In this document: one piece after another, positions 1 through 64,000 of the stretch
How positions within the stretch are numbered: the first letter of the stretch is position 1
How the letters are laid out: the number at the start of each line of letters is the position of its first letter
Assembly (NCBI GenBank): GCA_964016885.1
Contig: OZ024741.1
Location: forward strand, 299,832,001-299,896,000
DNA length: 64,000 bases
Direction: 5' to 3'
From: Eledone cirrhosa
Lineage: Eukaryota
Position numbers and translations under genes: made by a program
Notes under the pieces: model-generated
Told to the model about the DNA's origin: nothing
Database searches by the model: none
Seen by the model: only the letters and a program-made list of their open reading frames with translations

Positions 1-24
1 TGTTATAATCTAGCGTATTTTCAG

Positions 25-64
25 ATGTCCTGTTACGACCCATCCACTGGTCAGAGAATCTACA
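25..64 (+). CDS. Candidate internal host exon (40 nt)
   Basis: Acceptor tattttcag| and donor |gtaagc. One open frame reads (D)VLLRPIHWSENL+CA and ends in phase 2, matching the 22568 exon. No homology recognised. Confidence 0.3.
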
Positions 65-329
65 GTAAGCATTTTATAGCTGCCTCGCTTTATCCCTGCT
101 TCACAATGAACGTCTATTAACAGTTCTGAAATACAGAAATTGAATTACAACCCCATTTATTTAATCATCGTTGCGTTGTCAAAAAAGATCTTCAAATAAT
201 ACCAAACATTACTAATAGTAACTGTGAATATGTAGAACATCCGGTGTATTAATTCTTATATTAAAGAGATGTGTTATATTATAGACACAATAACATTTAT
301 TTTATCAAGCACTCAAGTATAACATGGTT

Positions 330-1360
330 GACATCCAGCAAACGTAAGCAGGTGACATCATACAGCTGTAGACGAGCAACAGCTGAATGGCATGGAAAGA
401 TGTTTAGCAAAATATGGTATGTGTCTACATATGGTATGTGTCTACATTTTTCCTTCCTTCTAAGAAAAAAATATTAGTCAATCCTACTACAGTGATGAGA
501 GGAATAAAACGACGAAGTAAGCTTATCGCGTTCCTAAATCATTTGAGAATGGTGTAGTAGCCATGTACAAGATGATATCCTCAAAGCATAATCATGGATG
601 TACAACATAACGTTAATATAAAATTTTGGATACATAATTTGACAAGGTATTCCTAGTTGAGATTGTAAGATCACGTATTCCTTATCATCAAAGAAGAAAC
701 CTGTGAAGCAGCACTACACACAGGAATTAGCATATAGTTTATTTGCTGCGTTAACTGCCAGCCTCTTCAGAAAAACCCGGATATATGAAAATAATGCACT
801 CATTATTAATTGAAGAATTCCTTCAATGAAACGCGAACAAACTTGGTGAGAAAGTACATCAAATCTCTGAATAGTTAATATGGACAAATTGATGACCTTT
901 AATATTCGGAATCGGAGAATGTGACAGTGTGATATTTAAATACATTCTTATGGGCAAATATTAAATGCTGAGAAGAGCGCTTTCATATCCTACTCCATGA
1001 ATAATTGGATACAGAAGATAGCATATAAGAATTAATGGGGATGAAGCATCGTTGGAGACTAATAACAAATAGTTTTCATTGATATGTTATGGTTGAGAAA
1101 CATTGATATCACGATACGTCAACAAAAAAATTGCAAGGAATGTTGTCACCTATAATATTTCATTAATTACCTAGGAATCATACACATATTTTTAGTCACA
1201 AACTTTTTCAACATGTAAAACAAAATAATAATACACGAAAAGATCATTAAAAGGGCCAATGTTGAATTCCTGGCGAGAAATACGACTGTGGTAACAAAAT
1301 AATGATTTGATAAACAGATCCGCTAACCCAATGTCATTATAGATGTCATGAGATGTAAAA
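330..1360 (+). mobile_element. Highly degenerate pogo/Tigger-like transposase remnant
   Basis: Near 871-985 the sequence reads IVNMDKLMTFNI...AEKSAF, resembling the pogo DDE motif NMDE.PMTFD...G.EK..F. Many stops and frameshifts. Confidence 0.4.
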
Positions 1361-2314
1361 CAAACACAAGATGAGACAAACTGACAAAGTAACGAGTAGA
1401 AAAGTAGGCATACAAAATCGGTTAGTTCAAGCTGAACAATCTGATTCATAATAATGCGGATATGATTCTAATCAAATATGGACCTTGGAAACATTATCAA
1501 ATAACAATAGTACATTTTCAAAACATAAGAAGCGAGATATAAGTATGAATATAATGAAGAGTCAGCAAAATTGCTAAATGTTTAGTAGAGCATATAGTAG
1601 AATAGAAGCAGGCTAGATTCACTGGCAACAGCATTGATAAACTGTCAAAGTGCACGTCAAATACAACGATCAAACTTTTGATTACTAAGTGATGTCTATG
1701 AATTTAATGAAGGAATTTAGAGTCATATTTTCTCCCCTTCCAACTTTCTTACTTTGGTATGGTAGTCCATTTTCTCTCATTTACGGCATGTATAAACCTT
1801 TCCAATACCGCTTTCTTTTAGGGTATTTTTAAGCAAATAGAAATTGTTTATATATTTCGTAATTTTCTAAACGTAAAACAAAGTACAATTAATGGTGTAT
1901 CAGTGAAATAATCGACACACTAAGGATAGATATGAGAGGAAAAAGGAAAAACGGATCGACATTTTTCTCACTTAAAACCCTGATTTCGCAATTTGCAAGT
2001 CAATCATATTGAGTCAGTTATCACCTTTCTGTTTATAAAATCTTTAGAGAAATAACGTCGAGTTAATAATGCGACAGCTGCATGCATAATTTATTAAAAC
2101 AAACTTCAATAAATAAATAGAAGTTTCTAATCGTTCATTAGCTATTGGAAACATTTATATAAAAATCATAGCATCTGTAGAAGATAAATCTAAAAATGCA
2201 AACGACGTATATAACTTGAATATCTGAAATACTATAATAGATGCTGAAACAATGTCTTATCAACTACTGCATTGTCACGTGCAACCGATATGTACATACA
2301 CACACACACGCGAG

Positions 2315-2815
<501 letters not shown>

Positions 2816-2873
2816 GTGAGAAAAATATATATATATAGATGCGAGAAAAAGCACAAACCCTCCATCTCAATTC

Positions 2874-2911
2874 TACTTTTGAAAAGCAGAACTGCGAAAC
2901 CGGTAAAGGTA
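2874..2911 (+). ncRNA. Minimal type I hammerhead ribozyme, U3-A8 core variant (PLE tail family A)
   Basis: TACTT-TTGAAAA-GCAG AA CTGC-GAAA-CCGG-TA^AAGGTA. Stems I and II pair; stem III is the palindrome ACCGGT. Confidence 0.65.
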
Positions 2912-2971
2912 CTAAATGAATATATATTTTAAAAAAAAGACTCCAGTTGCATTCTCAGTTTCATCTTTTTT

Positions 2972-3032
<61 letters not shown>

Positions 3033-3999
3033 ATGTGTGTGTCTGTGTCTGTGTGTGATGTTGACGATCACGAGAATTAATACTCTATGACGAAGTAAAT
3101 TTTGATATTCTTTCGTATAACTCATTTGATGCTCCTGTGAGTACATAGGTAGACGTCAAGAGTAACACAACTCACCAACTACACATAACCCATAATAAAG
3201 AATTCTATATATAGAGAGAGAGACATATACATGCACAACAACATATATTTATGTATATATATATATACATATATATTTCAGTGTGTCTGTGTATATATAT
3301 ATGTGTGTGTGTGTGAGTATATATCTAAACTTCAGCTCCTGACGAGACATTAACGACTGCATTCGGTGACAGAGTATATCAGCCCCTTCAGCAAAGATCT
3401 GTGTTTGCCAAGACTTCAATCGAGAATAGCCCGATAGGAACTAAGTGAAGATAAACGTTTGTTTAAATGACACACTCAATATCTATGCAAACGTTCAAAC
3501 GGATATTAACTCTCTATCCAAACTATAAACTCTATATATCTATTGGATTATGGATTAAAAGTAAATAGAAGGGTGATTAAGTCAGATATTAACATATCAA
3601 TCAACTTTTTAAAATGTAGACTTTGCGTTGTACTCTGTACAATAAAAAGAATTCTGAATGCACCAAGCATTGACTGTTTGCACCTAACGATCAAACCTTT
3701 GATAAACCCTATATGTTCAATGTAGTTGTGGGCAGTATATTTAGACGTGATTGTAACAATTGAACCATTTTCCATAAAGCTCAGAATCATCTATCACATA
3801 TCGGTCAAACAAAATTAGAAAGATAATCAACTTTAGTTAGCGAATTTATAGCTATTATGCTGCTATTATAAGCAACACATCCAACATAATAATATCAATG
3901 TGTCCGCATCACACATTAGACACAAACAGCTGTTTATAGATTATGGAACTTCAACGAGCAATGCAGTAGTTATCGCAATAAAAAATAATATGTTGACGT

Positions 4000-4600
4000 A
4001 TAATTTGATGAGTTGTACATTATAAGAACAATGTTCATCATTCAGCAAGAGTACCATTTACAAATCAGGGGATGTTAGTTCTTTATTTTTTTACTTGGAA
4101 AGCGAGCTTACTCAGTTTGAAAATATGTTTTTGTTGCCGTAATTGCATAGTCAAATAAATACCTCACGGTTGGTTTAATCCGACGTTATATGTGAAGGTG
4201 AAACGTCATGCCAGGAGTTTAAACAAACGAACGCGCTGTTGCTAACATCTTTCATTCCATTTAAGAAGCAACCTGCTAATTATCAACCAGTTTCAGCTAT
4301 ATCTGAAACTACAGTGTAAACATTGCGGTCGACTAATATGAACACCATTTGTGTTTGGAGACACACATTTCCAATTTCTAATTTTTTTCATTGCTGCTCA
4401 TGTCAAACGTTTTGGTTACGACTGTAATTACAAGATTAAAACTTACTAAAACGACCGTATTTCTGACCAGTGATAAAGAGTAATGATTAATACAATCCCC
4501 AGCCATATGAGAAGCGCAAGTTTCGATCGATTCTGCGCAGTCATCTCCATTCTCCATACAGTACGCGATTAAATTAGGCGATTTTCTCAACTATTCTTAA
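4000..4600 (-). mobile_element. Possible degenerate hAT (Charlie/ZBED-like) transposase fragment
   Basis: NLIAYC...CINHYSLSLVRN...SFNLVITVVTK loosely resembles the hAT C(2)H region. Confidence 0.3.
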
Positions 4601-5877
4601 TGGTGGTTGACCATTATTAGGATCAACTTAGAAGAGACGCATACATTTCTAATTTCAAAATGTACCTGTGGTTCTGAGATCACTCCATTTTTATCACACC
4701 CACACACAGACACGCACATACATACATACATACATATATATCGTGTTCCTATATATAAACCGATTTAGTGTGTCACTCTGACGTTCATAACATTTCTAAT
4801 TATATATAAACATATTAGATACTTTCTGGAACAAAGTCAACATACTTTAGCAATATCCAACAGTGTGATTATTTCTTACCACCTTCCCAAATCAACTTTT
4901 CCATGGCACAGTGAAAGTTTCAAATTACACGACGCAAGGATGTGTTTTCTTGAATGTAATAACATCCGATGAAAACCAATCTGTTCATACCAAATAGTAG
5001 ACGATATGTATACGCTTACACACAGACATGCATACTCAAACACACACACAAACACATGCATACTCACACGCATTCACACACACACACACATGCATACTCA
5101 CACGCACTCACGCACACACACATACATACACGCACACACAAACACTAGTGAAACTAGTGAAACGTTTTACGCACGTACACGATCATCAACGCTTGGCCAT
5201 AAGAAATGAACATCTAAACTCTACTTCGGTATTGAGTGTCTTCTTTAATTATTGTCACCTCTTCAAGAATCTACCTACTAAAGATTCTGTACCTACTGTA
5301 CCAAGCGTCAAACTAATACAACTCCTCATTGTACTGTGCTGTTTGTTTCCGTTTACTTTATTTACATTTTGCATCTATACATACACATATATAGGTATAC
5401 ATATAGATACACGTTCACACACACATATGCACATACACACACACTCATAAACACAAACACACACACACATACACACACATATATATATATATATTTATAT
5501 ATATGTATGAACGTGTATCTAAATGGGTTTACCTTTTTGTTCATACTTTCATGTACGTATATGTGTTGGTACATGGGCACATATAGGATGGCAAGAAGAC
5601 AGTAGCTGATAAGTATAGAGAGTCGAATGCACAAAATGTTCGAGCTCAAGTGTTATATACACAGATTCGGAAGTGCAAAATAAAACAAACGGTTGAATTG
5701 TGCCAAATATGCGTGCTTTCCTAAAATCGTGATTTTTAGTAAACAAAATTGTACTTCATGTCATTGAGTCTTTATTGCTTGGTATTAATAGACACATAAT
5801 TACATACTTATACACACACATATGAACACAATATAAACACACATACACACATACACACATACACACACTCATATATA

Positions 5878-5912
<35 letters not shown>

Positions 5913-5999
5913 GGAACGATCGACTTTCGTCAAATCGGACCGAGGGAACAATGTTTCCGTTGGTCTTTCCAATTGCTAATACTATCTATCGGTCGCAAC

Positions 6000-6128
6000 T
6001 CCAGGTAGAAGGAGCAACGTGAAATAAAGTGTCTTGCTCAAGGACATAACGCATCACCTGGTCAAGGAATCGAACTCACAACCTTACGATTGCGAATACA
6101 ATTCCCTAACCACTCAGCCACACGCCTT
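6000..6128 (-). mobile_element. Partial tRNA-derived CORE-type SINE
   Basis: Reverse complement starts gaaggcgtgtggctgagtggttagg...gagttcgattcc (A/B boxes), then gtccttgagcaagacacttt. Same family as 27137-27438 and 28166-28441. Confidence 0.75.
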
Positions 6129-6172
<44 letters not shown>

Positions 6173-6245
6173 ATATTGAGTTATAAACTCGAAATAGTCT
6201 TTTACAATTAAATAGCTCAAAGAAGGAAATATTTCCGAGCCATGT

Positions 6246-6632
6246 AATACAAATGAATATATGAGAGGGATGAACACCGAAACAAGTATACATGTGTTCG
6301 AATTGCAAAGGACCAAGTTAGCTAGGTTGAAAAATACTAATTTAAAATAATATAGTTTGCCTGTCTCGATTTAAAATAATAAATCAATAAAAATAACAAA
6401 CCTATATTGGCAATGGCCGTGATACCCGGACAAATTCTAAATTTATTTCGCAACAATTATTAAGCGAAAGTCACTATTCCTGTGCTCTTATTGATTTATT
6501 ATTTAAAATCGAGACAAGCAAACTATATTATTTTAAATTACTATTTTTCAACCGAGCTAACTAGGTCATTTGCAATTGGAACACATGTATACTTGTTTCA
6601 GTGTTCATCCCTCTCATATATTCATTTGTGTT
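6246..6632. repeat. Inverted repeat, ~150-bp arms (6246-6398 / 6481-6632)
   Basis: Arms are near reverse complements. (TA)n tracts on both sides. Confidence 0.9.
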
Positions 6633-6762
6633 TATATATAGATATATATATATATATATTCATTTATATAATATATATATATATGTATATATACGTAGGT
6701 CCCGGGTTGAGTCGGGGATAACCACAGTATGTAAGGTACTCAATACATGGCAGAGTAATTTT

Positions 6763-6898
6763 TTTTTATTTTATAGAAGGAGCTTCTACAGGACTAGTAC
6801 TGTTTCATTTAGATGAAATCTTCAGGAAGCGCTTCCTGAAGATTTCATCTGAATGAAACAGTACTAGTCCTGTAGAAGCTCCTTCTATAAAATAAAAA
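6763..6898. repeat. Near-perfect spacerless palindrome made of two head-to-head HHR motifs
   Basis: Centre ggaagc|gcttcc at 6830/6831; arms ~68 bp. Confidence 0.92.
6831..6879 (+). ncRNA. Type I hammerhead ribozyme motif (mirror copy on - strand at 6782-6830)
   Basis: GCTTC-CTGAAGA-T TTCA TC TGAA T-GAAA-CAG tactagtc CTG-TA^GAAGC. Stems I and III are perfect; U.U at the base of stem II. Confidence 0.7.
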
Positions 6899-7157
6899 TA
6901 AAAAAATATATATATATATATATACACAAAATATTATAGATATTGTAAATACTTAACAGAGATTACAATTTAAAAAGGAAACACAAAATAACAAACTGGA
7001 ATATCAATTCAATTGGTTGAACGCATGAGGATGTTACTATAGAGTTATTTGTAATATGAGCCCTGCATATGAAAAGGACATAGTACATTTAATGTTAGTT
7101 CTTAATAGGAAGGTTAAAGAGAAGGGACGAAGGGAAAGTCTGGAAAGAAAACATGAA

Positions 7158-7347
7158 AATAATTGTTTCTACTTTTGGCACAAGGCCAGCAATTAACCAG
7201 TGCATTACTGGTACTTTATTTTATCGAACCCGTAAGAATGAAAGGCACAGTTAACCTCGGCGGGATTTGAACTCAGAATGACAAGGGCCGTAACTCTATG
7301 CATCAAAGCATGGTGTCCGACCCTCTACCGATACTGCCAATCCACCG
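7158..7347 (-). mobile_element. tRNA-derived SINE, major family
   Basis: Matches the full-length copy at 31902-32086. Confidence 0.88.
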
Positions 7348-7489
7348 AAAACATGAAAATAATCGTATTTAATATAGAAATATGGCCAGGAATGGGTTGG
7401 GAGAGAAGCATGGATTACATCGACCTCAATATTATACTGGTACGTTAATTTATCGCCTACGGAAATGATGAAAAGAAAAATTATCATCG

Positions 7490-7840
7490 ATAGCATGAAA
7501 AAGTTCAAGTATCTCGGGTCCGATTTCACGAGATGGAAGGTAGGAACTGAATTAAGTAAAGGAATTCCAGGAGCTGGCGCAGTAATAAATGGCCCGACTT
7601 CAGCATTCGGTAATAAAAAGAAGGGATGTATGTGTAATAACCAAACTCACTATATTCAATTCATTGTTCATGCCAGCCCTTACCTATGGTCATGAATCTT
7701 GAGTTATGTCCGAAAGAATATGATAGCAAATAGAAGCGGTCGAAGTGGGGTTCTTCCGAAAAATCTCTGGTTTAAGGCTACTAGGCAGAGTGCGTAGCTC
7801 GGAGAACAGATAGTTGATCCGGGAGAAGAGATAGTTGCAA
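7490..7840 (+). mobile_element. RTE-clade LINE fragment (post-RT region)
   Basis: KKFKYLGSDFTR...TIFNSLFMPALTYGHES*...IEAVEVGFFRKISGLRLLGRVRSSE. Confidence 0.75.
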
Positions 7841-8258
7841 CGTTTGACAAAACTGATAAGACACCTAATACATTTCGATCAAACCATTAAAATCATCACA
7901 TCAAATGAGTACATGCGATTCACACTCTGTATCATGCTCAATCAATCAATGAGAACTACAGTGACGGTGCATATAAAGGCAGAATACTCAACCACTGGCA
8001 CTTTAATTTTGTGAGTAGGCTGTAACCTGGCTCAAACATTTGCAGAATTCGTCGACTCAATTGACGTTGATGAGATTCTGTATGTTCAGGAGATTCGAGC
8101 AAAAGGCAATATCGATAGTTACTATTAATTAATATCGCAAATTACATATTTCCTGTCCAGGGGTCATTTCCATGATTGAATTATAATTCATTTTCAACTA
8201 TATTCCGGGCTACCTGTGTTGTTTAAGGAGCGAATCAACTGTTATTCCCTATGAACGT

Positions 8259-8465
8259 GTTCTTCTTCTTCTTCTTCTTCTTCTTCTTCTTCTTCTTCTT
8301 CTTCTTCTTCTTCTTCTTCTTCTTCTTCTTCTTCTTCTTCTTCCTAAAAGGGCCGTGGGACAAAGTCCTCAAACACTCCTTCCAGCAGTTCCTATCAGAA
8401 GCAAAAGTATGCAACTGATCCGCTTGGTCTCCAAGTGAGTGCAGGTGAGCTCATGGATGTTATTC
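8259..8465 (-). mobile_element. RTE-like 3' end with (AAG)n tail
   Basis: Reverse strand reads FASDRNCWKECLRTL and then a long (AAG)n, seen as (CTT)n at 8259-8343. Resembles the end of 25770-26125. Confidence 0.55.
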
Positions 8466-10266
8466 AACGGAGTCTCTTCGTAAATTTATTCAATTTTCTA
8501 AAATCCGTACAATATACTACAGTAGTGTGATCACATTATTTTTAACCCAATACTCCTACAGTTTAATGCAAAAATATGTAGCGTCAAAAAACCGTTACAT
8601 TATTGCTTTTCCTTTTTTTTGTTCTTTCACTTGTTAGTGTTTTTCGCTATAACACAAACAAATTAATACGTTTCGTATAGAGATTGGATTTCATATCGTG
8701 ATACCGCTGTTTGGCGCCACTTAATCTTGAGAAACAATACTTCCATCACTAATTAGGAATATAAACACGTATGAAAGTGGTGCATGCATGAAATAGAAGA
8801 AATAATTCGTTCTGTATCGGTGTATGTCGAAAGCCTACCCTATGTCACAAGAAAATATCAATCGTTTGCAGATGCGAATAACACTCTCACACATACATTT
8901 CAATCAATCTACAGTGAGCTGGCCTTAAGGTTAAGAAGACATATTAAATGCACATCTTGCTTTCTTATTTACCACCTCGAGAGCTTAAGTTTGCAATGCA
9001 AACTAATAGTTCAAAGTAAACTATCGATTTAGTAGAGCAAAAACAAAAACACAACAGAAATTGTAACGCAAGGCAACTCGATTATTGAATACTAGATATA
9101 AATGTTATAGAAATACGATAAAGGAAAAAAAATTCCGTATATTTAACATGTTTATTTTCGATCATTGTTCAACGCATCACCTTCTGTTCACATGTTCCAC
9201 CTCATTGTTACGACATCCTCTTCTTTCTACCCTTCCCCATCATTCATATCCTTTTCATCATTATCATTGATCACACCTCCTCATCATTGTACTCATCTTT
9301 ATCATCATAACAATCATCACATCCTTGTCCTCTTCCTCATTCCTATCACTACAATATCCCTTTCATTCCATCTCCCTCTATATCCCTACCATATCATTGT
9401 TTTTATCCTTCCCAGCTTTTTTTTTTTATTCCTAGAGTCACCATCAACAGTAACACTATCATCATAAAAACCATCATTACCACAGGACACCGCCATCGAC
9501 ATTATCATCCTCATCATCATCGGTATCATTATCCACCAGGTGCTGCTCCTACTGTTCTCCCTACCCTCTCCTCCTCCTTCTCCTCTACATTCTCGCCTTC
9601 CCCTCCTAATTCTTCCCCTTTCCCTCCTACTTATCCCAACCTCCTCCTCCTTCCCCCTCCTTCTTATAATCAACACATTTGCTATCATAATTGTTATTAC
9701 TATGAAAATCATTTATTTGTCATAAGCCACATGCACATTTTAGACACAGATATTGGGTGCTAACATTGTACACTACCTCAAATATAGTCGAAGGATAAAC
9801 TCCATTGAAACGCCTGGTACGGTGGCAGTAAAACAAATGATGTAATGGTATTGATGAATTTAGTTTTTACTAAATATGGAATTGGCGGGAATGTTTACCT
9901 GCATTGAAACAATGTCCATATATTAATGCTACTCCAAATATTACTCCCGCAGAAAGGAAAATAAAAGTTAATACCGTTGGAATTATAATCTACAGACAAA
10001 TACTGAATATCACATTATCCGTATCTCATTTATTTAAAAACATTTGTCATTTTGAACTCAGGTTATATATTTCCAAAGAGTTCTTGTTGTTGTTTAGGTT
10101 CAATTAATTCCTGAACGGACAGTATTCTTAAAATTATCTGAAACTAGTTTAGTTGGCAAATTTACAGAGTTTAGAAAATCGGGTAGACATTTATCATGAA
10201 TCTGCGCGGTAATTTGAAACTCTAGTAAATTCTTCTTCGCTTTTCATCCTTGTGGTATCGAGAAAT

Positions 10267-10454
10267 ATAATTGTTTCTACTTTAGGCACAAGGCCAGCAA
10301 TTACCCAGTGCATTACTGGTACTTTATTTTATCGACTCCGTAAGGATGAAAGGCAAAGTCAACCTCGGCGGGATTTGAACTCAAATCGTAAAGGGATGTA
10401 ACTATGCTGGAAAGCATGGCGTCCGACCCTCTACCGATACTGCCAATCCACCGC
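10267..10454 (-). mobile_element. tRNA-derived SINE, major family
   Basis: Near-consensus copy. Confidence 0.9.
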
Positions 10455-10569
10455 GAGAAATATAATGCCAATACAAACACGTTGTCAACTTATACTTCTT
10501 TCTCCCCTCTTTCTCACTCTGTCTCTCTTTCTTTCTCCACTCTCCCTATTTGCAATTTGTTACGCTGTG

Positions 10570-10822
10570 CCGTCGAGATGTGTCATGGAACGGACCTCTC
10601 TCGATTTCCACGCTGAATGTTCCAGTTGTTACACCACTGGAACAACCAGCCCATGGAATTAACGTGTACATTGCTGAGCATTCCGTAGATAATTGAAACC
10701 TTAACGTCATTCCTGGGGAGATTCAGCCTCATATCTACGTTTGCCCAAGTTGCCACACTGTAGCATCGAACCCATGATCTAATGATTCTGAAGGGAACCT
10801 CTTGACCGTTCGGCCAAGCAAC
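10570..10822 (-). mobile_element. Old tRNA-derived CORE-like SINE
   Basis: Reverse complement: tggccgaacggtcaag (A box), gggttcgatgc (B box), gcaacttgggcaaacgt (CORE-like). Confidence 0.5.
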
Positions 10823-11149
10823 GTTCGATGAGTCAATTTTGATCATTTAGAGGGTTGCTTTCTCTACAAATGAGAATCTTTGAAGGTAAAACAAGCATCA
10901 TTTTCTCATAGAGAAACAAATATGCTTCTGAAACCGATGTGTTGTACAGCACGAAATGATTACAGAAAAATTAAAATATATGTTCTTATGCTGACCTCTT
11001 CAAGATGGACTATATACAGTGGTTTAAGGAAGTATGCATGGTATTTCTAGGAGGCCAAGCAACGCGAATATGTTTCTCATTAGATGGTGACTCCTCTGAT
11101 ATTTCAAAGTTAATTTCGTTTGAAGTTATTTAGAGGAATGTAATGGTTT

Positions 11150-11850
11150 AGGGAGGAAGACCATAAGTACATATGCTCCAAAAGGCGGGGTTTACCAAGC
11201 TCTGAACTATCCGGAAAATATTAGAAGGATAAGGATAATGATCCCATAATTCCTTGCAGACTCGTAGAAACACCGTCAAACGGCGTGTGTAAGGCACTTT
11301 TAAACGTAGCGGAGCCCTACCATCTCCAAGTCTGAACACAGTCGTTTATTTCTATAATGGAAGAATCGACCCCAGTACTGGACTGCTACTTTTTTGTCGA
11401 CCTCACAAGGATGAAAGGCCAAGTTGGCCACGGTGGGGTTTTAACCCAGAGCGCGAAATGTGGTGGGACGGATATTGTAAAGCATTCTATCCGACGTCTT
11501 AACGACTCTGCCAATTCACCGAAGTAAATTCACTCTTAAAAGTCAAAAGATATATGTATTTCAATACCTTTGCATGTTCAGATGGAATGGGTTTGTAAAC
11601 GTTCCAATAACATGAAAGGAAGTGACTCGTTATTTATACCCTCCAAGTACAAGATTCCGACGCCCGTAGTATGCTGATTGTTGGATTGAACAACCCCAAC
11701 CATGCCTCGCATAACAGCTACTTATTTCGATTGATTTGACGCCATCCCTTAACCTCACATTGCACTGTAATTTATCATAGTGTCCATTAGGGTCAGCTGC
11801 AAAGGAAGGAAATTGCTTCCTTAATATATGTGGCAGATGCATGGCATTAC
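11150..11850 (-). mobile_element. Degenerate Ty3/Gypsy pol remnant interrupted by a diverged SINE (~11365-11521)
   Basis: ILRKQFPSFAADPNGHYDKLQCNVRLRDGVKS resembles the region before the Gypsy RT. A frameshifted YTR.PF.GVS..GIM resembles YNRLPFGVKSAPGIFQ. Confidence 0.4.
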
Positions 11851-12049
11851 ATATGGTTGAATGGATTTTAAGTGCAGCACTTGTATTGAATTATTGCGTA
11901 AGTTGTGATATGCAACGTTCTGAAATCCACTCAGAAGTGACATTACAGTTGACTAGGCAGATATTGCTAGTGAGAATTAAAGTCCATCAAATATATAGAG
12001 ATATTGACACTCAAACATATATCTGTATATATTTGGAAAATATTGATTT

Positions 12050-12394
12050 TGAATTTAGGGACAAGGCCAGCGCATTTGTGGGGGGTGTAGAGTTGATTAA
12101 ACCAACCCCAGTACTTGTGTGGTACTTAATAAATATAGACTCCTGAAAGATGGAAGACAATGTTAAATTTGGCCGGATTTGAACTCAGAATGTAAAGAGC
12201 CTGAACAATCAACGCAATAATAATTGTTTCTACTTTTCGCACAAGGCCAGTAATTATCCCAGTACATTACTGGTACTTTATTTTATCGACCCCGTAAGGA
12301 TTCCTTTGTGGAATTTGAACTTAGAACGTAAAGGGACGTAACTATGCTGTAAAGCATGGTCTCCGATCCTCTATTGTTACTGCCAATTCACCGC
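12050..12394 (-). mobile_element. Two adjacent SINE copies (diverged 12050-12210; major family 12218-12394)
   Basis: acaaggccag, ttatcgacccc and atttgaactcagaa motifs. Confidence 0.8.
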
Positions 12395-13084
12395 TCTATA
12401 GTGTTATCTAATCATATATATATTCTACTAACCCTCCAACCTATAAATGATTTATGGAAAATATTAATACATATTTAATTGGGAAGTTATATGTGTGTAT
12501 GTGTACACAAGAGTATACTACAAATATTGAATTTTATGAAATTTCTTCAAATACTTTAGGTGTTCGTTTACAGCATCCAATCGAATTATTGTTTACCTTT
12601 AGCTAATGGCAAAGCATATTCCAAAGATATCTCAGAGATTTAGTCATTCATGAATATAAATTTTATCCGAAATATATGATATTTTAATCGATTTTCGTTA
12701 AATAAAATTTGTTGGAATGGTAGGAATTTGAATTTACGTAAAACTTATTTTCAAAAATCTTTATCTGCTCCCTGATCTCTAAACGTTTAGGGAAGAATTT
12801 AATAGAGACTTTTAGCGATATTGTAAATTAAGTTACACAATACAACACAAACTACTTACACATTCTCACGCTAGTGTGGCAAGGCTGTAAAACACTGCTT
12901 ACAACTGTGTATTAAAATTGTCGATAGAAACCATCCATGTCCTCGATATGATAGTCCTCTTCGAAAGTAATGGTTATACAGGTAATATAGTGACCTAGAT
13001 AAGAAAATGTTATAGGCATAAACATTATAAATTAGAGGACAAAATCACATTTACTCTATTCTTCAAACTGGTTATCTCCAGCCA

Positions 13085-14253
13085 AAGTCAGGGCGTGGAC
13101 GGCCAGCAGTCTAAAGGCACTACCTTCGGTATTGATTAAGTCCAGGACCATAAACTTACCGTCCAGGTTCAGAAACATGGACCTTTCCTCTGGATCCAGG
13201 CCTTCCCTAAACAGCACTTCCACCCCAGCTCCAATTCCTGTTCAACTAAGAGTTGCGAATATCTGATAGTCGTCGAAAATAGTGGATAGTGCGTGTAAGA
13301 CGGAAATCCTGGCCTCTTTGACCATAGTCACATCCATATGTATTTACCTGAGGTCGTTCAGCAGGTGACCATGCTTCTCGGACGACGCAGGCTACTAATA
13401 TTCAATCATCCTACTCTTAATATGGCCCTGTTTGTAGGATAAAAGTGAGAGGAAAGGATTACTTGCTTACTGGGGGCAGGTGGTTCGACATCCATGGTTG
13501 GTGGATTTTCTTTGAGAACCTCCTTAAAAGTCTTGATGTGGGATTCACATTCGGGATCCCGCGACCAGAGGAAAGTTCTCTCTAATCTTTTTGTAGTGGT
13601 AAAGCAACAGTTGTACCAGTAGGAAATCTTCGGTAACGCGAAATGTGCTCGTTCCTAATATCTCATTTTCATTTTCAATTTCTTGCCTTCGTGCTGTCAA
13701 GGCCATCAAATCCTTTTTAGCCCTTCCTACTAGTTGCATGTCTTGTTTTGTTCTTGTTTTTTGTTGCGATTTTTGCATTTGGACTGATGATGTAGCGATG
13801 GTGGTATTGGTGGTATTGTAATATGTCTGTGTTTGCTTTTAGTATGGTGTCTAAGATTTCAATTGTTTTTTTTTGTGTGTGTGTGGAGGGGGAGGGTCTG
13901 TTATTTACTGTTCTCTTTTTCTGTTTTTCTTTTGCTTTCTTTTTTTGCCCCTCTTCTTCACTACTAGAAGACGAGTAGTCTGTGTTGTTTACTGATTGCG
14001 TCCATCTGCGTGTTTATTTGTGTATTTGTTTTGAGAGATACATATGGAGAGCTTTCCTCATTTTTCCCCTGGGTTGGTTTTATTGCCGTTGGTGGTGGTG
14101 AATTTACTGGTGTTTCTGATGTTGGTGTTGCTCTCGGTATTGGTGCTGGTGGAGCGTTCCGTGTCGGCACTGGAATTAGCAGCAACGTAGACTTGCGGCC
14201 CCCTGCATTTTTTAGCTGAGGACAGAAGGCTCGCAGATGTGTTGCTTCGCGGT
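13085..14253 (-). mobile_element. Tx1/L1-like LINE fragment: ORF1 C-terminus plus APE endonuclease N-terminus
   Basis: MAILRVG*LNISSLR..HLLNDLR..DVTMVKEAR..GAGVEVLF..DGKFMVLDL..FRLLAVHA is APE-like. Upstream (Y)REATHLRAFCP looks like a decayed CCHC knuckle followed by a P/T/K-rich tail. Confidence 0.7.
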
Positions 14254-14320
14254 AGAAGAAGAAGAAGAAGAAGAAGAAGAAGAAGAAGAAGAAGAAGAAG
14301 AAGAAGAAGAAGAAGAAGAA
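14254..14320. repeat. (GAA)n microsatellite
   Basis: Directly visible. Confidence 0.95.
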
Positions 14321-15760
14321 ACTATATTTTGAAACATGCAAATATGCGACTATAAGCCAAGGTAATTATCTTAAATTAACCCGGAGATGATCATGATTGT
14401 GGCTACTTCACTATTAACTTTAATTGACCAAGCACACATATATGTTTTAAAGAGACACATTTCCTGAATGACGTTACTTTATGCATGGTTCCTTTTTATG
14501 ATGTTTAGGTGTGATGTGTAACCCTACTGAGCTGCTATTTCTAGCATAACTAACGGCCTTATGAAGCCTTCATTTGGATCTTCATTGCTATTAACTCTGT
14601 AGCTATGTGTTATGCGTTCACGAAGTTATGGTCATTATTCTGAATACAATGATAATATCCATGAATATTGATTAAACGTATCAACACTCACAAAATAAAT
14701 CTTAAAGCAGTAGTAGAATGCAGTTGCATATATAACATGTGCTAAATGTTGCAAAGTACGCCATGTTAAAAAAGTTAAGTATTCCACTATCAATCGTATA
14801 TAAAATGTCTGTAATAAGTGGTTGTTTGATCAAAGGGAACAGAGAATAATGTTGTGTTGAAATGTTAGTTATTATAATAAACTATACATCGAATATGAAA
14901 AGAAGAGAATAAATATAGAATTATAGAAAATCGCTTATTATACAAGCTGAAATCAGACACTCCTAAAACAGGTTTTATGTTATGTGCTATTGTTATTAGT
15001 CAACATTTAAAATATAATAAACAAGACAGCAGACAGTATTTATAAAGAAAAACATACATACTCACTTAATGAAAGATCACACACGCACATGCATGTACAT
15101 ACTTAATGCACACACATATATAGATATATAGATACATTTCTTGTTGGACCTTCATCGTTACCGACGACGATAGTTACTGTTGTTTGATCAAAGAAAGAGC
15201 CTACACGGGAAATTGATATGCAGGCGAGGGAATATTCCTCAGACATATGTACCCGGAAAGCATTTCTCATCGATATTCTGTGTAAGAGAGCTAATTAGAC
15301 TGAAGCAGCATGAAATAAAATACCTTGCTCAAGGACTCAGTGTTTCATCTTAAAATTGTGAGCTTTACCTGAAATCACCAAAGCACGTGTCACAAGTTAG
15401 ACATATTAGTTTGGTTATATGCCTGTATCTGTGTGTATCTGTCTATTTCGAAACTCATACTCCTATATGTCCGAGTGATCAATTCTCATTCTAATGTATG
15501 TTGTTGAACCACATCACGTACCTATAGTATTTAAGACTTGTGTATTTGGCAATAATTGATGTCAATCGAAGCTGTCTGCACAATGTCGTGAGTAACACAC
15601 AAACACTCACGCAACACACAAATATGCATTCACACACACACAAACACACACACACACCCACATACGCACACGCACACACAAACACACATACACACCCACT
15701 ACGCACACACACACACACATACACACACACATGCGCACACACACACACACATACACACAT

Positions 15761-15824
<64 letters not shown>

Positions 15825-15909
15825 GAGTTAAGATTCAATGAGTATGTCAAAGAATGAGTTTTACAGTAGATTGGAAGCACTCTATGGAAAAATAAATTTC
15901 CAGAGGTAT

Positions 15910-16205
15910 TAATATTAAAATACAAATATTAATAAAATAGAGGTTCTTTTTATCAATTACATTTTATTATACATATTTCAGATGTACAACAGTACGTCCT
16001 CATCAGACACAATATAATGATACATTATATGATACTGAGATGTTAAGTGGTTAAGATTAAATATTAACCATTTAACATCTCAGGGTATGTGATGTATCAT
16101 TATATTTTGTCTGATGAGGACGTACTGTTGTACATCTGAAATATGTATAATAAAATGTAATTGATAAAAAGAACATCTATTTTATTAATATTTGTATTTT
16201 AATAT

Positions 16206-16207
<2 letters not shown>
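15910..16207. repeat. Fold-back inverted repeat, ~145-bp arms, ~9-nt loop, one HHR motif per arm
   Basis: 15910-16054 is the reverse complement of 16064-16207. Confidence 0.92.
16099..16157 (+). ncRNA. Type I hammerhead-like motif (mirror copy on - strand at 15960-16019)
   Basis: CTGATGA-GGACGTAC tgtt GTACATCT-GAAA-TATG-TA. Stem II pairs 7 of 8; stem I register is imperfect. Confidence 0.6.
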
Positions 16208-16238
<31 letters not shown>

Positions 16239-16275
16239 TGAAGATTAACATGGTCGACAGTACAAACATTATTTA

Positions 16276-16384
16276 CAGTCTTACAATTGTTTCCATGATA
16301 GAGTTGTCTATAAATTGCTAAATACTGGAGACAGTATAATTCAATTTACAATACATATAACCTCAATCATTTCATCAGAAACTA
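16276..16384 (-). ncRNA. Type I hammerhead motif with long stem II insertion, at a PLE 3' end
   Basis: Reverse complement: TAGTTT-CTGATGA-A ATGAT...ATCAT G-GAAA-CAATTG-TA^AGACTG. Stem III is the palindrome ACAATTGT. Confidence 0.6.
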
Positions 16385-16938
16385 TTAAGAAATATAAAAT
16401 ATATGCGTAACGGTAAACTTAAAAATTCAAATCACTACATCAATAATAGTATTAATGATAAATAAATAAAGGAAGGGCGACAGATGGAAATGAGAGAGAA
16501 AGAAAGAAAATGACGAAAGAAGGAACGAAGATATAGTTAAATGTATAACCGCCAAAGTTACGAAATCAAACTATCACATCAAAATAAATATAATATTAAT
16601 AATAATAAAGATATATATAGAAAGAAAGAAGGGGGATATAGCATAGGCAGAGAGGAAGGATAAGTAAGGGAGATGAGAAAGAAATAGAGGAAGATTAAGA
16701 GGAAGCAGAGGGGGATAGAAATTAAACATGAATATAGGGATATGATGGAGAGAAAAAATAAAATAAACATACGGACGAATATACGTTACTATGTAATATA
16801 GCTAGTTTCAGATGTATTATATCATAGGATAAAATGATCGAGATAAAATATGTTTAAGTGGAGAAATGCAAAGACAAATGGTGAAAGGTGTATATATATA
16901 TAAGATAATAAATGATGTAAATGCAAATAAAATAAAAC

Positions 16939-17129
16939 TAATTGTTTCTACTTTAGGCACAAGGCCAGCAATAACTCAGTGCATTACTGGTACTTTATTT
17001 TATCGACCCCGTAAGGATGAAAGGCAAAATCAACCTCGGCGGGATTTGAACTCAGATCGTAAAGGGACGTAACTATGCTGGAAAGCATGGCGTCCGACCC
17101 TCTACCGATACTGCCAATCCACCGCCCTT
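16939..17129 (-). mobile_element. tRNA-derived SINE, major family, inserted in the PLE tail
   Basis: Near-consensus copy with aataaaataaaa flanks that look like a target-site duplication (TSD). Confidence 0.9.
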
Positions 17130-18209
17130 AATAAAATAAAAATAATGATGTAAATACAAATGTTCTTAGGTTATTATTACGTAATTATGAAGTTTGTGAT
17201 AATTTGATATCGTAATAGGTGCTAAAAGTATAAAAAGCAATAAGGAGTATAAAATGGAGTTAAGTTGGTCTAAAGTTCAGGAAGTTCGTTGCTGATTTAT
17301 GCCGACAAAAGATAGTTCGCTCAATTCTGCTGTTAAGAACGGTTTTACTAAGATTAAGAATTCGGAACTGCTACATATTATAATGCCTGCATTCCTAAGT
17401 TGCCATATTTTGTTGGCAAAAAAATATGGCAACTAAGGAATGCAGGCATTAAATACGAGATCAGTTGGAAAATTCTGCCAACTTCTAAGGCCTATCAAAC
17501 TGGTATATCCCATTGTAGGCTCTGTAATATGGAGCTCTTCCAAATTTTTAATTTTAGTAAAACCCTTTTTATTGATTTTTCACATTCAAGTTTTCACGTG
17601 CATTAAGAATAAGGTTTGCACTTACCCAACAAAGAGAAATACATTCTTAGTTTAATGATAAGGAATGAAACAAAAACCACATAATATCTCAGGTTGAGTG
17701 ATATGTTGAGAATATGAAAATGTAACTGGCAGTGTATATATGTATATATATTATAGGATTTAATACCCGAAGGTCAAGCTTGAACGGGCAATATATCCAA
17801 TAGTATCTTCTATATACGTTGATAATTGTGGAGTACCAACTGGAATAATGATCTTACTGGCTATATATATATATATATGAACAATGAGTACTTCAGTGCA
17901 ATATATGATTATTACCTAACGACGGTTTCTGTAACAACCCTGCTTACAGATTTATTATTAAGTAAATGTTCATACATAGAGGCGTACATAAATAATTATA
18001 GTCTGACATGAAGGGATATTCAAATTCATCAGACAGTTATAAACAGCAATGAATCAGAATCAATATGTTGCTAATTATATCGAAAGTACCGTTACACATC
18101 CCGATAAACATATGAAAAAATATATGACATAGAAAAAGTAAATACACAAGAAAGGAAGAAAGAGAAAGAAAAAGAAAAGAATTCAATACGTCCCATCCTC
18201 TCTGTCTGT

Positions 18210-18333
<124 letters not shown>

Positions 18334-18378
18334 TGAAAAATAAGGCAAATATTGTTAACTTTCGTATATATACATATA

Positions 18379-18443
<65 letters not shown>

Positions 18444-18538
18444 TTAAAACAATGAAATAAAAATTCAAGTCATTAGAAATATACTTCACTGCTTTACGAT
18501 CGTTTCTAGGTGATGATAATACATCGTAACCATATTTC

Positions 18539-19809
18539 GTTATCGATCTATGTAAGGTTAGTTACAAAATATCAAATAAGGAAAATATTTACTTACATGC
18601 ATATCACAAGCTGTTGTCAAAAGCAATGGGAATTTTATTCAAAATTAGTAGTAAATTAGTATTAAATTGAGTTCTATGACCTTATTTTGAGGTAGCTGAA
18701 GAACAAAGCAATCAGACTGTTTTTATTTTCCATATGATGTTAAGATGTAAAATAACTCACTTTAGTTGAAGTCATGACCCTTAGAAAGGAATAGTTGAAT
18801 GGCGTTAACAATATACTTGCTATAAAGAATCTATGAGGAATAGTCATATTGATAGTTGAATGTATACGGTATAGTGAAGTTTAAAAGGAATGTAAAAATG
18901 AAATGTTGAGTTGTGTTCTATGGAGTTTTTAGGTTAATATGAATTATGGCCATGACCAGGTAAGATAGTATATTAGAAGATGAAGATTATAATAAGATAA
19001 TGAAATATAGTAATACAATAATATAATGTAATATAATATAGTACGGAGTGGTACATTGTACATAATATAATACAGCGTATGATACGCCTTAAAATACTTT
19101 CAAGTATGTCCATGTATCAATAATCAAACTCAGATAAATGCATGTTAACATATAGTCAAAACGCATAAATTTCATAGATCACAAAGTGCATATACCCACA
19201 TTATAGATAGAGGTATAGTTATATTGATACTCAATTAAAAACATACGTACGCATAAATATATGTAAACATATACATACATCTACATATGTGCACACAATC
19301 ATATACATACATATATATATGTACACACACATACATGTACACACACACAAAAACACCCATATACATGTACACGCATATACATATATACACACACATATAT
19401 ATATATATATATTCTCATATCATACATACACAGATACATATTTACTCATGCAATTAGGGGTGGTTGTGTATCGTGTTGCCTTTAGTCATTAAAGCATAAA
19501 TCTAAGGAAGCTAAAAAATTAAAAGGTAAGAAATAAGCATGGATGCGTATAATTAGGGGAAATGGATACTAACAAATGTTACGTTACATAGAATTATAGC
19601 TAGTTGCTATTTAGATTATTTAATTAGGTTTATATTATTTAAATGTTTTTCGTATAAGGTGATTACAAACTATAATCAGTTCCTGTCCTTTATTCAATAA
19701 ATCGTCCTTAGATTTATTAATTTCTAAATTACTAAATCAGTCTATATGCATGTAAGTAAATATTTTCCTTATCTGATATGTTGTAACTAACCTTACATAG
19801 ATCGATAAC
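18539..19809. repeat. Inverted repeat pair 18539-18604 / 19744-19809
   Basis: gttatcgatctatgtaaggttagttaca.. versus ..tgtaactaaccttacatagatcgataac. A degenerate HHR 3' half (GAAA-CGATCG-TA, - strand) lies at ~18490-18506. Confidence 0.8.
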
Positions 19810-19944
19810 TTATATCATGACTCTGTTTTCCTTTTAATATTATATTGTTTTCCGGGATTTATATTAACCTACAACATTTTCAACATATGGATTACATTGA
19901 GTTCTTCTCGCAGACTAGACCCCAAAAGTTACCGTGGATAATTC

Positions 19945-20024
<80 letters not shown>

Positions 20025-20031
20025 TATATAT

Positions 20032-20097
<66 letters not shown>

Positions 20098-20330
20098 ACA
20101 CATACATACATACACACACACACACATACGCACACACACACGTGTATATATATATATATCGAGAGAGAGAGAGGGGTAGTGGGGATACATACATGCATTT
20201 GTCTTTCAGGAGGGATGTCGGCATATATATATATGTGTGTGTGAATGTGTGTGCATACATGTGTGTGTGTGTCTGAGTGTGTGTGTGTGTGTGTGTGCGC
20301 GTGAGTGTCTTGTTTTGTGTTTGTGTGTGT

Positions 20331-20367
<37 letters not shown>

Positions 20368-20774
20368 TGTATTTGTGTGTGTGTGTGTGTGTGTGTGCAC
20401 GCCTGTGTGCACGCGTGTGTAGTCGTGTGCGTGTATGCGTGTGTGTGTGTGTACATGTGCATTGAATATAGCATAAATCGATAAAAACAACCTTGAAATA
20501 AGTTTCGCAGGTCCACTTACATTTTTATGCAGTAATACATTATTGTTTCTATTCATATTTCATTCTTTCATTTTTCTCCTTATTACCTAGACATATTCCA
20601 AATCACATTTATTTCACTTGGCAATGAAGTTAAAATACATGTCTCTACGGACGTATGTCCGTGGAAGTGTGTGTTTGTTTATATAACTGTGCGCGTAAGC
20701 ACACACACACTTATACTGTCTCACACAAACACCTACATTCACTCACACACACATACACACACACACATATATAT

Positions 20775-21570
20775 ATCATCATCATCATCATCATTTTACG
20801 CCCGCTTTTCTCTGCTTGCAAGGGTTGGACGGGTCCTATTCAGTACAGCATCTCTCCACTTTTCACGGTCCTTCGTCATCGGTGAGTTTCAGCGATCTGA
20901 GGTCTGCTCTCACCACCTCCGCCTATGTTTTTCGTGGTCTACCTCTACTGCATCTTCCCTCCACTGGGACTTCCTGGCACTTTTTCACCCAGCGGTCATC
21001 CTCCATGCGAATCACATGTCCATAACATCTCAGCCTTCTTTCCTATACACCACAACTTATCCCACTTATACCCAGTTTCTTTCTCAACTCGTTTATGCCT
21101 GGTCGTTCGCGCACATTGACATTGCACATGCAGCGGAGCATACTTGCTTCATTTTTCTCCAGCCGTGGCATATCTTCTGCAGTTGCTGCGTAAATCACAC
21201 TACCATGCAGCATCGCGCATCCCACACAGGCATCATATAACCGTCCTTTCTTACGCAGGGAGAAACCCTTCTTTGTCAACAGAAGAAGCAGCTCTCTAAA
21301 CTTCTTCCAACCCGTCCTTATTCTTGATACTATGGCCTCGGAACACCCCCCCTCCCATGCTAATCTAATCACCTAGGTACAGGAAGCTATCAACCACTTC
21401 TATAGAACCCACCTGCATTGGAGAAATGAGTCTATCACAGCGATTACTACTGCCAACTTTCCCTGTACATCTACTGCATACGTAGTTTTCCCTACCTGTT
21501 AGTTTGCCTGCTATCCCACTAGATCTCTCGTGTTCCCAAGATCTGCATTGCCTTCATTTTATGGAATGTA
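20775..21570 (-). mobile_element. RTE-clade LINE 3' fragment with (ATG)n tail
   Basis: ORF 21043-21372 SRIRTGWKKFREL...KGRLYDACV..MLHGS..RLEKNEASMLR; (CAT)n at ~20775-20793. Confidence 0.88.
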
Positions 21571-21588
21571 TGCCAGTTCCTTTCCTAC

Positions 21589-21689
<101 letters not shown>

Positions 21690-21721
21690 TGAGGAAAACC
21701 ACAAACCCACCATCTCAATTC

Positions 21722-21759
21722 TACTTTTGAAAAGTAGAACTGCGAAACAGGTAAAGAAA
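21722..21759 (+). ncRNA. Hammerhead motif, U3-A8 variant, family A copy 2
   Basis: TACTT-TTGAAAA-GTAG AA CTGC-GAAA-CAGG-TA^AAG, inside a dispersed ~135-bp repeat (21690-21825) between (TA)n tracts. Confidence 0.6.
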
Positions 21760-21822
21760 CGAAATAAATATATATTTCTTTAAAAAAAGATTCCAGTTGC
21801 ACTTTCGAATTCACCTTTTTTC

Positions 21823-21959
<137 letters not shown>

Positions 21960-22567
21960 CGAGAGAGAGAGAGAGAGAGAGTGAGAGAGAGAGAGAGAGA
22001 GAGATATGAGCGTATGTGTGTATGTGTGTGTATGTATGTGTATGTGTGTGTATGTGTGTTTGAGAAACATTTTGTGGTACGAACATCTTGAGAACATTGA
22101 ACACTGTGACAGTCCTTTCTAATAACAGAAAGTTTTATTATGTCTTTTTTTTCTATAATATTTCGATTTGTAGATATCTTTGTACAACAATGAATATCGG
22201 TTTCTTTTTTCTCAAGCTCCAGCGTTCTATTACTAACAATTCCTTTTTAGATGAAAGGCAAAAGTGACTACTACAGTTTTATGACTTTGTAATAAAAAGT
22301 GAACGTTCACAGCGGTTAAAGATAATTTCTCGATTTTCAATTATTTTCTCACTCTGTAATGCGAAAAACAGCCAGGTAGTGAGCAGAAATGTCTATGTCA
22401 CAATCATCCTGGTTAGCTGTAATACGATTTCAAAATTAGTATGGCTAGTCACCTTGAAGCATCGTAATGTATAATGTTCAACAGAAATGTGAACACTTTA
22501 ATAATGCAATTTGTATTAAGAAAAAATTATACTATTTATTTTGTTTTGTATATCATTTCGATTTAAG

Positions 22568-22643
22568 CTGTGTTTTCGAGCAGTACAGTGGAAAAATAAT
22601 TAATAAGAAAATCGAAACAGTTATTATAGAGCCTGGAAGAAAA
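22568..22643 (+). CDS. Candidate host exon, (x)CVFEQYSGKIINKKIETVIIEPGRK
   Basis: Pyrimidine-rich tract plus aag| acceptor, strong |gtgagt donor, open frame ending in phase 0, non-repetitive sequence. Confidence 0.5.
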
Positions 22644-23844
22644 GTGAGTATTATTTTTCAAATGATGTTCAGAATCTTTTCGTTTTGAAGTGATATATTA
22701 AATATTTACCTAAATAAAATAGATTTCACACATGATACCCACACATTTAAGTGGTTTTCAATCTAGAATTCTACGGAAATACAAGCTTTTTAAATTAAAA
22801 CAACAAAGTAAATAATAAGAAAGTAAATATCCTATTTCCACGCATAGTTTGATTGCGCATTTAATACCTGGCACAATCCATCCTTATGCATGTCGTATCA
22901 GAGACAATTTGAGCCTGACAAAGAGAGTGACAAATAAAGGATCAACCAAACTCTATTTACCGACCATCCAAAAATATATAAATAAATGAATAAAAAGGCG
23001 AAAGCCAAAGTTGAGCCAAGAACAAATACCGAAGCAGTTTAAATCCAAAGTACAAACGACGCTGTCAATTCGAAACCTAAGAAGCAATTAACGAATTCTA
23101 ATTTTCCTTTTTATGGAAGAAATTTCAAATTGCTACAGTTAAAATATCAGCGAAAGTGCTATTTCTACTATTGTATATGTGTGTAAGGACGCGTAGCTAA
23201 CGAGGAAGTCGGTGGACAGCCTCATTGACATACGACGTATCTAGGGCATTTTTTAAACCTGGCGAAACCCATCCCCTTTCTAGATCTAAATGCAGCAGAT
23301 TTCTCCCAGAAAAGAATAGAGAGTGAGTGAATGGACGTGAGAACGGGATATCGAAGAGGTATCGACCTCAGTACGTTTTTCATCGAATTCGAATAAATAA
23401 AGAACACATTTGACTTTGGTGGGATTGAACTCAAGGAACATAGAGCCGAAACGAGTATCACAAAGCATTCTGTCCGACATTCTAACGCCAATTCTAGTCT
23501 TAAAGTTAATATCAGAAATCGTTAAGAAAACCACTGGAACAGTTACACCAAATTAATTGAAAATTTGAAGCATTTCGAAATAAGATTTAATATATTCTTA
23601 AGGGAATTGACATGTGATATTCATATCATAAATATCTTTAGCGATGTTGCCTTCCAGTAGTCATACATGTATAGGTGTTAGTGGTGATTATCTCATTAGT
23701 TTTTATAATAACAGGTTTATGAAACGTCTAAAATAATGTTTTATAGATTTCGTTTTTTATCATGCAGTTTTTCTTCTAAGCATCTCATTACGGTATTTAG
23801 AGATGTTGGTTCAAAATTAGTACAACTGTTTCTATAATTTGTAG

Positions 23845-23976
23845 GTATTCTTCCCATATGAAAATAATGTAGTATTCTCTAGAATAAGTATGACAGGTTC
23901 TAACTGGTACTCGCCTCTTCGTGGTATTCTCGATAATATTTCAAAGCCCATATTTCCAGGTCAGCTGGAATATTAG
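23845..23976 (+). CDS. Candidate host exon, VFFPYENNVVFSRISMTGSNWYSPLRGILDNISKPIFPGQLEY* (3' end uncertain)
   Basis: tttctataatttgtag| acceptor, phase 0 matching the previous exon, 43 open codons. Alternative donors at ~23887 and ~23959. Confidence 0.45.
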   Translation, partial: VFFPYENNVVFSRISMTGSNWYSPLRGILDNISKPIFPGQLEY

Positions 23977-24238
23977 GGTCAAGGATTTCTCTATCAAAGC
24001 TAATTAACATAGATTTGTTTTGCGTAGACGAGACAGAAAATCAATATGATTTAGAATGAAAGAGAATGTGTTGGTATAAATGGATGTGAAAATGATGACA
24101 ATAAACTTAGACGGTTAGTAGGATATGTTGCACTAGCCATGATATTGCTAAATTTGTTGATCTTTCTGTTCGTAGTAAATCTAAATCTTCATTGATTTGT
24201 TCTTTCATTGCACTTTTGATTTCCGTTGAATATATATA

Positions 24239-25116
24239 AACGAGGTGTGTTCCCGGACTGATGTAACAAAATACATATTTCAAACCCAAACTTCACACTA
24301 ACAGTTTTCTCCTTCAAAGTAATCCCCTGGAGCCTAATGCACTTTTCCATCCTTTTCTGCCACGCTTGCATGCACTCCTGGAAGGATTCTTCCGGGATCC
24401 TCCGCAGTTCCGTGGTCACGGCCTTTTTGATGTCGTCCACCTCTTCAAAACGGGTCCCCTCCGGATCGTACTCAAAGGTCCATGACTCATCACCGGTGAT
24501 GACTGTCCCTAGCAAGTCTGGTTTGGTTTCAAGACGCTCGAGGATGTCCTGGCACACTTGCATGCGTCGAACCTTCTGGTCATCGTTCAGCAGTTTTGGC
24601 ACCATTTTCGCGCAGACTTGCCGCATGTCCAAATCTTCAGTGAGAATCTTCCAGACGCTGTCCCGATTCATGCCAAACTCATTTGCCATCAGTCAAACAA
24701 CCAGCCGACGATCGATACGCACCATCTGCCTGACGCGCTCAACGTTGACCTCAGTCCTGGTTGTTGAGGGCCTTCTCCTCCTGGGGTCATCTTGCACCAC
24801 TCAAAATCACGTGAGCGTGACATCGTCTCATCTCCATACACTTGCTGCAACATCCCAGTTCTTCTGACGGAGTTTCCCCAACCGTACCATAAACTTCAAG
24901 TTTGTCCGTTGCTCTGTGCTCATTGCTTGACGATCTGAAACAGAGGACATAAATATAAAATTATGAAGAAAAAATGTTGATCGCTGCAGAGAGCTAAGAT
25001 TACAGTTACATACCGCAGGGGGGTTACTTTTAAGGAGAAAACTCTTAATGTGAAGTTTGGGTTTGAAATAAATCTTTTGTGACATCAGTCCTGGAACTTT
25101 TCTGACACATCTCATA
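24239..25116 (-). mobile_element. Mariner (Tc1/mariner) element, internally deleted, ~70-bp TIRs
   Basis: TIRs cgaggtgtgt..ggactgatgtaacaaaa..tttcaaacccaaacttcaca at both ends with TA context. Transposase MSTEQRTNLKFMVRLGK...VCAKMVPKLL...VITGDESWTFEYDPE, then a deletion, then GTRFEEVDDIK. Confidence 0.92.
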
Positions 25117-25168
25117 TACATTTACACACCCACACTCATGCAAGTATCCACGCACACATATACATATA

Positions 25169-25597
25169 TAATTATTTCTACTTTTGGCACAGCGCCAGCA
25201 ATTATCAAGTACATTACTGGTACTTTGTTTTATCGACCGCGTAAGAATGAAAGGCAAAGTTAACTTCGACGAGATTTGAACTCAGACCGTAGATGGACGT
25301 AACTATGCTAGAAAACATGGCGTCCAACCCTCTACCGATACTGTCAATTCACCTGGAAATTTAACATGCATATATGGTTAAATATTTATTTTGATGACTT
25401 CCATATAGTGTGTTCAATCAACCGCCATCTGAATAAGTATATTTGTTTGGTAAATAATTGTTTCTACTTTTGGAACAAGGCCAGCAATTATCACATTGGA
25501 TTACTGGTGCTTTATTTCATCGACCCCGGAAGGATGAAAGGCAACGTTAACCTCAGCAGTACATAGAGTAACGGCTCTTTACCGATACTGCCAATCT
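25169..25597 (-). mobile_element. Two major-family SINE copies (25169-25353; 25453-25597)
   Basis: Consensus motifs present. Confidence 0.82.
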
Positions 25598-25769
25598 GCA
25601 CAGTATTTCCGATTGCCCGCATTAAATAAATGCAGTTTATTGAGTAAATTAATCGAATTTGATTTAGTAGGCAGTTCTCATCATAGCATATTCTATCATT
25701 TTATCAGCCCCTTGTATGTATGTACGGCTAGCTGTTAGTCTTCTTCTCTGGCAATCTATCTAATTATCT

Positions 25770-26010
25770 CCCTCCAAAGAGTCTTAGGAGTAACGTTACT
25801 CGATAGAATGTGTAGCTCAGAGATCAGAAATTCGCTTCAAGTAGAGCCGCTACTTCTCCTAATTGAGAGATCACAACTCTGCTATTACAGGCATGCTGTT
25901 TGAATGTCACAGAAAGAATCACTGAGCAGATTTTACGAGCAAAACCAAACGGTAGGAAAAGGTTGCATATGACAGGACCCTATTGAAGGATTGTTTGAGG
26001 ACCCAGTCAA

Positions 26011-26092
<82 letters not shown>

Positions 26093-26125
26093 AAGAAGAA
26101 GAAGAAGAAGAAGAAGAAGAAGAAG
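25770..26125 (+). mobile_element. RTE-clade LINE 3' fragment with (AAT)n(AAG)n tail
   Basis: RVLGVTLLDRMCSSEIRNSLQVEPLLLLIERSQLCYYRHAV*MSQ...ILRAKPNGRK. Confidence 0.75.
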
Positions 26126-26299
26126 ACACAATTTGAGAGACCAAAATATTAAAATTAGGCTGATTTTACCGTAAGAGGTAATATACATCCGAGGCTGCAA
26201 CATATCGCATATGTTCCGAAAATGGAAAATGGAATAGCATTTGATGCACTATACATCCCTACATATAAGGGCTTAAATGTGATCAGATATTTATGGCCC

Positions 26300-26562
26300 T
26301 TGCATTCTGTGTTCAAATTCTGCCGAGGTTAAATTTGCCTTTCATCCTTACGAGGTCGATAAAATAAAGCACCAGTACTACACTGGGGTAATTGCTGACC
26401 TTGTGCCAAAAGTAGAAACGATTATTACTGGAACACCCATGCTTTGCAGCATAGAGTTATGACCCTTTACGTTCTGATTTTCATACTTCTGGGGTCGATA
26501 AAATAAACCAACAATAATGCACTGGAGTATTGCTGACCTTCTGTCAAAAGTAGAATTAATTA
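26300..26562 (+). mobile_element. Two truncated major-family SINE copies
   Basis: gttcaaattctgccgagg..tttgcctttcatcc..gtcgataaaataaag. Confidence 0.78.
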
Positions 26563-27136
26563 TTACTGGAACAAGTGAATACGTTTAAAAATATATGGAA
26601 TCTGAATCATTTAAATTTACTTATACTTTAAACACAAATGCAAATTGTGAGAATCTCTGTTCGACTTTCATATGCTTTAGCCTATAGAAAGGTAGGCACA
26701 CTGACTGGAAACACTTCAAGTAATTTCCAGTAGTATATAGATCAGAGCTTTCGAGCATTAGGAACATTTATATGACACTTGGATTATATATCCTAGGAAA
26801 TAGCACATATTTCCGATGTTTTCCACATGGACAATCCAATGTTTTATTCCGTTTCTCTTTGTTTCGCTACTCTAAAAAACTAATGGTCGATTATCTACAT
26901 CGATTAATCAGCCAAAATGAACTATTAGCAATTAAGATGCAAAATAAGGCCGATACCGATTATCTGCCGATTAATTTAGTTCTCGATATCCCTAGATAAA
27001 CTGGCTTTAACATTAAAACTGTAATCGTGGTTGAAACAATATATTCCTTGATAATTTGGGAGAAGTCTACTTCTTGACTTAACCTGTTCAATATGTCTAG
27101 CAAGTATGTAGTCTATAACATGTAAACATCTTGGAG

Positions 27137-27438
27137 ATGGTAATGTGTCTCTATCACTATGTCTTCCTCAAGCCAGGAGGCTCGTCAGGCCGGCGCCATT
27201 CCCGGTTTCTTTGCGTGAAGTGACTGAGAGTACAAGATTCACCCCTGGGCAGGACTCCAGTCCATCACAGAGTTATACCCCAAACATTTGCTGGTACTCG
27301 TTTTCAGTTGAGCATACTGGAGCAAGGTGGAATGAAGGTTTTTGTTTAAGAACACAGCACATAACCAAACAAAGGAATCGAACCCACGACATCATGATCG
27401 TAAGTCCAACATACTTACTACTGGGCCACGAACCTCCA
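27137..27438 (-). mobile_element. tRNA-derived CORE/V-like SINE
   Basis: Reverse complement has A/B boxes (tggcccagtagtaag, gggttcgattcc), a CORE-like segment, then gatggactggagtcctgcccagggg. Confidence 0.75.
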
Positions 27439-27849
27439 ATCGTATTATGCCTTGCCTATAAAGTAACACCCACATAATTGTTTTCTGTGGATCAAAGATT
27501 TTTCATTAAATAAGGATTTACGTTCTTTGTTTAATTATCAGCCAATACAAATAAAATTCTTTAGAAACTCATTACATTCTCTCCAGTCATTCGAAATTGT
27601 CTAGACACAAGTTATCTTATGTATATGGCATTGTTTCGTTTCAATTTATATATTTCTAGCTGGTAAATGAATTATCAAGTGTTTGTATAGTCTTACATAA
27701 TGTTATTATTTTCTGTTAATCCAAAATGTCGGAGCAGATTCACTACTTTCTTAGGATTAAGTTCGGCAATCATGGTTATTAAAAAGTAGATGAGTTTTAT
27801 AGGCAGTAACTGGAAAATCTTTACGTAGTGAGCAGAGTTTGCTGGATTA

Positions 27850-28029
27850 AATAATTGTTTCTACTTTTGGCACAAGGCCAGTAATTATCTCAGTGTATTA
27901 CTGGTAGTTTATTTTATCGACCCCGAATGGATGTAAGGCAAACTTAACCTCGGCGGGATTTGAACTCATATCATAATGGGCCGTAACTCTGTGCTGCAAG
28001 GCATGGCGTCCGACCCTCTACCGATACTA
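27850..28029 (-). mobile_element. tRNA-derived SINE, major family
   Basis: Consensus motifs present. Confidence 0.85.
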
Positions 28030-28106
28030 TTTTCTACCGTCTGTTGACTTGGTAGAACATATAACTAGCTAACCCCATGGAAATTTCACCAACCATTTAT
28101 ATATAT

Positions 28107-28162
<56 letters not shown>

Positions 28163-28165
28163 CTA

Positions 28166-28441
28166 AAGTCTAAAGTCTGTCTTAAGCTAGAATGCTCATT
28201 TGGCCGTTTCTTATCCCGCTTCCATGGCGTGAAGCGACTGAGAGTACAAGACCCCCCCCCCCTGGACAGGACGCCAGTCCATCGCAGGGTCAAACCTCCA
28301 GCTATTGCTGGTAATCATATGTAGCTGAGTATACTGGAGCAACGTGAAATAAAGTGTTTTGCTCAAGAACACAACACGCAACTCAGGAATCGAGCCCACG
28401 ACTTTATGATCGTAAGTCCAACACCCTTACCACTAGGCCAC
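28166..28441 (-). mobile_element. tRNA-derived CORE/V-like SINE
   Basis: Homologous to 27137-27438 (ctgcgatggactggcgtcctgtccagggg on the - strand). Confidence 0.8.
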
Positions 28442-28637
28442 GTTGCATTTTCATCTTTTCCCCTTATACTTTCACTCGTGTAGGACACCTCGGTTATTTT
28501 TCATTTTGTAAAAAAAACCTCACTTTCTAATAATATATATATTATTAGAAAGTGATGTTTTTTTACAAAATGAAAAATAACCGAGGTGTCCTACACGAGT
28601 GAAAGTATAAGAAAAAGAATGAAATCGAAAATGCAAC
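28442..28637. repeat. Tail-to-tail palindrome of the PLE 3' end, centred on short (TA)n
   Basis: gttgcattttc...cactttctaataatatat|atattattagaaagtg...gaaaatgcaac. Confidence 0.9.
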
Positions 28638-29033
28638 TGGAGTCTTTTTCTTTTTAAATATATATATTTATTTGGTTCCTTTACCGGTTTCGCAGTTTTT
28701 CTGGTTTTCAAAAGTAGAATTGAGATGGAGGGTCTGTGGTTTTTCTCACATCTGGTTGGTCTTTGAATGTTACTTCTGTTTTATGTTTTATGGTTATGAA
28801 TGAAATTATGACTGTCAAGTGAACAAGTTCATTAAATTTTGCGCCCGCATTTGGGAATTTGTTTTGTAGCCTTTTAGAGAATTTTGTGCCAAACAACAGA
28901 TAATGGTCAAGAAAAATGGGATGGGGAGAATTGTTATGGTTCAGTGAATATGGCTGGTAGCCTGGGGTGTCAGAATTCAGACTTTCTATTGAAATAAAGA
29001 AAGTAGATATATGTATGTTTATTTGTGTGCCTT

Positions 29034-29067
<34 letters not shown>

Positions 29068-30335
29068 TGTGTGTCTGTGTGTGTATATATGTGTGTGTGT
29101 GGGAGTATGGTTAGCATGTTAAGATGGAGAGACAATATATATATATTGTTTGTGTGTGTGTGTGTAGGAAAATGATTCTATTAGTAGAAATGGGGGAGGG
29201 AGCTGTGTGTGTGTAGGAATGTTATGTGTGTGTGTGGGTATTATGTGTGTGTGTGGGAGTATGGTTAGCATTTTAAGTATATATTTTAAGTATATATTCT
29301 TTTGTGTGTGTGTAGGAAAATGATTCCGTTAGTAGAAATGGGGGGGGCGGTTATGTGTATGTGGGGTGTGCGGTTAGCATGTTAATGTGATAGACTATTA
29401 ACGTATGTTAAGGTTTATTTAGTTCTGGTTTTTATTTTCTTAATTAGAAGGTGTTAAGTGTGTATGTATGTGTCTGTTTGGATGGTTAGCATGTTATGGT
29501 GTTGACATAATGTATATTAAACTATATTTAATGCTGGTCTATATTTTTGAATAAACATATTTTCCCTATTTATTCGTATTTGTTCTGTTGTATTGTCAGA
29601 GCAAAGATAAATGGGAAGACTTGGAATTTGTCTGTCTTATTACTTGCGCATATATCTAGATGTGCACTAACAATGACAAGATCCAACCACGAGACAGATA
29701 TCACTATATCTGTCTCGTGGTTGGATCTTGTAATTGTTGGCGATGAACTGTAATTCTATTTCTGAGTGTGAGTTTAGTTCTTCCTATATAATCTTCATTG
29801 CATCCTTTACATTTGATGGCATGAAGTAGATTTTTGATGAACAAGTGAAGTGATTTTTTAGAGCAAAATTTTGTCCTGATTGAAATGTATACGTGTTGCC
29901 TTCAATGAGGTGAGTACAGGTTCCACAATTAGAGCGACCACATCTTTTGACAGTTGGTTTTGGGTTTGTGGTAGGTAATTTGGCATTGGTGAATAATGTT
30001 TTTAGTGATTTCGCTTGTCTTTCGCTTTTAATTATTTTGTGTGTTTCAAGGACTTTTTTCATTCTTGGGTCTTGTTTCAATAGTGGGATGTTCTTGTGAA
30101 TAGTGTTGTAAGCTTCCGCATTTCTCCGGTTGTGTGTTGAGATATATGATAGAATATTGGACGTACCTTGAATTTGTTTCTGTTTACGTAATTCATCAAT
30201 AGCCCTTTCTATTCCATTATTTATATACCATCATGTATTAGTAATGGTGGGTCCTGTCTTTCCTTTAATTCTTGAAGTCTTTTATTTCGCGTTTCATAAT
30301 TGGAGACAATTGTGAAAATTCTTCTTGCATCAACC
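28538..30335 (-). mobile_element. Penelope-like element (Neptune-type Cys linker), 5'-truncated, with 3' UTR and HHR
   Basis: ORF 29784-30080 DPRMKKVLETHKIIKSERQAKSLK...KRCGRSNCGTC...HFTCSS followed by frameshifted GIY-YIG sequence. The 3' UTR ends in the family A HHR tail. Confidence 0.85.
28675..28716 (-). ncRNA. Hammerhead motif, U3-A8 variant, family A copy 3 (in PLE 3' UTR)
   Basis: Reverse complement: TACTT-TTGAAAA-C CAG aaaaa CTG C-GAAA-CCGG-TA^AAGG. Confidence 0.55.
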
Positions 30336-30622
30336 AACCAAACTTCATTCATATATGAAAAAACAACCTGACCCCCCCCCTCTTTTTAAGAACTTTGTAA
30401 CGCGAACTGGCGCGAAATTTATTATAATTATTCACCAACCAATCAAATTACTTCTCTAAAAACCTGGCATTTCGATATATTATATATTATAGTGAAGAAT
30501 ATATTGAGGTTAGATTTGTAGCTATTGTAGAAAATGTATTTGCATATTACAATTATTTCAATCTCGATCATCAACTCGGGTGTCATCAAGATGATCGAAG
30601 CTCGACTCTTCTTCAACATATC

Positions 30623-30728
<106 letters not shown>

Positions 30729-30888
30729 GCGTAGAAACATCCAAATCCCCAGTAGACAACTGATGAGGACCCGCACCCCGTTCTTGCGTTCTTCTTATTC
30801 TCATTCCATGTTTAAGGCTACCTTAACTACCAGCTACACAGCCAATCCTATTCTCTCTCACTCTCATTTTTTATATATATATATATAT

Positions 30889-30934
<46 letters not shown>

Positions 30935-31410
30935 GGGGGGGGGGATAAAGAGATACAGAGAGTGACAGAGATATCACGAAATAACATGGGGCAGTAAAGG
31001 ATGGATATGTTGTCATATATTTATATATAGGCGTATATCCATTCTGCATATGCAGATATAACTTTATCATTTCGTTTGGCTATTTGGTGCATACATTAAT
31101 GTATATGTTAATTAACTACCGACATAAGTGCTAATAATATGCAAATGAGTACGACCAATTCAAGCTACTAGGTAACGCTCTTTAGGCGATATTGAACGAC
31201 TAATATAATATATAATATTCATAGGTGTTGTGTCGACAAATTAAAATCTCGAATTTTCCCAATGATTTTTAAGAAAGGATCTTAATAAATATTATCAAGA
31301 TCTGGTGATCTTGGTAGACTACATTGTTTCTCACGAAAAATCTTATTGAAATATTAACTCTCTGCTGGAACATCATAGCTATGCAGTAGGAAGCTGAATA
31401 GAAAAAAATA

Positions 31411-31513
<103 letters not shown>

Positions 31514-31588
31514 GCATATATATACATATATATAAATATATGTGCGCGTGTGTGTGTGTGTGTGTATATACATGCGTGTGTTTGTGTG

Positions 31589-31626
<38 letters not shown>

Positions 31627-31901
31627 AATATATTTCTGCGGCTTTTAATTCAATTTTCATACATTCGTATTATAATTTAAATCGCATTCGTTTATAACTT
31701 CGTCAAGCGGATTACTTCCATTAAACTTTACTGTTGCCTTTATATAATTACAAGAAAGCTTCAGAAGTGGATTACGTTCACAGCGTTCTGAATGTAGGGT
31801 AATGAATAGGAAAGCATTTGTAAATATGTTGCAATATATGTATAGTGGTGAACTCCAAAATACATGTCTACTCTAAAAGATACCATTATTGATATATTGA
31901 A

Positions 31902-32086
31902 GGGCGGTGGATTGGCAGTATCGGTAGAGGGTCGGACGCCATGCTTTCCAGCATAGTTACGTCCCTTTACGATCTGAGTTCAAATCCCGCCGAGGTTGAC
32001 TTTGCCTTTCATCCTTACGGGGTCGATAAAATAAAGTACCAGTAATGCACTGGGTAATTGCTGGCCTTGTGCCTAAAGTAGAAACA
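31902..32086 (+). mobile_element. Full-length major-family tRNA-derived SINE with 17-bp TSD
   Basis: A box tggcagtatcgg, B box gagttcaaatcc, central gactttgcctttcatcc..gtcgataaaataaagtacc. TSD attattgatatattgaa at 31885-31901 and 32087-32103. Confidence 0.93.
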
Positions 32087-32218
32087 ATTATTGATATATT
32101 GAATGGTAAAAGAAGAATATGTGCACCTTGTAAATAAGTATTTGATTCAATTGGAACAAACGTCTAATGAATAGATTCGGTCAATGCCATTCACACAAAA
32201 TTAGCACATGTACCATAC

Positions 32219-32286
<68 letters not shown>

Positions 32287-34665
32287 GTGTGTGTATGTGT
32301 GTGTGGTGTGTGAGTTTGTGTGTGTGTACATATATCTGTTTAGATATTTGTGCGCGCGTGTCTAATATAGGCATTTAAAATGCAATTATATTTAAAACAT
32401 TAGCTCATTTCCTTAGTTAATACTCAAAAGTAGCAATGATTTCAAAGTTTCGCGTTTTTCATATTACTATACGCACAATAAGATGAAAAAGATTTCAATA
32501 CTACAGTATATTGTTTCCCACCGACCTAAATGCAATTCATGATAATTTATTTTTGAATGATATTGCATTGATCCCACATCTGAGTTTAACAGTGGCAAAC
32601 ATGCCTTATTTACCATGAGACATTTTTATAGATCTAATGAGGAGACTGTGAATCAAAGCACTTTCTTCCTTAAAGGCGCCTCACGTAAGCCATACAAATA
32701 TCTCGTGTTATTCAAGATTATAATATTCTACTTGACGTGTCAAGCTGATCCAGATAACACGTAGAAGCGGCTTGTTGGAAAATGTTCTCCCTATTTATCA
32801 GATTCGGTCGTCATCGGTTTCGGCGATGAATGTTATAGTTAATTGATAAACGGAACAGCTTGTTATGAAATTAGTCTGTACGCGTATACCTTTAGCATAC
32901 TTTTTCAGGGAGAACAAATTTGAAGCATTTTACATCAAGGCTAAGTCTTTTTAGTTGGATGTAGATTCTAAATGATGCAGATCTGCCAACCTGTAGAAAC
33001 CCAAAAGGGGAATACCATGAAAAAGAGTGGCAAAACACGGGGAAAAATGACTGACAATTGGAAGGTTTTACATAATAAAAGCTATACCCATTTTCACAAG
33101 AGAGACCAGAGAGAGTTGACAGTTTTGCCGACGGATTTCTAAACAGTTTCCGTTTACCAAGTTCCATTCAGAAGGCTTAGTTCGATTTGAGATTATGTTT
33201 ATTGCGACTTCCTGTTCATTCGGCAACGCTAGTTAGTAATACTTATCTGAGTCACAAGGCATCAAATGTATAGTTTACAGTGACGATAATCAGGGTAGAA
33301 ATATGAAAACTGTTCTACATTGCATGAAGACAAAATATCTATCTTTGTACAAGTATGTCGATATATTGAATTAAAATCTCAACTAACAGTGTGGATTTCT
33401 AGAAAAAACAGATGCATTTCATATACTTAAAGCAGGACAAATTTCCCAAAGTATGTCTACTCCCACTTGAATATAACAACATATTATACTTCATGAAAAA
33501 ACATGTGATATGTGTCATTAGCACATATTTACTATAAATGCTAGGGGATTAACCGGTTAGTCTAAATTTAGCAATTGATAATACTGACGAAACGTGATAT
33601 GTACATAAGCAACAAACGTTAGGGATATAGAAAGAGAGGAACTTACATTTCGAGAGTGAAATAAATCACAAAATAATGTTTATTGATTCAACCACAAACA
33701 ACGATTTGATATGGCAAAGGATATTCGTTTAAATCGACACCTGAACTTGTCTGTGGAACCCGGAAGAATCAATGGCAATGTTGACCTTGGAAGAATAACG
33801 AAGTGTATTTCGTTTCAACCTACGCAAAACACTCCACATATATATCAGAAGATATGGTTACTAAACGAGCCACAAACCTAGTAATTTGCGATGGAATCTG
33901 GACGTCCATTGAATTAACCTCGGTATGTGAGAGGTACTTTATTTTATTGACAGTGGAATGGTGAAAGGCACAGTAAACCGTGGCCTCATTTGAACTCAAA
34001 ATGTAAAGAGCCAGAATAAATACCGCATAGCATTGTTCCTGACAATAACTTCTCTGAAAATCGAAAGAAAAAATATTAACTAGAAACTAATAACAGCAGT
34101 AATAACGACAAACATGTGGTGAGGGCTTGGATGCACAATGAAACCTAATGAAAGAACAAAATATTAGAGTTATGCCTAGAAGCGTGATACAGGTCAAGTT
34201 ATGAAAAATTATGTAATGGTATGAAACTTTTACATTTCCCTCATGTACTAATCTCTGGATTTATAAATTAACACACATACCCATGCGTACATTTCTAATT
34301 TGTATTCGTTTGTATAGCTAAATATGGGTGCATAGCAGTATGAATTCCATTTTTTGTCACTCGAAATAAAGGATAAAGGAGAGAGAAACAGTTGTGTCGT
34401 GCTGCGAAAATGTGAAGAGGAAAGAGGATTACAAAGAGATGTAGATAATATATATATATGTATTAAGGATACTATTTATGGTTATGTATGTAATAAAACC
34501 TTTTATGGTTATATATTTTTTATACAAACCCTAAATAGTGAAAGATAGTTATTAATTACTATCTTATTACCAGTAAGATAAATAGCTCTATGTAATAACA
34601 TCGGTTGTTTTACAGAGCAGTTATATAGAGATTACAATAATCAAAGTTCAGTTTAAATCATTTAT

Positions 34666-34714
34666 TTGCTTACAATTGTTTCCTCCAAACCGAGGTTTGG
34701 ATTCTTCGGTGCAA
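34666..34714 (-). ncRNA. Type I hammerhead motif (U4C substitution, A.G at base of stem II)
   Basis: Reverse complement: TTGCA-CCGAAGA-A TCCAAACC tc GGTTTGGA G-GAAA-CAATTG-TA^AGCAA. Confidence 0.6.
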
Positions 34715-36503
34715 CTATTTAGTGATCTATAACATACTTGACCTCCTTTTCAACACAAGAAACATATAAAAACATATGCACATATTGATCAACAGTGGGA
34801 TGACATCCATCAAAATGATATAGCATGGCAATTTACATATAAAGGTTAAAGGATAAAGATAAAAATAAAAATAAAAATAAAAATAAAATAAAAATGAAGC
34901 ATTGGCAGTCTATGAAGATAAAGCAAGAGGAAAGTTTAGAGTAGTCAGTGTATGAAACAATCTCACGTGTAGCATGCACGCGTGTCTTATTTATACAGGA
35001 TTAGAGTGCGTCAGAATGTTACTTGCAGGGTCAGGCAGTTGAAGCAGGCAATCGATATTATTATGTGGGCTGAATTATTAAATCATTTTTTCGCATACAC
35101 CTGTATGATATACAGTCCCGAATGTGGAGAAACACCAAAATATCAAAATATCAAACATATTATAAAACATATTATATCGTAGGCAAAACAGTACCACTGT
35201 CTTCTGGCACACCACCACTCACATACTCCATGGGACGCAATATATAGATCACGGGTCTATCATATAATTCATGATGGTTCGGCATATAACCAAGTTATAA
35301 ACCGTATCTTGTCGATTCTTAATTAATAGATCATGTTGTTTAGTTTTGTGTGATGATATTATATTGCGGACGTGTGTGTATGACCAAGGGGAATTAATAC
35401 GTAAGGGGAGGTAACTAGCTGGTTTACTTAGTTAAATTTATTATCCTAAATTACATTAATGGTCTTTCAAATAAGTGCCTATCATATGATGCTATAACTA
35501 ATTTCTAGATTATGTTACTTATCTATAGGTTACAGTGTTGTCTAATAAGAAGTACTAAAGGTGTATATATCAGGATGATTACCTTCTATTAAGGGGTGTC
35601 ATATCTGAACATTCTATAAGAATAGTCAGACCCCCAAATCAATGTTCTTTGTAAGTGTAACGTTAACGTTAACGTAAACCTCAGTTTGTTTCAACGTGGT
35701 ACGGTGTGTAATTTGAATAATAGATATCATCCATACGACGAGCTGACAAACAAATTCTATTTATTAAATTTCACTCGAGAGTTGTAGGTCATGCCGAGGT
35801 TACGCGAGGGAATATTAACTAGAATGCTCTATAATAAACAGCAGCTAATCGTTAACGTTGACCGAGCATTGTTGCATGATGTTGCAAACAGCTGATGAGT
35901 ACCTAAGGTTCCCTACGATATTCGAAATAACTCTGAATAGCAAACATTCTGATAATGTATATCATTTTTCATTGACAAAACTCATATTGCTTTCATCATC
36001 TGAAGCATTTCTCACTTCAAACTTCATTTGCCATATTAATAATAGATAAAATAATATTTTCCTTTAATAATTCTCAAGGCATTTACTTTATTTTCTAACA
36101 TAATTCTTTCACCCCAGGGCTCTGATTAATAAAACCTGACTAACATGTTCGCTACTTTTTAAATTCAGATATGGATTTATATTTTACCATGTTTTTTCTC
36201 AATTATTCTCTATCTGCTAATAAATTGTTAGCATTCCAGCATATTTTTTACTGGGTTAATGATATTAAATTCAACTTCTGAAATCGCTAAGCCCTAACAT
36301 TAACTGTTACATTTCTACTTCGGCTGAAATGGAATAATAAGGATTAACAGAAGCATTACTGATTCGTTTCTTATCTCCCTTCTCTCATTATTTTGACGCA
36401 TGGCAATAACCTTTTCCGTTTGGCAAAACATCCCGAAAAATATATATATGCAAAATGTTATAAATATATGCTACACACCTGTACACACACGCAAACACAC
36501 AAG

Positions 36504-43969
<7,466 letters not shown>

Positions 43970-44481
43970 TATGATATAATATATACATGTATATATGTAT
44001 CTATATAGAGAGAGAGGGGTGAGAGGGAGAAACAGAGAAAGTCACTTAGAAATTTGAACATATTACCGTATTTGATATTAAAATAGCCAGGTGATATTTA
44101 AGAAAGTCTGTATATATAATTTTATAGTTCAGATTTAGAGTAGAAAATTAAAATAATTAAGAAAAGGATATATTTGCACGCGATCAATGAAAAGTCTAGA
44201 ACAATTCAAGTGATGCTGGAAAACGGAATGCTCTTCGCTGAGCTTATAATCTCACATTTTAAAAAGATATCCTACATATACATTGCATTCAATCAAGTAC
44301 TTTCGTATTAACATCATATACATACAATTATAAATGAAATCCGTGATTTTTTCTTGCATGCATTGGTTTAAACACTTCAAAATAAATGCATGCAACTACT
44401 ACCCTATATGCATACTCACAAAACACACACACACACACATATGACCGTATATATACACACACTCAAACCACCCGCACAGAA

Positions 44482-44544
<63 letters not shown>

Positions 44545-44549
<5 letters not shown>

Positions 44550-45354
44550 CAAAATAACAGATTAATGTTTAAGCAAAGAATCGCAGCTTTCACCCTTAAC
44601 TGGATCTTCTGAAACTAACAAAGTCAATCTGTGAACGCAGTAGTGAGTATTTTAAAAAATGTTGCAACCGGAGGAAGACAGGAAGACGATACTTTGGTTC
44701 GTTGAAACGTTCTCTGGCAAAGAAGGGGAAAAAAACGAATATAATACGTCATTATTTGGAGCGGTGAAAGACAATTACACGCAAAGACAAAACCACGTTT
44801 ATGGTATAAAAGAATTCATAGACTAATATTCTATTAGGTGGTTCATAGAGACGTTCTCTGGCAATGAACGGAAAAAACGAAGATAATACGTCATAAGTGG
44901 ACCGTGGAGAACAATTGCACGCAAAGACAAAACCACGTAAATGGTATAACTGAAGTCGTAGCCTAACATTCTAACTGGGAAACCGAATGATTCTTGGTTT
45001 CAGAGTTAAGAATAAAGTAAATAAAATACAGAGGTAAATGTAATTAAATAAATACATACACGCATCCATATACGTACATACACAAGCATACGCGAAAACA
45101 CTCGCCATAGGTATACAAATACACGCACGTACACAGAAAGAAAAAAAAAACGCACGCACATACGTTTTTTCCTGTTCTTTGCCAGGGAACGTTACCACGA
45201 ACCAAAGTATCGTATTTCTGTCTACCTCCGGTTGCAAAGTTTTTTGAAATATTCACTTCTGCGTTCACAGATTGACTTTGTTAGTTTAAGAAGATCCCGT
45301 TAAGGGTGAAAGCAGCGATTCTTTGCTTAAACTTTAATCTGTTATTTTAATAAA
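44545..45354. repeat. Inverted repeat (44545-44737 / 45163-45354) enclosing a ~144-bp direct repeat
   Basis: Arms are reverse complements. Direct repeat starts at 44704 and 44848. Degenerate HHR-like AGAAGA-T CCC gttaa GGG T-GAAA-GC in the arms. Confidence 0.85.
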
Positions 45355-45440
45355 CATTTGCTCTACGGTTCTTATATATTTAATATATATTTATCCTTAT
45401 CGAGCACTCTTTGGATTTTAGTCTTCAAATGTATTATTAT

Positions 45441-45495
<55 letters not shown>

Positions 45496-45589
45496 AATAT
45501 ACATAAACATACATACATGAATATATGTATATTAAATGTATGGATCTATACATTTACAGATACGTGAGGTCAGGGAGACTAGCCTGTAC

Positions 45590-47030
45590 CATTTAGGCTC
45601 TGCTCTGCTTCCCCTTTATAGATAGGGCATATCCCGGAGGAAAAGACCTACAGACGCATAAAACATTCTCAGAAACAGGAAAATCCTTATGAAACGAAGA
45701 ACAAAGATCTCAGATCTCTGAAATGCAGAACAGATAAACGAGAAGGAAATCCATTTGAAATAGGTAGTGCTGGAAATTGAAAATGCACTCAAACTTTCCC
45801 ATGAAAAGGAGAGCGCTGGGAAAAAACATTGCCATAGAAATTATACAAAGAAACCCTAACGCCTTCTTTGAATTTGCAAAATACACTGCTTCGGTGCACT
45901 GCAAAATACACTACTTAATGTGGATAGTCAAGTGATACGTGAGATATTGAATTTACAGTACAATTAACACATGCAAATAACAAAGCCAGAGGAATTCTTT
46001 GATTTCACAGCAGTACACGGAGAAACCATCAACCACAGATATAACACGGAAAGTTATAATATCAGCCATAGAGGAAATCAGAGCAAACTCTGCTGCTGAA
46101 CCTGATGAATTTCCAGTAACCTTCCTAAACACATTCAAATGTACCTTAGCGAGACCACTGAAGATCCTCTTCAAAAGTTTTCTAGCTAAGGGTAAACTAC
46201 CCAGAGAGGTAAACGAAGGCATAATATGCCCTATCCATAGAGGGGGAAGCAGAGCAGCGGCTAAAAAGTACAAGCCAATCTCCCTGGCGTCATATGTCAG
46301 TAGGGTTATTGAATGAATCAGAATGAAAATGACCGCTTCCCTCTAGGATAATGATAATACCGAGCATGAGTTTCGCCCTGGAAGAAAGCTGCCTTACCCA
46401 GCATTTACAACACTAAAACTGGGTACTGAAACGGCTGTTGGACCAATTGGAGCAATCAAATATGGATGGGATATATCTTGACTATACAAATTTGCTGAGG
46501 ACAACACCATGCACTTTAATGCTGGAAAATTTCAAGCCCTAAAATATCAACCTGCTAACACAAGGACAGTCCAACACAGCTATGGAGGAGCAGGAGGAAT
46601 CGAATTCCACGTGTCGAAATCGATTTTAACCACAAAGCCTGAAGCAATCCAACGAAGATACACCAAGAGGTTTGCCACAATGAGAGAGATGAGCTACTGG
46701 GAAAGGCTAAAGGAGCTAAATCGCTACTCCTTGGAACGAAAGCGGGACTAACATCAGACTTTGGCATTGAGACCTGGACCCAGTCACGAATAAGACGTCA
46801 ATGTTTAGTGCCAAAGTTCCCAACTTTCACATCTAGAGTTATGAGCAGATACGGCAATACCCTGGAATTAAATACCCCCAACTCTTTAATAAGCTGTACG
46901 TGGATGTTTTTATAAAACATCTTGACACTCTGCTACCCAAGAACCCAGCTGAACCCACAGCAGGGAATGAATGTAATCTAAGAACAACAACAACGAACAC
47001 GCTTCTACATCAATGCCACCCAACGCAGGC
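45590..47030 (+). mobile_element. CR1-clade LINE RT fragment with internal deletions
   Basis: NSAAEPDEFP..LARPLKILF..GIICPIHRGGSR..KYKPISLASYVSRVIE..FRPGR..IYLDY; MHFNAGKFQAL..EAIQRRYTKRF..SYWERLKELNRYSLE. Confidence 0.85.
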
Positions 47031-47117
47031 TTGATACAGAAAGTGAAGCAACTAGGGTTGTGTCGCAGCATGACATCAATTAAAAGAGTAAAGGAGTATA
47101 TATATATAGAATAGATT

Positions 47118-47175
<58 letters not shown>

Positions 47176-47228
47176 AATGTATTCTTGGCGCGATCACTTT
47201 GGAAAATCAATTGTCTAAATTTGAGGTA

Positions 47229-47305
47229 ACTTCCTGAAGAATCCGAAGCTCTAGATATCCAATGTTTTCGGATATCTTAAAATGCGGATGAAACCATGTA
47301 GAGGT
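47229..47305 (+). ncRNA. Type I hammerhead ribozyme, intact core
   Basis: ACTTC-CTGAAGA-ATCCG..AGATATCC..GGATATCT..CGGAT-GAAA-C CAT G-TA^GAGGT. Confidence 0.8.
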
Positions 47306-47890
47306 AATTAAATATATACACTTTTCTTCTAGTTTATTTTAAACCTAATTATGTTTAGTTGACTGTATATCTGGGCGATTCATACATGCTGTCGAAATAT
47401 TCGATAAACGATCCGTCGTAACCGCCGCGAAGGGGCCGCTTTCGGTTATTTGTCGGAGATTTCTTTATAGAAGCCTTTATTCTTATAGCTTGGTCTAATT
47501 GATTTTTATATGGTTAATTATGCTAACTGGGAGAGGAAACGGTATATATTTTATCTGGTGATTATATAGACATGTTTTATGATATATAGCTCTGATTATT
47601 TAATTCATTAATTCTTCATTGAGCCACAAAGTGACCCGTTGCAAAACACATATACATTTATGACTTTATATATATATATATGTAAACCTTTATATGTAAT
47701 AATCTCCCGTTAGGTTAAGATACAATTTTGACTGTATTGGGCTGCGCTTTCTAGCAAAAAACCTACCAGCGGTAAGCAATTAATCACATCCTTTCTAACT
47801 TGACCACTGCCACGTCACGATTCTTAGCCATGTTTGAATGTATTCTTGGCGTGATCACTTTGGAAAATCAATTGTCTAAATTTGAGCTAA

Positions 47891-47966
47891 CTTCCTGAAG
47901 AATCCGAAGCTCTAGATATCCAATGTTATCGGATATCTTAAAAGGCGGATGAAACCATGGTAGAGG
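47891..47966 (+). ncRNA. Type I hammerhead ribozyme, intact core
   Basis: CTTC-CTGAAGA-ATCCG...CGGAT-GAAA-CCATGG-TA^GAGG; stem III is the palindrome ACCATGGT. Confidence 0.8.
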
Positions 47967-48242
47967 AAATTAAATATATACACTTTTCTTCTAGTTTATT
48001 TAACACCTAATTCTGTTTAGTTGACTGTATATCTGGTCGATTCATACATGATGTCGAAATATTCGATAAATGATCCGGCGTAACCGCCGCGAAGGGGCTG
48101 CTTTCGGTTATTTGTCGGGGATTTCTTCATAGGAGCCTTTATTCTTATAGCTTGGTCTAATTTATTTTTTATATGGTTAATTATGCTAATTGGGAGAGGA
48201 AACGGTATATATTTTATCTGGTGATTCTATAGACATGTTTTA

Positions 48243-48333
<91 letters not shown>

Positions 48334-48780
48334 CTTGCTTGACAGAAAATTGATATAGATAGACAGATGTATATATGTAAATAAGTTTTTATTTTGTTAC
48401 CTATATTTACAAATACATATATACACACACAAATATATAAATACACAGTGTACATGTATATATTATAAAGAATCATATATACATATATACATTTACCATA
48501 TATTGGAATATGGCTACAGGTGTTACACAGTTGTATGTATATTTGCATTCTCTTTTTTTTACTATTCATACATATTTTTTTGTAAAACATGATATTTGAA
48601 ACTCACGTATTTAATCCCCCTGTGTGTAAAATCGCAGGAAACCTTGGCGAGTGCTTCGAGCACGCATCCACTTTCATACTAGACATCCTCATGACCCACT
48701 CCCAAGAATTGATTCTGGAGTTGTTTTCAAATCATCTATATCAAATATCAAATTTCTGTCAAGCATGTATACATATATAT

Positions 48781-49910
48781 TGTAAACAAACATCCCGAAA
48801 TAAGCCGTACAATGTCTAGCAACTATCGTTGCTCATGTGTTCAACACTGACAAACGAACGCTGTACTAGTTTCAGGCTTATTAGCTATCGTCAGATGGTT
48901 GAACATCTGAAAGTATATAGTTTCCTTATGCATATTAACGGCTGAGCAGCCTAATTTGCATATCGAGTGAGTTAATCGGCCGGGTTACAGAAAACGATAT
49001 ACGGAAAAAATGAAACGAAATTTCATTTCTCACTCTCAGTACGGCTGTTACTTAAATATAAGTATGTATACGTACATACGTATATGTATACATATATATA
49101 TATATATGTACGTATGGATTCACCGAACATTTATTATAATGCTCGGACGTTCAACCATCTGGCAGGAAGGTATACGTTGCTGACGATAGTTAATAAGCTT
49201 CAAACTAGTACAGCGTTCCTTTGTCAGTGTTGAACAAATGAGCAACGATGGTTGCTAGACATTGTACGGCTTAATTCGGGATGTTTGTTTACAAACACAC
49301 CGAGCATTATAATAAATGTTCGGTGAATCCGTACGTACATATATATATGTGTGTATGTATATATATATATATACATACTACTGTACGTCTGTATACATAT
49401 ATGTATGTACGTATACATACTTATATTTAACTAACTGCCGTACTAAGAGTGAGAACTGAAATTTCGTTTCATTTTTTCCGTTTATCGTTTTCGGTACCCC
49501 GGCCGATTAAGTCACTCGATATGCAAATTTGGCTGCTCAGCCGTTAATATGCATAACGAAAGTATATACTTTCAGACGTTCAATCATCTGGCAGGAAGGT
49601 ATACGTTGCTGACGATAGCTAATAATCTTGAAACTAGTACATCGTTCCTTTGTCAGTGTTGAACAAATTAGCAACGATGGTTGCTAGACATTGTACGGCT
49701 TAATTCGGGATGTTTGTTTACAAACACACCGAGCATTATTATAATTGTTCGGTGAATCCATACGTACATATATATATGGGTGCATGTATGTATATATATA
49801 TATACATACTACTGTACGTCTGTATACATATATGTATGTACGTATACATATTTATATTTAAGTAACAGCCGTACTAAGAGTGAGAAATGAAATTTCGTTT
49901 CATTCTTTCC

Positions 49911-49912
<2 letters not shown>
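48781..49912. mobile_element. Retrozyme/PLE-tail element: inverted copy (48781-49146) plus ~1.8 tandem units of ~429 bp
   Basis: Direct repeats offset by 429 bp, with a reverse-complement copy upstream. Three HHR motifs: 48858-48894 (-), 49174-49216 (+), 49603-49645 (+). Confidence 0.85.
49603..49645 (+). ncRNA. Minimal type I hammerhead motif
   Basis: ACGTTG-CTGACGA-TAGCT aata ATCTT-GAAA-CTAG-TA^CATCGT. The consensus of the three copies gives stem I ACGTTG/CAGCGT and stem II AGCT/AGCT. Confidence 0.65.
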
Positions 49913-49961
<49 letters not shown>

Positions 49962-49985
49962 TATTTACATATATATATATATGTG

Positions 49986-50047
<62 letters not shown>

Positions 50048-50052
50048 TGTAG

Positions 50053-50085
<33 letters not shown>

Positions 50086-50616
50086 TTGAATTAATAAATC
50101 GGAATATATACATATTCAATTCGTCGTTCTAGAAAAACTCAACGGTAATTAGTTGGGAAAATATCGTGTTCCAGGTCATACGCATACGTTAATATTACAG
50201 AAACAACAATAATTATATATTGTAAATAATTATAAAAAGACAGAACATATTTAGAATTTAAAATTATTACTTACATTACTAATTATACACTAGTTTCAAG
50301 TCATAAAGAAAAGATATAGGATAAATAGCAATTTAAAGACTTGGTTTTCATCAGTACGCATGTCTTTCTCTGTACTAAAAAATCTAAAATATCCTTTGCG
50401 ACATAAGTTGTAAACGAATTCATATGTATTGTTAAGTTGCAGATGTATCATCACGCTGTAATAGATAGGACAACATATACATTTTATAGCATCACGTTGA
50501 GAGCAACATGGTTCTTAGGGGGGCTAGAAGTAGCCCACCATCACTTTCATATAGTGCAGTGTAGAGCAGATTAATCAACATACATACTCATATATACATA
50601 GATACAAACACACACA

Positions 50617-50667
<51 letters not shown>

Positions 50668-50791
50668 CGATCAGAGAGTCAACTTCGATCTATATTAGGT
50701 ATTGCTTCGAGCTGATCGGTAGTGAAACATATGTAATATATTATTAAATATGCTATGATCAAACACTGAGTCATTGTCCTTTATTCTTATA

Positions 50792-50823
<32 letters not shown>

Positions 50824-50828
<5 letters not shown>

Positions 50829-50914
50829 TCTTTCAGATAGCTAATACTATCTATCTATATATACACACACACTGAAACACACGCACGCACTCACACACAC
50901 ACACATACGCACGC

Positions 50915-50979
<65 letters not shown>

Positions 50980-51085
50980 CGCGCGTGTGTGTGCGCGTGT
51001 GTATGTGTGTGTGAGTGCGTACGTGTGTTTGAGTGTGTGTGTGTGTATATATAGATAGATAGTATTAGCTATCTGAAAGACCAAT
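50824..51085. repeat. Inverted repeat centred on (CA)n(CG)n(TG)n
   Basis: attggtctttcagatagctaatactatc... versus ...gatagtattagctatctgaaagaccaat. A related copy lies at ~5920-5990. Confidence 0.85.
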
Positions 51086-51216
51086 GGAAACATTGTTTCC
51101 TCAGCCCGATTTGACGAAAGTCGATCCACTGTCGATATATATATATATATATGTGTGTGTATGTGTGTCTGTGTGTGTGTGTGTTTGTGTGTGTGTGCGT
51201 CCGTGCGTGTGTTTTA

Positions 51217-51252
<36 letters not shown>

Positions 51253-52068
51253 TTATATACATATATAATGAAAAACACACACATATTCATATGTGTGTGT
51301 GTGGTGTCTGCCTTAACAAGTTTTGCTCGAACGCGTCAAGAAACAGTTCTTTTTTATAGAGGGTCTCTTTATAAAACGTATTAACCTCACTGTCATGATG
51401 TATTTTAATAGTGCAGAATGGTAACACACGGATCGGCGAAACTGCAGTCGGGATTTGAAGAAAAAATGGGTATATTTTTGTCTATTATTTCCTCATTTTT
51501 TGTAATTTGATGAATAGCTCTGATCATTGAGGTATCATTTTATCATTTTGATTATTTTAGCTCTATCGGTCATCGTGAAAACCTTGTTAAAGTGGACACC
51601 TCACACACATATACATATGAATATATGTGTGTATATCATTATTATATTGTCCCAAACTTTCCTATGGTCATGTTAACCAGAAGTTTAGTAACTGCTATTC
51701 CTAGCAAATACGTTATTCGCTCATTGTCAACCTTACTATCCTTCTGTGACCACCGTGTTAAATTCTCCCTCTGCCCATTCTGAATTTCTCAATTGCTCCG
51801 AAAGAAATAGTCCTTTTTCTATTTTTTAACACTGTATCACGTGTTAATTCTAAGCTCCGTCTCTTGAGACTTTCTCAGTAGCTACGAACGCGTCAAGAAA
51901 CAATCCGATTTTTTCTAATGGGTCTCTTGATAAGCCGTATCAACATCACAGTGATGATGCATTTTTATAATGCAGACTTTGAAGAAACTGTAGAAGAAAA
52001 CATAGGTATAGTGTTGTCTATTATTTCCTCATATTTTTTAATTTGATACACACACAAACACACACACA

Positions 52069-52179
<111 letters not shown>

Positions 52180-52239
52180 GTATATATATATATATATGCT
52201 TATATACATTATACATATTATATACATTATTTTATATGT

Positions 52240-52900
52240 GGCCGGTGCTCTGGTGCAATAAGTAGCAGCAAGTGCCCACAGAATACTCGCTCATTCCATT
52301 GCACAGATGGTTCTATAGAAATAGTGGACACCTTCAGTTACTTGGGTGACAAAATCAGCAGTGGTGGAGGGTGCTCTGAAAGTACAGTCGCTAGAGTAAG
52401 AACGGGATGGAAAAAGTTCAGAGAGCTTATACCGCTATTGGCCGCTAAAGGGTTCTCTCTAAAAATGAAAAGCAGACTGTATGATGCCTGCATAGGAACA
52501 GCAATGTTACATGGCAGTGAGACCTGGGCATTGCGTGCAGAGGATATACGCAGACTGGAGAGGAACCAAGCTTGCATGCTCCGCTGGATGTATAATAGTA
52601 ATATACGTGAACGGCAAAGCATAAACGAACTAAGGGAGAAATTAGGAATAAGAGGGATCAGATGTTGTTTACTCGAGAGAAGACTACGTTGGTACGTTTA
52701 CGTGATTCGCATGAAAGACGACAGCTGTATAAAAAAGTGCAGGGCGATAAAATAGACGGTAGCCACGGAGTAGGCAGACCCAGCAAAACCTGGGACGACT
52801 TGATAAATTCCGACCTCACACACACCTCTCCAAGACAATGGCACTGGACCGAGATCTTTGGCGCTCCACAGTAATACCGAGGACCCGCCTTGCCTAAGTA
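52240..52900 (+). mobile_element. RTE-clade LINE 3' fragment
   Basis: ORF 52324-52755 DTFSYLGDKISSGGG..ARVRTGWKKFREL..MLHGSETWAL..RRLRWY..GRPSKTW; same family as 20775-21570. Confidence 0.9.
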
Positions 52901-53079
52901 CAAAGTACAAAGCGAAACCTACAGTCAGTAGGTACCTCTAACAAAAATACACCCCTATCCCACTACCCCCACCCCATCCACACCACCACTTTCAATGTAA
53001 AGTTATGTTGGTACCACAACATCCAGTCCGAAACAAATGAGGTCGTGTAGGTGTCACGACAAAAAAAACACACAGTCCA

Positions 53080-53306
53080 CGCTGTAATGTGGCCGTGTAG
53101 GTAACACGGTAAAAACCTCCCAGTCCACACTGTAAACGTGGTTGGTGTTAGGAAGGGCATCCAGCCGTAGAAAACCTGCCAGACAGTCCTATACGAGCAA
53201 GACAACCAATCTTGCCTCAAGTGGGAAAATTCCCGTCCAAACCCATGCAAGCGTGGAAGATGGACGTTAAACGATGATGATGATGATGGTGATGATGATG
53301 ATGATT
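53080..53306 (+). mobile_element. SINE 3' part with RTE-type tail ending in (ATG)n
   Basis: ggttggtgttaggaagggcatccagccgtagaaaacc...atggacgttaaacgatgatgatg. Partial copy at 62171-62265. Confidence 0.75.
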
Positions 53307-53759
53307 ATATAAACATGTAATAAATCATATTCATACTTATACACATAAAAATACATCGAGCTATGTATGTGTGTGAAAGTGTTTGTGTCTCTGTGTAGAA
53401 AACAATCAGACTGTCTCAATATCTTTTCTGAAAGTTTTATATGCTTTGTCTGCAAGAATGTCATCGATCTACATGATACTCTTCAACTCAAGAGATATAT
53501 TGACATAATTGTTCAAACAGTGATATCAAGTTGTTTATGCTCGTGGATATTCATTCTAAAATTCATAAACACAACACATAATAACTACAGATAGCGTAAC
53601 TACACACATGCACGATACCATGCTTTCTTTCTCGCACAGATATCCTATATACGTTTACTTTATTTTAACACCGGAGAAAAAAGCTAATGGGGATTATCTT
53701 CTTAAATGTATTATTTCCAAATCCTGAGCAGCCAAGCTTCACCTTTCTTCTGTCTGCTA

Positions 53760-54075
53760 GATATTTACTAATGCTAATATATTAATATAGATATATACTA
53801 CTACTAACATATTAATATAGATATATACTACTACTAACATATTAATATAGGTATATAGTAATACTAACATAGTAATATAGATATATACTAATACAAATAT
53901 ATTAATATAGATATATAATAATAATATATTAATATAGATATATACTAACTCTAATATCCCTAATATATTAATATAGACATGTACTAACTTTGATATACGA
54001 ATATAAATATATGCTAATTCTAATATATTTAGATAGATATATACTAAATCAAATATATTAATGTAGATATATATT
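53760..54075. repeat. AT-rich minisatellite, ~30-bp unit (atattaatatagatatatactactactaac)
   Basis: About 10 variably decayed units. Confidence 0.85.
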
Positions 54076-54845
54076 TACACACACACATTGATATATATAT
54101 ATATATATATATATCAATGTGCATGTGTGTGTGTGTGTACGTAACACCTCCCATTTGTTCTTATATATACAAATACACGCACGCACACGCACGCACACAC
54201 ACACACATGCACACACACACACACACACACACGCATATATATATATATATATATATATTGAGTCTTATTTGAAACAGGAAACACTCCGCCGTATCTGTTC
54301 AGATGTATGTTTCCCCAAATACCGAGAAAAAGTTCACAATATCAACCTTCTGAAAGATCAATTCACTAAATAAGATTAAGATATTCTTCACGTGTTAGAG
54401 GATGTCATACATATCACCGACACACATTGTTCTAATCAGATAACTGTAGTTATCTATTGGGAACGCCTTTACACCTTGCATTTATATTCTTTCAAATAGA
54501 GGCACTGGTTCTACGGATAACTAGTTGCTAGGCATATAAATATCGAATCACAATCTCTGTTGAATCTTTTGAAAAGACAGAGAATAAATTTACGTCAAGC
54601 AAAATACGATTGCTCCCAAATGTCTTCTATGAGGACAAAATCCATTGTCTCACTTTAAGAAAATGTGTCCTTTTCATTTGGGAATTAGAACTCCCTAAAT
54701 CCGCTTCAGTTGGCTCCTAAGAGTAAACATTGGCCGTGTGAGTTACGAAGATATGGTGGACGAAGGCAGATTTTTTCATGAGAAAAAACAAACGAAATCA
54801 GTAGTGTACATTCACGCACGAAAGCCCCACATCCGCCACACATAC

Positions 54846-54927
<82 letters not shown>

Positions 54928-55063
54928 CTTATGTTCATACACATCTGTTCCCGATTGAGCACTATTTTTTTGGTCTTTATCACACCTACGGATATTGCTA
55001 TATCCACACACCTACGCACATACCCCCCCCACACACATAGATACACACACACACACATACACA

Positions 55064-55140
<77 letters not shown>

Positions 55141-55258
55141 TTATTTAGTTATTTAAATCATTACTCGCTGTTTCATAGATGTAAACAGATTAAACTCGTA
55201 TAATATGCATACAGTCTGTATTAAAATTAGAATGTCAATGTATATTCCAAAAATTGAA

Positions 55259-55689
55259 TAACGACGGATTAGTATACCAGTTTTGAAATAAATGTATACA
55301 CTCTACTACATGTATTGAGTAATAGTTCATCACATGGAGAAAAAAAGACTATCACTACAGTGTATCACTAAGAGTATCACTCTTGTGTCTTTGTGTGTGA
55401 ATGTCTATATGTCTGTGCGTATTTATGCGTGCTCGCGTGCTTGCATGTATGTATGTGTATAACTGTGCAATGGGTATACAATTCACTCATCACTTGTTGA
55501 ATATATCGTTGCACATGATTTCATATATTATCAGCAGACATTAAAAAACTCACCCACCATCCTCATATTTTTCACTGTTTTAACACACTGTAGTGATACA
55601 CTGTTTTTCTCCATGTGATGAACTATTACTCAATACATGTAGTAGAGTGTATACATTTATTTAAAAACTGGTATATTAATCCATCGTTA
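55259..55689. repeat. Inverted repeat (55259-55363 / 55585-55689)
   Basis: Arms are reverse complements. Decayed HHR-like GTGATGA..CAATA-CATG-TA GTAGAG. Confidence 0.85.
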
Positions 55690-57567
55690 CTGAATTTGAA
55701 GTTTCTGGTTTTCACAATAATTCACCTGTTAAGTTGTCAGTCTAGGTGACAGACTGTCTGCCTCCCTGTGTGTATGCTTACTTGTTTGTGAGTATTTTCT
55801 CATACCATTTTTTATATATATATGAGATGATATTATTAGAGACATGACCTCAGGTCAAGTGAGCGTATCTTATTACAAACATAATGCAATATACTCTACT
55901 CAAACTACATACAGCTTTACACCGCCTTGGCTTCTTAAGACATTGTAGAGTGGTTGTGTTGTTATTGAGTCATAGCATTTTAACATTAGGGGAGCCCTTC
56001 GTCCTCTCCAAGTTTGACGAAACAGAAAGCATTGAACGAAGGAAAGAAACGGTGGAAAAAATAGAGAGTGGTGATTAGACAAAGTGGAAAAAGAGATGAA
56101 GAGAAATAGTGGAAAGAAGAGCGAGGGAAAGCAACTGAGAGAAAAAGAAAACGATATAGTATAGAAAATTATAGAGAGAGTGAGAGAATGTAAGAAATAT
56201 CTGTTATATATATATATATATTTAAATTATATTAAATGAAAGCTTATATACAATATGCTTATATAGCCTCGCAATCAAAAAATAATTGTTCTTAAGGACA
56301 AACACAATTTTTTGCTATTTTTATCTGTGAACACATCACAGAGTGCCAGTAGCAGGCGAGAATGCCAAAGAGCAGTGCTTCAAGATTCATTTATCTTTCA
56401 TTTGTAGTAAATGCGCCTGGCGTAGTCCTTGGGATAGCAATGTTTTAGCACGGTGTTCCAATTCATTCAGTCGGTATATATGCTGTACCTTATTCGAAAG
56501 GTCGAATCTTGTTACTTACTATGTGGAATACTCATACAATTATGCGGTAATTTCCCGACCAGGCTTTTCCACTATTCGAACAATTGGAACATTCCTCGTC
56601 AGAAACACTGGTGGCAAACAAAAAACTTGTATAGAGATATTTTACAATCTAGCTATGAGCCTATTTCAGACGTTCGCATTTAATGTAGAATATAAAACTT
56701 ATCAAACCGATTAGATTCCATTGAAAATGTTTTCCTGAATTACTCCTATTTGTATTGGACGGGAAATGGGACTTTGTAGCGGAATTTGACGAGAAGTAAT
56801 ACATGACTCTCTGTATATGTTATTTAACTTCATTATCAGCCAATATTGTCCGATGTCAACAACTTCACTTTCTTTACTTTTTTTATTTTATTTTCTCTTC
56901 AGACAATTTTTTATTTGATACATTGCTGATTTTCATCTGACAATGCATCTGTCATGGCGATGCTTCACAGAAATTATTCTTTGTGAATACGACGCCAAAG
57001 AGTGTCTGATACACTGTCCACAAACATACGATATTGATTTCTTTCAAAAAGCTCAAGACGTTAAGTTTTATGGGAGAGTAAACTAAAATACGTTGATTCC
57101 AGTATATGACTGGCAATTATGTTATTGATACCAAAATAGTGATGGGCTTCGACTTTCTAAATAACAGTCACGTTGAATAGTTACCTTGGTACAGATCAAC
57201 GATTTCAATTACGTGGGAAGTGCGGTTATTGCCTAGTGTAGCCACCTCGGTATTTCACAGATATTATATTTTAATAATACTGAACGAAGTCAACATTCTT
57301 GTGGTTGTGTTTGTAACAGATTACCGAAAAGCAAATTGTCTGGCGCTCTCGTGATGTTGACACCTCACCGTCGTAGCCTCATCTAGTGTCTGTTATCTAT
57401 CAATCTATCTATCTATATCTATATATAATGATCATCATCATCGTGTATCGTCCATCTTCCACTCTTCCACGAGTTAGACGGTTATCTGTTATATATATAT
57501 GTATATATATATATATATATATAACCTATAACCGTCTAACCCATGCTAGCGTGGAAGAGTGGAAGAT

Positions 57568-57617
<50 letters not shown>

Positions 57618-57628
<11 letters not shown>

Positions 57629-58568
57629 GTGTATTTTGTACTACACTGTATGCTTAATTAAAAGCATTTCGAAAACCTTATGCTATTATTTTAGAGTAGT
57701 GACAGACTCACTTACTTTAATTTTCAGCAAACAGGGGAGATAAAGCTGACAAGGCCCTGTTTCGCATTTATTGATGCTTATCAAAGCCAACTACTCCTCC
57801 TGTTTGCTGAAATCATCGATGTTTGGTTCTTATAGAATTCTAGTAAATAATCAGGAACTGATTATACAGAGCGGTTGCCGGTCAAGCAGAATTTGAAAAT
57901 TAGAATTGGTGCTCTGAAATAGTTATATATATATGAATGTATATATAATGTATTTTGCAATACACTGTATACTTAATTAAAAGCATTTCGAAGACCTTAT
58001 GCTATTGTTTTAGAGTAGTGACAGACTCACTTACTTTAATTTTCAGCAAACAGGGGAGATAAAGCTGACAAGGCCGTGTTTCGCATTTCTTGATGCTTAT
58101 CAAAGCCAATTAAATTAAGTGAGTCTGTCACTACTCTAAAACAATAGCACAAGGTCTTCGAAATGTTTTAATTAAGCATACACTGTATTGCAAAATACAC
58201 TATATATACATTCATATATATATAGCTATTTCAGAGCACCAATTCTAATTTTCAATTTCTGCTAGACCGGCAACCGCTCTGTATAATCAGTTCCTGATTA
58301 TTTACTAGAATTCTATAAGAACCAAACATCCATGATTTCAGCAAACAGGAGGAGTAGTTGGCTTTGATAAGATTAAATAAATTCGAAACAGGGCCTTGTC
58401 AGCTTTATCTCCCAAGTTTGCTGAAAATTAAAGTAAGTAAATGAGTCTGTCACTACTTTAAAACAATAGCATAAGGTCTTAGAAATGCTTTTAATTAAGC
58501 ATACAGTGTATTGAAAAATACACTATATATACATTCATATATATATATAGCTATTTCAGAGCACCAAT
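57618..58568. mobile_element. Retrozyme/PLE-tail element: ~319-bp tandem plus inverted tandem, three U3-A8 HHRs
   Basis: 57618-58109 holds ~1.5 units; 58113-58568 holds reverse-complement units; long (TA)n on both sides. Confidence 0.85.
57744..57788 (-). ncRNA. Type I hammerhead ribozyme, U3-A8 variant (copies at 58063-58107 - and 58360-58404 +)
   Basis: Reverse complement: GGCT-TTGATAA-GCAT caataa ATGC-GAAA-CAGG gc CTTG-TC^AGCT. Confidence 0.72.
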
Positions 58569-58569
58569 G

Positions 58570-58659
<90 letters not shown>

Positions 58660-58811
58660 TATATATATGTACATATATATATAAATACATATATATATAT
58701 TTATATATATATATACATACATATCCCCCCTCTCTCTCTCTCCCACACATTTAATGTCTTTCTACCACTACCCCTCACATCCTCGGAACTCTTTTCCTGC
58801 CCACTTTTCTC

Positions 58812-58840
58812 CTTATGAAGGGCTTTTGCCCGAAACGTCG
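58812..58840 (+). ncRNA. Degenerate minimal PLE-type hammerhead (G5U)
   Basis: CTTATGA-A-GGGC tttt GCCC-GAAA-CG-TC after a pyrimidine-rich PLE-like tail. Confidence 0.5.
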
Positions 58841-59107
58841 ACCCCACCTACACTCTTAGGCGTGAAACTAATATTAATATTTTGTACTGCCTATTCGCTT
58901 CCTCGTTCTTGATTTTTTAGTTTACTGTTTCAATTATAATATATATATTTATATACATATATATATATAGATAGATAGTGAGAGAGAGAGGGGGGGTAGG
59001 AGATAGAGAGAGTGAAGAAAGAGTAGGATAGGCTGTGGTGCTGGAACCGGGCTTGACCTATCTATCGATCTCTCTCCCCGTCCCTCTGCCCCCGTCTCTC
59101 TCTCCCT

Positions 59108-59158
<51 letters not shown>

Positions 59159-59274
59159 AACCGTAGCGTCCTAATATATATGGCTAAAAAAATAGTCGAT
59201 CCCTATAAATAATTGTTTCTACTTTTGGCACAAAGCCACCAAATATTCCAGGGCATTACTGGTACTTTGATATC

Positions 59275-59601
59275 TGACAAAATGAGATAATGTAAATGTG
59301 AAGCATATGAAGTCCGTTATTCGATTTAGTAAACATTTTAAAATGTGGTCACTTATTGTTTCTATCATACTCATTTGGAAGGCTACATCTCACGCTTCAG
59401 CTTATCCCAATATATATCTATATCTATAACTAGAGACAGGGACTTACATGTATATATATACATGTTGGGATAAGCTGAATCGTGAGATGTAGCCTTCCAA
59501 ATGAGTATGATAGAACCAATAGGTGACCACATTTTAAAATGTTTACTAAATCGAATAACGTACTTCATATGCTTCACATTTACATTACCTCATTTTGTCA
59601 G
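59275..59601. repeat. Inverted repeat, ~140-bp arms (59275-59416 / 59459-59601)
   Basis: ctgacaaaatgagataatgtaaatgtg... versus ...cacatttacattacctcattttgtcag. Confidence 0.9.
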
Positions 59602-59648
59602 CCGTTTCGACGGTTTGAGCTTTGCCGTCGGGGTCCTGAGCCTTTTCC

Positions 59649-59719
<71 letters not shown>

Positions 59720-59721
<2 letters not shown>

Positions 59722-62170
59722 ACAAGGAGAAAGAGACGATTTTATGAGGAAGAAACATTTTTTTTTTCCTTTTTTCTCTCTTTCTCTCTTTTTTGACGGT
59801 TAGAAAATGATTAAAACGAAATGTTCTACTTTGTGTGAAGTGTTAAGGTATTCGGTAATTTATTTATTATTTAACAATGGCATGTATTTATCTATTTATA
59901 TATTTAATTATTGTCTATTACCGGTTTCTGCATTTATTTGCATTATCAAATGATAATGAAATGCATTAGTATGGTGTCGCACGTGTTAAACAGAAGGTGC
60001 AGATTGAATAATGTTATATACAAACAAGGTTTAAGAAGTGAAAAGAAAAAAGAAAAAGGAAAACAAAACGTGCATACTGTGGAACGTAAAAGTCAATGTG
60101 GAAGAAAAGTTAATGTTATTTACAAGCACAGTCATTGAAGTTAAGCAGTTCAAAATGTGTTAATATCGCAAGAGTGCTTAGTTGAACCGTGGTTCCGTGA
60201 AGGAGGCAAATGGTGGACTCTGGTTTGATATGATTTCTTTTTTTAGAGAGTTAATATGCAGGGGAAGCAATTCTTGCTGGGTGATATTTAATTTATTTAA
60301 GAAAAAGGATTATGTAGGTTGTGAGGGAGGTAACTCTTGTAAATGTTTGATGGTTTGTTGCAGTTTTAGATTGGTCCGATATTTAGGGCATTGAGTACTG
60401 GTTGAAATTTATTAATGAAATGTGTTTCGTTATTGGTGCGTTGGATGAAAGTAGCGTTGTCTATGAATTTGTAAATGGGGAAAATTTTAAAGTTTGGAAG
60501 TTGGTTGAGAGCACAATTGGCGATATGTTCACTAAATACAATATTTCTGTATTCCTGTATTTTAATTTGTGATTTATGGACGGTCATACGTTGACGGGTG
60601 CTGTTTTTTGTCTGTCCTATGTAATGCTCTTGACAACCTGAGCAAGTCAAAACATAGATAAGGTTTTCAGATGCACATGTAAAGTTCTGTTTAACTGTGA
60701 AACGTTGTCCTTGTTTAAAATAGAATGTTGAACCTTCTATTAGAATTATGCATATGCCACAGTTGGGACTTCCGCAGTTTGTTACTGTAGGGTTTATTGT
60801 GAGGGTTTGTTGGATTTTGGCTTGTGTGAGGATGTTTTTTTATGGATTTGGGTTGTCTTTTGCTCTTTATGATGTTGTGTGTTTGGAGGATATTGTTCAT
60901 TCTTGGGTCTCTTTTTAGTAAAGGAATGTTCTGGAGGATGGTGTCGAATTCCTCATTGTTGAAGGGGTTGTGTGTGGAGATGTATGGTAGAGTTTTTTGT
61001 TGCGGTTCACTCCTGGGTTTGGGGTGTCTGAGTTCCTGGATGTCTAGTTTTAGGGCACGTTGGAATCCATTGATGATTAGGGATGGTGGGTAGTTTCTGC
61101 TGATAAGTGTGTTTTTTAATTCTTCTAGTCGTGTGTAACATGTGTATTTATCTGAAACTATTGTGCAGATCCTTCTGGCTATGTTGTAAGGAATTGCCAT
61201 TTTGGTGTGTTTAGGGTGGTACGAGTTGAATGGAAGGTATTGTTTGGAGTCTGTGGGTTTGTAGTATATGTCTGTTTCTATTCTGTTGCTTGTTTTCTTG
61301 ATGAGGATGTCGAGCAAAGGGAGTTGTTCACGGCTGTAATCCATTGTGAATTGTAAGTTAATGTTGAGTTCATTCAGAAGGGTTTTGAACTCAAACCGTC
61401 TATCGATACTTTCATGCCAGATGATGAAGCAGTCGTCCAGATATCTCTTCCAGTTCTTTTCTATGTGTTGGTAGAAGTCGTCGCCGTATTTGTCTAGAAC
61501 TTAGCGGTAGATAATGGTTTCCAAATATCCCATGACAAGGTTGGCGTATGAGGGGCCACTTTCGTGCCCATGGCAGTCCCAGATTTCTGTCTGTAGTATT
61601 TGGCATTGAATTCGAAGAAATTGTTTTCCAAGATGAATTTGAGTCCCTCCAACACACATTCTTTAGGGATGCGCTGTGGAAGTTCACTAGGGAAATTTTC
61701 CAACCAGAATTGTATTGCCTCTATACCTAGGTTGTGTGGGATATTGGAATATAAATTGATGATATCAAAGGTTACTAGTAGCGTATGTTCGTTATTGAGT
61801 GTTGTTGGGAGGTGGTTGAGCATGTCAGGGTCGTCCCTTATGAAGCTTTTCATATGTTTTAGGAAAGGTTTAAGCAGAATATCTAGGAGGTTGCTTAGGC
61901 AATGGGTTTCACATGTCGTGCCTGCTATTATGGGTCTTAATTTAAGGTCATCAGGAGGGGCTATATTGATGTAAACGTCTGTGGCTTGCTTGCAGGCCCT
62001 GCCTATTACTTCGCTTTTGTGTGTCTTGGGGATACCGTAGAAGAGGCTGGTTCTGCTTTTGAAATTGGTGATGTAGTTGTATTCCTTGTCTGTAAGGCCT
62101 TCTTTGTAAAGGGTTGTTAGGGATTTTATGGTTCTCATTATTTTCTGTTGTGTGTAGTATTGGGCCTTTT
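59720..62170 (-). mobile_element. Penelope-like retroelement (Neptune-type): frameshifted RT, Cys linker, GIY-YIG and 3' UTR
   Basis: FYGIPKTHK..LRPII..TFDIINLYSNIP..FEFNAKYYRQKSGTAMGTKVAP; RYLDDCFIIW; LLDILI..DIYYKPTD; CGSPNCGIC; CSGCQEHYIGQT..RMTVH. Confidence 0.93.
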
Positions 62171-62536
62171 CAAGACAACCAATCTTGCCTCAAGTGGGAC
62201 AATTCCCGTCCAGACGCATGCTAGCGTGGGAGATGGACGTTAAACGATGATGATGATGATGATGATATATATATATAGTAATAATAATAAATTTTAATAA
62301 ATATATATATATATATATATTCTCAACAAAATGCCCTCTCTAACTTAATTGGATATTGACTAGTAATAGAAACGGCCATCTGTAGCACATTTGTTGAAAT
62401 TCGAACCCGGACAGATTTTTCGAATAAAACGTTTTTTTTTCGGATCTCGGAATTTCCTGAGTGTTTATTCTTACAATTAAAAGGCAATTAATGAGAACGA
62501 TACGGACTAACATCGACGATTTTGGGGGGTAGTTTA

Positions 62537-62881
62537 AGATTGGCAGTATCGGAAGAGGCTCGGACGCCATGCTTTGCAGCAAAGAGTTACGGCCCTTTAT
62601 GGTATGAGTTCAAATCACGCCCAGGTTAACTTTGCCTTTCATCCTTACGTGGTCGATAAAATAAAGTACCAGTAATATACTTGGATAATTTCTGGCCTTG
62701 TGACAAAAGTAGAAACAATTATTAAGTGCTATAGCCATGCTTTCTAGCATAGTTACGTCCCTTTACGGTCTGAGTTCAAATCCTCTTGAGGTCAACTTTG
62801 CCTTTCCTCCTTACGGCGTCGATAAAATAAAATACCAGCAATGTACTGGGAATTTGCTGGCCTTGGGCCTATAGTAGAAAT
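62537..62881 (+). mobile_element. Two major-family SINE copies (62537-62722; 62735-62881)
   Basis: A/B boxes and the conserved central segment. Confidence 0.85.
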
Positions 62882-64000
62882 CATCATTATTATTATCATT
62901 TGAAAGTTCCTTTGAATACTGCTTCATTCCCAGATCTTGCGATGTGTCACGCTGGCACCTGAGGGAAAATGTTGATAATACACACACTTTACAAACAATT
63001 GTCATACGAATGATGCCACATGAGCACAAACAACAGTAAATGCCTTTGCAAGGTTGTAAATTCATATTGCCATTCTTAGAACATGGATAGTACCAGAGAT
63101 GGCTTACTAGGTATCTGGTACAAATAATATCCGGTTCCCTTTTTTATCATTCCAGTGCTCCGACTATCACAGGTAATGTACAATTGAGAAAATGCTACAT
63201 TTTCTGAATTTCAATTACTAGATAGTTATATTTACTGAGCTTTCCATACTCTTTCGATGAAATATTACCATCCGATGGAATACTCATGTCATTTAAGAAA
63301 CATTTTTTCTCTTTATGGTCCTTCACAATTGTATCAGTTCTGTTGGCCGTGATTGTTTGGTAAGTGTTCACAGAGAAATCCCAGAGAATTGTTACGGTCT
63401 CACCATCCTTTTCTGCATCTGGGTAATGGTTGTTCTGCATTGTATTTCTCTAATATTATCCAGTGGATACACTGCCGAACTCTAATATGTCTAATCTTAT
63501 ATTCAATTGGTGCAATTGTGGGAAATCCTGATATTATATAGAGAATTGTTTCAAGATGTACGTCACATATCCTGCATGAATAGGATCGCATCGATCCTAT
63601 TCTTTGCATTCAACTCCGATCTTAAATTTGCTCTTACTCTGCGGTAACATTTCTTCCTTATCCTTTCCCTCATCGTCGAGTGCTTATCCCACTCCTTCAC
63701 AAATACCTAGATATTTATAGATTTCTTCTTGATCAAGTTCTTTTATCACATTCTCACGATCAAAATTAATGTCTAAACTTCTCAGCAGTGAACGAGGTTT
63801 TGGCGCATTTATCTAGTCCAAACACCATTTTAATATCATCACTGAACTGCTTCACGTTGGATGATAGCCCTTGCAATTCCTCATCATTTTTTGCAAATAG
63901 ATTCATCATCAATGTAGAACAAGTGATTAAGGGTTTTATCATAGACTTTATATCCATGTCTGTTTGATTGAGCACTTTAATTAATGGTATGAGTGCGATG
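62882..64000 (-). mobile_element. R4/Dong-like non-LTR retrotransposon (RT C-terminus, Zn knuckle, restriction-like endonuclease), degenerate
   Basis: LFAKNDEELQ..FSDDIKMVFGLDKCAK; YKYLGI; CRIC..ETI.YIISG..EYKIRH; ILWDFSV..ANRTDTIV..NDMSIP..KEYGKLSKY; TAA-rich 3' tail. Confidence 0.85.

Follow-up and report, generated by a model that had tools for sequence, protein, structure and literature searches.

Fixed 5' boundaries of dispersed U3-A8 hammerhead copies from an abundant Neptune-type Penelope-like element in Eledone cirrhosa

Hammerhead ribozymes are known from metazoan Penelope-like elements, including the U3-A8 motif of Cercyon from Schistosoma mansoni, and about 1,300 U3-A8 motifs, mostly single, have been published for Penelope-like elements of Schistosoma (Cervera and de la Pena 2014, PMC4209133). 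The family described here from Eledone cirrhosa (family A) agrees with the parts of that report that deal with these motifs in having a type I hammerhead in both terminal repeats, a palindromic helix III, G10.1-C11.1 and U3-A8 pairs, a predicted dimer, and thousands of dispersed single motifs. It differs in its stem II of 4 bp without an extra base after A9 (a base that is present in a second local family, B), in A17, and in the fixed start of its single motifs, a minority of which begin at the cut site; neither kind of end is reported in those parts. In the literature excerpts considered here Penelope hammerheads are said to have an unclear function, without in-vivo evidence, and the published in-vitro activity of such motifs is given as low, even for dimers. 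Since their role is stated to be unclear, a map of the boundaries of inserted copies has added value; literature listings yielded no published cut-site or start-site boundary for Penelope hammerheads, which is weak evidence in itself. Dimeric Penelope hammerhead variants were reportedly studied by Lunse et al. in 2017, and that work may already cover the activity of U3-A8 motifs.

In the Neptune clade of Penelope-like elements, as characterized in the relevant sections of Craig et al. (2021, PMC8557442), a reverse transcriptase (RT) is followed by a C-x2-5-C-x2-C linker and then by a CCHH GIY-YIG endonuclease, and insertions lie in (TA)n targets with partial tandems, an inverted 5' copy and a tail at one end. 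These features recur in family A, as does the optional ORF1 with its frameshift, which is mentioned there for some Penelope types, whereas the tail of about 68 nt compares with 30-40 nt in the clade. For Penelope of Drosophila virilis, the corresponding sections of Schostak et al. (2008, PMC2377424) place the start in the terminal repeat, upstream of the hammerhead and the 5' UTR, as is likely for family A, but with an internal, TATA-less promoter, whereas family A has a TATA-like box upstream of the likely start. Non-LTR retrozymes, in the part of their description cited here (bioRxiv 10.64898/2026.07.22.740005), are non-coding hammerhead-bearing derivatives of Penelope terminal repeats, like the short solo copies described below, but consist of tandem units, whereas the solos would be single copies running from start to priming site. 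A further system of interest is that of the R2 elements, in which an HDV-like ribozyme is described as setting the 5' end of inserted copies (excerpt of PMC6765202).

The window analysed here is a stretch of 64,000 nucleotides of E. cirrhosa (contig OZ024741.1, assembly GCA_964016885.1). Positions within the family are counted from U3 of the hammerhead core as +1, which puts the predicted cut between +30 and +31; numbers at the 3' end depend on the reference copy, +106 in L024 being +109 in L204, and +170 being +177. The features of the window are the following.

2837..2977 (+): solo copy 1, likely from the start site to the +106/+109 end; core at 2879-2905; in (TA)n
21687..21828 (+): solo copy 2, boundaries as in solo 1; core at 21727-21753; palindrome ACAGGU
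28443..28533 (+): a further, short copy of the 3' end (about +75 to +177), facing the main copy tail to tail
28533..30328 (-): Neptune-type family A element copy, 5'-truncated and decayed; identity with copies elsewhere in the genome 90-91% over 561 bp
28533..28606 (-): tail, lying between the two 3'-end clusters of the family (about +106 to +177) and ending in (TA)n
28677..28716 (-): minimal type I hammerhead with ACCGGU helix III; core 28711-28682, predicted cut 28682/28681, C-C mismatch at 10.1-11.1
28743..28790 (-): likely core promoter, a damaged TATA-like box and an initiator-like putative start at about 28753 (-42/-41)
29541..30328 (-): what is left of the RT-endonuclease ORF, with thumb, C-x4-C-x2-C linker and GIY-YIG seen in the translations; interrupted by a frameshift and stops
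30326..30475 (+): part of the upstream promoter region in inverted orientation (about -241 to -89), absent from the main copy
57750..57790 (-): hammerhead with U3-A8 in the 57.7-kb repeat, which has another at 58103; its stem II and loop can be aligned with those of families A, B and C
59918..59955 (-): U3-A8 hammerhead of family B with ACCGGU and A17; UUGAUAA in 24 of 25 copies

A degenerate hammerhead pattern matched the window exactly three times, at 2879-2905 (+), 21727-21753 (+) and 28682-28711 (-), and gave no match in 100 shuffles. All three sites had been named by the first-pass annotation (at 2874, 21722 and 28675-28716), although only the copy at 2879 has exactly the sequence it quoted. 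Over about 140 bp the three copies share 83-87% identity, and all show decay. Loop II of both solos has lost 3 nt, the 2-nt AA loop being a deletion variant of the AAGAA loop of family A; solo 2 (21727) has GUAG and ACAGGU, which breaks the palindrome; and the element copy has a C at 10.1, so that a C-C mismatch takes the place of the G10.1-C11.1 pair that closes stem II. Minimum-free-energy folding gave the hammerhead fold for none of the three decayed window copies, and the hammerhead family was absent among the 150 best of 232 matches in an Rfam scan of the window. On its sequence, the motif is classified as a minimal hammerhead of type I that has U3-A8 and the palindrome ACCGGU, located in the terminal repeat of a Neptune-type element. 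The solos, earlier put at about 135 bp and bracketed by (TA)n, do have (TA)n on both sides but measure about 141 bp. They are dispersed ends of the Neptune-type Penelope-like element, and the proposed tie between hammerhead tails and such an element holds. The Penelope element of this window, announced as coding, is not coding: the window copy maps onto the 3' 2 kb of the young full-length copy L204, the RT core is missing, and only the end of the RT-endonuclease ORF is left, interrupted by a frameshift and stops, while other copies of the family do code.

Young copies of family A, reached by stepwise upstream searches of the species' own genome, are 98-99% alike. The full-length unit is about 4.7 kb, arranged in tandem from hammerhead to hammerhead, and the hammerheads lie in both terminal repeats, on the sense strand and 4.7-5.0 kb apart around the ORFs (L204, L209, L211, L212 and others). 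An exact 31-mer spanning the cut site occurs 12,298 times genome-wide, which is a minimum for the 3' half of the hammerhead. ORF1 (400 residues) and the RT-endonuclease frame (775 codons) overlap in -1, and both were open in seven of the 20 young copies fetched. The intact RT-endonuclease ORF contains DKG, YLDD, CGRSNCGTC, CKGC and YIGQT motifs and a CCHH GIY-YIG domain; Pfam matches were obtained for GIY-YIG at 682-772 and, below the Pfam cut-off, for RVT_1 at 296-441. The linker CGRSNCGTC, with about 25 residues to the next C, corresponds to the long spacer of Neptune and not to the short one of Nematis when compared by eye with a published alignment. From its motifs and the by-eye alignment comparison, family A is classified as a Neptune-type Penelope-like element of very high abundance. 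A slippery site, U UUU UUA, was observed at the -1 overlap of ORF1 and the RT-endonuclease frame (L204:1559-4998 and relatives L261, L262 and L265); relatives with 37-46% RT identity have the identical heptamer in the identical frame, and an F-L pair ends five of six ORF1 homologues there. A Gag-like nature of ORF1 was considered and rejected in favour of a coiled-coil type, as language-model matches were 0.85 or lower and the predicted model consists of five long helices.

Insertions of family A lie in (TA)n microsatellites and form tandem and inverted structures with the tail on one side. Among 203 copies, 3' ends fall into two clusters, one at +109 (69 copies) and one at +177 or later (95 copies), and loose ends at both positions were also present in contigs of run X1. 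Of 17 two-armed insertions, 13 pair one tailed with one untailed end. An origin of the two arms from the same template found weak evidence (5.7% versus 7.2% difference and four shared rare variants in these 17 pairs) and is not claimed. The tails of families A (window 28590-28600, minus strand), B and C start with a common ACUCGUGU motif just past the inner priming point, which is a candidate recognition signal for the RT. In tailed copies of family B, a (TA)n run of variable length was seen between body and tail.

The solos are not random truncations, but have a fixed 5' boundary that the first-pass annotation had missed. About half of the loci matched by the two solo queries begin at -43 to -38, and across the genome 3,641 copies have their first base at -42 to -38, irrespective of the adjoining sequence. 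Among minus-strand copies joined to (TA)n, 481 begin at this site, compared with 7, 8, 5 and 14 in four control windows, and loose ends at the site also occur in contigs of run X1. A few junctions carry an extra G, possibly from copying of a cap. The boundary has the sequence CCAG/AUGUG, and some 32 nt upstream of it lies a TATA-like box. The site itself resembles an initiator, and repeated CCAAT, E2F-like and E-box-like motifs are also present upstream of it. The module of TATA-like box, start and leader is kept in a sibling family, C. Together, these sequence features suggest that -42/-41 is the likely transcription start. It could be argued that the same boundary would arise at a splice acceptor or, through microhomology, at a hot spot (CAG/AUG), as CCAG/AUGUG resembles an acceptor and its AT and TG correspond to targets of (TA)n and (TG)n. 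We regard this as very doubtful in view of the TATA-like box and of the conservation of the module in family C; moreover, no polypyrimidine tract precedes the boundary, many junctions retain C or AG, many join an inverted arm and not a repeat, and the start of Penelope is known to sit in the terminal repeat (PMC2377424).

With a transcription start at this position, we infer from their ends that the solos would be complete reverse copies of an RNA, from the start site to the priming point, and as they span the ribozyme, their templates would have been uncut or religated. Such start-site solos may account for the 'single motifs' of the 2014 report. A self-propagating non-autonomous family, SINE- or retrozyme-like, with source copies of its own, would also be expected to show fixed boundaries and copies in the thousands; a loop deletion common to many solos points the same way, and retrozymes derived from Penelope ends have been published (bioRxiv 10.64898/2026.07.22.740005). 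Yet the solos are without the TATA box and the upstream promoter region, the loop deletion is also found in the long copies L059 and L103, and the subfamily marks of the solos match those of long copies. Solos occur singly or head to head, and head-to-tail tandem units with a hammerhead in each, as in retrozymes, were not found among them, nor were tandem arrays of the solo unit, unlike the 320-bp unit of the 57.7-kb repeat. Self-propagation of the solos is thus unlikely, and the 57.7-kb repeat fits the class of non-LTR retrozymes better than they do.

A second and much smaller group of copies, about 210 in number, starts at or just past the predicted cut, 2 to 5 times as many as at control positions. 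Flank-free counts are 165 at +29 to +31 and 47 at +32, compared with 35 at +22 and 34 at +74, the control counts being inflated by indels; exactly at +31 there are about 69 starts (extrapolated from a hand count of 42 in the first 100 rows) versus 47 at +32 (p = 0.05). For minus-strand copies joined to (TA)n, 31 start at +27 to +31, versus 5-8 in three upstream windows and 14 at +71 to +75 (p = 0.016), while the window +33 to +37 gave 31 minus-strand matches too, on a high background (19). Among the roughly 62 loci listed as joined to (TA)n, none begins at G27 or G28 and 14 begin at +32 or +33. The 46 cut-site-start loci that were fetched are mostly clean solos running from +31 to either 3' end, and include two internal duplications and five inverted-arm junctions. 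Splitting of the hammerhead at its TA by a later insertion, considered as a source of +31 ends, was seen in none of the 46 and is rejected. Start-site ends outnumber cut-site ends 17 to 1.

Two kinds of explanation can be given for this excess. In the absence of any cutting in vivo, stalling of the RT at a stem I/helix III fold, for instance in a dimer, or TA and A microhomology to the target could produce the excess at +29 to +33. The cut-site peak is modest and not sharp, its junctions being spread over +29 to +36; none of 30 full-length 5' ends lies at +31; the step coincides both with the cut site and with the point where the predicted ACCGGU duplex is entered (when the young motif is cofolded, stems I and II form together with an ACCGGU helix between the molecules); U29-A30 provides microhomology to the (TA)n target, with TA before +31 in 34 of 100 listed rows; and sibling family C keeps the module despite C or U at A13. 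Against stalling or microhomology speak the absence of a pile-up at the base of stem II (35 rows at +22, over half of them artefacts), the yield of only about 14 loci at the control TA microhomology at -4/-3, and a foreign base directly before +31 in 42 of the first 100 listed rows. We give stalling or microhomology a substantial chance, somewhat short of even, and low-level cleavage in vivo a slightly better than even one. It is conceivable, and a little under an even bet, that the genome keeps a record of the element's RNA templates, with about 30% of copies ending at the transcription start and about 2% at the cut site, and that the U3-A8 hammerhead cuts in vivo in about one of 17 templates copied to the end. 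If so, cleavage does not define the inserted unit. In R2 elements the ribozyme cut site is the normal 5' junction in DNA; the principle would be the same in family A, but for at most a few percent of templates. Counting 5' junctions in a family of more than 12,000 copies is a cheap test of whether and how often these ribozymes cut, and can be repeated in any assembled genome.

We propose an explanation, which we consider probable, that accommodates the observed family anatomy, copy numbers, fixed U3-A8 pair and fixed boundaries: the motifs would be terminal-repeat copies of a Neptune-type element with a minimal U3-A8 hammerhead, and the solos start-to-priming-site reverse transcripts of uncut RNA. 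The RNA would begin at -42/-41, and the RT of the element would use nicked (TA)n for priming at one or the other of two UA-rich points (+106/+109 or +177) and copy to the 5' end of the RNA, one arm giving a solo and two arms a head-to-head pair. Most templates would span the ribozyme uncut or religated, whereas a minority, about one per 17 promoter-start templates, would probably be cut at GUA/A and give copies starting at +31. The hammerhead is predicted to cut only as a dimer, formed via ACCGGU as in the cofold, and cleavage would be rare. Long templates or template jumps would also occur: of 30 full-length 5' ends, about 13 lie upstream of the promoter site, two to three near it and none at +31, and these 13 copies, as they extend upstream of the start, require read-through, a circle or a template jump.

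Three of the 30 full-length copies (L161, L169 and L173) begin at +16/+17 inside stem II, with different junctions. A possible intron was noted in the window at 28590-28684 (minus strand; L204:1388-1482), with a donor-like CCG/GUAAAG that overlaps the hammerhead cut site and an acceptor-like UAG after a pyrimidine tract about 95 nt downstream of the donor; because of this overlap, splicing and cleavage would be mutually exclusive. Families B and C have no evident acceptor, and no spliced copy was seen; contigs of three runs likewise showed no joint at the predicted intron, a result that weighs neither for nor against splicing.

Fixation of the U3-A8 pair was determined in 203 distinct copies (234 matches before removal of duplicates). 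U3 was present in 199 and A8 in 202 of the 203, without any C3 or G8, and only two matches genome-wide, neither belonging to family A, combine a C3-G8 core with this type of stem. The core consists of UUGAAAA, GAAA and UA with a Watson-Crick 3-8 pair; stem II is GCAG/CUGC closed by G10.1-C11.1, stem I has 3-5 bp, and helix III is ACCGGU. Core, stem II and palindrome are all intact in 133 of 203 copies, and a loop deletion of at least 2 nt occurs in 19. Substitutions amount to 16/2221 (0.7%) in the core and 151/10068 (1.5%) in the flank, counted at non-C, non-polymorphic flank positions, a mild difference with a p of 0.003 when pooled but of 0.07-0.16, and so not significant, base by base, the copies not being independent. 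The hammerhead core is conserved across families with differing flanks.

Family B (window 59713-62190, minus strand) is a second Neptune-type family, with about 55% RT identity to A; it has U3-A8 in 24 of 25 copies, and the same ACCGGU and A17 as family A. In a quick RT tree of unnamed relatives (SH-aLRT support only; relatives of fewer than 200 residues excluded), A and B form one clade (SH-aLRT 99). Family C, known from three loci only (L038:1225-1470, L115:2200-2460 and L081:198-318), has the same promoter-leader-hammerhead module and the same start boundary, and is 72% identical to A across 123 nt, beginning with the TATA-like box and reaching as far as the cut site; it carries C or U instead of A13, which predicts a weak or dead ribozyme, and its sequence past the cut site differs. 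The 57.7-kb family, a young 320-bp unit in direct and inverted repeats (window 57600-58560), also forms a long tandem array on contig 14 (G000:C14:23499100-23508100). It had been described as unrelated to the motifs studied here, which is true of the flanks, as these do not align; 23 of 27 nt of its ribozyme, however, align with that of family A, including stem II and the AAGAA loop. Stem II GCA..UGC and the A-rich loop are common to A, B, C and the 57.7-kb repeat, with a compensatory GCAU/AUGC in B and C, and this likeness suggests that the family A hammerhead probably shares an ancestor with that of the 57.7-kb repeat.

Among 120 related loci from metagenomes and binned genomes, 44 hammerhead matches were found, all on the sense strand: 24 C3-G8, 14 U3-A8, five U3-G8 and one C3-A8, many of them redundant and from one assembly. 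On the quick tree U3-A8 turns up at three unconnected positions, and C3-G8 is what the scored relatives closest to the local clade have. The first-pass annotation saw U3-A8 in a sequence unrelated to the 57.7-kb family. An independent origin of U3-A8 in family A, marking a distinct ribozyme type, would be in keeping with flanks that cannot be aligned with the 57.7-kb repeat and with the repeated appearance of U3-A8 among Penelope-like elements, but is improbable given that A and B share both a well-supported clade and the U3-A8 pair, and that the stem II and loop are common to all four families with one compensatory change. A single local origin is the simpler reading of these sequences and a fairly likely one, and U3-A8 is probably an ordinary Watson-Crick swap, inherited from an ancestor of several local families. 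As U3-A8 and its link to Penelope-like elements were published in 2014, and U3-A8 recurs in family B of the same window and in sibling family C, the finding as first read is an ordinary one.

A natural series of such swaps was observed in close Penelope-like families of the WLWD01 contigs (L313-L336), in which C3-G8, U3-G8 and U3-A8 occur side by side. Penelope-like ORFs were also encountered in binned bacterial genomes and under symbiont names (L337-L380, P0012, P0037, P0041 and P0056), and are likely to be host DNA. Within the window, a fragment at 17358-17606 (+) resembles the end of another Penelope-type endonuclease, without a Pfam match. At 30476-30620 a different short repeat adjoins the inverted arm, with (TA)n at its end and UUGAUGA on the minus strand, and at about 36400-43600 repeated ORF translations reveal a tandem array with units of roughly 515 bp.

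Follow-up and report, generated by a model that had tools for sequence, protein, structure and literature searches.

The question raised by this locus is whether a short non-coding repeat carrying two hammerhead ribozyme motifs is a mobile element in its own right and, if so, from what kind of RNA its insertions were copied. The locus lies in a 64,000-nt stretch of Eledone cirrhosa DNA that was analyzed as a whole (the window). An earlier note on this DNA had proposed a well-preserved candidate circular-RNA retrozyme. We put at roughly 0.6 the probability that the element belongs to a family of non-coding 660-nt hammerhead repeats mobilized in trans by Penelope-like elements (PLEs) via a unit-length circular RNA, a reading built on comparisons of genomic sequences. 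The answer bears on the role of hammerheads in PLEs and on whether PLE tandems arise from circular templates. As the family is short, non-coding and abundant, with young subfamilies, the question is cheap to test.

Organization of the element in the window

The element extends from 47173 to 48251 on the + strand and consists of a full 661-nt unit followed by 0.63 unit (m1-661, then m1-414). In this numbering, m1 is position 47175, the unit is m1-661, and the predicted cut falls between m126 and m127. Positions 47834-48251 copy 47173-47588 with 95% identity over 418 nt, and the architecture is thus that of a non-coding direct repeat of 1.6 units between TA tracts. The longest ATG-started frames have 22 aa on the + strand and 37 aa on the − strand, which bears out the description of an ORF-less partial tandem flanked by (TA)n; ARAGORN detected no tRNA.

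The (TA)n target tract on the 5′ side (47097-47172, no strand) is broken by a short inverted copy of the element's first bases. This 13-nt piece (47108-47120, − strand), noticed before, matches 47173-47185 at 12 of 13 positions and closes a hairpin spanning the TA tract. It is not a normal second arm, since TA separates it from the element and it has no fixed-point end. It is likely to be a fold-back product within the palindromic TA tract, differing from the long inverted arms of other copies. On the 3′ side, (TA)n and then (TG)n (48245-48333, no strand) directly follow the m414 end.

Both hammerheads are of type I and lie on the + strand, at 47223-47305 and 47884-47967. Cuts are predicted after 47300 and 47962, and the monomer predicted between them (47301-47962, +) measures 662 nt, exactly as the earlier note had it. 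The motifs that it named were likewise found, with CUGAAGA at 47234 and 47895, GAAA at 47290 and 47951, and GUA ending at 47300 and 47962. In the upstream hammerhead, stem I pairs 47229-47233 with 47301-47305, the core is at 47234-47240 with GAAA at 47290, and the pseudoknot strand 47223-47227 has its partner at 47247-47251. In the downstream one, the pseudoknot joins 47884-47888 to 47908-47912, the core is at 47895-47901, and the palindromic sequence is ACCAUGGU. The other parts of the unit are also on the + strand. They are UGUCU (47212-47216), the 5′ strand of a long-range helix predicted in a consensus fold with AGACA at 47568-47572; a long rod-like stem-loop (47307-47550), conserved across subfamilies with mostly one-sided changes; a 110-nt "tail" between the fixed 3′ ends m414 and m524 (47588-47698); and a conserved block with promoter-like words before the unit start (47735-47835), a candidate internal promoter.

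This is the only copy of the family in the window. Other hammerhead-like motifs there belong to other elements, and a loose core scan of the window gave one further weak core, at 16111. Between TA tracts at 36539-43863 lies another, distinct array, made up of 14.2 units of 513 bp that are 95% alike. Its units have CTGATGA then GGGAC, with the complementary GTTCCC-GAAA ~280 nt on, and its 3′ end resembles that of a PLE in the window. The array may be a second non-coding PLE dependant, its hammerhead-like motif being only putative. The PLE (59717-62189, −) is a broken member of an abundant family; it retains pieces of the reverse transcriptase (RT) and of GIY-YIG, and it has a 3′ repeat of its own, a TA tract and a small UUGAUAA...GAAACCGGUA hammerhead-like motif at 59949. 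Further PLE frame remnants are found at 29520-30328 (−) and 23847-24111 (−), and PLE-type small hammerhead motifs of another family at 2879 (+) and 28711 (−). Just upstream of the element (~45900-46760, +) is a putative decayed LINE-like reverse transcriptase remnant, its frames having been read by eye.

An abundant family with divergent subfamilies

The exact hammerhead-core pattern had 2,057 matches in the genome (G000) and the exact tail 30-mer 1,169, with none for either reversed control; both counts are lower bounds. The contrast between 2,057 and 0 indicates that the motif is not due to chance. A search of this 3.0-Gb genome with the unit gave 127 matches in the 39 best of 4,278 candidates. 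The flanks of different copies are unrelated; the family is multi-copy and dispersed. The copy-number check suggested by the earlier note thus yielded at least 2,057 exact cores, and its view of a retrozyme-kind element, non-coding, hammerhead-bearing and present as a multi-copy tandem, is borne out. Three sequencing runs of unknown kind (contigs, one sample) contain the family and the common extra G at 47297.

Subfamilies at ~76% and ~71% identity are collinear with the window unit over its whole length. The 31 natural full units, 635-690 nt long, fell into 6 clusters that are 12-30% apart, and the hammerhead region gave 5 to 7 clusters of at least 3 members, up to 40% apart. Collinearity of such divergent subfamilies over the whole 635-690-nt unit implies that the non-coding unit has been inherited over a long time. 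In the block at m560-661, GCCATTT occurs in 199/218 pieces and TTGGCG[CG]G in 191/218. The words in this block resemble CCAAT, YY1 and E2F sites, and the block is a candidate promoter inside the unit.

We analyzed 356 loci, leaving out of the arm counts long arrays and the segmental duplicates of one locus (L018). In the latter region (L018-L030, G000 C12:17.02-17.48 Mb), one element occurs at least 8 times with ~60-kb spacing inside a large segmental tandem.

A conserved hammerhead with a predicted pseudoknot

The motif has the CUGANGA, GAAA and NUH elements and the stems I-III of a type I hammerhead. The full 12-nt core was present in 140/172 copies picked without the hammerhead pattern. Among loci chosen in the same way, all 12 core positions and all 6 palindrome positions were invariant across 5 subfamilies, as against 148/292 other columns (p = 5e-4), and the free position N7 varied among subfamilies. 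This pattern of invariance indicates that the hammerhead core is under selection.

Stem II consists of 5 bp, a 7x7 internal loop and then 8 bp. The 5-bp stem and 8-bp helix described earlier were found again, with the loop between them, and stem I is paired over 5 bp in the upstream motif and 4 bp in the downstream one. In 28 aligned motifs, 93.5% of the cells of the named structure were paired, and 9/25 pairs showed two-sided change. None of 500 shuffles scored as high and slid partners gave 25-43%, in controls that ignore relatedness. At the first position of stem II, A-U or a mismatch is frequent, and 10/28 rows as aligned are unpaired there.

A further helix is predicted, in which GAGCU, immediately preceding stem I on its 5′ side, pairs with AGCUC in the stem II internal loop. 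In the 28-motif alignment, 96% of its cells were paired and 2/5 pairs had two-sided change, with C-G/U-A and U-A/G-C/A-U variants. GAG/CUC was found in 173/192 distinct hammerheads. Among those 173, the fourth pair formed in 168, as C-G, U-A or U-G, and the fifth in 132; together these two pairs amounted to 300/346, compared with at most 266 when shuffled. With stems I and II formed, this helix is predicted to be a pseudoknot of the kind that speeds cleavage, an effect described for hammerhead pseudoknots in PMC3088659. It could also form as a nested, inactive alternative fold, and one consensus fold preferred it over stem I.

Stem III has two pairs and the palindrome ACCAUGGU. As PMC4209133 reports that the form with a small palindromic stem III works as a dimer, stem III is predicted by analogy to be suited to dimer cleavage. 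Self-pairing of the palindrome was computed at -13.2 kcal/mol for the family and -8.2 for the two motifs of the window. The earlier description did not include the pseudoknot, the palindromic stem III or the PLE-type ends described below, all three of which were found here.

In a consensus fold of 17 copies, the long rod lies 3′ of the predicted cut, and a 5-bp helix is formed by UGUCU, which precedes the ribozyme, and AGACA, close upstream of the m414 end; it has one compensatory change, in 2/17 rows of one subfamily. The minimum-energy folds of both window hammerheads lacked the three-way junction (z -2.0 and -1.4). The window monomer folded no better than shuffles (z -0.5 and -0.9), and a subfamily-B unit did fold better (z -3.3). 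No Rfam hammerhead matched over the window at the gathering score or over the element at E up to 10, where the Rfam matches were TA-hairpin noise only. The 50-nt stem II probably falls outside the Rfam hammerhead models.

Copies with PLE-type ends and targets

Of the 282 distinct arms lying clear of the locus edges, 232 have a fixed-point end, at m414 in 144 cases and at m524, 110 nt from it, in 88; the remaining 50 end at other points. TA came next after 168/179 fixed ends in an earlier arm set. Two head-to-head arms, each with a fixed-point end, are present in 63/137 elements. The 5′ truncation of copies is variable, and the 3′ ends are fixed with the tail being optional. The coding PLEs of the same genome also have partial tandems, inverted arms, two ends and a TA target. 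Partial tandems, inverted 5′ copies and a 30-40-bp tail are described for PLEs in PMC8557442, and the PLE tail marks two internal reverse-transcription starts (PMC11167929). By analogy, we infer that m414 and m524 are reverse-transcription start points and, because fixed ends, inverted arms and the TA target are common to PLEs, that a PLE protein made the insertions. The family is therefore likely to be copied in trans by PLE machinery.

These ends bear on whether the repeat is instead a satellite, spread at the DNA level by recombination with a decayed or incidental hammerhead. Long arrays do exist, such as ~45 tandem subfamily-B units with alternating variants at G000 C1:92,985,600-93,016,000 (L335, L336, L348, L349) and an 8-unit array in L148. 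The array near C1:92.99 Mb nevertheless retains an inverted head and the m414 end, the hammerhead core is under selection, and most copies are dispersed and 5′-truncated, with fixed 3′ ends in TA. Long arrays probably expanded after insertion, and the ~45-unit array is likely to be one insertion grown into a satellite. For the dispersed copies, the satellite explanation is refuted by the pattern of ends and it holds only for secondary array expansion; as an account of the family it is extremely improbable. The subfamily-B array in L148 (3479-9397) is headed by subfamily-A arms, and its middle units are identical over the compared segment; it is a chimeric or nested insertion.

Search for a coding parent or helper

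We then considered that the copies might have no independent life and derive from a coding PLE with this hammerhead in its repeat, either as truncated ends or as products of recurrent deletion. Their ends and target are of PLE type, and coding PLEs are abundant in the genome, 150 having been scored of 10,597 GIY-YIG candidates. Joins between arms and PLE frames were sought with 11 PLE protein queries from the same genome, 245 arms having at least 1 kb of upstream sequence. None of the 269 arms of at least 100 nt was linked to a same-strand frame without an intervening TA tract, and the eight arm-match pairs within 700 nt were all TA-tract neighbors or on opposite strands. The 5′ ends of these arms were joined to more unit sequence in 166 cases and free in 101, and the free ends had no common upstream continuation and no credible frame. 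A frame with RT and GIY-YIG between repeats was not found in the element or in the inspected arms. The 3′ regions of 47 GIY-YIG loci gave only TA-rich matches to the unit, and the coding parent that the earlier note had suggested looking for did not appear, as none of the PLE loci examined matched the unit in sequence.

The absence of any join in 269 arms argues that the family is not a truncated PLE end; the refuting outcome named in the earlier note, with all homologs attached to coding PLEs, was not observed. The lack of a common continuation at the 101 free ends, the dissimilarity of the unit to the 3′ regions of the PLE loci examined and the collinearity of subfamilies over the whole unit also speak against truncation. 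With a few hundred of several thousand copies inspected and 11 PLE queries used, there may still be a rare parent among the other copies or in a PLE clade outside the queries. The truncated-PLE explanation is nonetheless largely refuted, and we consider it very improbable.

Three leads to a parent were discarded. The PLE of the window, at 60369-62189, has its own repeat and a small hammerhead, unlike the unit. In L141, a PLE and a subfamily-C copy are neighbors that were inserted separately into one TA tract. The 13 short-stem CCAUGG motifs outside the family are in other repeats or due to chance. Repeats of the former sort (L264, L273, L279; L269, L270, L285; L281) have a CCAUGG-loop hammerhead with a shorter stem II and are unrelated in sequence to the 660-nt unit.

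A young PLE family (L181, L182, L184, L185) has intact ~900-aa frames, 3.1-kb tandem units and inverted pairs. The terminal AAC(C/G)TTTATA is common to the m524 end and the first end of this 900-aa family, a weak resemblance; among the 30 ends in that comparison, AACGTTTATA occurred in 28/30 and AAACCTTTATA in 2/30. This family is a candidate helper.

Each insertion repeats one unit sequence

Adjacent units had 164 minor variants in common, compared with a permutation mean of 28 (22 pairs; maximum 56 of 5,000), and inverted arms had 83, compared with 11 in permutations (13 pairs). Inheritance of tandems as linear blocks would let the first unit diverge from the second, and units would then cluster according to position. 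Differences between loci were position-concordant in 130 cases and discordant in 136 after terminal and TA-tract columns were dropped; before this removal the figures were 175 and 45, two terminal columns at the TA junction accounting for 129 of the 175. In 30/51 arms, a unit was most closely related to its own neighbor. Variant sharing, the position test and nearest neighbors together indicate that every insertion is a repetition of a single unit sequence. Part of the variant sharing within insertions may be due to gene conversion. Nearest-neighbor distance on a 266-nt segment was uninformative, as the subfamilies are star-like, and the shared-variant tests were used instead.

The cut site was read through in 63/65 arms not selected for the hammerhead. 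The other 2 stop 3-6 nt past the site, approximately what the mean stop rate predicts. An earlier count of 2 stops in 259 arms was biased because the loci had been picked by their hammerhead, and the test was redone on unselected arms. A conserved cutter with a site crossed without a scar fits a re-ligated circle, and it fits homology-guided switching too. On balance, the patterns in these copies make a re-ligated, unit-length RNA circle the probable template. Mussel, coral and axolotl elements of the retrozyme kind give circles, according to PMC7229834.

The template could otherwise be a linear, uncut transcript with terminal redundancy, with the RT switching to the homologous position of that RNA or of a sister molecule. 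The hammerhead would then be kept for another step, such as trimming of read-through RNA, late cleavage or protein binding. Homology-guided switching would also homogenize units and leave no scar, and the two-pair stem III is weak. The only PLE system studied in vitro, that of the anole, mainly uses uncut RNA as its template; hammerhead mutants still insert, and none of the reads ends at the cut site (PMC11167929). The L148 insertion joins subfamily A and B arms, so that switching between RNAs, or nested insertion, does occur. The 5′ ends are also mildly enriched at m613-662 (26 compared with 12.6 expected, uncorrected), which hints at linear transcripts starting there, but the excess is broad rather than a point and most arms run through. 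Preservation of the core, the palindrome and the covarying pseudoknot across 40% divergence argues for real cleavage, and if cleavage is efficient, the read-through in 63/65 arms needs re-ligated RNA. We thus regard a linear template as rather unlikely.

Several observations weigh against the circle. The minimum-energy folds of the window hammerheads miss the junction, the window monomer does not fold better than its shuffles, stem II frequently starts with an A-U pair or a mismatch, and there is the 5′-end excess at m613-662. To these are added the uncut template of the anole PLE and the Xenopus retrozyme dimers, 8/9 of which did not cleave in vitro according to the preprint (10.64898/2026.07.22.740005).

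Proposed cycle and status of the window copy

In the circular-RNA reading, which we retain, a source copy with more than one unit would be transcribed, possibly from the candidate promoter inside the unit. Two hammerheads would pair via the ACCAUGGU palindrome and then cut, the pseudoknot holding stems I and II in the active pose. Because cutting would need this pairing, only transcripts with two motifs would release the monomer, which a host ligase would close into a circle. The PLE protein would nick (TA)n, reverse transcription would start at m414 or m524, and the RT would run round the circle to yield 0.1 to ~3 units. Priming from both DNA ends would yield head-to-head arms.

We tentatively envisage a bolder version, possible though less probable than the reading above. 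The family would be a long-lived, independent lineage of viroid-like RNA circles of 660 nt. Its hammerhead would be pseudoknotted and dimer-gated, a conserved rod would accompany it, and a long-range helix would link the ribozyme to the start of reverse transcription. The lineage would have parasitized a Penelope protein while diverging by 40%, no coding parent being left, and its thousands of insertions would record the PLE RT rolling round ribozyme-made circles and priming from both ends of a cut TA tract.

The window copy was compared with its subfamily. All core nucleotides are kept in both motifs, and in this respect they are intact as claimed earlier, but each carries private lesions. 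The upstream motif lacks one G of the CCAUGG stem III loop, which in subfamily A is CCAUGG in 59/64 parsed copies and CCAUG in 1, and in its pseudoknot strand G replaces C at 47226. In the downstream motif, A for U at 47967 reduces stem I from 5 to 4 bp. Measured against the majority base in each column of its subfamily, the copy differs by 3-4.5%, with 8 and 12 changes over ~266 nt. The m560-661 block is absent before the first hammerhead and present only between the two motifs, and a two-motif RNA from this copy would therefore need read-through from the flank. The idea of a well-preserved source copy is thus not supported. With lesions in both hammerheads, the copy is probably not an active source; it is an ordinary worn member of the family, likely an aged, inactive product of the proposed cycle. 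Its two units share 5 minor variants with each other and at most 1 with two other copies starting at the same base. That m1 might be a fixed 5′ end was rejected, since the exact junction occurs twice in the genome and three such copies have no shared derived variants.

Comparison with known systems

On the features examined, the family is an animal non-LTR retrozyme, a class that is itself already known. As in those retrozymes (PMC7229834; 10.64898/2026.07.22.740005), its tandem units are non-coding and low in G+C, each has one type I hammerhead, copies range from dimers to long arrays, and they co-occur with PLEs. PLE-driven copying from circles has been proposed for animal retrozymes (Cervera and de la Pena 2020, PMC7229834; Li, Clavereau and Pollet 2026 preprint, 10.64898/2026.07.22.740005). 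The ~660-nt unit is within the 51-972 bp range of retrozymes (10.64898/2026.07.22.740005) and exceeds the invertebrate retrozyme circles found so far, of 170-400 nt. Instead of the loop 1-loop 2 contact that is usual, the hammerhead here has a covarying predicted pseudoknot, and its stem II is long and interrupted. A sequence link to a PLE repeat exists for 24/57 Xenopus retrozyme families, and none was found here. A plant LTR retrozyme (type III, true LTRs, PBS, PPT, 4-bp duplication) was rejected on account of the type I order, the permuted tandem and the lack of a discernible duplication.

The likeness to endonuclease-bearing PLEs (PMC4209133, PMC8557442, PMC11167929) comprises partial tandems, 5′ truncation, an inverted 5′ arm, an optional tail that reflects two internal starts, targets that are AT-rich or (TA)n, and a small palindromic stem III. 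Unlike those PLEs, the family has no reading frame, its tail is 110 nt instead of 30-40 nt, and its hammerhead is larger and more structured than the minimal PLE pLTR motifs. The proposal of circular templates for PLE tandems dates from 2014 (PMC4209133). Non-autonomous Chlamys elements such as MRC1, which have pLTRs (PMC8557442), are similarly non-coding PLE dependants with head-to-tail multi-copy insertions. At the 3′ end these elements are similar to their autonomous partners, and canonical hammerheads are absent from most Chlamys, whereas the family here has a conserved hammerhead and no clear partner. Compared with the pseudoknotted hammerheads of Perreault et al. 2011 (PMC3088659), the partner strand is predicted here to lie in an internal loop of the long stem II and to pair with the 5′ flank of stem I. 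We found no account of the family or of a pseudoknotted retrozyme hammerhead in the literature searches, and the supplements of PMC7229834, PMC4209133 and the preprint may show similar motifs.

PLE-type ends, not described for retrozymes in the accessible texts, are explicit here, with two starts 110 nt apart, inverted arms and a TA target. Together, unit homogeneity, the lack of a stop at the cut site, the two fixed starts and the twin arms tie retrozymes to PLE chemistry by footprint, beyond co-occurrence.

Follow-up and report, generated by a model that had tools for sequence, protein, structure and literature searches.

A decayed two-armed hammerhead repeat in Eledone cirrhosa and the probable footprint of its insertion by a PLE enzyme

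The hammerhead-bearing repeat at positions 48780-49916 of the window analysed here, a stretch of 64,000 nt of Eledone cirrhosa DNA, is one decayed and slightly atypical member, an ordinary dead copy, of a family whose sequence features place it among the non-LTR retrozymes, probably mobilised in the fashion of PLEs and distinct from an autonomous PLE. A Neptune-type PLE RT-endonuclease probably inserted it into a (TA)n tract, with both sides of the cut being primed. This is a new family of a known kind, and its interest lies in a testable footprint shared across the family and not in the dead locus. The sequence-only reading of this stretch had staked its case on the family not being single-copy and on the consensus not lacking the core or stems; the family proved to be high-copy and its consensus retains both.

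Architecture of the locus

Unit positions (u1-u429) are numbered from window position 49143, which is u1, and sampled genomic loci are labelled L001-L170. An inverted unit followed by a unit and a partial unit of a 429-bp tandem had been proposed earlier, and alignment resolves precisely such a layout, namely a 367-nt inverted arm on the minus strand (48780-49146) placed head-to-head with 1.8 units of the 429-nt repeat on the plus strand (49147-49916). The plus arm comprises a first unit (49147-49571, u5-u429) and a partial second unit (49572-49916, u1-u343), which stops at the long end of the family and is followed by a (TA)n tract (49917-50086), the putative target site. Its two copies are spaced by 429 nt and are 94.5% identical over 345 columns. 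The inverted arm, followed leftwards, passes from u158 (49146) to u429 and then from u1 to u152 (48780/1), and is a circularly permuted near-unit covering about 424 of the 429 positions, which has suffered a 21-nt deletion and lacks 36 nt of the internal TA-rich tract. The arms meet 5' to 5' at 49146/49147, with u158 against u5 and 1-4 nt of letters common to both (49143-49147), so that the junction stands where the sequence-only reading had put it.

Within the plus arm, the internal TA-rich tract (49332-49426) folds as hairpins and terminates at the short end of the family (u283/284). The segment of approximately 59 nt between the short and long ends (49858-49916) is predicted to form a hairpin and would be the region in which reverse transcription starts. 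The octamer ATGCAAAT (49521-49528, plus strand), also located within a predicted hairpin, is a possible promoter element; in loci L091-L159, 119 of its 152 matches fall at this site of the unit.

The outer end of the inverted arm is the atypical feature of the locus. It falls short of both fixed family sites, adjoining a short TA run, and is one of 7 cases that combine a long end with an end of another kind. The stop at u152 would reflect either off-site priming or later loss, and the letters to the left of 48780 are ambiguous between a short-end remnant and a neighbouring repeat.

The hammerhead motif and its decay

The family motif, built from 61 copies in the first 30 loci, is a type I hammerhead. 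Stem I has 6 bp and approximately 16 further pairs beyond a three-base bulge; stem II has 4 bp above a U·U base pair and is capped by a four-base loop; stem III consists of 2 bp inside the palindrome ACUAGU; and the cut site is GUA. The earlier description of a clean minimal HHR consensus thus stands in so far as the consensus is intact, but not as regards "minimal", given the long stem I and the 4-bp stem II over U·U. Judged from its predicted helices, the motif is a canonical-type type I hammerhead, as opposed to the min-HHR described in the available text of PMC4209133.

Each of the three hammerheads of the locus carries different lesions, as had been noticed, when scored against the columns of the family alignment. 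Hammerhead 2 (49148-49235 on the plus strand with its extended stem I; core 49180-49210) bears G12C at 49201 along with a tolerated change of C-G to U·G at 49190, and is predicted to be dead. Hammerhead 3 (plus strand, 49577-49664; motif copy 49603-49645) retains an intact core (49609-49639), but a G>T change at 49626 destroys a stem II pair and another at 49642 converts a stem I wobble into U·U, and it is predicted to be weak or dead. Hammerhead 1 (48858-48894, minus strand) also has an intact core with a predicted cut after 48864; its 5' strand of stem I has been taken out by the 21-nt deletion, which lies between two CTG triplets, and u57 T>C further disrupts a stem II pair, such that it too is predicted to be dead. 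Fold z-scores of intact copies lie near -3, and those of window hammerheads 2, 3 and 1 are -2.98, -1.48 and -0.68, respectively.

Across 21 distinct natural sequences, 96.3% of the cells in paired positions are paired. One stem I position occurs as U·G, G·U, A-U and C-G, a distal pair has switched from A-U to U·G in some sequences, and none of 500 shuffles reaches the covariation score. This covariation counts few events because the sequences come from related subfamilies, and the rows used for it were mostly pattern-selected in the core and stems II-III. The core has a change rate of 1.7% as against 4.2% elsewhere, and is intact in 77 of 87 copies from locus L091 onward, which were partly picked for intactness, and in 80 of 98 other copies. 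The "active" class in the accessible part of bioRxiv 10.64898/2026.07.22.740005 is defined by a succession of two intact hammerheads. This arrangement is absent from this locus, where every copy is damaged, and present elsewhere in the family, for example in L158 and L159.

The base of stem II has U·U where G-C is usual, and on this ground the hammerhead may be weak. An axolotl motif with a similar U·U is reported in the available portion of PMC7229834 to reach only 22% cleavage as a monomer, and 8 of 9 predicted dimers were inactive in vitro according to the part of bioRxiv 10.64898/2026.07.22.740005 at hand. When two short hammerhead fragments were cofolded, the strands paired via stem II and did not form a stem III dimer, for which reason the cofold lends no support to dimer action. 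A search of the window against Rfam at the gathering score gave no match, and a scan to E=10 gave 106 matches, with no hammerhead family among them; we regard these as chance matches, mostly of miRNA families to TA-rich parts.

Family size, subfamilies and sampling

The intact-core pattern has 24,270 exact matches in the 3.0-Gb genome and its reversed control has 0, which shows that the motif is neither a chance occurrence nor single-copy. At least three subfamilies can be recognized, with units of approximately 429 nt (A, to which the present locus belongs), 466-500 nt (B, approximately 78% alike) and 421 nt (C). Overall, the units span 421-500 nt with a GC fraction of 0.35-0.38, lack LTRs and are non-coding, no RT-like ORF being found in them. 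Divergence from the subfamily majority has a median of 2.6% among A copies, with the long segments of the window at 2.2-4.1%, and the units of a subfamily B array (L159) are 99-100% identical. Together with the number of intact cores, this identity bears out the earlier suggestion of an active ancestor, in the sense that the sequences support a recently active source for the family.

Of 160 mapped loci, 24 were set aside as overlapping duplicates and 29 because they contained only PLEs; after the further exclusion of clusters that were cut by a locus edge or had no match above 100 nt, 113 elements were retained, comprising 61 two-armed, 50 single-armed and 2 complex forms. The two-armed architecture is thus the commonest form of the family, and nothing special to this locus; it accounts for 32 of the 61 elements in loci that were sampled in chromosome order. 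Separately, a single-strand array of more than 20 units occupies G000:C3:72261500-72272800 (L160, L052, L051, L050, L040 and L011), in which the best matches are spaced 1,707-1,713 nt apart, as would be produced by local amplification of a higher-order repeat of four units. Tandem joints also appeared in sequencing runs with other organism labels (X4-X6), in 2-10 contigs at a depth below 40, compared with about a million for X1; these were not counted as cross-species conservation as they may be trace DNA.

Two fixed ends and the pairing of a long with a short arm

The outer 3' ends of the family are found at two sites approximately 59 nt apart, u343 (long) and u283/284 (short), both of which run into (AT)n with a few matching letters. 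Genome-wide, 2,725 exact long ends run into (AT)n, against 2,937 copies in which the same motif is read through. The two-armed elements comprise 36 with one long and one short end, 2 with two long ends, 2 with two short ends and 21 that are unclassifiable or end elsewhere; the proportion of long-short pairs among the classifiable elements (36/40) has a p of about 1e-7 against independent choice. All 21 classifiable elements in the chromosome-order loci are of the long-short kind, one of them being a local duplicate. The 5' ends are scattered, and the arms run straight across the hammerhead cut sites.

The family displays an inverted 5'-truncated arm, a tail at one end and a microsatellite target. 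PLEs are described in the accessible text of PMC8557442 as leaving an inverted copy truncated at its 5' end, with a tail on one end only and a bias towards (TA)n, and PMC11167929, as far as it is available, describes a PLE protein that cuts and extends both strands, with two RT start sites bounding the tail. The fixed long and short ends therefore back the sequence-only reading of the layout as a PLE-type insertion devoid of coding sequence.

The inverted arm could alternatively have arisen at the DNA level, after insertion of the tandem repeat, by a fold-back or template-switch duplication. Exact fold-back junctions do occur in 6 of the 61 two-armed elements, the inverted arm here ends at a non-family site, and variants common to both arms would follow from such an origin too. 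However, the outer ends lie at fixed sites, with the two arms using different ones in 36 of the 40 classifiable elements, most junctions join unrelated phases, as does that of u158 to u5 here, and the inverted arm is 4.1% off the subfamily majority, u120 being the only non-majority variant that it has in common with both plus copies. We therefore consider this origin improbable. A still more remote alternative is that the pieces are nothing but debris from the terminal repeats of an autonomous PLE, truncated at the 5' side. PLEs are reported in the available text of PMC4209133 to yield numerous truncated copies whose hammerheads lie on opposite strands. Against this stand the head-to-tail units with no intervening ORF, in arrays that reach at least 10 units; moreover, just L036 and the L142 pair among the 50 single-arm elements lie near a Neptune ORF, and none does so as a 3' UTR, leaving this explanation very unlikely.

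Insertion by a PLE enzyme at two primed strands, the reading we favor, can be set out as a series of probable steps. The retrozyme would be transcribed, perhaps aided by the internal octamer; the part of PMC2220036 available cites an snRNA-type promoter for a newt satellite. One broken strand would then prime at the distal site u343 and copy more than one unit, and the other would prime on RNA of the same kind, as a rule at the proximal site u283. Joining of both cDNAs 5' to 5' at variable points would give rise to the inverted arm. Thereafter the copies would decay neutrally to 2-4% from the subfamily majority, in the course of which their ribozymes are killed.

The nature of the template

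Variants shared between the arms bear on the template. In subfamily A, opposite arms have 6.8% of their variants in common as against 2.2% for random subfamily-A copies, an excess that is modest, as expected if most differences arose after insertion, and 6 of 17 two-armed elements of this subfamily have no variant common to both arms. The common polymorphism at u13 is concordant between arms in 12 of 14 subfamily-A elements (p 0.01); this concordance was computed within subfamily A, as mixing subfamilies inflates the figure (73% vs 11%). Within multi-copy elements, u13 is uniform in 37 of 40 and mixed in 3. The window copies read C, C and T at this position, hence a single circle would require later mutation or conversion at this locus. 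The change C>T at u120 is found in all three window copies, as compared with none of the 18 subfamily-A matches from chromosome-order loci and 3 of the 31 remaining ones, samples that were not selected on this variant, and fits one source for the window copies; allele frequencies in L001-L030 are skewed toward the window's own variants. An excess of A>G on one strand, which would mark an RNA stage, is absent (68 vs 57 in subfamily A, 10 vs 11 in subfamily B), and no RNA-editing scars were seen among the variants of either subfamily.

The 5' ends are not enriched at the cut site, with 4 of 129 within u60-78 where 6.8 are expected, which disfavors a cut linear monomer as the template. Monomers treated as circles are predicted to be strongly paired (z -5.0 to -8.5, 71% paired), and linear stretches mostly devoid of the TA tract have predicted folds with z of -4.1 to -6.9, making a circular template plausible. 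The template is likely to have been one of two molecules, a ligated monomer circle produced by hammerhead cutting, the chances of which we regard as evenly balanced, or an uncut multimer, which is somewhat less probable.

In the latter case the same PLE machinery would have copied an uncut read-through transcript of an array, with the hammerhead carried along and no circle needed. The lack of clustering of 5' ends at the cut site and the differing u13 of the window units agree with such a template, long source arrays exist (L160 and its neighbours), and hammerhead mutants had no effect on insertion in the available account of PMC11167929. On the other hand, core and stems have been kept, with compensating changes, across subfamilies only approximately 78% alike, u13 is largely uniform within insertions and the monomer is predicted to fold as a compact circle; taken as a full account, the uncut transcript is in our view a possibility, though less likely than not.

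The more specific version of the favored reading, which we advance as tentative, is that a Neptune-type PLE enzyme acting as a dimer copies its way around a circle made by the ribozyme, the two ends of the break being primed at programmed sites 59 nt apart. If this is true, each insertion would preserve a trace of twin priming on a rolling circle, and the hairpin tail at u284-343 would act in cis as the signal that lets an RNA without any protein of its own hijack a PLE enzyme.

Neptune-type PLEs in the same genome

The genome contains an ORF-linked family (L071, L164) whose copies have two recurrent ends approximately 89 nt apart running into (AT)n and are often back to back, thereby providing an in-genome control with the same footprint. 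The ORF in L071 spans 730 codons, with an upstream repeat bearing a different hammerhead; it has RT-thumb and GIY-YIG look-alikes in the Atlas and a Zn-finger linker in its translation. We take it to be Neptune-type from these look-alikes together with known sequence motifs; sequence searches of Pfam and PDB left it without an identification. Such PLEs are abundant, with 31,133 first-look candidates (L071, L161-L170 and scattered loci), and short inserts made up of their terminal repeat, back to back, devoid of an ORF and bounded by two fixed ends, are likewise present.

A search for an autonomous PLE carrying the retrozyme terminal repeat, in which one Neptune family was tested, found none. 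No ORF with RT and GIY-YIG lies between the repeats. A loose-end motif had no exact match in the genome. The Neptune family beside L036 and L092 was rejected as the partner, since its hammerhead and end sequence differ, and the co-location of its ORF with the retrozyme at these loci fits shared (TA)n targets. A Neptune ORF lies within 700 nt in no single-arm element other than L036, which adjoins the middle of the ORF in the same sense, and the duplicated pair in L142, which is inverted relative to it; none of the 50 abuts the end of such an ORF.

Several composite loci were encountered. L142:5385-7000, duplicated near 3700-4647, is a two-armed chimera in which a long-end retrozyme arm is joined 5' to 5' with a Neptune-type piece that comprises the endonuclease region and 3' part of the ORF and ends in (AT)n; it may represent two different RNAs primed at one break. 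In L036:1165-2790, a retrozyme arm enters a Neptune-type ORF midway and in the same orientation, and this ORF is itself back to back with its own endonuclease region, suggestive of either a template switch or a nested insertion. L159 and L049 have the same flank sequence, in inverted orientation, outside both ends, and on the one side of L159 that was inspected this flank consists of a Neptune-type ORF in truncated form.

Other hammerhead repeats in the window

Three further repeats of this general kind are present in the window. One, at 47173-48251, consists of two copies 661 nt apart that are 95% alike over 418 nt, with cores at 47234 and 47895, a long stem II, a palindromic stem III and (TA)n flanks. 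A third hammerhead family, at 6770-6905, forms a perfect fold-back pair with cores at 6825 (minus) and 6836 (plus), and related motifs occur at no fewer than 19 places in the sampled loci. A fourth, hammerhead-like repeat at 15880-16210 is back-to-back, with cores at 16006 (minus) and 16111 (plus) and (TA)n flanks; the same type is seen in L130 and L157.

Relationship to known systems

In the literature covered, PLEs are proposed to mobilise animal retrozymes on the grounds that the two co-occur and have similar terminal repeats. In the family described here, thousands of insertions bear the PLE footprint directly, in the form of two fixed starts, a tail at one end and a (TA)n target. This footprint names the RNA segment and start sites that can be tested in the existing in vitro PLE system and allows circle and multimer templates to be distinguished. 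No description of such a footprint for retrozymes was found in the part of the literature covered.

The metazoan non-LTR retrozymes of PMC7229834 and bioRxiv 10.64898/2026.07.22.740005, so far as their text is available, have in common with the present family tandem non-coding units of a few hundred bases with GC below 50%, one type I hammerhead per unit, a self-paired monomer, thousands of copies and the presence of PLEs in the genome. The units here, at 429-500 nt, lie at or above the range of 150-450 bp given for metazoan retrozymes in PMC7229834, and two-armed fixed-end inserts are not described in the accessible parts of either source. Cleavage and circles have been demonstrated for those retrozymes, whereas in this family cleavage is predicted and circles are plausible. 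The axolotl HHR_Amex2 of PMC7229834, likened on motif features, shares the U·U at the base of helix II and a helix III of two pairs, but has a tetraloop where the present motif has a loop III of 2 nt within a palindrome.

The min-HHR of PLEs (PMC4209133, available text) shares the type I core and a palindromic helix III region, which is predicted there to permit dimers; it is distinguished by a helix I of 4-5 bp and by a helix II that has 7-8 bp, carries a bulged 5' base and is closed by G-C, neither of which is seen in the present motif. Chlamys elements such as MRC1 (PMC8557442, as accessible) are likewise non-autonomous PLE dependents with multicopy head-to-tail insertions, but are green algal and belong to a clade reported to be devoid of canonical hammerheads. 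Resemblance to the 3' end of a partner is known for such elements, a likeness not found here with the one Neptune family tested.

There are further parallels with the Neptune-type EN+ PLEs, as described in the available text of PMC8557442 and PMC11167929. The present family differs from them in having no RT/GIY-YIG ORF and a tail of approximately 59 nt as against the 30-40 bp reported for EN+ PLEs, and the sequence of the retrozyme unit does not match that of the one Neptune terminal repeat compared; it has in common with them partial tandems, an inverted 5'-truncated arm, a tail at one end, (TA)n targets and a hammerhead upstream of the 3' end.

What the first reader, a model, noticed from the sequence alone, without database searches (positions are those of the whole stretch)
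57618..58568. U3-A8 compensatory-core hammerhead in a 319-bp tandem plus inverted array
All three copies read UUGAUAA instead of CUGAUGA. C3 and G8 form a tertiary Watson-Crick pair in the HHR core (established), so the double change keeps the pair and points to selection rather than decay (inference). In the two - strand copies stem II is GCAT/ATGC and the GUC sites are 319 nt apart. Standard CUGANGA searches would miss this family.
Basis: partly seen in the sequence, partly recalled or inferred. Interest (0 to 1): 0.8.

Follow-up and report, generated by a model that had tools for sequence, protein, structure and literature searches.

The report
Retrozyme with U3-A8 hammerhead core
This is one damaged copy of a small non-coding repeat, likely a jumping element, that carries a hammerhead-shaped, likely self-cutting RNA motif about 2,500 times in this genome, with a U-A core pair in most copies and the usual C-G pair in a sister branch; both this element type and this swap are already in print, so it is a clean new example rather than a new kind.

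Summary
Three UUGAUAA type I hammerheads lie in a 319-bp unit arranged as two head-to-head arms between (TA)n tracts, and the two minus-strand GUC sites are 319 nt apart. Only one motif is complete.

The unit belongs to a dispersed, ORF-less family. Of 2,537 motif matches in the genome, 1,862 are U3-A8, 571 are C3-G8 and 104 are other pairs. The two cores mark sister clades, so the covariation is real but is one switch in the sampled tree. Helices I-III also covary.

Insertions are 5'-truncated, often inverted, sit in (TA)n and carry a short tail on one arm only, the published Penelope-like (PLE) footprint. A neighbouring Neptune-like PLE also has U3-A8 and similar ends.

Folding predicts an inactive monomer and an active double hammerhead in clean tandem pairs; this locus is predicted inert.

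Best reading: a non-LTR retrozyme moved by PLE enzymes. Natural U3-A8 (2011, 2014), retrozymes (2020) and their PLE link (2026 preprint) are published, and this scan noted U3-A8 PLE hammerheads before in other genomes. Cleavage, expression and the helper element are untested. New member of a known kind; modest interest.

The parts
57605..58112 (-). Minus-strand arm: 5'-truncated 1.6 units of the 319-bp element; its 3' end merges into (TA)n at the unit's internal TA tract (no tail)
   Evidence: L001 1476-1983, unit positions e106>319 then e1>294
58108..58574 (+). Plus-strand arm: 5'-truncated 1.45 units, joined head to head with the minus arm; ends with the tail
   Evidence: L001 1979-2445, e177>319 then e1>319
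57722..57812 (-). Complete type I hammerhead, copy 1: extended helix I, core UUGAUAA (U3 57784), stem II GCAU/AUGC with a 6-nt loop, GAAA, near-palindromic helix III, GUC with C17 at 57748
58041..58112 (-). Hammerhead copy 2 (U3 58103, C17 58067); distal helix I 5' strand lost at the inversion junction; one helix III mismatch
58336..58426 (+). Hammerhead copy 3 (U3 58364, C17 58400); stem II damaged
58108..58112 (.). Inversion junction of the two 5'-truncated arms (5-nt overlap)
58550..58574 (+). About 25-nt tail after the internal TA tract, present on this arm only
57570..57619 (.). Left (TA)n flank (likely target site)
58573..58656 (.). Right (TA)n flank (likely target site)

Best explanation
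The locus is a 5'-truncated, head-to-head copy of a 319-bp ORF-less repeat that carries a type I hammerhead motif with a U3-A8 core, and is likely a non-LTR retrozyme whose tandem transcripts are predicted to self-cleave as double hammerheads into 319-nt monomers, which would be circularised and copied back into (TA)n by a Penelope-like element's enzymes. Shown: unit, copy number, 3/8 and helix covariation, absence of an ORF, truncation, inversion, (TA)n flanks and the one-sided tail. Predicted by folding: in a lone unit or closed circle U3/U4 pair with the 5' strand of helix III (inactive); in clean tandem pairs the palindromic helix III pairs between neighbours (12 bp) and frees both cores. 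Inferred: cleavage after GUC; ligation by a host ligase (by analogy to PMC7229834); two primed reverse transcriptions at a (TA)n cut, one starting at the tail end and one at the internal TA tract, which meet 5' to 5'. The template must have been a circle or an uncut multimer, because arms run through the GUC site and exceed one unit. This particular locus is probably inert.
For: Core, helices and GUC are present. Covariation on 30 hand-picked copies: 97.1% of cells paired, 10 of 26 pairs change on both sides (3 of 4 in stem II, 2 of 5 in helix III, 4 of 12 in distal helix I, plus 3-8), 0 of 500 shuffles as high, slid controls 30-43% paired. 3/8 counts 1,862 UA, 571 CG, 47 C-nonG, 38 U-nonA, 19 purine at 3 (by subtraction) of 2,537. 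One strongly supported branch (100/100) separates the clades and mismatches are tips. No ORF over 48 aa in the unit; 34% GC; tandem spacing mostly 319-321. Head-to-head arms in 33 of 47 and 57 of 82 loci; of 94 junctions, 68 pair a tailed arm with a TA-ended arm, 4 pair like ends, 22 have a truncated end. PMC8557442 describes the same tandem/inverted structure, one-sided 30-40-bp tail and (TA)n bias for PLEs. A Neptune-like RT + GIY-YIG family here has U3-A8 in 28 of 30 loci and a tail after a TA tract in 8 of 25 listed ends, on one arm only in both two-armed loci listed. The double hammerhead is the unconstrained MFE for 12 of 15 distinct pairs in the C14 array.
Against: No RNA run was available, so expression, cleavage and circles are unseen. 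The double-hammerhead fold was the MFE in 0 of 12 tandem pairs outside that array, including the window's own pair (4 of the 12 still formed the inter-unit helix III). No autonomous PLE sharing this unit's sequence or tail was found in the loci held. The C14 array shows a 12-unit higher-order repeat, so long arrays also grow at the DNA level. In the 2026 preprint only 1 of 9 predicted retrozyme dimers cleaved in vitro. The alignment was chosen across subfamilies and its rows are related, so the shuffle test is not a probability.
Confidence: 0.78

Rival explanations
1. The unit is simply the terminal repeat (pLTR) of an autonomous PLE, and all copies seen are 5'-truncated ends of that element rather than a self-standing retrozyme.
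For: Same footprint as PLEs; retrozymes are reported to be related to pLTRs; only the best 40 of 1,688 and of 2,189 DNA candidates were scored.
Against: Where arms exceed one unit they continue into another copy of the unit, up to about 30 in tandem. The 13 loci without an inverted arm share no upstream sequence. PLE coding pieces found near some loci by tblastn were, in the three cases read (L003, L005, L072), separated from the unit by (TA)n or other sequence.
Confidence: 0.1
2. The element moves by PLE machinery on uncut tandem transcripts; the hammerhead fold is kept but U3-A8 cleaves poorly or not at all, and no circle is made.
For: Every monomer examined folds with the core partly or wholly sequestered, 1.2-8.6 kcal/mol below the active form (18 of 18). 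PLE minimal hammerheads cleave weakly in vitro. Arms that cross the GUC site fit a multimer as well as a circle.
Against: The catalytic core bases and GUC are invariant across subfamilies about 80% identical while only paired positions and N7 vary. U3-A8 is cited as active in vitro.
Confidence: 0.09
3. A decayed satellite spread by DNA-level duplication, in which C3U and G8A are two ordinary transitions fixed by drift in one founder.
For: Both changes are transitions toward A+T in an AT-rich genome; one switch on the tree; higher-order repeats in the C14 array.
Against: Copies are dispersed on many contigs with fixed 3' ends and variable 5' ends; many further compensatory pairs; the U3-A8 clade has 3 times as many motif matches as the C3-G8 clade.
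Confidence: 0.03

Closest known systems
Metazoan non-LTR retrozymes (Cervera and de la Pena 2020, PMC7229834; passages read)
   Same: About 300-bp low-GC tandem units with a type I hammerhead, no LTR or ORF, dimers to large multimers; dimer-dependent cleavage as in axolotl; PLEs proposed as helpers.
   Different: Core is U3-A8 in 73% of motifs; insertions are mostly short head-to-head pairs in (TA)n with a one-sided tail. The words 'inverted', 'microsatellite' and 'covari' do not occur in that paper's main text. Expression and circles were shown there, not here.
U3-A8 minimal hammerheads of Cercyon PLEs in Schistosoma mansoni (Cervera and De la Pena 2014, PMC4209133; parts 1-2 of 4 read)
   Same: Same core covariation (about 1,300 hits there), PLE context, palindromic helix III, dimer model, opposite-strand pairs 100-700 bp apart.
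   Different: Here the motif is not minimal: helix III has 4-5 bp, helix II 4 bp with a 5-6-nt loop, and helix I is long; it sits in an ORF-less tandem unit.
Natural U3-A8 hammerheads (Perreault et al. 2011, PMC3088659; passages read)
   Same: C3-G8 to U3-A8 covariation reported in nature and cited as active in vitro.
   Different: Scattered examples; no sister clades within one mobile family in the passages seen.
Penelope-like elements, Neptune and Hydra clades (Craig et al. [quoted passage not shown]
   Same: 5' truncation, partial tandems, inverted copy at the 5' end, one-sided tail, (TA)n targets; retrozymes proposed as PLE dependents.
   Different: No RT or endonuclease in this unit; tail about 25 nt. 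The preprint argues from co-occurrence and pLTR phylogeny in vertebrates, not from insertion footprints.

Membership tests
Type I hammerhead ribozyme | Core (N3)UGAN(N8)A...GAAA...UH with a 3-8 Watson-Crick pair | tested here: met
   UUGAUAA, GAAA, GUC; 2,433 of 2,537 family motifs are UA or CG
Type I hammerhead ribozyme | Three helices around the core, helix I open-ended | tested here: met
   Helices I, II and III paired in 96-98% of cells with compensatory changes
Type I hammerhead ribozyme | Loop I-loop II tertiary contact | tested here: inconclusive
   A CAA-starting loop II and an internal loop in helix I are kept; the contact itself was not modelled
Type I hammerhead ribozyme | Self-cleavage after UH | not testable with these tools
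   Needs an assay; folding only
Rfam Hammerhead_HH9 (RF02275) | Score at or above the gathering threshold (52 bits) | tested here: not met
   21.4 bits, E = 0.1; not filed under this Rfam family
Non-LTR retrozyme | 150-450-bp low-GC unit with one type I hammerhead, in tandem | tested here: met
   319-321 bp, 34% GC, up to about 30 units
Non-LTR retrozyme | No protein-coding frame or LTR structure | tested here: met
   Longest stop-free stretch 48 aa; ends lie in (TA)n, not in LTRs
Non-LTR retrozyme | Dispersed copies with retrotransposition marks | tested here: met
   Fixed 3' ends, variable 5' ends, many contigs
Non-LTR retrozyme | Target-site duplication, when present | tested here: inconclusive
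   Masked by (TA)n flanks
Non-LTR retrozyme | Expressed as linear and circular monomer RNA | not testable with these tools
   No RNA holder listed
Non-LTR retrozyme | Co-occurs with autonomous PLEs | tested here: met
   RT + GIY-YIG family with 18,963 first-look candidates, 150 scored; a second PLE type
Autonomous Penelope-like element | ORF with RT and GIY-YIG endonuclease upstream of the terminal repeat | tested here: not met
   None in the unit or shared upstream of it
Autonomous Penelope-like element | Tandem/inverted insertions with a one-sided tail, microsatellite targets | tested here: met
   68 of 94 junctions pair a tailed with a TA-ended arm

The most novel reading that the evidence does not exclude
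The C3-G8 to U3-A8 switch was a co-adaptation. The U3-A8 clade gained a perfectly palindromic helix III (ideal for double-hammerhead cleavage) that can also pair with the core's 5' side, and C3U weakens that trap by about 2.9 kcal/mol in 9 of 10 copies tested in silico. The family would then be a natural experiment in tuning a dimer-only ribozyme switch that protects the circular form. Its strict tail/no-tail head-to-head insertions would be a direct footprint of two PLE reverse transcriptases copying one circular RNA into both strands of a (TA)n cut.
Probability: 0.22. Interest if true: 0.55.

Novelty: new member of a known kind. Interest (0 to 1): 0.3.

Why it matters
The parts are known, but this family offers two things. 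First, sister clades with C3-G8 and U3-A8 in almost the same scaffold, each in hundreds of copies, give a ready natural pair for asking what context lets the hammerhead core pair be swapped. Second, the insertion ends match the PLE footprint closely, which supports by a different kind of evidence the still-hypothetical claim that PLE enzymes move animal retrozymes. It also shows that hammerhead counts from CUGANGA descriptors would miss about three quarters of this family.

Tried and rejected
Rfam scan: only sub-threshold HH9 hits and spurious miRNA hits on hairpins. Sequencing runs: no RNA holder listed; four runs of unknown type. Laying contigs of three of them showed many variants but nothing on RNA ends. 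Looking for 3/8 covariation inside the window's own subfamily found none; it appeared only after a diverged relative turned up in L072. Two motifs 3.25 kb apart on C1 were checked as possible pLTRs around an ORF: the interval holds a DNA-transposase-like frame and further unit copies, no PLE ORF. A C3-A8 'variant' in L006 is an inversion junction. PLE frames beside L003 and L005 were first taken for Naiad; they have a C-terminal GIY-YIG and are better called Hydra-like (label from the description, no tree). A helper PLE was not identified: a word-7 BLAST of the unit against 70 loci and the rest of the window hit only family members, and the Neptune-like tail differs in sequence. A 400-kb spaced sample with a strict descriptor gave 7 C3-G8, 0 U3-A8 and 2 other motifs (plus 2 C3-G8 and 2 U3-A8 in the window; reversed control 1), so U3-A8 is not shown to dominate this genome. 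Przybilski and Hammann 2007 is not held; its result is taken only from Perreault's citation. The host was not identified; the word 'octopus' was an untested guess. The sequence look-up in earlier findings returned nothing. Supplements of the papers were not read and may contain U3-A8 retrozyme examples.

Full report
OBSERVATION. The sequence holds three hammerhead-like motifs reading UUGAUAA: U3 at 57784 (-), 58103 (-) and 58364 (+) (and direct reading). Each is followed by stem II, GAAA, a self-complementary 10-mer and GUC; the C17 positions are 57748, 58067 and 58400, so the minus-strand sites are 319 nt apart as stated. Copy 1 is complete and lies in a long hairpin (z = -6.4, 0 of 200 shuffles). 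Copy 2 is cut in distal helix I by the inversion junction, and copy 3 has a damaged stem II. The locus is two arms joined at their 5' ends: 58112->57605 on the minus strand and 58108->58574 on the plus strand, both ending in (TA)n. Rfam gives only a sub-threshold HH9 hit.

FAMILY. The window lies in a 3.0-Gb assembly (host not determined). A DNA search gave 1,688 candidates, of which 40 were scored, with the best full-length matches at 92-98% identity on many contigs. In the window's subfamily the exact 30-mer has 285 U3-A8 matches, 1 C3-A8, 2 U3-G8, 1 U3-U8 and no C3-G8. A relative at about 80% identity with a CUGAGGA core appeared in L072. A pattern spanning both gave 2,537 matches with a control of 0: 1,862 U3-A8, 571 C3-G8, 47 C3 with non-G8, 38 U3 with non-A8 and 19 with a purine at 3 by subtraction. 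These are motif matches, not element counts, and the pattern fixes the other core bases.

COVARIATION AND TREE. On 86 distinct copies (95 found; the C14 array cut to 2 rows) one branch with 100/100 support separates 28 rows of the C3-G8 clade from 58 of the U3-A8 clade, and the 5 mismatched copies are tips. A second tree of 64 copies built from flanks only, with more subfamilies, again needs one change for U3-A8 (SH-aLRT 94). One copy (L231) has U3-A8 with flanks close to the C3-G8 clade, so the core, N7, loop II length and helix III centre appear to have changed over a short branch. The trees are unrooted; that C3-G8 is ancestral is an inference from its being the usual core. On 30 copies that I picked across subfamilies, 97.1% of cells pair, and 10 of 26 pairs change on both sides: 3 of 4 in stem II, 2 of 5 in helix III, 4 of 12 in distal helix I and the 3-8 pair (16 UA, 14 CG, 0 unpaired). 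None of 500 shuffles reach this, and slid controls pair 30-43%. The rows are related, so this is support, not a probability.

INSERTION ANATOMY. The unit has no stop-free stretch over 48 aa and 34% GC. Copies have fixed 3' ends in (TA)n and variable 5' ends. Head-to-head arms occur in 33 of 47 loci of the window's subfamily and 57 of 82 further loci, mostly of other subfamilies. Of 94 junctions, 68 join an arm ending in the roughly 25-nt tail to an arm ending at the internal TA tract, 4 join like ends, and 22 have a truncated end. Craig et al. 2021 (PMC8557442, passages) describe this for PLEs: 5' truncation, partial tandems, an inverted copy at the 5' end, a 30-40-bp tail often at one end only, and (TA)n bias. 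A Neptune-like PLE sits 1.1 kb away in the window (GIY-YIG E = 1e-6, weak RVT_1; clade label from its CxxC linker, no tree). Its family has a U3-A8 minimal hammerhead in 28 of 30 loci and a TA tract plus tail in 8 of 25 listed ends, on one arm only in the two two-armed loci listed. Its tail differs in sequence, so it is a candidate helper, not a shown one. No ORF is shared upstream of the unit in the 13 loci lacking an inverted arm. One array of about 30 units on C14 has a 12-unit higher-order repeat, so long arrays also grow by DNA duplication.

PREDICTED MECHANISM. In all 18 monomers folded, the active three-helix form lies 1.2-8.6 kcal/mol above the ensemble (7.0 for window copy 1), mostly because U3/U4 and helix I pair with the 5' strand of helix III. 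A circular monomer folds the same inactive way. For a natural tandem pair from the array, the unconstrained MFE is the double hammerhead with a 12-bp inter-unit helix III and both cores free. This held for 12 of 15 distinct array pairs but 0 of 12 pairs elsewhere, including the window's own. A transcript across the whole locus would form a hairpin of over 400 bp that buries copies 1 and 3. So the family is predicted to cleave as dimers and this locus to be inert. Arms pass through the GUC site and exceed one unit, so the template was a circle or an uncut multimer, not a cleaved linear monomer (inference). Exchanging 3/8 in silico deepened the inactive trap by about 2.9 kcal/mol in 9 of 10 U3-A8 copies but eased it by 2.3 in the tenth, whose helix III is the commonest in the window's subfamily (63 of the motifs counted). 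It eased the trap by 0.8-2.3 in 8 of 8 C3-G8 copies. These energies ignore tertiary contacts and Mg2+.

WHAT IS KNOWN. Perreault 2011 (PMC3088659, passages) states that C3 and G8 pair, covary to U3 and A8 in nature, and that such cores were shown active in vitro. Cervera and De la Pena 2014 (PMC4209133, parts 1-2 of 4) found about 1,300 U3-A8 minimal hammerheads linked to Schistosoma PLEs. Cervera and de la Pena 2020 (PMC7229834, passages) defined non-LTR retrozymes, showed circles and dimer cleavage, and named PLEs as likely helpers. A 2026 preprint (10.64898/2026.07.22.740005, parts 1-3 of 5) links them to pLTRs, with 1 of 9 dimers cleaving in vitro. My searches showed no paper on a U3-A8 tandem retrozyme with a C3-G8 sister clade or on one-sided tails in retrozymes; the library lacks most subscription papers and I read no supplements. 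Earlier notes of this scan list several U3-A8 PLE hammerheads in other genomes.

VERDICT. It is a new member of a known kind, a non-LTR retrozyme with a known core variant (confidence 0.78). The extras are a natural C3-G8/U3-A8 clade pair and a clear PLE-type insertion footprint. Interest 0.3; the co-adaptation reading has probability about 0.22 and would merit 0.55.

Noticed in passing
window 59717-62190 (-): Frameshifted Neptune-like PLE (RT, CxxC linker, GIY-YIG) with a U3-A8 minimal hammerhead at 59949; very abundant family, 28 of 30 loci U3-A8, ends in (TA)n with an optional ~30-nt tail.
   Followed up: partly
window 2879 (+), 21727 (+), 28606-28753: A third family with a UUGAAAA minimal hammerhead in a ~190-bp element between (TA)n tracts; similar pieces, often as inverted pairs, occur in about a dozen fetched loci.
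   Followed up: partly
window about 47234 and 47895 (+): Two C3-G8 hammerhead-like motifs with a long stem II, about 660 bp apart.
   Followed up: no
window 59274-59601: 150-bp inverted repeat, 95% complementary, 28 nt apart, MITE-like or an inverted PLE stub; a shorter inverted repeat lies around the TA tract at about 57455-57570.
   Followed up: no
window 58818-58845 (+) and about 59595-59640 (-): Degenerate hammerhead-like motifs: a hairpin followed by GAAAC, with a damaged 5' core.
   Followed up: no
window 29526-30328 (-): A second, more diverged PLE fragment (31-51% identity to the Neptune-like frames).
   Followed up: no
L031 (G000:C14:23499000-23508240): About 30-unit array of this element with a short inverted arm, interleaved unit variants and a 12-unit higher-order repeat; the best candidate here for an active source locus.
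   Followed up: partly
L003/L219, L005/L221, L040: PLE frames with RT and C-terminal GIY-YIG (Hydra-like) begin right after the (TA)n flanking the element in L003 and L005; L040 has nearly the same first bases after the TA tract as L005.
   Followed up: partly
L231:1412-1508 (-): Intermediate copy: U3-A8 core with flanks close to the C3-G8 clade; useful for ordering the changes.
   Followed up: partly
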